DNA of 63,725 bases, counting the filler, from Intoshia linei (Eukaryota > Animalia > Orthonectida), in NCBI GenBank assembly GCA_001642005.1. It is 6 parts of 6 records of this genome, joined end to end, with 100 filler letters (N's around TTAATTAATTAA, not from the genome) between each part and the next. Parts side by side here need not be neighbours in the genome. Positions count along the whole stretch, not along the records: positions 45,612 to 58,175 come from LWCA01001071.1; 5 more parts are not named here. One strand, given 5' to 3'. The position numbers and the translations under genes were made by a program. The notes below the pieces were generated by a model. That model was not told where the DNA came from and searched no databases. It worked only from the letters and a program-made list of their open reading frames with translations. The number at the start of each line of letters is the position of its first letter. Positions within the stretch are counted from its first letter, which is position 1. This document shows positions 1 through 63,725 of the stretch, piece by piece.

Positions 1-299
1 TAAAATTATAAATATAAATTTATTTAATTAAATAATATAAAATTTAAATATAATATAATATATCGACAAATGTGGAATTAAGAATTATTATGATACAATT
101 ATGAAAAAAATTTTTCCGAATATATTGTGAAAGATTAATTTAATTTGTGCTTCTTAAGAATGACTTAAAAGTTATTTTAACAAAAAATATCTAATAAATT
201 TTGGTATATTATGGAATCTCTGTATTGACCAAACATGACTAACAAGATCGTGAATGTCTTGTATTTGAATGAATTTATTATATTGTAAATAACCAAAAT

Positions 300-625
300 T
301 CGAGAAATTAAATCGTTAATAAAATCCCAAAAAATTGAGCTAGAAACAAATTTAAAAAAATAAACTGTATAACTAAACATTGGAGAACAGTATTATAAGG
401 CGATACCACGTTTAAAAGCTCAAACGCCAATTTCCGTTAAAATAAAGTTCAGCTTTTATTTTTTTATAATATTTATACAGTGATATTTAGAATGACAAAC
501 GCAACTCGAATAGATAGCGTTCAATATTTTTGATTGCGAATTAGTTTTTCTATTTTAAAAATACACACTTTTAGTGCTAATTGCCCATCAAATTCTAAAA
601 TTTTTCAATAATTGTGACACCCTAA
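300..625. repeat. Dispersed repeat ending in a TAGGGTG-type (hATm-like) terminus; related sequence at 1200-1240, 1580-1620 and 56890-56980
   Basis: Shared AAAATTGAGCTAG.AACAAATTTAAAAAA..AACTGTATAACTAAACAT; GACACCCTAA at 616-625 and TTAGGGTGTTAC at 1201. Confidence 0.55.
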
Positions 626-1698
626 TGGTAGGCTTATTAAAGTCTTACAACGTCATGGGAACCATATTAAACATTAGACCTACATTTTAATGATATGTTT
701 CGTTGCATTTATCAATATTTATTACATTTGCATAATATTTTGGTACACTTAGTATTTCTATTTAGATTATAGTCAATTATTTTAATTTAATTTTTTACAT
801 TTTTACTAGATGCGCAGACTGTTCAAGTACATTCTCCAAAAAAATCAAAAAATTTACTTTACTTTTTATTATGTTTTTACTATTTTTTAATATCTGCATA
901 ACAAATTGGTACAGTGTGTAAACGTGATAAAACAAACAAAAATTTGTTTGAATTATTAGGAAATTTTCATTCACAGGAATCAAACGTTAAAACGTTAAAT
1001 TATTTTATTTTTATGTATTCAACTAAATTTACAACTCGTATATATTTAACAATAAAGTGAAATACTTTTAACTAATGGGAACTGTATGTACAAAAAAAAA
1101 GAATACAAATGTAGCAATACAAGTAATTTTGAACTTAGTATCTTATACACATTATATGTATATTGACAGACATTACAAGTAATTTCATGCACACTGTGCA
1201 TTAGGGTGTTACATTTTTGGGAAAATTTGCAAATTATCTCGATTCTCAGCACTGAATATTACATATTATATTAATACATTCATATATATAATATAATTAT
1301 CATGTCAAAATGAAAATCTTCAAATTCGAATAGTGATCATGTAGGAATGATGATAATTATCTCATACGAAAATATTATAGAAAATTATAAATTTAACGTT
1401 ATTTGTAGAAATATTTTATTTACACCCATGCACTGTGCCCATATTTCGTTGTATATTTCAATTTTTTTTATTCCATCTTAGCTATTTTATTTTGGACTTT
1501 ATGCGCAGTTGAAAATCCTATGTAACCTGTATTTACTACATACATTATGAATATTATGCCTTATAAGGAATCAAGGTAAAAACCTAAAAATTGAGCTAGG
1601 GCAAAATTTAAAAAATGTATATATAATATACAGTGTACTTGAATTTTAAAATTCAGACCAAGAAAAAATTTTCAGTATACAAATATATTGTAATTTAG

Positions 1699-2135
1699 GA
1701 ATTTGGAATCTATGATACATGTGATAATCACATTCACAACAAGATAAATAAATCTACGTTACCCCTAAAAGATAATTTTACTAGACAGAAACAAATATAT
1801 TTAAAATTTGGAGTGGACATAGACGATTTATCGCAAGATTTAGACACTAGTGCCCTGCATGTCACCAACAAATCATTTCGAATTACCAAAGAAAGTAAGT
1901 GGATTGTTTTACAATTTTGTATAGTTTTATGTCATAGGTAAAAACGCAAAGTTAAAGAATATGAAACTTGCCAACGTTAATTCTGGCAATTCAATGTCAC
2001 GATTTGATTCCATAGGTAATTGTTTTTGCTTTGTTTATGTATTTATTTTTATTTTTAGTTAATGAAGGTCAAGTGAATAAAATGCAGCAAATTATTTTAT
2101 TTTCATACATGAGTAATTTAAATTATCAACATTAA
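1699..2135 (+). CDS. 3' exons of an unidentified spliced gene (1699-1894, 1938-2015, 2059-2135)
   Basis: Two 43-nt GT-AG introns join an open frame EFGIYDTCDNH...ITKE/SKNAK...FDSI/VNEGQ...YQH*. No family recognised; no clean upstream exon. Confidence 0.5.
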
Positions 2136-2559
2136 TTAACTTTTATTCTATTGTTAAAGAATGGTAGAATGTAAGAATATTTAAGTTACCCATTCTACGT
2201 TATTCATTTAAGTCAAATAAATTTACTTTTTTGACTAGTTTTTGACACGTAAGATGTGAGTTTGAAATTTATCTTATGATCACCCCGGAAAAAACTGTAA
2301 TTGAAATGTTGACTTTATAAAATTCTAAGACTGGTAGTTATTGAAATAAAGTGAAACACACACAAAAAAATATTGCGTAGCATATTACATACGTATTATG
2401 TATAATATACTAATATACGTAAGGATTAGATTACTCAAATTCTAGTTTCGACTCAAAAGTCTTTTTGAATGATTACACCGGTTAATAACTATAATAAAAT
2501 CCGCATAAATAGTTATTGTAAGTATACTTACATGAACAATGAACGATTAGATTATTATA

Positions 2560-2833
2560 AATTTATTTTACAATGATTTTTAGATTCATTAAATCATAAA
2601 ATGAAGTAAAGAACATTTTACAATATTTGTAACAATTTGTACTTAAATATACATTATAATCGAATATCATATTTACTCGTTTATTTGAAGAACTCTGTTC
2701 ATTTTTTTCTGTATCATCGTATCTGCATGAAAAAATAAATTATTATATTATGATTATACTAGCAAATTATTAAAAATACCTTTGTAATACAATGTTTCGT
2801 TTCTAGATAATTTTGGCCGTTTCGATTCAATTT
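2560..2833 (-). CDS. Small exons of an unidentified spliced gene (approximate bounds)
   Basis: Short GT-AG introns join IESKRPKLSRNETLYYK/DTMIQKKMNRVLQIN/DTNCYKYCKMFFTSFYDLMNLKII in frame. Possible further exons to about 3120 do not join cleanly. Confidence 0.35.
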
Positions 2834-3498
2834 CTAATAAAAATTTTAATTTGAATTGATATCAATAATGTTAAATCAACATGTAGGCTCAATGCAAGTA
2901 TCAAAAGTTTTAATAAATATATTTGTCAAAGGATATCAATCACTAGTCAGTGAACAGTTTGACAGTAAGATCTCATAAAAAAGCATATTAATATTTCTGA
3001 CAACTTCCAACAAACCCTTTTTTCTAAAACTATTTCAAAAAATTAAAACACACCAGTCATAGCCAAGGCAATGGAGAGCCAGCAGTAGTCCCATATAAAC
3101 ATTTTCAAATATGGAACCTCTATACAGTGCTTAATAGATCTTTCATTATATCAAAATTAAAAATAACCGTTGAAAATCGCATTAAATTAAAAAAGTAGGA
3201 GATCATGATTGTAGGCCCGGATCATATGACCCCATTAAATATATTTATGTAACATGTAACGTTTCTGCACGTAAATTAACCTAGAATGGCTTAAGTATAA
3301 AATAATTTATATTTCATTTATACTACTTTTTCACAGGTCAGTCTCAATCATAATAAACAAAAAATCTCTAAAAATTTTATTTATCCTTTCACTCTTTGGA
3401 ATTTATGTTTTAATTTAAACTTGTATAATTTTTAAATCACCTATGTGAAAATGTATAAGAATAAAATTTATCAAAATTATAATGTGTATAGTATAGAA

Positions 3499-4469
3499 CA
3501 GGGCTTCTCAAACAAGGAGTCGCGTCAAAATAAATTGGAGTCAGTAACGATAGAGCAACATTAATGTAACTATCGTTATCATCACTCAGTCTAGAATGAA
3601 TATATTATGTTAATTCATTCTCTACATAAAATATAATGTTTGGTATATAAGTTTCTAGTAGTAAAATATTAAAGTTACTGCTAGTAATTAATATCATTAT
3701 CTCGTTGACAAATGTACTTATAACTTCATTTTTATGAGTTATACCACCCGATTACGTTACTGGGTCGCAAGAAAATTTAAAATTGTTGTCTTTTTAAACT
3801 TGAAGTAAAAAATTTAAATGTATCTATAACTAAATTGTCCAAGTTTAAGAAAGTTAAGTAAGTTTGTCATTTACAAAATTTAAATAATTACTCTATTTCT
3901 AAAATTCATCTATATTAACGTTAATATATCAATGAAAACATTGGCTAATAAAACAAAAAACCGAAAAAAGAAGAATTTCCAGTTCTTTCAGCTGATTTTA
4001 GTATTAAAATTCTATTTAAACATAAATCATTAGATATTTTTTGGCTTTTAATGGAGAAAGAATGCCCATCTCTATCAAAAATAGCTATAACGATTCTTCT
4101 TCCGTTTTCTACCACTTATCTATGTGAATCAGCCTTTTCAAAGATGACCGCAATAAAGACAAAATATCGTTTCAGTCTTAAAGATATAGAAATGGTTCTA
4201 AGACCAACAATGACAAACATTAAGCCTCAATTTAATTTATTATGTAAAAAGCAACAATTACGTACATATCATTAAAATGTATATAATTATTTTTATTTTA
4301 TTGATAAGCGTTATTATCATGTCTTCAATTCCATTCATTGTGTGTACATTTTTAGGCTACCAACTTAGTATTTTTTTTAGTAACATTTATATTATTTTGA
4401 TGGACAGGGGTCACGAATAATTTTATTAGATCAAAAGGGGTCGTGAGTTAAAAAGTGTGAGAAGCCCTG
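3499..4469 (+). mobile_element. Internally deleted hAT (Buster/Charlie-type) transposon
   Basis: TIRs CAGGGCTTCTCA.AC / GT.TGAGAAGCCCTG; 8-bp TSD gtatagaa/atatagaa; ORF 4051-4275 is the hAT C-terminal dimerisation domain (LLPFSTTYLCESAFSKMTAIKTKYR). Confidence 0.92.
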
Positions 4470-6570
4470 ATATAGAATACACAGAGAGGGAAAGGGTTAA
4501 ATTACTTAGTACGTATGATCGTTTTTAAGTGATATATCATATGTGATATGCATTGAAGGGATAATTATCCCTTTCAATTATAATTATTATATATATATAT
4601 ATATAATTAGGACTATAATCCTTTGATTGATTTAAAATTAAATTTTTTTGATTTTAAAACGCGTCTATGTTTTATTAAATTTAGAGCTGATTTTATTTTT
4701 AAAAAAAGGGCTAATTCGGTTTTTGACCATGAAGGACTCAATTTCTGGAAATGAAACATAGATAAAAACATCACCCGTGAAAAACTGTATTCAAAATCAA
4801 TTGGATTTTTTTAATTTTAAGACTGTTCATTTTTTAAATAAACGGTAACACAGACAGAAACACAAAAATTCAATTTTATATTAGTAATGGATTATGTCAT
4901 GATTTAAAATTGTAGTTTCCAATTATGCCCATTATAAAATAATGAATTGTAGTTATAAATGTTGGAAACTTTTTTATATTGATTGTATTATCCAATTAAT
5001 ATTGAAAATTGTACCTCTACGTCACTCGAAAGAGGATTTTCGAATTATTATTGTAAATCACACTCTAATCAATATTCAAAATTTATGAATATTATTCCTA
5101 TATTAATTGAATTTATTGTTTGTTTTTTCTACCAAAAGTAGTGCATGTCTGAAAAACTGATTTGATGTCGCAAATTTGTTTTTTGAAATATGAAAAATAT
5201 TCGGTACAAATGCGATTTTACCAAGCCAAGACTGATCAACTGTAAACTGTGTTAGTTACCTACGCATGAAGTTTTTGACATGATATATCCCTAATTTGCA
5301 TTAAATGCACGACATTGCGGCTCAATATACACATGTTATGTCGTGTACGTCTTAGAAATATAATTAAAAAAATCATGAAGATTTAAAATACCGGTTTCAA
5401 TTTTTTCACTGACGACTTTGTTTGAATTATTATCAGCAAATACACCAAAATTACTATATACTTTAATTCTTTTGCTTTGGCTTAATTTTAAATCTTGATG
5501 TTTCTTACGAGTTGAATTATTCTCGATTACAAATATTTCAGTTGTTTGGGGAAGTTTGCTCTAAAATGCATTGTATGAAGTTATTTATAATTACAGGTGT
5601 TGGTTTCCCTAAATTAAACATACTGTATATACAGTTTCCCATAACTATCAGAATTATCCTAATCCCATTTACATATGTAAATATTGATATACAATATTGT
5701 AAAATTAAGAGTATTTATTTTGCAAGTACCATTTAAAAATTAAATAGTTTCTAATCATTTTTGGTTTCAAAGATCACGCACGTTTAAATGAATATTTATA
5801 ACCAACAATTTTCGTTGAATATTTTGGTAAACAATTGGTAACGTGATATACAATTTTCACTTTATAACTCACATCGGTTTAACAGTAAAATCAATTTCGC
5901 ATGTATTTCATAATAAAACAAATAAATAGTATAGTATAGTGTTGTTTTACCATAAGGGCGTCACTTTGTCAAATTGACGTTTTTAAGGGTGTTTAATGGA
6001 TATGACTATATCAACTGTAAATTTTTTTAAATGCTAGGACTATTTTAATTTTTAAAAAATGGGTACTTTAGGGTTTTGATAGTGAAAATCTAATTTTTTC
6101 AGGTTCAATTTATTATAATCATTATAATTTTAAAAATTATACCAGAATTTATGTTTTATAAATTTAGTACATGTTTCATTTTTTAAATATAGGGACTTTT
6201 GGTTTTCACCATGAAGCTGTGTGTTTCTGAGGCTGAGATTTACGACAATGTTAATCATTTTATAATGCTTCCAAAAATGTATGTTTTATTAAATTTTTAA
6301 ATAAACGGTAATACACACACAGACATTCAACTTTATATAAGTACAGGATGTTCATGAATTAATTCAAATAACATTCATTTTTAAATCGGCACGATTATAA
6401 ATGTACTCAATTTTACTAATCGAAGAATATTCATCAAATGTAGCAGAAAAGTTTATACAGTAGAACTCGTTCTAATAATTCAATCATTTTTAATAGAGAT
6501 CACTGACATCGTTAAAATGCAGTTAGTGACACGCTATTTATTACAAAGTTATTTTATCTGTTTTGCATAA

Positions 6571-7350
6571 TCCTTACATATATAAAGTAATTTAGTTCAA
6601 AATGTATGTATATTTATTTGGTATGTTTGTTCCAGTTTATTTAAGAACGCAAGAGGATTCAAGTTTTAAAAATTCATATTTCTATTACAATTTTTCGAGG
6701 ATGATGTTTTACCGCAAATTTCATTATCAGACATTGAGTTCTTCAAGCTCAAAAACTCCAATTATTCTTTTTTTTAAAATTCAAACGAGTCCTAGAATTA
6801 TAAAAAATACACAATCTGATACATATTCTAAAATCATCAACATTGTAATTAATTTAAATTTCAAAATCTTATATCTTCACGGCAAAACCACAAATTACAT
6901 TTTTTTTACAAATGAAGTCCTAGAATTTAAAAAAACAATATGCTTGATACAGTTATCTTCAGTTAACACATAATAAAAATTTCAATTTAACAAAGTTACG
7001 TCTTCACGGTCAAAAAAACACTTTAGTATTAATTTTTTTTTATTTCGAAATTATTTTATTAACAACTATAGGTAAAACAGATAATTTGAAATAATTAATA
7101 GTCCTACAATTTAAAAAAAAGATTATTCTGATATAGCTTATTCCAGTTGATATAAATACAAAAGTTCAACCCGAGAAATCTACGCATTCCCATGAAAATA
7201 ATTTTTAATATATTATCAACCAATATTTTTCAAATGTTAGATTAAAATTAAAAAAGTAAACATTCATCCTAAAATTTCAAAAAAAAGTGCATTGAACATC
7301 TACAAATTTCCAATAGAGATATGGGTGCAAATCTCATAAATTCATTCCTT
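6571..7350 (+). mobile_element. Non-autonomous Helitron-like repeat family. Other copies: about 4640-4892(-), 5957-6349(-), 9154-10622(-), 11847-12499(-), 14173-14744(-), 15800-16202(-), 30770-31470(-), 55629-56830(+); fragments near 2240-2350 and 37190-37225
   Basis: Shared 5' end A|TCCT(A/T)AC(T/A)TATATAA followed by a TGTCTG/TGTG microsatellite-like tract; degenerate ~130-bp internal units (AAAAGGGTAATTTGTGGTTTTGGCCATGAAG); 3' CTAG|T ends at 14173 and 11847 on the minus strand; no TIR or TSD. Confidence 0.7.
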
Positions 7351-7899
7351 CAAACTATAACTGTAAACAACTACATCGTACAACTTTGTTATTATCATTT
7401 TTATACAATGATTTCCAATATTGGTAAAATTCATCTGAAATATGTTTTTAAAGTGCTGATACCGTTAATTCTTAACAAAAAAATTGATATTTTTTACTTA
7501 TCGAAAGAAAATATATATATCATCTTTGTTTTTAAAATTATTTACACAAATACATATTAAATTAAAATATTAATTAATTATTAATTAAATGATACTATTT
7601 AATGCTCCGACTAATTTAATAGTTTTAGCGTCTAATTTAATATTTATAACGCATAATTTAATTAATTCAACATTTCATAAGTACAGTGGTCGTCTAATTT
7701 AATGCTTAAGCGTGTAATATAATTATTGTATCATCTAACTTAATATTCGAAACGTTTAAATCAATTTATATAAATTTCTGTTCACCACAAATCAACACTT
7801 CTCATAAGCCGTTTTTTATGTATTATCATTTTTAAGTAAATTTTATACATATATGGTCAGTTTCTCGAAATTCTTCCAATTCAAATCTAAAATTGTGTG

Positions 7900-8240
7900 T
7901 AACAGACCCAAAATTAAGTACTAAAAACTGGACAGATGCGTTTCAATGGGTTCAAAAACAAAATAAATTAAAACAGTTTTGAAAATTTTTTTAATATCTG
8001 AAAATTTTTAAATTCTGTTTGGAAAATATCGCTGGATCGTGAAAATTGGAAGTTTTCCAAGTGTACGTATCCCTTTTGGGGTAAAAATTAAATGTGTAAA
8101 CTTTCTATCGGTATAGCAATACGATTAAGAATTAATTGGTGTATTGTACCTCGAGAGTCGAAAGCTCTCCCATTGAATGTCAACAGAAAAAAAGGACGAC
8201 CAGCTCAGGCTAATCAAGCTTTTCCGAGGCAGTATTAAAT
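7900..8240 (+). pseudogene. MULE (Mutator-like) transposase C-terminal SWIM remnant
   Basis: SKCTYPFWGKN*MCKLSIGIAIRL...PRESKALPLNVNRKKGRPAQANQA resembles the SWIM plus KRKRGRP tail of MULE transposases. Confidence 0.6.
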
Positions 8241-8569
8241 TAACGGTTAATTTAATAAATTAAGTTAGTTTTATAAAAAATAACGTTATGTTTAAATAAA
8301 ATAAATTCTACTTCTATTCTATTATTCTATTATTACTACTATTTTATTACTACTATTCTATTAACCCAATAACAGCTAGTTTATTGAGTTAAATTTTAGT
8401 TAATAAATTAAAAAAGGTTTTAAACATTTACCTTTACATTAAAAAGTTAACATAAATAAATTTTAAAATTTAATATGAATTTAAATTAATCTTACTTTTT
8501 TGATAAAATATATCTTCAGGGCCAAATCGACTGTATATACTCCCTGAAAAATAATTTCAATAATTATAA

Positions 8570-8960
8570 TTATTTCATTAGATATAACCTATTTTACAAA
8601 TGTTCGTAAAAACTGAACTTTGCCCATTCCATACTTTATTTTTTCATTCGTGTAGAAAGCAAGGGTTTTCGAATTTGTTTGTATGATTTGTATCCTGCAT
8701 CTACAAGTTTACGGTTCACTGTTCTTCTTGATAAATTATTATTTTTGGTTTCAAGTTTAGATACGATTTCATTAAAGCTGGAATTTCTGTTTTCCAGTGC
8801 GGTTCTAATAATAATTCTATCAGTTCTTTCATCTGTCCCATTTTTTCTGCCACAGTTTTTTCTTTTGGATACATTCAATTCGTCTGTTTTTAAGTCACTT
8901 TTTTTAGCAAAGATACATATGATTGCGATACACCAATTCTATCAGAAATTTTTTTTGACT
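8570..8960 (-). pseudogene. Tc1-like transposase N-terminal remnant
   Basis: CGRK...TDRIIIR...LSRRTVNRKLVDAGY...RKPLLS...EWAK matches the Tc1/Tc3 HTH region; contains stops. Confidence 0.8.
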
Positions 8961-9053
8961 TTAATTAGTATTTTCAATTAAACCAAATATCATAAATTTT
9001 GAAAATTAATTCCAATATTACCCATTAGTTTAAAATAATAGGTCCCGTTATGA

Positions 9054-9153
9054 NNNNNNNNNNNNNNNNNNNNNNNNNNNNNNNNNNNNNNNNNNNNTTA
9101 ATTAATTAANNNNNNNNNNNNNNNNNNNNNNNNNNNNNNNNNNNNNNNNNNNN
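9054..9153. other. Artificial contig/scaffold linker (44N-TTAATTAATTAA-44N); identical linkers at 26591-26690, 34517-34616, 45512-45611, 58176-58275
   Basis: Five identical 100-bp blocks; the central 12-mer places stop codons in all six frames. Confidence 0.97.
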
Positions 9154-12100
9154 AAGGTTTTTTTTAAATTTAATTCATTAATAATAATAAAACAAATTTA
9201 AAATAACTACTTAAATTGATTCTTAATTCTCGTTATATATCTAAAAACTATTTAATTAATTAATCAACCAAAAAAATTAAATTTTATATCATTATGTACA
9301 GTTTAATTTTATTAAAAATTTAAGATAGTTTCATTCAATAAAGGTAAAGAGTAAGAACATTTTATCTAATGCGCAAAAACTGAAATATCCCTTCATAAAG
9401 TAATATTTTATTGTTGACACTATGTAAACATTGGTAATAAAATTAATTTTGTACTCATATTTCATGAATAATAATTTGTTCACAATTGACATATGTACCG
9501 CCTTATTTTTTTTGGTATGCAAACAATTTAAATTTATCAGTTGATTTTTTTGCATTACGGCAAAGAATAGTAAATTTATGATTGTACTTTTTTGCATGTA
9601 TACGTGTTGTCTCGTAAGGGTTAATTGAATCTTCACTTTATAAATAATTCAGTCGAATTCTACCATTATTGCAAAGGATTGTAATATAAAAATGATTGAT
9701 GTTAAAAATTTGTCCATACTTTTGGCCTTTTTTCTTGTGAATATTACTTTTCTTTTTATCATTTTATGTTAAATTTGTAACACTTATCAATAAAAAAAAT
9801 AACGTTTCAGTTAATATAAATTTAATTTTATAAATTCGTTGCTGTAGTGTTAAAATTTGAAGATTAAAAAATATTTGAAAAATGAAAATTTAAAAATTGC
9901 GTAGCCATGAAAAAAATTCCGAAGGAATGAATTATATAGACTTTCACCCATATGTCTTCATTGAAAATGTGTAGACGTACACATTTTTTTTGAAATTGTA
10001 GGATCAATATTTACATTTTCAATTTTTGATTTTAATCGAAATATTTGAAAAATATTGGTTGATAATATATTAAAAATTACTTTTCACTGGGAATGCGTAG
10101 ATTTCTGGGGATGAAATTTTTTATTTATATCAACTGGAATAAGCTCTATCAGAATAATCCTTTTTTTAAATTTTCAGATTGTTAATTATTTCATATTTTT
10201 TGTTTTAATTAAATATTTCGGAAAAAAATATATGAATACTAAAATGCTTTTTTGTCCGTGAAGTCGTCACTATTCGAATTGAAATTTTATATGTGTATTA
10301 ACAGGATACAACTGTACAACGTGTAGATTTTTTGAAATTATAGGGCTGTTTTCATTAAAAAAAAAAGGGTAATTTGGGGTTTTGGCCATGAAGATGTAAT
10401 TTTTTTAAATTTAAATTTATGATAATGTTTATGATTTTAAAATCCGCATTAATGTATATATTTTTTTAAATTCTCGAACTCGTTTGATTTTCAAAAAGAG
10501 GGACAACAAGGGTTTTTGACCCTTAAGATGTGAAATTGGGAGGTTAAAATATATCTTAATATACGTCCCGGAAAAAACTGTAATTGAAATGTGATCTTTA
10601 AAAAATTCTAAATAAGTTAGGATTATAGTTTATTTATTAGTTTTAAATGTGATTCGATAGTTGCCATATATTATTATAAACTTCATATGGAACCTTTCGA
10701 TGTGTTTTCTAAGTTTTATATAATGTTTGAAGATTTTTCTAAATATTCATTATATAATATGTACATTTTGAGGAATTAGTCCGATATAATAGTTAATTTA
10801 GTATTTATTATGAATTTTGCATCTAAAAATAATAATTATAAAGTTCTCAAACATAGAACTAAATTTTTAGGTTTTTGATATATTTTTTAAAAAATGTATT
10901 ATTTAGGTTTTGTCAATTTATTCAAAAACTGCCTTTAGATTTTTGTAATGATATATCTCATTTTTATTATCTCTAAATTATCTTTAGGTGTCACATCACT
11001 AAACTTATAAATCGTAATTACTTTTTTCAACTTGTACAGCTAAATTCTAATAATTATCAAATCTTTACGTATATGTTGTCGTTCTATTATTTTAATTTAT
11101 ACATATTACATGTAGTACATGTGTATTTGTTTATTAATAAACGTTATTATTTAAATTGTATGTTTTTTTTTGATATCATTAACTTGGTACAATAATTAAT
11201 CAATCAACTCAATGACCCTAATCGATTGGGTAGTATCACTCCGCCATAAAAGTCATTTTCAAAATTTTGAAATGTTTTCAATTTTATAGACTTAAAAAAT
11301 AATCCTTAACAACTTCAATGATTAATGCAGGGTGATCCAAAAAATGACCCGTGGGCCACATGCGGCCCTCCAGATCAAATAGTGTAGTCCGCAAAAGTTT
11401 TTAGTAATATATTTTGTAAAACAGGTAAATATTAAAAATAAATATGATTTAATATTTATGTGCAATTTCGAACTGATTTGCTAATGCTGATTCTATTAAA
11501 CCTAAATTGGAGCTTTTGAATAATTTTATAGATGTAGAAATTAAAATTATTCATAAATATTTCACACAATAAGCAATTTGAGTTGTGTGAATTGCAATCA
11601 GATTATTTCAATAATAATAATTTCATAATTAAGAAAAAAATGTGATTTGACTGACCCTTTTTGAAACGGTATATGCTCGTTTTCAATTTTTAGCTGGGCA
11701 TATAAAATTTGCTGGGCGTATTATTTGAAAAAATATCACAATTACCATATTACTTAGCATTAATTTAAATTTATTAGCAATACTTTATCTTTCTAGTAAG
11801 TACGTACGTCTTATAGTAAGTGGTGAGAAAAATTTCCTAAGTAACACTAGGTTGACTGTTATGTACTACGTACAAACAGCACCTAGCTCTGCCGAGGGCA
11901 GACTTATCTAATTCTACCAAAAATATAAATTTAATAATAAAATGTTAATTAAAAATGCTACTCATTATTAACAATCATTTAAAGAAGTCATTCTTAAACT
12001 TGAATTTTACATTACCTTTTGATTTAAAATAAATAATTCCCACTTATTTTATGTGATTAGCATTTTTGTAAATTGTTTTTTAAAAAAAATTTTGTGATTC

Positions 12101-12499
12101 AAGATTTATTGAAGATACTGAGTGTATAATCTTAAAAATATAACCAAAATAATCAACATAGCTTAAATTCTATAAAAAATAAAATTGTAAATAAACCTGT
12201 ATATTCAGTATTTTCTTTCCATGATTAAAAAATATTAATTTTTATCCATAATTAACGGAAGCAGAAGTTTAAAAACATTTCGGATGAATTTAACCAACAT
12301 GGCAAAGCATTCAAGCTTCAGACTTTGAAGCATTGTAATAATTTATTACAATTATTATTATTATTACTAATAAATACAAAAATAATAATAATAAAGTTGT
12401 ACTTTTAGTTGCTGTAGTTTTATAATAAATTTTTTGAAAATGAGTATTTTAGTAAGAAAAATTGCGTAGCAATAAAAAAAAATCAGAAGGAATGAATTA

Positions 12500-13230
12500 C
12501 AGTGGTTTCTGTTCAATATGAATACTGTATAATATGAATTCACGCTTATATGAATTTCATGAAAATAAAAGTTAGATTTATATAGTTTTTATTATGACAA
12601 AAAAATTTTTATATGAATTTTATTCAATAATAACTGTGAATATGAATTTGTGTAAATAAACATAAATTTGTATTAATTTTTTATCACGTGACTTATAAAT
12701 TTCAGAAAAGTAACCATTCAATATGAATTTGACGAGAAAAAGATTTTTTGATAAATGATAAAATAAAATTGATTAAACTGTTTGACGAATATTCAAATCA
12801 AAAATATTTAGCCACCAAACACTCAATTTCAGTAGGTTTGATAAATAAGTCATTAAAAAATCGTGAAGAAATCCTTAATTGTAATAATTTGAATCAGAAG
12901 AGACAACCTTGCCTAAGGAAATCTATGAAAATTGAATCAGTGGTTTCAACGTCAACGGACATTAAATATAAGTATAAGTGGCAATATATTGAAAGAAATG
13001 GCGCTGGAAATTGACAATCTTTTGAATTTGAACGATTTTAAAGTCTCTACTGATTGTTTAAATTTTTTTTTTTAACCAGAGATTCCATTAAATTAAAAAA
13101 AATTATAGAATTAAAATTAGTAAGCGAGTCTAAAATAAAAGAATTATTTTCTGAAGCTGTAGAAAAATATAGAAATGATAACATATTTAACTGTGATGAA
13201 ACCAGATCTTTTACTAGAAAAAATTGAAAA
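12500..13230 (+). mobile_element. Degenerate pogo/Tigger element inserted at a TA within a Helitron-like copy
   Basis: TA|CAGTGG terminus; psq/CENP-B HTH-like ORF 12748-13014; FKVSTDCL and NIFNCDET motifs; frameshifts. Confidence 0.7.
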
Positions 13231-14936
13231 TAGCAACAAAATTAGAAACTATTGTCCATTGCAAAAATAAATACTTTTTTTAAAATTTTATATATTTTAT
13301 AATTTTTTAATACACTTAATTTTTGATTTTGATTGATAAACCTAAATTTTGGTGCAATTTTATCAAGCATTTAGTCTCAATTTTAACAAATTTTAGAATT
13401 TAAGGAACTATAAAAAAAATGTTTCACATATATGAGTGATAATTGAAATAAACTCTGTCAATATTTTTATTTTCTTGTAAATTAATGTTTTGAGTAAAAA
13501 GTTGAGTGTCGTTACAACTATAATGAATAAAATATTAAAAGGTGTTCCTAAATGGATATACGGCAATAGGAAAAAATACAGTTTATTTGATCAATTGAGG
13601 AATGAATCTATCGGTGAAAATGTACAAGTTAATACAAAATCCTACAAATACAAAAAATTTAACAAGTCGATTAATGAAATTCAGTCTGCTTATAAAATAC
13701 ACATTAATGTTTTATCTAATGGAAAATTTGGAACTGCAAAATCCTTCATCATTTCTATTAATGGTACCAATAGGTACATTTATGATATTAACTTTTTATA
13801 TATAGTATACTAGGTTGACTGTTATGTACTACGTACAAACATCACCTAGCTCTGCAAAGGGCACATTTTTATTCTACTTTTTTTGGATAAAATTTTTGAT
13901 ATAAAAAAGTGGCCCGTGAGATGTAAAAAGACCCGACCCATGCTGTATACAAAATTATTAATTATATGTAATTTATAAAATCTTTAGATATCTTATAAAT
14001 TGTGGAGAAGGCACAATACGATTAATTCATAATATGGGGTAATTTAAAAAACAATTTTAGTCCATTAATATCAAATGTGATTTTTTATTGATTTTAAGTA
14101 AATTTGATAATTATAAAATTATTGTTTGTAATTTTAGATTTCAAATTAAGAGTTTTTCCGACATACTTTATACTAGAAATACTTGGCAATGTTATGGCGG
14201 ATCGCTACGTATATATTGATTTTATCTTGTAATAAACCTGGGCGATTTCATGTTTACACTCATGGTCAACTCAATTTTAAGGCTATTTTGATTTTTAAAA
14301 AAAGGGTAATCTGGGTTTTTGATTGTGACAATTACCTTTTTTGATGTTACCATTTATTATAATGTATATGAATTCAAAAACCATCCCAGAATTTATATTG
14401 TATAAAATTCTAAGACTTTCTCTATTTTTACAAAAAAGGGTAATTTGTGGTTTTGCCCATGAAGATATAAGACTTTGGAATTGAAAATTACAGTAATATT
14501 GATGAATTTAAAAGTTTTTATTAGATTATGTATTTTTTATAATTCTATGACTGGTTTGAATTTAAAAACAAAAGACAATTAGGGTTTTTAACTTTAAACT
14601 CAATTTTTGAAATTGAAATTTGCGATAAAACATTACTTTGGAAAAACTGCTATAAGAGTATGGAATTTGTAAAACGAGACTCCCCTTACTTTTCTAAATA
14701 AACAGACATACGTTTTTAACCATTTTACTTTATATAAGTAAGAATTCTCGAAAGCAAACGAAATTATTTTTTGCAAATATTATTTTTAGTCAAAAGATTT
14801 AAAGTTTAATCCAGTTTTGTATCTTACATGACTTTAAAATAGATGCACTATGATTGTTGATCGCGAACCAAAATGGTATCCAATTATAAAAATTGAAGTT
14901 GACTGAATTTTCTGGAATTGATTGTACAGTGTACAC

Positions 14937-15270
14937 TAGGGTTTCCCAAAGTGGGCGATATTTCCCCCAGGGGACGATTATGAAAACACTATACCCAAAA
15001 ACGATTTTAGATGGATAGAGTGGAGCTTTGATGAATTTTTTGGTTGTAAGGGGATATTTTTATCGCAAGTTTGGTATCCACTGATATAAAAAGATAGAGT
15101 AATAAATATTTTTTTTTAATTAATTTTTACAATTTTTTAATTATTAAATATTGAATAATGAGTAAAATTTTAAATATATCTACGACGTAGACGAAAAATT
15201 TTTTAGGGGGCGTTGAGAAAATATATTGCTAAAAAGGGGGCAGTATGCAAAATGAGTTTGGGAACCCATG
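14937..15270. mobile_element. hAT MITE
   Basis: TIRs TAGGGTTTCCCAAA / TTTGGGAACCCATG; perfect 8-bp TSD GTGTACAC. Confidence 0.9.
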
Positions 15271-16573
15271 GTGTACACGATAAAAACATTATAAATCAAA
15301 ATTCAGAAAAATCAAGTTAATTTGGTTTGCACGGAAAAACCCAAAACCCCTGATTTAAATCATATAATCCTTTTCCGCAGAAAGAGCCCATGTGGATATT
15401 TTTATTTTTGAAAATTATTACGTTTAATATTTTAATATATATTACTATTTTTTAGCTTTTTTCTTGACTCTTAATCGTACCAGTTCAGAAAAACTACGAG
15501 TTCATGCCGATGCCTTAACTGTAAGTTTTATTATCACTTATCTCGATATCTCTATTGTTTAGAGCAAAATGTTTAAAATATTGGTGAGAAAATGTTAAAG
15601 CTTTATAGTTGGGTCCTGTCTGGGTTATAGTATAGCTCGCCCAATAATGAGCGATAGATGTCACATGTTTGACATAGTCACTTTTAAATATATAAGTCGG
15701 GAATCCCAACTCGGAATATGCAACCTCATCCATATTAATTCCTGGGTTATCAAAAATATTTAGATTCGTCAAATTACCATGCGAAATTATTTTACCATTT
15801 TTTTTGGGACGTGTTAACTGTATTATCAACTGTCATTTTTTTCAAAATTGTACGACTATTTTAATTTTTTAAAAAAAGGGTAATCTGGGTTTTGATCGTG
15901 AAAATTCACTTTTTTGAGGTTGATATGTATAATAATGTTTATGATGTTAAAATCTATCTCACAGTTTATGTTGTATACAATTCTATGACTTATTATTGTT
16001 ACATATCATCCTGAAAAGGGTAATTTGTAATTTTGGCCGTGAAGGTATAAGATTTTGAAATGGAAATTTATTATAACCTTTAAAAAACTGTATTAGAAAT
16101 GGGTATTCTTAAAACTCTACGCCTCTTACTTTCTTAAATTAACTGTAACAAATAAATAAACAGACATACATTTTTAACGAATGACTTTATAGGAGTAAGG
16201 ATTTACCGTTATAAATTTTTATCAATTGTCAACCCATTTAATCAGTAGTCTCATTGATTGTTTAAGGTTATTATTTTATATTTAGTTGAAAAATATAGTC
16301 AAATCATCCTACTTATCTTTTTGTACACATTTAGTCAATTTTGGTAATTTTGTTTCATATAATTAATATATAATATTTAAAATTGTATATATTATTATTT
16401 ATTTATTAAATACTCATTTTAATTTTAAAATATAATGCTATAATTCAATTTAAAATAGATTTAATCGATACAAGTAAACTCTCTGAGAAAAGTGATAATT
16501 TTACGACTATAAAATACATTTTCAATTCAAATGGTATCAAAGGTTATTATAATTTTAAATTATGGTTATATAC

Positions 16574-16861
16574 TAGGGGTGTCAGATTGGATTTGCTTGG
16601 CGGGCCAAATGTGACCAAAAAAATTATTACGCGAACGCACAAAAAAAATCTTTACTCAAATTATTATTAAACTAACAGTTTTAATTAATTAATAAAATGA
16701 AATAAGTACATAACTAATGCTAGAATTGTAATCAGGAATAAATAAATCATGAAAAATATTTAAAAAAAGAAATATAGGTTAAAACTTTTGTTATAACGCC
16801 GTCCGAACATTCCATATTTGGGACCGCAAATGGCGCGCGGTCTGCATAATTGACACCCCTG
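16574..16861. mobile_element. hAT MITE
   Basis: TIRs TAGGGGTGTCA / TGACACCCCTG; TSD ttatatac/ctatatac. Confidence 0.88.
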
Positions 16862-16891
16862 CTATATACTCATTGAGTATTACTTATATAT

Positions 16892-17157
16892 CAGTATTTC
16901 TCAACCTTTTTACCAGTGGGGCGCACTTTGAAGTAATTCAAAATTTTGACGCACAAGAAAATACTTTCTGAAAATCTTTACTAAATCTTTATAAAATTTT
17001 GCTTAGAAAAGATTCAAATATAAGAAAAAAATATTGTTTCGTGACAAAAACAAAAAGCAGTTACGTAACTAACTATTTATGAAATGGAATATAGCTCTTT
17101 TTTACTTTTTCGCTGGGCACACATAAAATTTGCTGATGCACTGTTTAAGAAACACTG
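16892..17157. mobile_element. hAT MITE
   Basis: TIRs CAGTATTTCTCAA / TTAAGAAACACTG; degenerate TSD. Confidence 0.7.
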
Positions 17158-18211
17158 CTACACATGGAGGGAATTTGTTCATTTGAAAATATTTTAAATC
17201 ACGAGCCAGGGAGGTGAATGTTTTGAAAAAAAAATTTAATAAAATAATAATTTAAGTAAAACAAATATTATTCGCTGATTTAGTTAATGGTTGGTAGAAA
17301 ACTTGGTTTATATGAGCCATTCTCTAGCAAATAAAATGTAAATATGTCAATTTAAGTGACCTACAACGACGTTACGCGCAAATAATATAATAAAATTTGA
17401 AAATCTGTTTTTTGATGATTCTTGTGAATATTTACTTAATTGAGGTTTTTTAATAGATTGAATAGTGAGATAAGAACGTAGTTAACAGATATTTCCGAAA
17501 TTAAAAAAATCTATTCTTGTAATTAGACTATAAATTCGGTTCAAAATACGCATAAAATTATACGGCGTTACGAATTGAACTTATTATTTACGTTATACAT
17601 TTATGGTATTAATAAATTGTAAATTATAACCACAAAACGGCGCTTTACCTCTATGTTCTGATAAATTAATACTTTAATTAAAATTAATATAAGTATAATT
17701 ATATGTTTGTAATTAACTCAAATAATTATATGTTTAATAATTAACTCATGTTTTTAAATTGTAACCGCATTATTTTTACGCACATTCGATAAAGTTTAAT
17801 TTTCTGAACATTACCATGTACTGTTATTACCTTTTTAGTCAAAATTGGTTTAGTTATGATGCATTCCTGTTGAAAATGTATTTTAAAATATAGTATATTC
17901 TATTGTTTTATAATATAATTTCTTAATAGAACCTTAACATTAAATTTTCTATAATAATTTTGTAATATCTTGAAAATATACGAATCAAACTAACAAACAA
18001 CGTAAAAAGAAATATGGTAGCATATAATTTAAATGTATCATGTTTTTAATTTATGACAGAGAATAGCTCATATAAACAATTACTATATAATAATTATAAT
18101 ATATCAGCACACGAATTATAATCATTAAATGTAGACAATTCAGATTTGGAATGCTATAATTGCTACTTAATAAATGTAAATTAAGTATTTGCATAATAAT
18201 ATTGTATATAG

Positions 18212-21200
18212 CCCAACAATGCACAATCAAATGTAATTTCCATTAGAAAATTGATTGAACATGGTTTATCCGAGTAATTTAGTATTGATCATGACATGGT
18301 GGCCACTGGACAGTGACCACTAATATATAATACATTTATATTAGATCTGATATTATTTTACTCAAAACCGATAAAGAAAAATTTAAAGAAAAAACTCTTA
18401 TTGATCCAGCAAATATTTATGCATCAGATTGCATACCAGCTTCAATTTTGATATTAGATTTCAAATCTATATTAGAATGGAATCATTTCAAAGAAATGTT
18501 TAATAAAAACATGTCATATCATTCAACTATTTCAATTATTGTCCATTTATCTGATTCTGATATTACGGAGTCTGTTGAATATAAAGTGTGGCTACTCAAA
18601 TGGTACATTTTTTCAGGGGATATATAATGAATGTTTTCATCAAAAAATAATTTTTGAATGAATCTTATATTTTTATGTGCAATGGACACAAAAATATTCT
18701 CAAAAATATGATTTGAATAAATTGTATTATATAATTTAAAATTAACCCAACTGGTACACTAAATTTGTTTCACCGAATGTATTATGTTTTATATTACAAA
18801 AGGTCGTCCCAAATACAACTTTCAAAAAAGTTCATTGCATGTACTCTTGATAATAAAAAAACAATTACATTATTATTTTTTTTAGTTTTTCGCATTTAAC
18901 CTCTAGCAATCATCTATATATTAATGAAAACTACTGCATGTCTTTATTTTCAAGATGTTGCAATAAATTAAAAAAACTAAACCAAGTTTCAACTTCTATA
19001 CACCCATTGCCAAAAGAGTTTGATGTTGAATTTAAGGATAAAAAAACATTTGCTTTGCGGCCTAAATTTGAAATTTTGAGGTTTAAAATTATATATAGTA
19101 ACATAGGATAAGCGATACTACGCTTCAGGTATTTCAATAAATGGAATAAAAAACATTGCGATCGAATTTTGCATACCCCTGCAGTATACTCACATAATTG
19201 TATCTATGTTTTTGATGAAATTGGTTTATTGGTTTTGTAATTTTTATGTCGATAAATAGCCAATCATAACTATAATAAATACACAACTATGTATAAAATA
19301 CAATTTTACACATATTGACTTGTATATAGTGCAATAATTACAGAAAATACAAAAAAAAAATTGAAGGGTGGCGACATTTTTTTAGTCCTGCAGAGGTGGC
19401 ATTTTATAAAATAATATGGCGAACAATGATATAAGGTGTAAAACAACAACGTGAATACAATAAATAATAGTAATTGCCATTTTTAGAGAGCCAATTAATT
19501 TTAAACGAGATGTGTATTACGATGAAGTGTCATTTAAATATAAAAAATTACAATTACAGCATAGTAGTAATTTTAAATTATTGATATTGTAGTCTACAAT
19601 TTGTAGTTATTTTAATTTTTAATATTAATTTTAGACGAAGACATCAATGTGAAAACGAAAAACGAATATCCTATATTTGTCTTTTTAGGAACTTCATCTA
19701 CAATGTCTGTTGGAGATCGAAATGTTTCTGGGATTGTAGTGCATATTGAGTAATTTTTATAGAGTAAATGACGTTTCTTGAACATGTTTTTTATTTCTAA
19801 AAGTTTTCAATTAAACTACAATATTGTATACAATATTAGAATTTATTTATAATTGTATTTAGTTTTTCCAAATTTTAAAAACGGGTTATTACATCATTTT
19901 GGTAGTGCTAACTTATATAATATGCTACTATAATATATTTTTTTTCCGAAATATTTCATTAAAACAAAAAATGTGAAATAATTAACGTTCCGAAAATTAA
20001 AAAAAAATTATTCTGATAGAACTTCACGACATACACGTCATATTTTCAGTGCAGATTTTGCACTAAGATTATTTATTTTTTACAAAACATTTATATAGCT
20101 AAGTACATTAGGGTATCAATTATATTGTGTTTTTTTCTTAGGTGCGTAGTTTTATAAAATTAAAATAATTTTTTAAACATAACGCAATAAAAAATTTAAC
20201 AAAAAACCATGAATAAACGTTATGTATCTATAATCTCCAGAGAAGTGGAAACGTTAATATTGGACATTATATTTTATTTTAATAAACGTAATTACTCATA
20301 ATTAGGAATGTATTTCAGAAATTATTATTTCCCATAAGGGTTAGTAAAAGTGGATTTTTTCCTTAAGGTTTTGTAAAAGTGGTTTTTTGAATGATGGATA
20401 TTGAAAAAATTTAAAATTAAAGAAAAGTCTTCATAATGACTGAAACTCCAAACGGATGGACATATATAATGGTATGATATACCTTTGTAGTGGTGAATTC
20501 TTGAATTGTCCAATATAAAAACAGGGTCGACAATTCCATCGAGGAGCACTTCTCTTTAAGTAGAATAAGATTTTGCTTAAAAATGAATAATTCATGTTTC
20601 AATGCATAAAAAATTATATTAAAAATCGCAAAAATATTATTAATTTTTATCAATTTATGAGCAATTATTGATGGTACTCAAGCTTCAGGTGTAGCTAAGA
20701 CATAGTTAATATTCATTTTCTATGATTTACGATCATTACCGTCAATTTTAAAAAATGACCATATTAAATGCAAACATGACCTACATTGTGCAAACATAAC
20801 TATAAATAGACAACATATAATTATTATTATATGCAAATTAATAAAAAAAAAGACGAAATGTTATTAGTAATAACATTTATATAAATTATAATTAATAACT
20901 TATATTTAATATTAGTCTTGCTTCTAAAATTGATATCATTAAAAGATATAAATTTGGAGAAGGAAAAACCCATAGTTATTTTTCAAAATTATAGAATACA
21001 CTTAAAAAATCAAACTAATCCTCGATTAACGCAATTTCAGGTGCATTTAACGCGATTTTGATTAACGCAGTTAATATTCTGGTATTATAAATGATGGATT
21101 ATTAATTATCAATTACAGGGATTGTAAATACATTTGGATTACAATTACCTGTACTAGTGCACTATAATTTGATCTATTGAACAAATGTTTATATAAACTC

Positions 21201-24200
21201 ATAATATATATATTATAAACAAATTTAAATCTAAATCTACTAGATATAAAATCTAATTGTGAAAAAATGGCAAATTTTACTCTTTCAATCATGATCTTGA
21301 CACTATACGCCTACAACATGGCAAAAATAGATAATGTATATACGAATATACGTAACGGTTATAACGACATATGGTCGTCTAGCAATGACACTAGTATAGT
21401 AAATGTCAGTAAAATTATATTTATTGGATTATCGTATTACATTATGACAGAAACAAATTTTGAAATAATGTATAGTGCAAGTGGACTATATAAAAAATAC
21501 ATGCCTTCTGATCGCGACCAGCCAAATCTTTTTGATATATTTGTTAGAAAAAATCCGTATTTGGTGACTGTATGTGTTAATTTGTTTAACATATTTTTAT
21601 TTTGGATATTGTAAATTATGGATTGTTATTTTTTTGATTACTGGATCGATAATTTTTCAGCATTAGTTTTTAGTGTTGTGTGTATTAAGATGCACTCTTA
21701 TCTATTCAACAATGATTAATTTATTTTGTTTACAGTGCAATTACGTTTTAAAAATTGTTATCAATATAATATATCAATGTTGGGTCTATTTCATTATTCA
21801 AAATAATTTTATATTTTATTTTGATGTTATAAAGATGAAAATTGTAAAAATCTTTAAATACATTTGTCCATATTTCATTTTGATAATAAATTCATTTTAT
21901 CTTTTGTGTTATTAAATTTTAGGGTTCACGGTATCCTTGTAGGCGTATCGTGTATTTTCATTTTTTTGTATTATAATGGCATTTGTAATCTAGTATTGTA
22001 GCTCAGAAAATTCAATTTTATTGGATTGTGGTGAATTAACAGCTACTCAGATTCTTCGTTATTATGGTCAGAATACTAAAAAGTTTTTATCAACACTGAA
22101 GGCTATTTTTATATCTCATTTACATGCTGATCATCATATGGTATTTACATTTAGTCTTTTAAATTAATCACAGACTCATCAAATATATACTTTCATTTCA
22201 GGGCGTATTGGGTCTTTGTGATTTACGATCAAAGTTGTTGCCAAATTTAAAGTCAAAGATCAATCTCATTTCAAACCACATGTTTATGATTACATATCGA
22301 AATGTCTTTTGGGATAATAAAAGGTTGATGGATTCTTTAAGGTTTTTTTGTACAAAAATATATAGAATTTGTTTTTATTATCAACAATTTTAATTAATTT
22401 TAGGTTTATTAATGCTAGAGCTCTTTTAAAGAAACATGCTATTGATTTTAATGTAGATGATAATGTAAATATTCTTCTGAAAGAGACAAATGTTAATTGG
22501 GTAAGAATTTTATTAATGAATTCTTAGAAATTATACTAGCTCACTTTTAGATTGAATGTATTCCTGTTATTCATAAACAATTTCCATTCGGAATCATGAT
22601 TTTACTAAAAAATAATTACAAAATTGTATATTCTGGTGATACTACGCCTTGTGACGCTTTGATAAAATCGGGTATTTTTTTATACAAATAAATTAGCCAG
22701 TAATATATCGATGGCTTAAAACTCTGAGGCCAGAAACTGACTCTATGAACTTTGAAGTACTTTGAGGTGTTAGTAAATTTCTGTTTTTTAGATCGTGTTT
22801 TATAATGTTTTTAAATAGGATTATATTGCGACGTTTTAATTCATGAAGCTACAAACGATGATGATCACCATGTACCAGCTCAAATGAACCGTCATTCGTA
22901 ATTGATTAATTATTTACTGATTAATGGCCAAATTTCACGTTAGTCAATGTTTTTTGAGTTTACTGGAAATTAACAAATGTATCATTCATGTTGTAAACAA
23001 GTCATGCAAACCCCCTTTATTTGGGATATTTTTAAATAAAAATGTTGTTCAGTTAAACCAGTGTTTCTCAAACGGTGTGCCACGGAAAATTTTATGTATA
23101 CCCAGATAAAAATTAAAAACAAGCTATAAACCATTTCGCAGAAGGTTAATTATAAATCAATTTTCTGGTTATTTGTACAAAAAACTTTTTTTCTTACAAC
23201 TTTTCGTGCAAAATCTTTATTATAGTAAAGATTTTCAATGAGTACCCAACAAATATAAAATTTTTACTACAGTCCGACCCCGGTTTGAGGCATCAATTTG
23301 AGCAAAGTGTCCCAAAAGGTGGATGCCCCAAAACAGGTTTTTGATAAAAATGTATGATTTAAAACAATTAGGTATAACTGTATATTAGCAGATTATTGAT
23401 TACATACTAAATTGAAAAATATTTTTTATTATTTTAATTTTAATCTTACCCTTCAGCTAAAATCAATGCAAATATGCATTCCAAATTTTGACAATATAAT
23501 AAAACTAGTGCAAAATTTGCATTCAAAATAAAAAAAGGTTTTCATTATTGTTTTTAAAAATATTCAAAATTTTTAGTAAATAAGTCGATAAGTTAATATA
23601 ATAAACGAAATATTTTTATGGTCATGAATTAATACCCTATTATATAATTAAAACGCTTCTTTTTAGTTTTTTCGGAATAAAAATATTTTTAAGTCAATAC
23701 AAAAAAAACAATAGAAGAAAATTATTTTAAATTACAAAATTACGAATGGGCAGATAATAAGAAAAAAGGCACCAAGCCGATTGTACGACTTAAATTTTGT
23801 CATTCGTAATGTAAATAATTTTAGTATAATGGAATATCAACATATAAATTTTTTGGGCCAAAAACGTGGTTTATTTTAAATGCATTGCAATGCGATTGCT
23901 GTAAACATTAAGAAACTAACATGAAATTAGGAAAGTACCCCAAACGGGATCGGATTGTATTGTTATCTGCTCGATGTCAAAATTTTATCTGCGCCAATGG
24001 AAAAAAAAGGTTGAGAAACTTTAACTAAACCGAGTGATTATTAGCAATGGAAATATTAACATTAAGCTATATTTTATATATAAAAACTAAATCTGTTTTA
24101 ATGGTATATTTAGAACTACAAATCAAGCAATACAGGTTGGTCGTAGAATGAATGCTAAACATTTAATATTAACCCACTTTGGATTGAGAACCTACAAGAT

Positions 24201-24255
24201 GCCGCTTATTAATCCCGACGTTAAGAATGTTATATATGCCTTTGATTTTATGAGA
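18212..24255 (+). CDS. ELAC2: Long-form tRNase Z, divergent. Exons: about 18212-18272, 18345-18602, 18886-19080, 19487-19566, 19635-19749, 22002-22140, 22202-22341, 22404-22500, 22551-22671, 22819-22897, 24114-24255. 5' end and terminal exon unresolved
   Basis: In-frame spliced motifs YPIFVFLGT..RNVS, ILLDCGE, IFISHLHADHH, IVYSGDT.PC, LIHEAT, HSTT, LILTHF, AFDFM; N-terminal half matches (IIVHL...YKVWL, HLYINEN, FALRP). Confidence 0.88.
20325..20560 (-). pseudogene. IS630-Tc1 DDE fragment (VFILDNSRIHH) abutting one end of the 59562-60327 MITE family
   Basis: DNxxxH catalytic motif; adjacent CCGTTTGGAGTTTCAGTCATT matches the MITE TIR. Confidence 0.55.
23059..24022. mobile_element. hAT MITE containing a nested Tc1/pogo-type MITE (23270-23957), inside an ELAC2 intron
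   Basis: Outer TIRs CAGTGTTTCTCAA / TTGAGAAAC; inner TA|CAGTCCGACCCCGGTTTG ... CAAACGGGATCGGATTG|TA. Confidence 0.8.
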
Positions 24256-25033
24256 GTATGATAAATGTAATAGTCAACCCTTAGCAATGTCAATATTAGT
24301 ACGATTCTATAAATCTTCACTAAGAAATTTTAATTTAAATACTTTACCTATAAATTTTATAATAAAAGATAAAACTGTAATTTGTGGGCAACAACCTCAT
24401 ATAATTTGAATTAATTTAAGTGATTTGATTATTAAACAGGGTTTACAGTGTAAACTTTAGATTGTAAATGGTTGACTGTATATAATAAAATTAAAGCATA
24501 CAAATTAGATACGAAACAGTGATTTTGACAAAGCCAAAAAAATCGTACCACTATATGGCGAACGATTTTCAGAATCGCAGCTAACAAACGAAAACAATGT
24601 TATAAAATACCACAACACTTTGCGTGCAAATAGCGTGTAAAATGTATTTACATTAAAATAAAATACAACATATTAAATACAAGTTTGTACTTTATACAAT
24701 TTAAAATTTCCATGTACGTATAAATGAAATTATACAATAATGTTTTGAGTGTCATCCCTAAGAAAAAATTATAAAATAAAACAAGGTTAAACAAATTAAG
24801 TTCTTGGACAGAATTTATACTGATTTCTTCCGTTTTATCACCCAAGACAGTATATTTTCTAAAATTTGAATAATTTACAAACTAATAATTTATAAAATTT
24901 ACGCTTTCTGAAATTTTTAAAATTTTTTAAATTAAATTTTAAAGTACTTATTATAAGTCTTTTTTCCTTCACTGTAGGATATTGAATTACTGAGTATCTA
25001 AACTTTTGTAATTTAATTTTAAATAATGTTTAC

Positions 25034-25695
25034 ACTGCCATTGATAATATTGTCCACATCTACAAAAACCAGTTCAATTTTATCTTGTGAAATCATTGGG
25101 TAAATGCAAGCTACAATAGAAATTATTTTTCCACTATTGATAAAGATGTCTGGAATGGAATCAACGCAACATTTTAATAAACAATGCGAATTTATCTAAA
25201 TTGCATTTGTGGGTGAAATTACACAAGAAATACTTCAATTAATCGATAACCCGGCTTTAATTTGCTGTTTCCAAATATTCCAAGTGGATCAATCTAAACT
25301 TTTTTAAATTTTATAAAAATACAAGTTACGTAATCGACAAAAATTCCATTATCATATGATTCACGAGGCGAACCAATCGTTTTCTTTTCACCGCAAATAA
25401 TTAAACCAAAAATTTTGTTCTGGCTAGTATCAACATCAAAACTCTATATATAATTGTAATGTGTTAATGGTAATAGAATACAATAATATTAATGTTTTTT
25501 ATACTCTTGCAGACTAGGCTGCATTTGTCATCAGAAGCCAATAAATCTTCAAAATCCGCTTGTGAATAGTCTGAAACGTCCAGTTCATTAAGCTATAATT
25601 GTTATATTTTGACCATTTTTAATTTATATGAAAACCTTTATAACACTATCACCCAAAAATATGTGGCTTTTAATAATGGATTCATCTGCGTAAAT
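25034..25695 (-). CDS. Tandem-PDZ protein, Scribble PDZ3-PDZ4-like, partial (exons 25695-25636, 25592-25482, 25443-25330, 25293-25234, 25195-~25034)
   Basis: Four 36-43 nt phase-0 introns join IFLGDSVIK/LNELDV...CSLVCK and FGLIICGEKKTIGSPRESYDNGIFVDY/IDPLG...KLKPGYRLIE/INSHCLL...IISIVAC, paralleling Scribble PDZ4 (GHAGNPRDPTDEGIFISKV...RLRVGLRLLEVNQQSLL...LTVLVC). Confidence 0.65.
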
Positions 25696-27238
25696 CTAAA
25701 AGATACATTTATACACAATGGAATTATATTATAATACAGGCTAATTTCTAGTTAATGCAATAATTGGTCTTAAAAAAATATCATTCTGTTAAATAAAATA
25801 TTTTTTTATACAATATAACAGTGGTTCCCGATTCGAGTGCAAAACTATATGGCAGTGTCTGTGAGATTCAAATGAAATATATAACACTTTTGATCAACTT
25901 CTGTTCATTTTTATAGGAGAATTTTTAATATTTATTACAGTTTCTAGATGTTGATTATTCCAAAACTTAGACGACCTCTATATTATTATTTCAAAAATTC
26001 CACTTTTATACCAGCATAAATAAAATTGTAAAATCCGATTTTACGAAACCTTATGAAAAAAATCTAATTTTACCAACCCTTAAGAGAAAAAAACCCTTTT
26101 TCAAATATTATTTTGAAAAATGCAATTATACTAAATCTTATGAGCAAAACTTCCTAATCCAAAATAAAAAATGCAATTTTACCAACCCTCAATAAAAAAT
26201 CGTCGTTTTCCAATATATTTTTGAAAAACACGATTTTAATAAATCCTATGATGAAAAACCTTTACTTTTGTCGTCAATGTTTTATATTGCATGTTTCCCT
26301 TTGGGTAAAAACATAAAGTTTGAAATGGGGATCCTTACACAATTTGAACCGAGAGTCACTGCATCAAAACAATGAAAAAATAAAAATATTTTGATGTTCA
26401 TTCCACTTAACCTATATTTGAATTTCATATAATTAATAATCAACCATTATTATCATTAATCAAGAATAAAATAAAATGTTTTACATATCTAAAGCATTTA
26501 ATTTGCACCGAAGTCATTAGTATAATTATCATGCTACTGTCTTTTCTCGATTATAAGAAGTCTTCTTATATTCGAGAGGAGAAGGAAAAANNNNNNNNNN
26601 NNNNNNNNNNNNNNNNNNNNNNNNNNNNNNNNNNTTAATTAATTAANNNNNNNNNNNNNNNNNNNNNNNNNNNNNNNNNNNNNNNNNNNNTTTAAACTCA
26701 GAAAATTCGAATATTTTTCTTAAATATACACCTTAAACGTAAAATATATATATATATATATACATGTATAGGTATTGCGATTTAACCATACTACGTTTCC
26801 CGTTAATTAAAATTTAATTGTAGGTCAAAATATACTAGAAACCCTTAATAATTTGATTATCACTTTGAATATAGCAAATATCACATTGAATTTAGTTATT
26901 ATCACATCGGTTGTAATTATTATCATATTGGTATAGTTCAGTTATTGATAATTTAATTATTTTAATAATAATAATTTTCCAATGCATTGATTGAAAAACT
27001 AATCTGATTGGCAAAATTAATAGTTTTTAAAAGTAAAATTATTCTATTTTAAATTTTACCACACGCTAATGTATAATTTACAGTTATAAATTTTTATCGA
27101 TTTCCAACCCTAATCAATTGTCAATAACTAATTATTCACAGAATTTGGTTTACTTATAAAATGTATTAAAACGTGTGATGCGTATTTACAATGTAATGCA
27201 TTACTTTGAAAAGATAAAATTATCTTTCCCACTATATA

Positions 27239-27452
27239 CAGTGCGCGGCATAAGTCTTAGGCACCCCAATTGTAATTAATTTAAACACTCTTGGTTCATG
27301 ATTTAAGACATTTTCTTATATCAGATCTGGTTTATGATCATGAACAAATATTTAACAACCCTATAAAAGTAAAAACTATAAACAATTTTTAATAATTAAG
27401 GAAATATAGGTATTTTTAATTAAAACTCCAAAATTCCGAGCGTCGCGCACTG
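27239..27452. mobile_element. Tc1-type MITE; related inverted copy at about 60480-60699
   Basis: TA|CAGTGCGCG ... CGCGCACTG|TA; the body is the reverse complement of 60500-60699. Confidence 0.85.
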
Positions 27453-27535
27453 TAACTCTGGTGCACCATTCGGAACTAGTTAGTAATCGGTTCGACATCA
27501 CTTGCTTGGTTCAACCTTATAATTCGTATTTTTAG

Positions 27536-29812
27536 GCAGTTTTTGCATCCAAATTAACTGTGAAGGACAAATCATTGCAGGTTGAGAGAGAAATTGACAG
27601 TGGAATTGAAACTATTAAGCTAGATATTCCATGTGTGGTTTCTGTAGATTTACGCTTAAACGAACCACGATATGCCACGTTACCTAATATTATGGTATAT
27701 TTTTATTTTCAGTAGTTGTCAGTAAAGATTATACATTTTCAAATTTTTTATTTGATGTAGTTTTTGATATGTAATTACTGAGAAATTAACGGAAATGTAG
27801 CATGCCGTGGATCTCTACATTAATTATTTTGTCATTTAGTAACGAAATATAGAAAAGCTTACAATTACTTTATTTTTTTTTATTTTAAAAAAAAAATTAC
27901 TAAAATTATTTCTCGAGAATTTTTTTCAGAGATAAAATTACTAGTTTTGGTGATACAATTATGTTTTTTCATTTTTTTGGTTACAAAATAGTTATTTATA
28001 CACTGCGTTCCAAGTTATTATGCAAACATTAAAAACATTAATAATTTAATAAGTAGTCACTTAATTCTATTAATTTTTTTATCATAATTTAATCATTCAC
28101 CATATACAACTTTATTGTTACAAAAAAAATTATCACGTTTCCAAAAAAGCATTCTATTTAACATTTTATATTTTTGGGTAATTTTTAGTGTGCCAAATTA
28201 TTATGCTAATCAAAATTTATCATAATTATGGGTAAATCAACATTACTTAATGTTGATGAAAAGGATAAAATCCTGAAAATGTTGGATAACGGAATATCGA
28301 TAAATGAAATAGCTTCAAATTTAGAACGCGATCATCGCACAATCCGTCGATATATAGAAAACTTTTCAACAAGAGAAAAAGAAAGGCAAAAGGATCATTC
28401 AAAGGATTATCTGTTAAAGATATATTCCATATTAAACTAGAAATGGTTCGAAACCCTTTTAGCACTTTTATAGAGATATTTAAATCATTAGGATTAACTG
28501 ATATACCGAAAACTACGAGATGCAGAATATTAAAAAAGGTTGGTAAAGTCAAGCATGCTAAAGGTAAACCAGGTTTAACCAAACGACACCTGGAATTATG
28601 ACTATTCTGGACTAAAAATTACATGAAGATAAGATTTCACATGTAATTTATACTGATGAAACCAGAATATCTTTAGATGGGTCAGATTCGTGGAGTAAGG
28701 GTTGGTTAGTGAATAACAGATCACCACCAAGCCGTTTAAGGCGGCATCAAGGGGGTGGGAGTATAATGATTTGGGCAGGCATTGTGAAAGACACTATTAT
28801 AGGACCTTTTAAGTTAGATGATGGAGTCAAAATTAATTCTGAAACATACTGCGCGTTTTTAAAAAATAACGATTTTTCGTGGATAAAAAAAGAGGAAAAA
28901 CCTTACTTAAAAATTTAATTTTTATGCATGATAATGCATAAGTCACGCATCCCGTCATACAAAAGAATATCTTTTATTAAATGGCTATGGATTAGAAAAA
29001 ATAATTTTTTGGCCGCCAAATTCTCCCGATCTTAATTGTATTGAAAATCTATGGTCCATAATTAAAAGAAAGATATACAGTGGGAATAAACAATACCAAT
29101 CAAAAATCGATCTATGGCATGCAATTTTGACAGAAATTAAAACAATCGATACAAAAACAGATGAAAACTTCACGAAATCCATGGATAAACGACTTTTTCT
29201 TGTAATATCCCAGAAAGGGAGGTATATTAATATGTAAACTTTAATTACATTTTTTTTGCTTGAATTTAGTATAAAATACAATGGATTATATTATTTAAAT
29301 ATTTTAAAAAATTTATTTATTCGTATTAACATTGAAATTATTGTTTAATATTATTTTCATAATAATTTGGCACACCAAAAATAACAAAATTTTTTTAAAT
29401 CTTTGTGTATTTATTTTTTTTGGAATACATTACATTTTTATTGGGACGTTAAAATATTATTAGTTGAATATATAAATATGATAAATTAACAGAATTAAGT
29501 AACTACTTTTTAAATTATTAATGTTTTTAATGTTTGCATAATAACTTGGAACACAGTGTATTATCTTAGTAATTATGAAAAAGTACATTTGTATACCATT
29601 TGATGTATTTTATAAATTTTGTTAGCTGTAAATATTAGAAAGCCAAAAAGAAACCGTTCAAGACGATTAAAATAGAAGAATTAAAAATTGAACATCATGA
29701 AAATTTAGAAACTGTATCTATTAGCGAACCAACGAAACGAAAATCTGGTATTATGGTAGAAGATGTATCGCAACTTGTAAAGGAATTGAAAAAATTGTCT
29801 TTGATTAATTAA
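27536..29812 (+). CDS. ETFB: Electron transfer flavoprotein beta subunit, last two exons (27536-27694, 29639-29812); 5' part absent
   Basis: [42 protein letters not shown]...[20 protein letters not shown] is the canonical ETF-beta C-terminus. Confidence 0.93.
28001..29558 (+). mobile_element. Full-length inactivated Tc1-superfamily transposon (DD37E/TRT-type) in the last ETFB intron
   Basis: TA TSD; TIR CACTG(C/T)GTTCCAAGTTATTATGCAAACATTAAAAAC...; inner repeat GTGCCAAATTATTATG; transposase 28228-29237 with [46 protein letters not shown]; frameshifts. Confidence 0.93.
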
Positions 29813-29849
29813 ATTTATGAAAAATGAATCAATTTTTATGTTTGGAAGT

Positions 29850-30580
29850 AGGATCTGGAATCTAGATCCAAATTCTAAATCATTAAAATTTTGCGCTACT
29901 GAGATTCACTTAAATGCTTTGAATGTAATTCTTCATTTCGTAAAAGAAATACTCCAACGTTTTATCAGAAATTAAGTCTGTTCAAATTTCTCGAAAATAT
30001 GTCTTTTGTTACAAATTTGGCGAAAAAGGTCTTACAATACCTCAATGCAAATCATCCTCCGATTTAAAACTGTAACCGCTGCGGAAGTTTAAAACACCTG
30101 GTTCGATTTTGCCCAGATTCGAATAAATGAAATTTTGATTTAATTATCTCCGATCCTGTATTGTTGTCAAGAAATCCAGGACCTCTATTCATGATCTGTT
30201 GTATTTTTATTAATTATTAATTCCGTTCAGAAACTCACGTTCTCTGCCTTCAATCTGGTAATTTTGCTTACTCAATCTGTTTGGTCTGCAACTTTTGGAA
30301 CATCTTGGAAGGGAGGTGTAGTGCCAGTAACGTATGTTACTGTGCACATCTCCTAGTCTGCTGTTCAAAAAAGTCTAAAGAAGTTCAGTATAAAGAGTTC
30401 TAATTCTAACACCATTCACTGCCGCTACAACTTTCCAGTCTCCGTTCTCGTACGTATTTAATATTTGGCGTTTAGTTTCATCTTCAGGTTTCGTATACCT
30501 TGCTGTTATATTTCCAGATTTTACACCTCTTGTCGCGTTAATGCATTCAGTTAAAAATGAACTCTCAAAGTGAGACATTT
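29850..30580 (-). pseudogene. Degenerate IS630/Tc1-like transposase
   Basis: KRQILNTYENGDWKVVAAVNGVRIRTLY HTH-like segment followed by disrupted frames. Confidence 0.45.
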
Positions 30581-31478
30581 TTTTAATAATATGCTATAAG
30601 ATATTAGATAAGAAAATAATAAGATAAGATAGAATAACGCGGAATGTAATATGCAGCATAATTGGAACCTAATAGGTAAGTTTATTTTGGTAGATATTGT
30701 TAAAAAAAATTAACAGCTTTTTTAATACTGAGCAATTTTAATAACTGCTAATTTAAAATAATACTGACCCTGGCAATGCATAGATTTCTGGGGTTGAAGT
30801 TTTGTATTTATATTAAATGGAATAAGCTCTATCAGAATAATATTCTTTTTTTTAATTTTCAGACCGTTAATTATTTTACATTTTTTGTTTTAATAAAATA
30901 GTTTCGAAATAAAAAAAAAATTAAAGTACTTTTTCGACCGGGAAGGCGTCACTTATTCAGATTGAAATTTTTTGTGTCTTAACAGGATACAATTGTATCA
31001 TCTATATTTTTTTTAAAATTCCAAGGCTGTTTTCGTTTTAAAAAAAATGGTAATGTGGGGTTTTGATTGTGGAAATTATTTTTTTGAAGTTTCCATTTAT
31101 GATAATGTTTATGATTTTAAAGACTATTCCAGAATTTATGTTTAAAAAAAATTTTTGACATGTTTCATTATTAAAACAAAGGATAATTTGTGGTTTTAAC
31201 CATTAAGGTATGCGTTTCTGAGGCAGAGATTAACGACGATTTTAATGATTTTAAAACGCGTCCAACAATGTATGTTATATTAGCTTTTTGGGCTAATTTG
31301 TTTCAAACAAAAGAGGAAATTGAGTTTTTTACTTTGAAAGACTCAAATTCTGAAACTGAAACATAGATAAAAACACGTCCTGGGAAAAACTCTATTAGAA
31401 ATTACGTTTTAGAAATCATGCGACTGTCAATTTTTTCAATAAATGGTTACACACACATACAAACAGACATTAATTTTA

Positions 31479-32386
31479 TTATTCAACACTGTGAATTGAT
31501 TTAGCCAAATATTCCACATTATTTGGATTGACACCAGCCATAGATATCCTACCGTCCTTCGTAAGGTATATTGAATATTCATTGACAAGTTTTTCAACCT
31601 TAAAAGAAATGATAATTCAATAAATCAAATGTTGATAAATAATACCTGATTTTTAGACAAACCACTGAAACAAAACATTCCAATTTGATCAACGATATGT
31701 GACCAATCTTTTTTACTTCCAGCAATTTCTAATTCAGCTCTCAGTTCTTTTCTCATTTGTGTTATTCTGGATGACATAATTTTAAGTTCATTTTGCCTAA
31801 AAGTAATAAAATGAAATATAGCAATGTACAAAATCAATAAACTAATTTGTAATATCTAAAATACCAAGTTAAATTAGTAAAATAGTAAGCGTCCCAAGTT
31901 GTGGTCCACTTGTTTAAATAAAACAATGCATCCAAATGCATACACAATATAAAACACCACATGTATTATATACTTGAAAGTTTTACCATTCATTAGTCAA
32001 TTCTTTATTATCCAATACAATAGAAACTATTCTGGCTCCATTGATAGGAGGATTAGAATACATGGGCCTAACAATATTTTTAAGTTGTGACAAAACATGT
32101 TTTGCTTCTTTCTTGTCATTGGTAATAACATGTAATGCACCAATTCTTTCTCCTAACGAATACAAATTAATCATTATAATTAAAAAATTGAATAGATACC
32201 ATATAATCCCATATTTTTAGAAAAAGATTGACAAAGAGAAATATTGATTCCTTTCTGAATAAATAATCTGGGAGCAAAGCTGTCCTGATTCAAATCACCT
32301 GTAGCAAAACCTTGATAAGCCATATCAAACAATATATTGATATTTCGCGATTTAAGAATGTTTGCAATAGTTTTCCATTGATCAAT
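31479..32386 (-). CDS. GOT2: Mitochondrial aspartate aminotransferase, 3' exons (32386-32200, 32152-31987, 31796-31646, 31598-31479); 5' part absent
   Basis: [28 protein letters not shown] (PLP lysine), [43 protein letters not shown] joined by GT-AG introns. Confidence 0.93.
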
Positions 32387-32450
32387 CTAATTTATACAAA
32401 ATTGATCAAATCGTAATAATTAAATAAAAATTATTTTGTAACAATTCAAC

Positions 32451-32958
32451 ATGAACAATATAATCATCGCAGGAATTATAAATAAAAAAATTAAAAACAT
32501 TGAAAAATTACCAATAAATAAACAGGTACAGTATAAAATTATGAACATGTTTACATTTTTACTAGATATATTATTGTAAACTCTTGCTATCTGTTAATGA
32601 GGAAGAAAATAATCAGTTGAGGGATGTTGTATATTTTGCATTAAATACAATGAAAGATTGTACTAGTGAAATTAGTGGAATATTAAATAAAATAAACGAT
32701 AAGAAACAAATTTATTTGTCAGAAATTGCCGAAAGTACACATTCTGATGATTCACATGAAACAAAATCAACACAAATTACTCAATCGATGAATTCTCGCA
32801 AGAATCAATCATCGATAAATAATGTATCTTACCAGGAAAGTAATTCAAGCAGCATAGAAAGAATGTATAGATCTTTCAGTATAACCTTAAAATCTGCAAA
32901 ACAGGTTAAAAATTATACAAAAAATGGGCATTCGAATATTTCACAATTTAAATTTTAA
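32451..32958 (+). CDS. Orphan two-exon ORF (32451-32525, 32566-32958), ~155 aa, antisense within a presumed GOT2 intron
   Basis: ATG in CAACATG context; a 40-nt phase-0 GT-AG intron links MNNIIIAG...PINKQ to IYYCKLLLSVNEE... in frame. Confidence 0.55.
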
Positions 32959-33153
32959 AACATTAAAAATATCTAAATATAATTATAATGTGATTACTAG
33001 ATAATATTGTGCAAAAACATACATAGCTATGCTTTTTAATTTAGAAATTTTTTCTTCTGATTAATGATATCTTAGTGATACGTTGACAACTCTTATAAGA
33101 CTGACTTACATTATTATATCCATAAATTATTATTAGATTTCATATTTTTCCCC

Positions 33154-34460
33154 TAGGGTGTCCACTTTTGATACTTTTTTAAGCTAAGAAAAGCCATTTT
33201 GACTGTATGTTCATTTTTCATTTTTAAACAACGTTACCAAAAAGAAATGAAATCTTGCAAAAGCTTCAATAATATCAAACGTTTCAGAGAGAAAAGTTAA
33301 AAAAATATGTGAAATTGGGACTGGTATTCAAATACCCTCTAAAAGCGGTATATTTAAAGCGCAATCTAAAGAGTTTAAAACTTCAAAAATAAAAATTCAA
33401 AATTTACTAGATTCTTTTGATGGAAATCTGTGCTTATATTTTGATGCTAAAAGAACCCAAAACTATAACAGAAAATAAATGGCAGGAAAGGTTTGTTATT
33501 TGTGTAGAAGGAGAAAATAATTTTTCCATGTGCATATCATTAAAAGCATTGTCAGATGGGAGAGGAATTACAATGCATGATAGTGTAATGGAGACAATCC
33601 ACTTTTATGGAATACAAAATAAAAATGATAATTACTGATACGACGAGTTCAAATACCGGAAAAAATAATAGAGCTGTAACAATGATAAAAATTCTTTAAA
33701 TAAAATACCTGTGTATGAAGGATGTCGCTTTCATATTTTGGATTTAATTGTGAAACATGTTTTTAATGATATATTTAATTTATCCACTAATAGCCCAGAT
33801 ATAAATTATCCTTTTATTTCTTTTCTCAAAGGCAACTTTATAAATTTAACCAACAATTATAATTGAACTATTCCTATTTCTCTATTTCTGCAAATCAATG
33901 GTAGGTGGAGAGATGATTATCTTGAATTATTCAATCTCGTTAATGCTTATATAACTTTATAACGAAAATCAGTAAATCCAATAATACAATTTAAATCTCT
34001 TGGACCCTTATCTAATGCGAGATGGAATAATAAAGCAATATATGCATTGAAAGCGTATTTACTAGGATTAAGAGACGTAAAGATGACTGAAGTGTGCGAT
34101 TTTATAGCCTTTTATTGGGTTACTCCATGGCTGACTTATCGATATCAACAAATGGCTGATTGGAATGATTTACAAAAATATCTGGAAGGTATCTTATAAA
34201 ATATTTTATCATTAATATTACTTAAATTTATCTGTATTACTATTATTATTGATAATATATTATTTAAGGAAAATATGAAACTGCTAATAAATGCATATCT
34301 CGACATTAAAAAAAAAAATTAGAAAACCACTAAATGTAACTTCAACAAACAAAATATCAGAATGTGCTCTCTCTCAAATGGAAACACTGAGAACTACAGA
34401 AAAATCAGACGAAAAGTTAGAATTGAAAGTTTTGACAAAATTTAATAATGTGTATTTTTA
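33154..34460 (+). mobile_element. hATm-like transposon remnant with an intron-containing transposase
   Basis: TAGGGTGTCCACTTTT terminus; DTTSSNTG, CRFHILDL, RDDYLEL, LSNARWNNKAIY motifs; stops and frameshifts; GT-AG intron 34189-34268. Confidence 0.75.
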
Positions 34461-34616
34461 ATCTTTAACTCAATTATAAATATTCTTAGATCGTACTAAC
34501 TAAAGGAAAAAGTAAANNNNNNNNNNNNNNNNNNNNNNNNNNNNNNNNNNNNNNNNNNNNTTAATTAATTAANNNNNNNNNNNNNNNNNNNNNNNNNNNN
34601 NNNNNNNNNNNNNNNN

Positions 34617-35367
34617 AAATAATTATAATAATTTTAGATATTCAGATATAGCCGATTGGGGTGAATTAGATGTTTCAGCTAGTAAATGTATTCGTCGACA
34701 CTGGAATGTGAAATCAAAGCCTATGAATGTAGCATTTACTAATGAAGTATCGGAACGCGCTCTTGCACAAATGGAAATCTTAAGAACAACAGTTAGAACT
34801 GATCAAAAATTAGAGTTAAAACTTTTGTCAAAATTCAATAAATTACCAAATTATTAAAATATTAATTTATTTATCTTTATCCTTGTGAGGTTACCCCACA
34901 GTGGCTTTTACCACTACTCTTCTCTACTCTCCGTTAAAGATGAATATGGATCTACGAAAGTGAAAAAGTATTATATCTCTTTTCTCTCTAAAAGTCATTA
35001 TTTATACTATCTAAATACAAATTGTAGTAGCATATTTTACATTTAAATACATAAATTTATTTATTATATCTTAAAATATTTACCATTTTTTTCACATTAA
35101 CAATGATACCTATTTCATGTCAAAAATACGTATTTAATAGTCATTTTACCTTATTTAAATATCATTTAAATGTATATAGGTATAAAAACATGAACAATAA
35201 TAAAGTTCTTCTGTCATGTTTTTAAAAAAGGTTTAAAAAAAGTATGCGAAGGAAATTACAAAACTAGATAAAATTTAATCGGTAATTGTGTTATAAATTA
35301 CATTTCGAACGCTCAGTAAAATATAATTTTGTTAATCCAACGGAAAGTTTAAAAAGTGAACACCCTA
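34617..35367 (+). mobile_element. 3' part of a second, diverged hATm-like copy
   Basis: KCIRRHW...TNEVSERALAQME... is paralogous to 34270-34460; right TIR AAAAGTGAACACCCTA; flanks share no TSD with the 33154 end. Confidence 0.7.
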
Positions 35368-36229
35368 ATGTACAATGTACATTTTCTTATATTTGTTTAA
35401 CTCAAATATCCGGGCAAAATGTAAAGCATATATATGCTCAAATCAAATTTACAATAAAAATTTCTGTCGTATGTATATGCAAAATTCTCGTAAATGTTGA
35501 AAATGAAAATAAATTTTTGTTGATATACTTTAATATTGACGCTGATGTATTGGATAGACTGGACATTGGACTCCAGTCTATCTATCTTAACTTGATATTT
35601 ATACTGCAGGCTGCAGCGCACTGATCTAAATTGCCAGACTACAGCATGTAATACAAACATGCGTTTCTCGAAATTTAACGTTTTCATGAATCATGAATAT
35701 AATAAAGTTTATCGTTACCTATATTTAACTATAGTAATTTTATCTAAGATTATAATGAATATATTATGATAATTTAAAATTTACTAAATAAAATGTTGTA
35801 TATAAGATAAAATAAAACTGATTGATTAAGATCATACTTTTTGGGATCATTTCTAGATTCTATATGCAACGTTTGACAACCAAACTTGCAAAGCAGATCA
35901 CCCCTGATGAAGACCTGTAGATTACTTTCTTGAGCGTGAAGTGTTGTCTAATTTTTTGAATTGGACTGTGAAGATCGTTTGCTTTACGTACAGTTAGGCA
36001 ATGGAAAATAGTCATTCTGAGGGGTTTTTAATAAATTAAAAAAGAATTGCGTTTTCTAGTTATTATATAATAAATTGTAGTTTATTTCTTAATTCTCTAC
36101 TTTTGTTTAAATACTTCATAATAAATTATTGTCACATTTCTTAGAATTTTTTAAAAAGAAATTAATTATTTGATTCGATTATTGTTTTTATAGTGAAAAC
36201 TAAAATTATTACTAAATTATTTAACGTTT

Positions 36230-36900
36230 AATTGTTTATTAGCTTCATTGGATTATACGTTTTAAAGTGAACACGGCCTTTAAATTTGATCCAATACTTG
36301 AATTTTCACTGGAAGAATATACTTGATGGCATAATTCATTTATATAGGTTATTATTTTTGATGTTGCTTCAAGTATAATTCTTTTTTATCTGATTTTTCC
36401 ATGGGTAAACAAGATATATTAGAATTAAAGTAAATTTTTCATATGACATGATATCAATGACTTTTTTTGTTTGAAAATGGGTAATGTCCAAAATAATTTA
36501 AATTAAGGTAACTTTATTATGCCCATGTATAGTAATAATGAAATATATTTCATAAACTAATCTCTTGTCACATATTCATATTTGGTTTTAATTACAAAAT
36601 TATTTTTTTTATTCTTGCATTTAGTTGATGAATAAAAAAATTGACTAATTCTTCCGTAAAAAAAAAAAAAATAATCATTCACAGATTGTAAAGGTTCCAA
36701 TGTTTTCATTCTTTTGTTACCCATAAACTTAGGTACATTTATCGGTTTTATCTTTCGAGACCATCCATCTTCCAATAGTTCAATTGGTTCAGTTTCAGGT
36801 TTTATATTTGTTGTATGTATATCAGATTCATTTTATTATCTATAATATCAATTATTTCCTAATCACTTTCTGACAGCGGGTCGAATTTTAATATAGATTT
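36230..36900 (-). pseudogene. piggyBac transposase remnant
   Basis: WSRK...VPKFMG...DYFFFF, IMSYEKF..IL and FKTYNPMK segments are in PGBD order; many stops. Confidence 0.6.
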
Positions 36901-37328
36901 TAAATAATTCATCAATCAATTTGTAATTAAACAATAATGGATCAAAATTATATATCACTCGAAAGAATATTATGATAATTTCGCCTGGTAATTTTTACAT
37001 CTGAGAAAAATTTATTGATTAAATTTAAAATTATGGTACTGATTAAATGTGACATTATTGCAATGATTGCATTTATATGCATTGTGTAATTTATTATTTT
37101 ATTTATCATTCTTACTACAAATATTTAAATAAATATTGTATATTTTTAAAAATTTATCCAAAATTCCTCAAAGAGTTATTGACCACATTTCAATTACAGT
37201 TTTTTCCGGGACGTATAATTATAATATATATTCATGATGAACATGAACATGAACAAAAAATGATAGTAAAAATTGAAAATATCTTTGTTAGAATAAATTC
37301 TCAAGTTGAACAAAAAAAATTAAAAAAT

Positions 37329-38906
37329 ATGCCATCGAAAAATAAATTAATTAAAAATCAATTATTATATGAAGAAAAATACGCAATATTAGAATATTAT
37401 GACAGTAAAATCAATAAAAATGTTAAAATATCACAAAGAAAACTAGCAGTTAAGTTGACAAAATTCTCAAAGATTGTGAAAAAATTAAAAAAATCAATGA
37501 ATAATTTATACTAATCTTAATCTGAATGATCTTAAACCAGGTAGAAACAAGAAAATTAAGATAAATGTATTTCAATATGAAAAAATATTACTTGAATAAT
37601 TTTCATTCAAGCGAAATCTAAACTTCATAATAAGCGATGAAAATGTTAAACAAGCTGAAAAAAACATATCGGAAAAAATGGGTCAAGAAAACTTTACTGC
37701 ATCGACAGGATGGTTAGATAATTTTAAAAAAAGACACAATATAAAATACAAATCATTAAAATGTGAAGCAAATTTTGTTAATATTAACTTGATTGAAAAA
37801 ATTACGACAAAAAAAATATTTTTAATTGCGATGAAGCAGGTCTCAATTTTAAACAAACCATAAACAAAATTCTTAATTTTAAAGGGTGTAAAACAAATAA
37901 CTCGTTTAAAGAATTTAAAGAAATAGTAACAGTATTATTTTGTTGTTCATATTTAAGAGAAAAACTTATACCTTTGGTTATATATAAATCAAACAAACCC
38001 CAATGTTTTAAAAACAATGAACACATAATAAAAAATTTAAATATTGATTACACTATACAAAATAAAGCATGGATGATAACCACTATATTCTTAAATTAGT
38101 TACAAAATGTAAATAAAAATAGACAATAGAAAAATACTCCTGCCACTGGACAATTGTTCGCCTCACATCATTTTTGGTGATTTTTCAAATATAAAATTTT
38201 ATTTTTTACCACCAAATACTACGTCAAGGACTCAACCGCTCGATAATAGCATTATAAAAAATTTTAAAAGATTTTATCGAAAATATGTTAAAGATAAAAT
38301 TAATTTAAATATTACGGACGATGCAATGACAATTAATTAAACAAAAAAATCAATGTTTTGGATGGTTTATGTTGGATCTATTTCGCTTGGTTAAATGTAA
38401 AAAGTGAATCAATTTTCAACAATTGGGAAAATATCTTTAAAATAAAAATACACAATAATGAAATAAATATTAATGAAGATGACAGTGAAAATCTAAATTG
38501 TTTTGAAATTTTAAAAGAAAAAGACAATGAAGATATCATTAATATTCTTTGTCAATCTAATAAAAATGAAGATGAATCAATTATAGATAAATCTGAATCA
38601 GTTGTTAATAATTCACATACAAAGACAATAGGATTTGCTGAAATAAAAATGTATATTAATAATATGGAATATTATCTAATCGAGAATAATATCAATGAAG
38701 GGTTGTCAAGTTTATTTGATTTGAAGTTCAAGATTATTGAACATAAATACAAATCAAAAAATAAAATAACTGATTATCTACACGTCATATGATATATCGA
38801 TGTATTTAAAATATAAATAAAAATTAAAAATAATGTGTTATCTCTTCTATATTGAACATTTTGTTCAAAAGTCATAGTTTAGTGTTTATCTTTGGAGAAT
38901 TTACTG
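37329..38906 (+). mobile_element. Degenerate pogo/Tigger transposon
   Basis: EEKYAIL..SQRKLA HTH, FTASTGWLDNFKKRHNI, IFNCDEAG, KAWM, LPPNTTSRTQPLD motifs; right end GAGAATTTACTG|TA. Confidence 0.88.
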
Positions 38907-39237
38907 TATGGCTATTGTTTTTAATTGAGAAGAGAAGACAACCGAGATAAACCATAAACTGACCTAGCTAGCATTTAATATGAAGCAACGTTACTAATTA
39001 AGAGTCTTAATATAAGTCAAAATATTAAAATGATAAATAAAAATTTATAATAACTAAGCGATTTTTTAAAATAAAACTAAATTTACGTATTTACATTATT
39101 GATGAGCGCATTTTCCTTAATGAATTTTTTCAAAAACGGTTTTTTACATCGTGATTTTTATTCAAAAATACACATGATCTACTTGGTACGTTTTAAAAAA
39201 TATCAAAATTTTAAATCGATGTGACACCCCTTATATC

Positions 39238-39610
39238 ATGATTGGTAATATAAAAATACCTCTAGTAATTATAGGCAAAGTAACAAGACCACGAGCATTT
39301 GCTAAATTCGATGTACATAAATATGTGGATTATAAAAACTCCTCTAAGGCATGGATGAATACAACACTATTTAATAAAGGGCTTATTGATTTTGACAAAT
39401 TTAATAGCATACAAAATAAAAAAGTTTGTATATTTATTGATAATTGCCATGTCATAAAGTGATAATGAAATTCTATGTCTAAGTCCAAGTATATGGAAAG
39501 TAAAAATTTCAATGTTTTAAAAAAATCAATTTAAAAGATGTATTCAATGTAGCTATATGGGCTCATTTCTCTTGGGATTCCGTCAAATCGTCTACTATAA
39601 AAAACTGTTG
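39238..39610 (+). pseudogene. pogo DDE_1 fragment
   Basis: PLVIIGK..RPRAF...KAWMNTTLF...IFIDNC. Confidence 0.8.
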
Positions 39611-39841
39611 AATAACAACCAAACATTAGATGAATTCATTACCTTAGAAATGATTGGCGCGTAATATTGTAAAAATGGTAAAAAGCGTAACTAGGATAAT
39701 GTTTATTGTAATTAACAGGATTTTAAGAAATTTTAAAAATTTTTATATGAAGATTGTGATAATTGACAAATTGCAAATACAAGGATAAGAATCAAAGTAA
39801 ATATATATTTTAAAGAAAAGTTGATTTACACTTTTGGAATC

Positions 39842-42800
39842 ATGAATTCTTACACAATAAGATTGGATAAGAATAGACACGGCTACGGATTAACTATAAC
39901 TGGAGAACGTCCATGTATATTGTCTTCAATTCAACAAGGCAGTCCAGCTGATAGAGCAGGATTAAAAGTTGGAGACTGTTTAGTATCCATAAATGACATT
40001 TCAGTAAAAAATGCTACACATGATAAAGTTGTTTATATGGTCGGTTCCTCTAATTGTCTAGTATTGCAAGTGACACGACGTTTAAACGTGGATATAAAAA
40101 ATGATTTAAAATTAAAAAATAATTTTATTAGAAAAGCCAGTAAAAAGTACATTCTACCTCGCAGTAATACTCAAATTCTGAATCCAATTGGAAATTTGGG
40201 TGAATTTACTGATATGGCTAAAACGGAAGGTTTAACTAATGACAATTTAAAAGTTTTTCCTTTCAAACGAAATTTAAGCGTATCTTCTAGAAGAAATAGA
40301 GTCATGTACAGAGAAAACGTTAAAAGAGAAAATTCTAGAGTGAACCTTGCTACAACTAAACGATTGTCCCAAAATAAGAGAAATAAGATTCGTTATTTAG
40401 ATCAACAACGACAAGTTTCAGGTGACACAAAAATTTCTTTCAAATCTGGACCAATTGACAAGGAACATTATAGCAGAAACATATTTTTTGTCGATAGACC
40501 TGTTAATTTCAAAAATAACGAAAAAACTAAAGAATTTCTCGAAAATAGGCAAAATATTCAAAAAGCACATTCATCTGCTCCAGCTACGAATTTATTGCAT
40601 GTTTATAAAGTCATAGTTGGTTATATTGGTACAACTCAATTACCAATGAGTTCCATGTTCCGTAAATTCACTATTCAAGATTCTGTCAAACGTCTCGATG
40701 CATTAAAATGCAATTACACATTAATGGCCCTGCTCCTTAGTACTCAAGAAATTCGGTTTATTAATTCGATCGGTAAGTATATAGCAAAATATAGCCTTGA
40801 AGACATAGCTTATATTGGTCGTTATGAATTAGACACGAAATTTTTCGGAATAATTACTCAAAACTCAAATACTAATAAATATGAATCAAAATCTCTCAAA
40901 TCTACTTTTCCTTCAAATAATTCAACTCACGTTGATTGTCACATTTTTTATACAGATAGGTCTCTAGCTTTAAACCACGAACAGCACAGCATTATTGCTA
41001 AAAAATTTGCTTTTAAATCCACCAAAATATTGCAATCGGATAACAAAAATTCAAGATTGATGGACAGAATATGTTGTCAAGAATTTACTCTAGAAAGCAC
41101 GCCAATATTGGTCAATGTAATTAAAATTTTGGAAAACTACAAGAGTAAATATTCTAAAGATAAGCTAAATGAAAAAAAATCAATGAGTCACATTAACTCT
41201 GATAGTAGTTTGAATCAAATTCAAAAAAATATAAAAAGAATTCAAATTGGTTGTGATAATAGCAGTGAAGATTCTTCTTGGGACAGTAGAACGGGTTGGT
41301 ATAATGGTATGCTTCCAATGGAAGATATAACTACATCCTCTCTGACTTCTTTTGGTTCTAGTGGGAACAACGCTGTCGAGCAACAATGGCGAGGTTTTGC
41401 CGAAAAACAGAAATTAAACAATTTACGTAAACATATTCGATCTCAACCTCTACCTCAATCTGAAAAAAACCCTCAACTTGATATTGATAAACAGTTGGAC
41501 CAAGATTGGAAAATTGCTAATGATCAAGTGAAGTCTTCAAATAGTTTAGATTTATGCAAAATGCCCAAAAATTCTCATTTTATTGAAAAACCCAAAATTA
41601 CTGATAACTGGAAAAAATCTTTTGATTGCTTATTGAATGATTCCATTGGAATTAAAATCTTTACTTATTTTTTGAAGCTTGAATTCAGCGAGGAGAATAT
41701 TAAGTTTTGGATTAGTTGTAATGAATATAAAAATTCTATTCAGAATGAAGTTTGTCGTAAAAAAATTGGAAAATATATATTTGATACATACATTTGCCAA
41801 AATGGTATCGAGGCTATCAATATTAATGATGATACTAGGTCAGCTATTTCATTGAACAAAATTTATGAGTGTAGCAATGAATGTGTTTTGAATCAGGCTC
41901 AATCTGAAATTTATACTTTGATGAAAATGGATAGTTATTGTCGGTTTGTTACGAGTGATATTTTTCAAGATTGTGTCAACTCTGAAAAAAGGGGTGAAGC
42001 TATTAGTATACCTGTTAAGGTTTATACTTTATTATTATACTTATCGTTAAATATTAAATCTTGCAATGTTCTAGGGTGCAAGTTGATTGTTAATTCATCT
42101 GTACTTTTGAAAGAGGTGCAATACCACATTTAAATGTCATTATTGAATGGGTATAAGTATCGTTAATCAAATCTCTAATTTTTTTGAATTCTAAGAAATT
42201 CTTGATCACAGCATTTTTGATTGACGCATTCTTTTTTGATTTTGTCTTATCTTATTGCTTTCTCAAGTTCGTTTGGCCAATAATATAATTTAACATTAAC
42301 CTGAATCTAAAAAGAGCATTTTCCAAAACATTCTGATATTCTTCAAATCTCCCATAAAAACCCTCAAAACAATAAATACTTCAGCTAATGACTCAATATG
42401 CACCTTAGTGAAATTCACTATTTTTGTATCCTGATTCATGGTATTAACTACAAATCGACATGTTTTGGGGAAAAGTATTCGATACTTGTTATTCAAATAC
42501 ATGAAATTATTGGCGGTGTCCAAACAATGACTTTCTGTATTCAGGGTCAGAGGTAATTGTATCTGAAATTAGAGCATCTGTTGCCCAACATAGACTATCA
42601 ACCCTTTGATCAGTTACAGTGGCGACTCGAGCTAAAATTTTTATGACAACCGCACATTTAATAGATTCTATTAAAAATTTGAAAAAAATGTAACAAATTG
42701 ATTTTTAACTAGTAAAAAAATTAGACATTAAAAAACATTAAAAATGTATTCTAGAGCTTTTAGAGATAAAATTTTTAGTAACGGAATTTTTGATCTATAC

Positions 42801-44775
42801 AAATTCAAGGGGTGCAGAAGGTGCAATTTCACCCCTAAATTTTTAAAAAAACTTTTTTAATTACTGTTTTGTAAAATAACTGAAAAAAGTTTTAATTTAT
42901 TAAAACAATATAGATGACGCATAACATTACATGAACAATTGATCATATGACTTGAGGCCTTTTGTTATGTGAACTGGCCCTCATGAATTCCCACTATGAC
43001 TATAATTTTGATATTGAAAGTTTGGTGAATGAATTTGCAATACTTCATTCAAGAAGACTAGACCTAATTGATTTAAGATTATTTAATGAACAAAATTAAT
43101 TTTTTTTTTTGTGTTGATTTTTTTTTTATTTTTGCGAAAAAATACCAATTTGGAAACTACTGTATAAAAACCTTTAAATGAAATTAAAAGAGACGCTCCT
43201 AAAATTTTTATAGTCGTTATATATATGCTGGCTTTGCTCGCACCTCATTAACTAGCTTCTTGGATCCGCCCTGAATTCATTAAGAAATAATATATAATTC
43301 AAAATTCAGTTAATATGGACTTAGACCAGTGATGGCAGCAAACTAAAACTAGGTGTGTCAAATTTAATGCTATTTTCAGAAATTTTTTTCTAGTGTGTTT
43401 TTATTAAAAAAATATTAGGTCAATCAAAACCGTCAATTAAGTCAAACAACTTGATGATGGAAAATAATTTTTACATTTATTTAGATTTAAAAAATTGAGC
43501 TGGAAGTTTTTCAATGGGAGGTTCATAACTTGTTGATTTTAACGCTACACAAGCCAAACTAGTTGTGTCGTGAAGTCTTTCTTTTATGATAAGTGACATT
43601 CAATGTGGAAAATAACGATTGACAAAAATATGTAGATGAAAATATAGTTAATATAGCTTTAGCTAGAGATTTCAGACTATGAATTCCAAACTTCGAATAA
43701 CATATTTGATTGGTCAAAGTAGGTAACATCTTCAAATGATTTTGTAAGTCTATTTAGTTCTATTACTTTAATTTCTGATCTCACTTATTTTAGTAATATT
43801 TTTTATTTGAAGTGAACTTATATATTTTTTACACGCAAGCACGTACTTTGCCTTCACTGACTTCGACTGTATAAGTAAAAAGTAGTCAAAAAAATTTTTT
43901 ACATGTAATATTTGCTCTGTCAAAAATTATATTTTTTGGAGTTTGTAATTACAATAGTTGTACCCAGATAGAACTTGATATGCTTTCAATCGAATGGGGA
44001 AGCAGACTATACATTTGATAAAAATGTATATAATTTTTTGTGGTTTAGATTGGAAATCACTAGCCAATAGGTTTTTTAATGTATCTACAGTATTAAATAA
44101 TCAATCTGACTATTAACCAGTTTTGATAAAATTAATTTATATGATAATTTGAGATATACATCTAAATTATTCTATGGTATTGATTCAAATGCTGATCGGA
44201 CATAATGTCATGATAAACCCATACTGCACAGTATTATAATGTCTTTTTAACATTATTTGTGTAACAACGAAGGTCCTTTTATTTCCCTATAGATTTGCTG
44301 ATCTGAATGTCTAACAGTCACTTACCGTTGAAAATGGCATCAATTGAAGTATTGAAGTTTTGTTACCTGTTTATCTGGTTATATAGTAATTGAATGCAAT
44401 TCAAATAGAAAATATCACTGTCCTTTTTTTATTTTATGCTTAAAAAAATATTATTTCTGCATTTGGTCAAACCAGAGAGTTTTTATTTTATTTTATTAGT
44501 TGATATTCTCCAATTTAGTGAATACTATATTACCACAAAATGTTATGTATCTATATTCATTCAACTTGGTGAACATTACATTAATGTATTGTACAATGAA
44601 GCTTATGAATTAAACATAAGCATCACAGATTATCCTTTGAATATTATTACCAAAGTTTTTTTTAATATTAATCATTATAATATTTAGCCGGCTTCTTTGA
44701 CAAATCTACTTAATCAATGTAAAGTTGCTAATCCGACTGAATCCCGTCGAAGATCTTTATTACATTGGCCTAAAG
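39842..44775 (+). CDS. RGS12: Regulator of G-protein signalling 12 / Loco-like (PDZ-PTB-RGS). Exon 39842-42019 and probable exon 44688-44775; 3' part lost at the linker
   Basis: PDZ (GYGLTITGERPCILSSIQQGSPADRAGL), PTB (VIVGYIGTTQLP), RGS (WKKSFDCLLND..G...F...EFSEENIKFW...MKMDSYCRF). The phase-0 exon ends ESRRRSLLHWPK, like the Loco post-RGS RRKSLLPW motif. Confidence 0.85.
42806..43273 (+). mobile_element. hAT (Tip100/Blackjack-type) deletion derivative
   Basis: Right end GGATCCGCCCTG; internal LALMNSHYD...LVNEFA...SRRL C-terminal remnant; left end uncertain. Confidence 0.6.
43327..43859. mobile_element. hAT MITE
   Basis: TIRs CAGTGATGGCA / TGCCTTCACTG; TSD acttagac/acttcgac. Confidence 0.85.
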
Positions 44776-45611
44776 GTAATTAAATTAAAACAAGTGATAT
44801 CACTCATATATCAATGAAACCATATTGGGTGTACCAAATTCCGGTACGTGGTATTATTAGTTTTGGACATTGAAATTTAACCAACGTATATATCAGCCAT
44901 GTCAAACTTGTTTTTAAATTTTGCGACGATGTACAATTGTAGGTATATAATATATATACACATTTTATATGTGTAGCGTAGTATTAAATCATAGATCTCA
45001 AAATTTTTTGACTGTGAATCACTAGTAAAATAAAATATATTTGCCACAGCCTGTCTGAATAACATTTAGTTCAAAAAAATTACTCATCCAAAATTTCAAC
45101 ATTTTCTGATTTGGCACACTTTCAGGAGTATTTTAAAAAAAATTAAAAAAATTCTTAGTAGCGTTTTTGAATAAAGGTCAAAAATGTATATTTTTCTCTA
45201 AAAATTTCAATAAAATGTTCAATAATATTAATTTTAGCCTTGATTGTTTGTGTAACTAATCTTTATTGATGAAAGTTTGTTTTTTTTCAAATTTCAAATT
45301 ATATTGTATATAATTATATTGCCAGAAAATTGTCCATGAATATGGAAATGGTATTTTCAGTAGAAAAATTGAAATTTTTGATCATTCTAAACGAAATACA
45401 CGATGTTCGCTAAACAAAACTTGTTCATGCACAATTTGCCTATCACAATTATCATTTAATTTCAATAGTAATAATGGTGTTCCTAAAATTAAAAAACGTA
45501 ATTCTTCTGGANNNNNNNNNNNNNNNNNNNNNNNNNNNNNNNNNNNNNNNNNNNNTTAATTAATTAANNNNNNNNNNNNNNNNNNNNNNNNNNNNNNNNN
45601 NNNNNNNNNNN

Positions 45612-46240
45612 CCAGTTACCACATATTCCAGAAATGCTTCACTCTTCAGTCGAAATAATAAAGAGGAACATATATTAACTCTATTTCATCTCTGCTGATT
45701 TGACAATTAGTGAGGAACCCATATACCGGACCTATTGACCTTTTTAACATATTAAACACACTTGATTTTGAACAACCAGCAACATTAGTAAGCGATCTAC
45801 ATGTTTGAATAGGAGAGATGTTCAATGCTTCTTTTATTGAATCAATATCACTCACGAGAGATCTACCGGAACGTTGGGCATCCCTTAAGCTATAATTTTT
45901 TTTAATGAACTTGGTGAACCATCTTTGTGTTTTTCTTTGTTGTATGACATCTTGGCCATACACACTACATATATTTTGAGTTGCTTTAACAGCAGAATGA
46001 AAATTATTATACTCATACAGTAGAATATGGCGAATATGTTCTTCAAAATCACAAAAGTTTTTTGTCTAAATTCATAATAAATATTAGTGTATATTAATAA
46101 TTTACACTTTCATCTGATGCATCATTAAATATTTTATCCAAAAGCATTGTTAATTTAAAATTATTTTAAATGTTTTTGATCATATGGTGATTATAAAACA
46201 TTGTGAAAATAAAAGCGACATAACTTTATGGACAAGCTAA
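45612..46240 (-). mobile_element. mariner transposon, 5' part, inactivated
   Basis: HIRHILLYEY, VYGQD...QRWF..F...SLRDAQRSGR, WVPH*L, VVTG motifs; terminal TA|TTAGCTTGTCCATAAAGTTATGTCGC. Confidence 0.9.
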
Positions 46241-46498
46241 TATTACAATGTAAGATGTAATATTATACTATAAGTACTATTATAATAGTACAAAAGTATA
46301 ATTTTGATTTGTTTTCTGATTACTGGGCGGATTAATGTTTTGCAGTAAATACATAAATGAAGAAATTGTTGATTACGGTCACAGTAGAATATTTTCAGTA
46401 GATAAAGTTGTTTTTCATTATTATTGTAATATTTTCAAATTGTAAGGTCGTTATTTCAAGTCAATTTTTATAAATATTTAATAAAATACAGTCTAATT

Positions 46499-46916
46499 CA
46501 GTGATTCTCAATCTGTGGGTATTTACCCACGAGTGGGTAATTTGATATTTTTCATGAATAATCGCGAAATTTGTTTTAAAAAATGGAAATTTTTGATTTT
46601 TTTTGGTCATATGCACAGTAACGTATTATATAATTTTTCCTAAATGGAATAATGTAAATAATAACAGTACGTAGTCATGTAAAATAAAAATTTAAATATT
46701 CTTCCTACCATTTCAAAAAAAATCAGGAATTATTTTACTACATGTGTATTTTGTGAAATTAGTTTTTTAAAAATTTTTATTCAATTATTAAAAAATCTAT
46801 ATGGCTCTTATCCTAAAACCCTGGTCATTAAATATGCAGTTAAAAAAATACTGTTGGTAATATCAAAATAAGTACTATAATATGGGTAATATAGTGAAAA
46901 AGGTTGGGAAACACTG
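46499..46916. mobile_element. hAT MITE
   Basis: TIRs CAGTGATTCTCAA / TTGGGAAACACTG; TSD gtctaatt/gtctaagt. Confidence 0.85.
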
Positions 46917-46983
46917 GTCTAAGTCTATATATAATTGTAATTTACAATTATATATGAAATTTCATCTATAAGTAATTATTTAG

Positions 46984-47067
46984 GCGTTAACTTACCCACC
47001 CATTGATGCAGAGGACGGATTCGACGGTTATTCTCGCCATTCAAGAAAGAAAAAACAATACGCATGA
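46984..47067 (+). CDS. Probable terminal exon of an unidentified upstream gene
   Basis: TTTAG acceptor followed by GC-richer ALTYPPIDAEDGFDGYSRHSRKKKQYA*. Confidence 0.4.
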   Translation, partial: ALTYPPIDAEDGFDGYSRHSRKKKQYA

Positions 47068-47603
47068 AAAATAATTAATTGATGTTACAATCAATATAAA
47101 TAAATATTAAATTTCAATTATAAAATATTTTTCAATAACTGGACAAATGTCCTATAATTAGTATATAGTGTAATAGATAAATAATTGAATTATTTTTGGA
47201 TGAAGCATATTTATTGGTAATATATAATTTGTAATATGGAAAGGTTAAAAATGTTGAGCGCCTGTTGAATATTATTTTTGAAAGATTTTGACAAATACAA
47301 TTGGGCTACGAGTGAGATTGTAATCCAGTTACAATTGGGTGACGTAATTAGGTTACATGTGAAGCATGCTGACATTTACGAAACTTCATTAATAGAATTA
47401 CATTTACAAAAATGTTGAATAAATGTTAAATTTTCGGTAATAAAGTTTTAATGCATAGTTGTAGACTGTTAATCCATAACAATATCTAATAATATCAATA
47501 ACAGAGTTATCGAATAACTTGCCAACACGTTATTTACGTCGAATATAAAATTTGACGATATATACTCATTTAAGCCTTAGTTTTAGAAAACAATATTAAA
47601 TTA

Positions 47604-52498
<4,895 letters not shown>

Positions 52499-53208
52499 CT
52501 ATCCTAAACACTACTGGATGAATTATTTTAATAAAATGAAATTATAATCATGTTATGTTTTAATTCGATATTAATATTGTATTTATATAAATATGTGAAA
52601 CTTGATATTGAACTGATTTTGTAGACTCAATATAAATTGATTTTTTCTTTAGGTTGGTTAGAGATGGAACGTATTGCTAACCACAATTTATCTAATTAAT
52701 CTTACTAATTCACACCAATTATTTATGGAAATAAACTTGTTTCCTTACTCATTTATAAACTAGCGATGAAATAGATAAAATGTCTGTCGCAATACTGTTC
52801 GAATCGCCACTGTTTTCCTGAAATCCCTATCGATTTTTGCAAACGCGTCTATGAGAGCACTTTAAACTTAAATCATGTTTCATAACAACTATATTTAGTT
52901 CAACGTATGGATTGCAAATTGTAACCATTTTACTCAATACTACTGTAGTAAGCGTATCAACTATAATGCTATTTTGGAATGAAATTTTATTGAGAACAAC
53001 TAGCTGAAACTTTTTTTCAACTCTACTACCCTAGAATACCATTAATCCAAATTACATTACATGAATAATTCACTAAATTGTTTTAATTGACAATGAAAAT
53101 CATTAAATAATTGTACATTTCATATTCATGTATTTGTTTTCTATTTATTGAATTGCTAATGTGTTAACTCTCACTATATAAACATTCCTCCTGTTTTATC
53201 AATAATAA

Positions 53209-54975
53209 ATGACCAAAGATCGCATCAACGCTGTGAAAGCTGTAATTGTGTATTGTACCTTATTATTTAATACCTTTTTAGTGTCAGGAGAAAGACGGTG
53301 CTGAGTTCCGGGTCGAGGTAGACGGTCCTGTCTATATGCAAGAATTTTTCGAAATGGTTTGGTTGATTTGTCAAATTTACCTGTTTAGGTAGACGAAATT
53401 CGAAAAAACATTGATAACATTAACAACAACATAGAAGCCGTAAAAAAACGGCACAGTTCAATACTTGCCTTGCCTCAAACCGACGATAGTAATTTGTGCA
53501 TTTCTATATAGTAATTTTTGTATAGAAATGAAAGAAGAACTGGAAGAAATAATGAGTGAAATTAAAAAAACCGCCAACAAAGTCAGAGGGAAATTAAAAG
53601 GTAATGCTGTGATTGTTATTTTATTTTTTCTAGTAATCGAACAAAACATTGAACAGGAAGAAATAGCTAATAAAAATGGAGCCGACATCCGTATTAAAAA
53701 AACCCAAGTAATTTTATTATTTAATTTTACTTGCATTACGCACAAACCATACAGTATTCTACCATTTCCCGAAAATTCATCAATGCCATGAATTGCTACA
53801 ATACGGCACAAATCCAATACAGAGATAGCTGCAAAGCTCGTATACAGAGACAAATGGAAATAGGTAAGTGTGTGTTTAATTTGTGTTGTCTTGTAATGTG
53901 CGTGTGTAAATGTTACCTTTAAATGATGCGGCATAATATAACTAATGCTAGGCAAGTAGTATCGCCAACAAACTGACGACCATAATGAGCCATTACTACG
54001 ACTGTCAACAACAATTTCGCATTAACTGCAAAGACCGTATACGGAGGCAGTTGGAACTATGTATGCTATATATCATTTAGAGGCTATGTTGTACATCGTT
54101 TTTTATTGATTTGTTAATTAAGCCGGACGGAACACAAGTAACGAAGAAGTTGAAACAATGCTTGAATCCGGAAATCCTACCATATTCACTCAAGGAGTAT
54201 GTCGTGTGTAATTGTGAAATATTGCCAATTTAGATTGTTACTGAAACCAAACAAGCCAAACAGTACCTCAAAGACATACAAGCCCGCCACAACGACATTA
54301 TTAAATTAGAAAAATCAATAAAGGAATTACACGAAATGTTTATTGATATGGCTAATTTGGTCGAGTCCCAAGTACATTTAATTCATTTAATAATTCCCTC
54401 ATCAATTTAGTCATATTATATATTATAATATATATTTTATATGTGCATTTTGACTATGACATAATTTGCCATCGGGGTTATTTATAGACTATATAATATT
54501 TTGCTAATTATCAATTATATATTAAAATACTCATGTTAGGGCGAATTGATCGACCGAATTGAATATAATGTTGAACAATCTGTAGATTTCATTGAAACAG
54601 CCAAAAGCGACACGCGAAAGGCTGTTCAATTTCAAAGTAGCGCAAGAAAGGTATTTGATGTTGTCTTTTTAAATGTTGTCTTTGTAGAGGAAAATTGTTT
54701 GTGCCGTTGTTTTTTTAATTCTACTCATTATAATATTAACTGTGACTGTAAGTTCTGTCATTCCTCAAGGTTCTACAACTGTAATAGTGGCAAAAAATTC
54801 TACCTTATCCCCTAATACACCTCAGACTGTGTAGTTGTTGTGTGTAATTAAACTGTTTTTGTTATGTTATTATTTGTAAACTAATCAATCTTTGTAGAAA
54901 AAAATATGTATACTCATTTGCCTGATAATTCTTGTTATTGTTATATGCGGAACCTTTGGCGGAATATTTGGTTAA
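53209..54975 (+). CDS. STX1: Syntaxin-1 (Qa-SNARE). Exons 53209-53241, 53282-53356, 53389-53488, 53526-53600, 53634-53707, [53755-53863 or 53952-54060], 54123-54196, 54234-54371, 54540-54650, [54688-54834 or 54898-54975]
   Basis: MTKDR N-peptide, [89 protein letters not shown] plus TMD; 288 aa with the distal last exon. Confidence 0.97.
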
Positions 54976-55674
54976 CCTCCCACCATATATCAAATTTGTA
55001 ATATTGCCATTCCAAGTATTTACTTGAGGAGGATTTGTAACTAGTTCAAATTGTTACATTAAATATAAAACTATGTATTATGTTCAGTCAAAATATGTCC
55101 AATTACGTTATAGTAAAATCAATTATAATTGATTTACGTTATGAATGTATACTTTATTGAATTTATTTATAGATAAAATAGTTTGTGTATGAATATGTTG
55201 TAAATATAAACCAAATTATTTGTGGTTTATGTATATATCATTACAATTACATGGTATCAAATAATTATTACTTTACGTTAATAAATACAGTATAATATAA
55301 TGTATAATCACAAATTTAATAGATATTTAATTTCTTATTACAAATAAATAATACCTTTTCGTTATTTATTATATTTCATTATAATGATTATGTGACCAAA
55401 AAAATTAAATTAAATTTTTATTTATATCAAAATTTAATTTAAATCCAAAAAAGTTTAAACAATTTTTCGGAAGCAATTACCGATTATTTATTTGAAATTT
55501 AATGTTATAAATATGGTTTATTTTATATTTTTATCAATTTTAATCATTTCGAGACTAGTATATTTTTAAATTACTAGACCTCATGATAAGAGGTCGTAAA
55601 ACGTTTTTGAGGTGTCATGTCCAAAGAATCCTAACTTATATAATATGCTACGCGATTTTTGTTTGTGTGTGTGT

Positions 55675-56035
55675 CAGAGCCGTTTTAAAGCATGGGAAAT
55701 ATGGGCTGTAGCCCACGGCCCCTCAGTAAAAAAGGCCCCAAATTAATAAAAGTACTTCACATTTATATCTTAAGAATCAGTTTATAAGTTTTGAAGTGTC
55801 GTAATTCAAATAGCTAGAAAGAAAATAGTTTAAAGAATCAAAGTTCTGGTAATTATTCAATTTAAAATATAATGCTTTTATTAATACTAAATAAAATAAT
55901 ACTTTAAGTCTCCAACCAACAGTTAGCCCTGTCTTCTAAACAGGTAACCTAAATTTTTTAATCGATTGCTCGAAATTTTAAAGGGTCCGGTCCTTTGCTT
56001 AGCCCAGAGCCACGAAGTGGCTTAAGACGGCTCTG
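55675..56035. mobile_element. hAT MITE inserted in the TG tract of a Helitron-like copy
   Basis: TIRs CAGAGCCGT(T/C)TTAA; perfect TSD GTGTGTGT. Confidence 0.9.
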
Positions 56036-58275
56036 GTGTGTGTACCACTTTATTGAAATAACTACCAGTCTTATAATTTTTTTAAGACCACATTTCAATT
56101 ACAGTTTTTTCCGGGACGTATAATATAAATTTCAACCTCCCAATTTCACATCTTACGGGTCAAAAACACCAGTGGTCCCTTTTTTTGAAAATCAAACGAG
56201 TTGGAAAATTTAAACAAATATATACGCTGATACGGATTTTAAAATCATAAACATTAATTTAAATTTAAAAAAATTATATCTTCAGGGCCAAAACCACAAA
56301 TTATCTTGATTTTTTTAATGAAAACAGCCCTAGAATATACAATATATTTACAGTTGTATCCTGTTAACACAAACAGAAAATTTCAATTCGAATAAGTGAC
56401 GACTTTACGGTCAAAAAAGCATTTTAGTATTCATATATTTTTTTTCGAAATGTTTTATTAAAAAAAAAATGTGAAATAATTAACTGTCAGCAAATTAAAA
56501 AAGGATTATTCTGATAGAGCTTATTCCAGTTGATATAATTACATAATTTCAACCACAGAAATCTACCCATTCCTGATGAAAAATAATTTTTAATATATTA
56601 TCAACCAATATTTTTCAAATATTTCGAATTAAAAAAAAATTATATTTAAAATAAAAATTGAAAATGTAAATATGGATCCTACAATTTCAAAAAAATGTTC
56701 ATTGTGCGTCTAAACATTTCCAATAAAGGAATATGGGTGAAATCTATATAATTCATTCCTTTGAAATTTTTTTCATTCCTACGCAATGTTTAAATTTCAA
56801 ATTCTCATTGTCAAATTATTTTGAATAAAATTTAAATAGAAACTAAACAACTTTTAAAACAGCTATTTAGCCAGAATTTGATAAATTAAAACGTTCATAA
56901 AATTCAAAAAAATTGAGCTAGGAACAAATTTAAAAAATCAACTGTATAACTAAACATGGAGAACAATATTATAAAGTCGGTAGCTGGAAAATTAGATTTT
57001 TTATTTGTGGTTTGATGAAGTGGATTTATTTTATAAGATTTCGTAAAATCGAATTTTTGAAAAGAATAAGGTGTAAGTGAATTTTTCCATGAGGGCTTGA
57101 AATGGTATTTTTGATTAAATTTTTTTAGTGGTGGGATTTTTGAAATGGTAAATATTATAATATAATCATATTTTCATAGTAATAACAAACATAAATCAAA
57201 TACATGTATGTCCTTATTTTTTTCAGAAATCTCGGGAATTACTATAACATTGCTGAAATATATTTTGTATTCATAATTTTAGACTCATAATATTTAGCAA
57301 TCATTTTGAGTACTTTTTTTGTAAAATCTTTATTGTATAACGTTAAAGTTAGATGAAATTGTACACTTTTCTCATTCAAGAACTCTCCACAATTTATATC
57401 AATATCATAATCAAAGATTGATAAACCATTCTTTTTAGTGTCGCTTCGACTTTATATCGCTAAAATTAACCGATTCTTGTCTTATCAATAATGAATCAAC
57501 CAATGCAAATATAATTGTTTTATTGAAATTTTAAACAAAATTAATGATGATAATTAATATCCTAATTATAATAAAACTTTAAAAAACAAAAGTTGCACCA
57601 CTTCACAGATATGTTTACTAACACAAAAATAATAAAACTGCAAATAGAGTAACAAATTATATAATAGATAACCAAGAAAATGAAATTACTCAATGCATTG
57701 ATTAAATAGAGCATTACAATTATTACCAATTTAATTTCATGTAAATTAAAACAATGACCAAGGACCGTAGTGCGACTGTAAAAACTGTATGTAAAATTTA
57801 GACATGTAATAATTTTTTTAAAGCATCAAAGAAAACTAACATTTGTTGAAATAGATGAAGAAAGTGTTTTTATGCCAGATTTTTTTGATTTGGTAATGCG
57901 CTTTGAAATTTTTTTATATTAACCCATATACTCCCAGTGTGACCATATGGTCACACAACATTACATTTATAAAAACACGTATCAAATTGAAACAAAGTTA
58001 ATTAAATATGATAAATTAAATTAATTAGTATACTATATAATATTCGAGTATATTAGTTATTAGTTTGCACCGATTTGCATCCTCTGTGACTGACAGTGGG
58101 CCAAAACAATTTTCAAGGCAAAAAAAAAAATTCACTGAAAAATTTTTTATATTTTTTTTGTTAAAGTTGTGATAANNNNNNNNNNNNNNNNNNNNNNNNN
58201 NNNNNNNNNNNNNNNNNNNTTAATTAATTAANNNNNNNNNNNNNNNNNNNNNNNNNNNNNNNNNNNNNNNNNNNN

Positions 58276-59545
58276 ATGATTGGCGACAAAACTAGCACAC
58301 CGTTGAATATTAGGTTCAATGTCATTTTTTAAAATTGCATATTTTAACAAATAAATAGCCCTAGAGTTCCACCGTGCTCTTGATAAAGCCCCAGGCTTTT
58401 TAAAATCAATATTTGGGTTATGACCAGATAATAGTTTTATTTTATAAGCTTCACAGAGAGCTGCTAATTCACTATAATCATTCCTATTTGATTTGGGATA
58501 TATAATTTTATCTCCAACGCCGATATATCTTTTTAGCCATTCATTAAAATTTAATAAAGTAATATTCAAGGTTTGGTGAAATAGTTGTATCTATAAAAAA
58601 GTGGTTTAAGTAATGATGTAGGATTCTATCTAACACGTGTAATCGACAGGGGTGATATAAAACACTAGGTATAATATCCTTTAATTTCTTAACGACGCCT
58701 CCACGTTTACCAGTGTTAACATTGGTTGTGTCACATATTATTTTTATCTTATTTAATATATCAAAACTGTTAATTGTATCCACTAGTAACGCTGTTATAG
58801 TGTCTGCTCTTCCATTTTGTATGATCTTCATTCCTAGTAAATATTCACCTTCACTAGAATTAACTGCAATCAACATATAGGGCGTTCCATTACATGTTTT
58901 TCCATCAAATTGTTATGAAAACTCAGTAATATTTGCAAGTTTTAATTTTATTAATTCATTTGTTATATTAATATATTAATATAGTATATTAATATCAGAC
59001 AGACCCTTTTGAATGGCACTACGTTTTGCACATTTTATTTTAACCAAACCTAATACACTTTCAGCAATGCAAGAGGTTGAATTTACTGCATATCCATTAT
59101 TTTCTGCAATTTGAGCTATTTGTTTACCAAAAACAAATATTTTGGAATTAACCTTTTCATTTGGTTTAAAATTATCTTCTAAGGCACATCTTCCGTATTT
59201 TCTTCAGTTGACAAAATATGTTCAATTTCATATCTGTCATCAGTTTTAGTTTGCATTCTTTCTATTTGGGAGGGGTGTAATTTTACAACACTTGTTTTAC
59301 TTGAAATATAACCAATAGATCCACCAGATGTTTTTTGTAAATTATAAAATTCTTTATCCTCGTTACACAAAAATTTGAACATATTTAACGTGTCTATAAA
59401 AATGAAAACCATATGAACGTTAAATTGAAATGCGCATCAGGATTTTTTATATTTTTTTAATTTTTTTTAAAGTAATATGACTTTTATACAATTACTCATA
59501 GTATAATTGATGGCTTTTTACAAAAAAAAAAATTTCCATACCCTA
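58276..59545 (-). mobile_element. Third hATm-like transposon, 5' part, frameshifted
   Basis: TAGGGTATGG terminus; FDGK, CDTTNVNTGKRGG, CRLHVLD, RNDYSEL, PGALSRARWNSRAIY motifs. Confidence 0.8.
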
Positions 59546-59561
59546 ATATATATTATATATA

Positions 59562-60327
59562 TGTTACCGTCCGTTTGGAGTTTCAGTCATTTTGAAGAAT
59601 TTTCTTTAATTTTAAATTTTTTCAATATCTATCATTCAAAAATCTAATTTTACCAAACCTTAAGGAAAAATCCACTTTTCCCAACTCTTATTGGAAAAAT
59701 CCCATTTTACCAACCTTTAAGGAAAAATTCCCTTTTACCAAACCTTCTATTTTATGTTAAATTTGAAACAATTATAAGTAAAAAAATAACACGTTTATAA
59801 GTTAGTATCAAAATTGTCTTTTCTGTTTTCATTATTAATCAGCGAAGTTGTGTACATAATATCGTTTAAAATCAAATTAAATGAATTGTTTATGTTGAAT
59901 TAATAATAATGAAACAAGAATAATCGGTGTCTGATTGATGTCTAACTAACAGGATTTAGGTAAATAGGATTACAAAGTTTAATGTAATTAATATTAATCA
60001 GAATCAAAGTATTCATTTTCCGGTTTAATTATTAATAATCCACAAATATTTTATGTATTATATTTTATAACCACATAATACCGTTAACAATATTACATTA
60101 TGGATAAAAGTTTAACTTTAATTGATGCCTGTATAATATTTAATTGCTATGCGTAACAAATGACAAAATAAACATTTAATGGCTAAAAATTAATAAATCA
60201 ATTGACAATTAAATTACATTTTTCCCATAAGGGTTGGGAAAAGTGAATTTTTGAATGATGGATATTAAAAAAATTTAAAATTAAAGAAATTCTAAAGAAT
60301 GACTGAAACTCCAAACGGACGGTAACC
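59562..60327. mobile_element. Unclassified MITE with long TIRs and ~32-bp subterminal tandem repeats, inserted in a (TA)n tract
   Basis: (G/T)GTTACCGTCCGTTTGGAGTTTCAGTCATT... inverted at both ends; TTTTACCAAACCTTAAGGAAAAA units also at about 26030-26270, 20330-20390 and 57030-57150. Confidence 0.8.
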
Positions 60328-61298
60328 TATATACTATATATATCTATATTATATGCCTCATTGCCCAGAAGAATTGTATCAGTGATTAAAAATAAATGAA
60401 GAAATACTAAATATTAGTAATTTTATATATATTTATCTAATATTTTCATTTAATTAACATAATTAATTGTATTATTTTATAGGTGCCTAAGACTTATGTC
60501 GCTCGGAATTTTGCAATTTTAATTAAAAATACCTATATTTCATTAATTATTAATTTTTTTTAGTTTTTACTTTTTTAGGGTTGTTAAATATTTGTTCTTG
60601 ATTATACACTAGATATGATATAAAAATTATCTTAAATCATGAACCAGAAGTGTTTAAATTAATTACAATTGGGGTGTCTAAGACTTATGTTGGGCACTGT
60701 AAATAAAAGCAATCAAACCTTATATATATTGAACACTAAATATGCGAAACTTTTTTAATTTTCAAAATATACTGTAAATACAAAAACAAAAAGTTTTAAA
60801 ATCTCAAGAATGTTGTTATTTCACATATGTTAAAACATGGATAGAATGACCAACCGAAAAAGAATTCAGTCCACCGCGTAATGCATAAAATTATGTTTTT
60901 TAATATTCACTACAATTTTTACATTTACAACATTAGTTGAATTCAAAACCTATATATATTATATTGTAAGTTAAACACCAGCTACACAAAAAATGAACAA
61001 GAAACTGGTTACAAAATTAGCTAAACAATTAATTAGTTTATAAATTGAAAATTTGTGTTACATCAAAAATTAAAATAATTTATAAAATTTTAAATTAAAT
61101 CTTAAATAACATCAAACTACATCAGTAAACTTAAAAAGGGTAATATTTAATTGATATAAAATACATAAATATACATGATATTTTTTTATATCACTATTTT
61201 TAAATTTTTTAGAAAACGAAAAACTGCATTTTTAAAAAAGAAAAAAAAGACTAATAAAATTACATACTTTTAAACTTGAAAAAATTTTCAAAAATAAA

Positions 61299-62954
61299 AT
61301 GAATTGGTTGCCACAACAAAATGATATAAATGACCTTATAAATGATAGCCAAAATGATCATTCAATTGTTGCAGAAAAAAAAATTAATGATTTTAATGAT
61401 TTTAGTAATTATAATACATTGCTAAGTAATGGGTATGGTGGTCAATTTGATGAAACTTTAATAAAACAAGACAAGCTATCCTACAACCATGGTATACATA
61501 AAGATCCGAGGGATATAGGTGAAACTATACATAATCAAGTGTATCATATGAATAAAAATTTTAATCAACAGTATAAAGAAATAAAAATACAAAAAATTGA
61601 TAAATTTATGCAGAATAAAGCCACAGATTTGAGAATTATCCAACAAAATGAAAATTTTGAACCATCCTATTTTGAAGGAAAAATAAGAGTTGATTATTCG
61701 GGAAATTATAATAATATTAAAGATGCATTTCATAAACATATACAAAAAGATGAAAACAAATTAATAAATAATAACACCCAAAAAAACCAAAACCTTAGTG
61801 ATGTCCTGTATAATAATTGTACAAACAAAAATGAAAACAATGTCATCTCCAACGCTCATTATTGTGAAAAAACTAAAAAAATTGCAAATTGTTGTGAGGA
61901 CCCGTCACAAGAATGCAGAAAAAATATGTTGAAAGCTAGAAACATTAGAAAAGCAAACGACAAAATTCGGAAGAAACGAAATGTAACAATGGATAGTGGG
62001 TACAATAAAAAAATTGTGAAACTTGATAATTCACAATATTTGACAAACAATTCAAATAATTCAGAGTTAAAGGTTAATGAAAATGTCAATACAAATGGTA
62101 ATGGAACGAATAGAAAAAGTCAATTTTTAAACTCTAGTCCCACTGTTAGCCAACAGTTTATAAAAAGCGATTCTCAATCAAATGACGGAGGACAAGGTAT
62201 GATTATGAAGGAATATCAACAATATTCACAGCCCAATAGAGGTCAACAATTACCATCAAAAAAATACCCTGAAACTGTGAGATGGAAAAATAATAATATG
62301 GTTTCGTCCAATCACATGGTTTATGCAAATAACGTACGTGGCTCAATCAATCAGACACGATCGATGGATATTTCACAAAGATATTCCGTTCAGAACCAAC
62401 AAACCAATCGTTTTTTAACCGATGGCAACTATTTTCAAGAAATGTATCTACAACGTAATAAAGAGAATGAAATGTACAAATATAATTTAAATTCAAATCA
62501 AAATATGAATATTCAACAGAACAATAATTATACCAGAAATAATTTCTTAAATAATAACATTCAATATCGATATGGAATGAACCAATACATGCGTCAAAAT
62601 GATGGAAATCAAAATATGCAAAATTTTAATAAATATTACAATCAACCGTTCATAAGTGAACCTGATTTAAAAAATGAACCAGAAGAGGATCTCACCAAGA
62701 TTGACATATTTCCGTATTTAGCACAAAATAGTGTAATGAATATACCGGGAAATCAATGTTATGGAGTACCAATACAAAGACAGAATGGACAGTTTATGAG
62801 ATCAGGTGCAATGTCAAACAATCAACGTTATTACGTACAAAATCAAAATCAAAATTATCCAGAAATCATGCAATCATATGTAAATAACAATCATTTTGAT
62901 GTAATGAATAATTTTCCTAGTGTTAGACATGAAAGGTCTGTCAATCGAAACTAA
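61299..62954 (+). CDS. Orphan Asn/Gln-rich low-complexity protein, 551 aa, single exon
   Basis: 1.65-kb ATG-initiated ORF in very AT-rich DNA; basic cluster KIRKKR; LKNE SUMO-consensus; N/Q/Y/M-rich C-terminal half. Confidence 0.75.
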   Translation: MNWLPQQNDINDLINDSQNDHSIVAEKKINDFNDFSNYNTLLSNGYGGQFDETLIKQDKLSYNHGIHKDPRDIGETIHNQVYHMNKNFNQQYKEIKIQKIDKFMQNKATDLRIIQQNENFEPSYFEGKIRVDYSGNYNNIKDAFHKHIQKDENKLINNNTQKNQNLSDVLYNNCTNKNENNVISNAHYCEKTKKIANCCEDPSQECRKNMLKARNIRKANDKIRKKRNVTMDSGYNKKIVKLDNSQYLTNNSNNSELKVNENVNTNGNGTNRKSQFLNSSPTVSQQFIKSDSQSNDGGQGMIMKEYQQYSQPNRGQQLPSKKYPETVRWKNNNMVSSNHMVYANNVRGSINQTRSMDISQRYSVQNQQTNRFLTDGNYFQEMYLQRNKENEMYKYNLNSNQNMNIQQNNNYTRNNFLNNNIQYRYGMNQYMRQNDGNQNMQNFNKYYNQPFISEPDLKNEPEEDLTKIDIFPYLAQNSVMNIPGNQCYGVPIQRQNGQFMRSGAMSNNQRYYVQNQNQNYPEIMQSYVNNNHFDVMNNFPSVRHERSVNRN

Positions 62955-63725
62955 TTATCATGTTTTAAATAGTAAATTAAACAGTGTTTGATACCTCCAC
63001 AAATTTTGTCAAGTTTGATTATGGGATATAATCACTATCACGCACACTGAAATTTAATTATATATAATTTCCTTACTTGTATAAAATTAAATATTCTTTT
63101 TTTGTCTAACTTATTATTTTAAAAACGCAATTTCTCAGATTCGAGATTTTTCCATCCAATGTTTCATCATAGATATCAATGTCAGAACTAGTGTGATTAA
63201 CTTTTTTAAAAAGTACTTAGTTATATAATTAGTACTTAGTTTTAATTTTATTCATTTTGCCAATTAGATTGGTTTTTCAATCAATGCATAGTAAAATTGC
63301 ATTAAATAAATAATTCAATTATTTAATTAATTAACCTTTCCATACTTCTACAATGTATTATGTTTGATCCTGAAAAAAACCCATTTGCCTCAAAATATAT
63401 TTTAATGTGGAATAAAAGAAATAAAGATGTTTTTAATTTAATTATTAAATAACAGCGAAAATGTATCAAAAATAACTTATAATCTTGTAATTTGTAGAAA
63501 TAATAATATGTGAATGCACTGTTACGATTATGGAACAAGTATGATGTTGCTTAAAGCAACTTGCTTTAATCATTGATTTATGATGTACTGTCGATACTTA
63601 TTTGTTACTTAAATTTGATTAGATAAAAAAATTTTGAATGAATGAATCCAATATAAAATTTTAATAAAAATATATATATATATATCAGATTGAAGTGTTG
63701 GATTTCATATAAACATTAATATTTG

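Follow-up and report, generated by a model that had tools for sequence, protein, structure and literature searches.

In the orthonectid Intoshia linei, the gene encoding syntaxin-1 was found to contain two tandem exons of equal length, 6a and 6b, which correspond to one and the same segment of the protein. It is probable that these exons are the Intoshia copy of an ancient spiralian exon pair, the members of which are mutually exclusive because of the reading frame; the two resulting isoforms would probably differ in regulation.

Structure of the syntaxin-1 gene and its surroundings

The window analyzed was a stretch of 63,725 nucleotides, in which positions 45,612 to 58,175 come from the record LWCA01001071.1; unless another record is named, positions refer to this window. 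The part from LWCA01001071.1 contains, at 53209-54975 on the plus strand, the gene of syntaxin-1, the plasma-membrane Qa-SNARE (Table 1). Most introns of this gene are very short (32-47 nt). In an exon-by-exon scan, the Pfam families Syntaxin (PF00804) and SNARE were matched in the expected order, with exons 4 and 7 giving weaker matches, and the PDB matches of exons 6a and 6b were syntaxin-1A and squid s-syntaxin only.

Two candidate last exons follow exon 9. With 10a, the gene would encode a protein of 311 aa, and with 10b, a protein of 288 aa; a gtaagt motif is located inside candidate exon 10a, at 54748. Direct reading of exon 10b revealed a hydrophobic C-terminal end of 25 residues, and the anchor encoded by this exon is similar to those of Dimorphilus and of the proteins P0192 and P0193. 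Several anchor variants were also observed in spiralian relatives, for example, in Lineus. In the public annotation of Intoshia, one syntaxin product of 297 aa is given, which corresponds to positions 53209-54899 of the window (7598-9288 of the locus L006). Because only a single product was annotated, exons 6a and 6b cannot both appear in that annotation. The 3' end of the annotated product was probably mis-modelled, as it matches neither the 288-aa nor the 311-aa model.

Upstream of syntaxin-1, a gene of a SERCA-type calcium ATPase is located on the plus strand (approximately 47604-52498); its single 787-codon exon (47973-50336, plus strand) matches A3Q56_06285 of Intoshia linei with 100% identity. 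Two open frames were observed on the minus strand. The product of the frame at 45646-45963 weakly resembled the HTH domain of Mos1/mariner transposases (PF17906, 21.1 bits, below the cut-off of 24.1); this frame, at the edge of the contig, is probably what remains of a mariner element. The other, of 165 codons (53458-53955), is antisense to syntaxin exons 3-6a and was taken as a chance frame in AT-rich DNA.

Table 1. Features of the Intoshia linei syntaxin-1 gene (positions in the window), loci with pairs of 109-nt exons in other organisms (positions in the respective locus or record) and pairs of isoforms in other spiralians.
Feature	Position	Strand	Description and basis
Exon 1	53209-53241	+	Start codon, N-peptide MTKDR...; read from the sequence; start coincides with the annotated gene start
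Exon 2	53282-53356	+	AG/GT flanks, phase
Exon 3 (helix Ha region)	53389-53488	+	Flanks and phase; tblastn of syntaxin-1 orthologues
Exon 4 (helix Hb region)	53526-53600	+	Weak Pfam Syntaxin match, positions 45-68
Exon 5	53634-53707	+	Ends ...IRIKKTQ, phase 0; tblastn of orthologues
Exon 6a	53755-53863	+	109 nt; Hc/linker exon, conserved spiralian '...RQMEI' type
Intron 6a-6b	53864-53951	+	88 nt; contains ACTAAT at 53941-53946
Exon 6b	53952-54060	+	109 nt; fast-evolving alternative Hc/linker exon, probably the '...RQLEI' counterpart
Exon 7 (linker, ...MLESGNP...)	54123-54196	+	Read from the sequence; weaker Pfam Syntaxin match
Exon 8 (N-terminal half of SNARE motif)	54234-54371	+	Flanks and phase; tblastn of orthologues
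Exon 9 (C-terminal half of SNARE motif)	54540-54650	+	Pfam SNARE PF05739, 42 bits
Exon 10a, candidate alternative last exon	54688-54834	+	Membrane anchor and 25-residue tail; AG flank, stop
Exon 10b, last exon	54898-54975	+	Canonical membrane anchor ending ...GGIFG; AG flank, stop
L001, metagenome scaffold			Tandem 109-nt pair, order as in Dimorphilus and Pecten
L002, assembly GCA_020047435.1	195-303 and 531-639		Tandem 109-nt pair
L003, Schistosoma margrebowiei syntaxin paralogue	5228-5336 and 7393-7501		Tandem 109-nt pair
L004, Dimorphilus gyrociliatus CAJFCJ010000013.1	5999-6107 and 6846-6954		109-nt pair, genomic
L005, Pecten maximus	69945-70053 and 70491-70599		109-nt pair, genomic
Isoform pair, Lineus longissimus X5 and X2			Differences confined to the 36-residue segment (RefSeq)
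Isoform pair, Pecten/Argopecten X2 and X1			Differences confined to the 36-residue segment (RefSeq)
Isoform pair, Mizuhopecten X2 and X1			Differences confined to the 36-residue segment (RefSeq)
Isoform pair, P0192 and P0225			cDNA-like contigs; differences confined to the 36-residue segment

Exons 6a and 6b encode two versions of one segment

Both exons consist of 109 nt, are entered in phase 0 and left in phase 1, are flanked by AG and GT and contain no stop codon. The boundaries are acag/TAT and TAG/gtaagt for 6a and gctag/GCA and TAT/gtatgc for 6b. According to a scripted count of the reading frame, the inclusion of 6a alone results in a protein of 288 aa, as does the inclusion of 6b alone, and the first codon of exon 7 specifies Ala when 6a precedes it and Ser when 6b does. 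When both exons were included, the first stop appeared at codon 158 (GGC AAG TAG), and when neither was included, it appeared at codon 169. The first-pass annotation, made from the sequence alone, had given the coordinates of the two exons, their equal length, phases and AG/GT flanks and the ACTAAT motif and had predicted a stop after inclusion of both exons and a frameshift after skipping of both; all of this was confirmed.

The two exons can be aligned without gaps, and 15 of their 36 residues (42%) and 52% of their bases are identical. Outside the exons, the similarity of the flanking introns was not alignable, and a search for a third copy of the Hc/linker exon in the LWCA01001071.1 piece revealed none. 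Exon 6a was aligned to residues 120-155 of rat syntaxin-1A (E = 1e-8) and to squid s-syntaxin (E = 1.4e-12), and exon 6b was aligned to residues 121-155 of the rat protein (E = 1e-3) in register with 6a. The scores of both exons, 30.3 bits for 6a and 27.0 bits for 6b, exceeded the Pfam Syntaxin cut-off of 26.7 bits. In rat syntaxin-1A, this stretch comprises the C-terminal two thirds of helix Hc and, beyond it, 11 residues at the start of the Habc-H3 linker. The alignment agrees with the earlier reading of the exon as Hc of the Habc domain plus the start of the linker and also with the statement that the equivalents of C145 and R151 are retained in 6b, where the equivalent of I155 is L. Judging from these alignments, 6a and 6b are tandem duplicates that encode the same Hc/linker segment.

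The same exon pair is present in other spiralians

A profile of 6a and 6b was searched against 1.8 billion representative proteins. This search yielded read-through ORFs holding two copies of the Hc/linker segment, and the contigs of these ORFs were found to carry tandem 109-nt exons with AG/GT flanks in three loci (L001, L002 and L003). Together with the genomic pairs of Dimorphilus and Pecten, the tandem 109-nt AG/GT arrangement recurs in five loci besides that of Intoshia (L001-L005). In Dimorphilus and Pecten, an exon of the "Y…RQMEI" type is located first and is followed by an exon of the "H…NACQ…RQLEI" type. The second-type exon of Dimorphilus (6846-6954 of L004) is intact, has AG/GT flanks and lies inside an intron of the annotated syntaxin gene; only the first exon type is present in the annotated product, the second having been overlooked.

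Additionally, flatworm syntaxin-1A was used as a word-search query, and the named spiralian syntaxins thus obtained were compared for isoform pairs. Four pairs were found to differ solely within the 36 residues and to be identical elsewhere (Table 1). P0225, a member of one of these pairs, is encoded on L010, a contig of 1076 nt, by an uninterrupted ORF of 291 aa with the second exon type. Because this ORF is uninterrupted, it can be concluded that L010 represents a spliced transcript. The two conserved types consistently differ at approximately 11 positions (1, 2, 4, 9, 17, 18, 24, 25, 28, 31 and 34), and both retain Cys145, Arg151 and Ile155 (rat numbering).

A single exon of the second type was found in Apis and Branchiostoma, and a single exon of the first type was found in the flatworm Macrostomum. 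Since an annelid, molluscs and a nemertean have the pair whereas the outgroups have a single exon, the duplication is older than the divergence of annelids, molluscs and nemerteans. Because orthonectids are nowadays classified within the annelids, the pair was most likely inherited by Intoshia and not invented in it. The first-pass annotation had proposed that conservation be checked in relatives, and the presence of the pair in the genomes of Dimorphilus and Pecten answers this point. The comparison with relatives also strongly supports the mutually exclusive architecture that had been proposed, and the proposal that one gene makes two Hc/linker variants is strongly supported by the isoform pairs of relatives, the cDNA-like contigs and the constraint on 6b described below.

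Several further observations were made in these relatives. The locus of Schistosoma margrebowiei is a second syntaxin gene, which is distinct from Stx1A of that species. The first exons of L002 and L003 clustered together, and so did their second exons (support of 82/94 and 82/79, respectively), at a place in the tree where long branches meet. The second exons of these two loci and Intoshia 6b have in common Thr at position 9 (T-T-I-M or T-I-V-M at positions 9-12), which could be due to convergence or could mark a third old exon type. In Lineus longissimus, the isoforms X6 and X7 (P0188 and P0190) have six differences, all within residues 236-263, and are otherwise identical. These residues belong to the C-terminal part of the SNARE motif, and the pattern hints at a further pair of alternative exons in the Lineus gene.

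Placement of 6a and 6b among the exon types

When exon 6a was compared with the first-type exons of Dimorphilus, Lineus X5 and Octopus, 28 of 36 residues were identical, and in the tree 6a was nested in the clade of the first (Y/M) type with a support of 84/81. In sequence, 6a is an ordinary representative of the first '...RQMEI' type. Exon 6b has just 12-15 of 36 residues in common with any other exon, and its terminal branch was approximately 8 times longer than that of 6a (1.67 vs 0.2 changes per site). In the best tree, 6b joined the spiralian second (H/L) type, nearest to Dimorphilus exon 2, with a weak support of 53/61. When 6b was constrained to be the sister of 6a, this cost 4.7 log-likelihood units (p-AU 0.079), and when it was constrained into the first type, p-AU was 0.15.

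The second position in the pair, Cys18 and Leu34 of 6b fit the second type, whereas Ser2 and Ile4 fit the first. The 3' third of 6b (43 nt) has 70% base identity to 6a vs 56% to Dimorphilus exon 2. Taking the tree and these features together, 6b is likely orthologous to the spiralian second '...RQLEI' type.

Constraint on exon 6b

When 27 canonical exons were compared, 13 columns were found never to vary, and 23 were variable. Exon 6b retains 9 of the 13 invariant residues and only 5-6 of the residues in the 23 variable columns (Fisher p 0.007-0.015), and among the four invariant residues altered in 6b, three are replaced conservatively (T to S, F to L and I to L). Neutral drift was simulated with 6a, Dimorphilus exon 2 or Pecten exon 2 as the ancestor, with 4000 runs per ancestor continued to the observed divergence at the base composition of the syntaxin-1 introns, indels being ignored. 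At least 9 invariant residues were reached in 0 of 4000 runs for each ancestor (0/12,000 in all), and only 8-10% of the runs were stop-free at the end.

The sequence of 6b has acquired no indels over an estimated 83-102 substitutions. Its GC content is 0.43, and the corresponding values are 0.29-0.48 for the other exons and 0.25 for the introns. The donor of 6b (gtatgc) is close to that of exon 7 (gtatgt). The T-tracts preceding the acceptors of 6a and 6b are the poorest in the gene (0.15 and 0.30, respectively, vs 0.40-0.75 elsewhere, in a small sample); regulated exons often have poor T-tracts. These data argue for a coding role of 6b during most or all of its past, with which a recent loss of use would be compatible. 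Most likely, as far as can be judged from the pattern of substitutions, 6b still encodes a variant Hc/linker segment and is under constraint at the protein level.

Alternative explanations for 6b were considered. It could be a relic, i.e., the ancestral second exon, which is unspliced in Intoshia and drifting, so that the gene yields the 6a isoform only. A branch 8 times longer than that of 6a, matches to other exons at 12-15 of 36 residues at most and the alteration of 4 of the 13 invariant residues would all fit a relic, and an exon abandoned recently could resemble 6b. A word search with the 42-aa open frame of 6b gave no transcript fragment, which says little in view of the length filter of that search. 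The donor of 6b (TAT/gtatgc) is also further from the common gtaa form than the gtaagt of 6a, and its pyrimidine tract is poor. However, the tract of 6a is equally poor, and the 6b donor resembles that of the constitutive exon 7. Moreover, the frame has remained open, the length exactly 109 nt and the AG and GT intact after approximately 90 inferred substitutions; 9 of 13 invariant residues are retained, an outcome that none of the 12,000 neutral runs produced; the changes at invariant positions are conservative in three of four cases; and the GC content is coding-like. A relic is therefore considered improbable. That 6b is merely a chance open frame in an intron, resembling the neighbouring exon, can hardly be credited: short open frames are numerous in this AT-rich genome, but 6b by itself scores above the Pfam Syntaxin cut-off (27.0 bits), is in register with residues 121-155 of syntaxin-1A and has the length, phase and flanks of 6a, in an arrangement that recurs in five other loci.

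According to another explanation, 6b does function but does not descend from the ancestral '...RQLEI' exon; that exon was lost in the orthonectid lineage, and 6a was later duplicated anew. Residues S and I at positions 2 and 4 of 6b, as in the first type, the higher identity of its 3' 43 nt to 6a (70%) than to Dimorphilus exon 2 (56%), and the TGC and CGT codons that 6a and 6b have in common in these 43 nt agree with such a history, and the AU test leaves the sister grouping of 6a and 6b standing (p 0.079). On the other hand, 6b and the spiralian second type have Cys18, Leu34 and the second position in common and are grouped in the best tree, where Dimorphilus exon 2 is the nearest neighbour of 6b; the similarity of 6a and 6b within one genome may reflect common codon usage; and the loss of an exon plus a new duplication of the same exon require more events. 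This explanation is regarded as unlikely, and the inherited pair of mutually exclusive exons is preferred.

Exon choice and its possible consequences

For the inherited pair, exclusion could be provided by the reading frame itself. Because 109 nt is not a multiple of three, the frame stays intact only in mRNAs with exactly one of the exons 6a and 6b. The mRNAs with both exons or with neither have an early stop and would presumably be removed by nonsense-mediated decay. The choice between the exons may be regulated through their weak acceptors. Neither a docking nor a selector RNA structure was detected when the region 53708-54122 was folded (z = -0.57), and the search for inverted repeats gave only short, weak ones. 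Since exclusion enforced by RNA structure was thus unsupported, frame-based exclusion was preferred. Steric exclusion was also rejected: the 88-nt intron between 6a and 6b exceeds the constitutive introns of the same gene (32-47 nt) in length and thus leaves enough room for the two exons to be spliced together.

In the closed form of rat syntaxin-1A, the Hc/linker region is packed onto H3, and linker residues mediate the action of Munc13. Because the segment encoded by 6a and 6b packs against the SNARE motif and carries linker residues related to Munc13, the two isoforms would most likely differ in the balance between the closed and open forms or in control by Munc18 and Munc13. A more specific reading, in which the second Hc/linker form of Intoshia was remodelled at an 8-fold rate for a lineage-specific secretory role and the pair is a switch older than the divergence of annelids, molluscs and nemerteans that gives each of these animals two syntaxin-1 forms with different closed/open or Munc18/Munc13 behaviour, is conceivable but rather doubtful.

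The first-pass annotation had also suggested that the pair replaces paralogues in a reduced genome. This suggestion was rejected, because the pair is ancestral and is present in the ordinary large genomes of other spiralians. Apparently, in Intoshia, an animal with an extremely reduced genome and approximately a dozen neurons, a splicing choice was kept rather than invented.

The Hc/linker segment holds syntaxin-1 closed and carries the residues for its opening by Munc13, which gives it a central place in controlling transmitter release. The natural alternative versions of this segment in annelids, molluscs and nemerteans are ready variants for testing how it tunes Munc18 binding and opening. 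If the more specific reading of the pair as such a switch is true, the exon pair would constitute an unrecognised layer of SNARE regulation across the superphylum, including the squid and Aplysia models. Studies published on the syntaxin of squid, leech or Aplysia may cover only one of the two isoforms.

Comparison with known systems

A description of an alternative Hc exon in any syntaxin was not found in the full-text literature searched, a scope from which subscription journals were mostly absent. With regard to the novelty that had been supposed for the duplicated Hc exon, it holds for this literature, but RefSeq isoform models already contain the pair. Automated annotation of other species already shows the pair, and it is hence less new than had been hoped.

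In the SNAP-25 gene of vertebrates, exons 5a and 5b arose by an old tandem duplication, are mutually exclusive and encode two variants of one helix segment (PMC2581893). Both this pair and that of Intoshia are old tandem exon duplications in neuronal SNARE genes. However, SNAP-25 is a Qbc SNARE and belongs to another clade, and its alternative exons affect the SNARE motif and the palmitoylation region, not an autoinhibitory domain. Mammalian syntaxins 2 and 3 have alternative C-terminal isoforms. Alternative C-terminal exons were also described for unc-64, the plasma-membrane syntaxin of C. elegans (PMC4946901). The alternative exons of unc-64 and of syntaxins 2 and 3 affect either the membrane anchor or the last part of the SNARE motif and not the Hc/linker segment; it is exons 10a and 10b of Intoshia that seemingly parallel them. 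The best structural match of 6a, squid s-syntaxin (PDB 1S94), has the first '...RQMEI' exon type and, being a single solved isoform, is uninformative on the alternative exon.

The isoforms X1 and X2 of scallops (Pecten maximus/Argopecten irradians and Mizuhopecten yessoensis) and X2 and X5 of Lineus involve the same gene, the same segment and tandem 109-nt exons in the same order as in Intoshia. In scallops and Lineus, both exon types are highly conserved and the isoforms are present in the public annotation, whereas Intoshia has a very divergent second exon and a single annotated product. The intron between the two exons also differs in length: it comprises 212-738 nt at the syntaxin-1 loci of the metagenome scaffold L001, Pecten and Dimorphilus, 227 nt in L002 and 2056 nt in the Schistosoma paralogue, compared with 88 nt in Intoshia.
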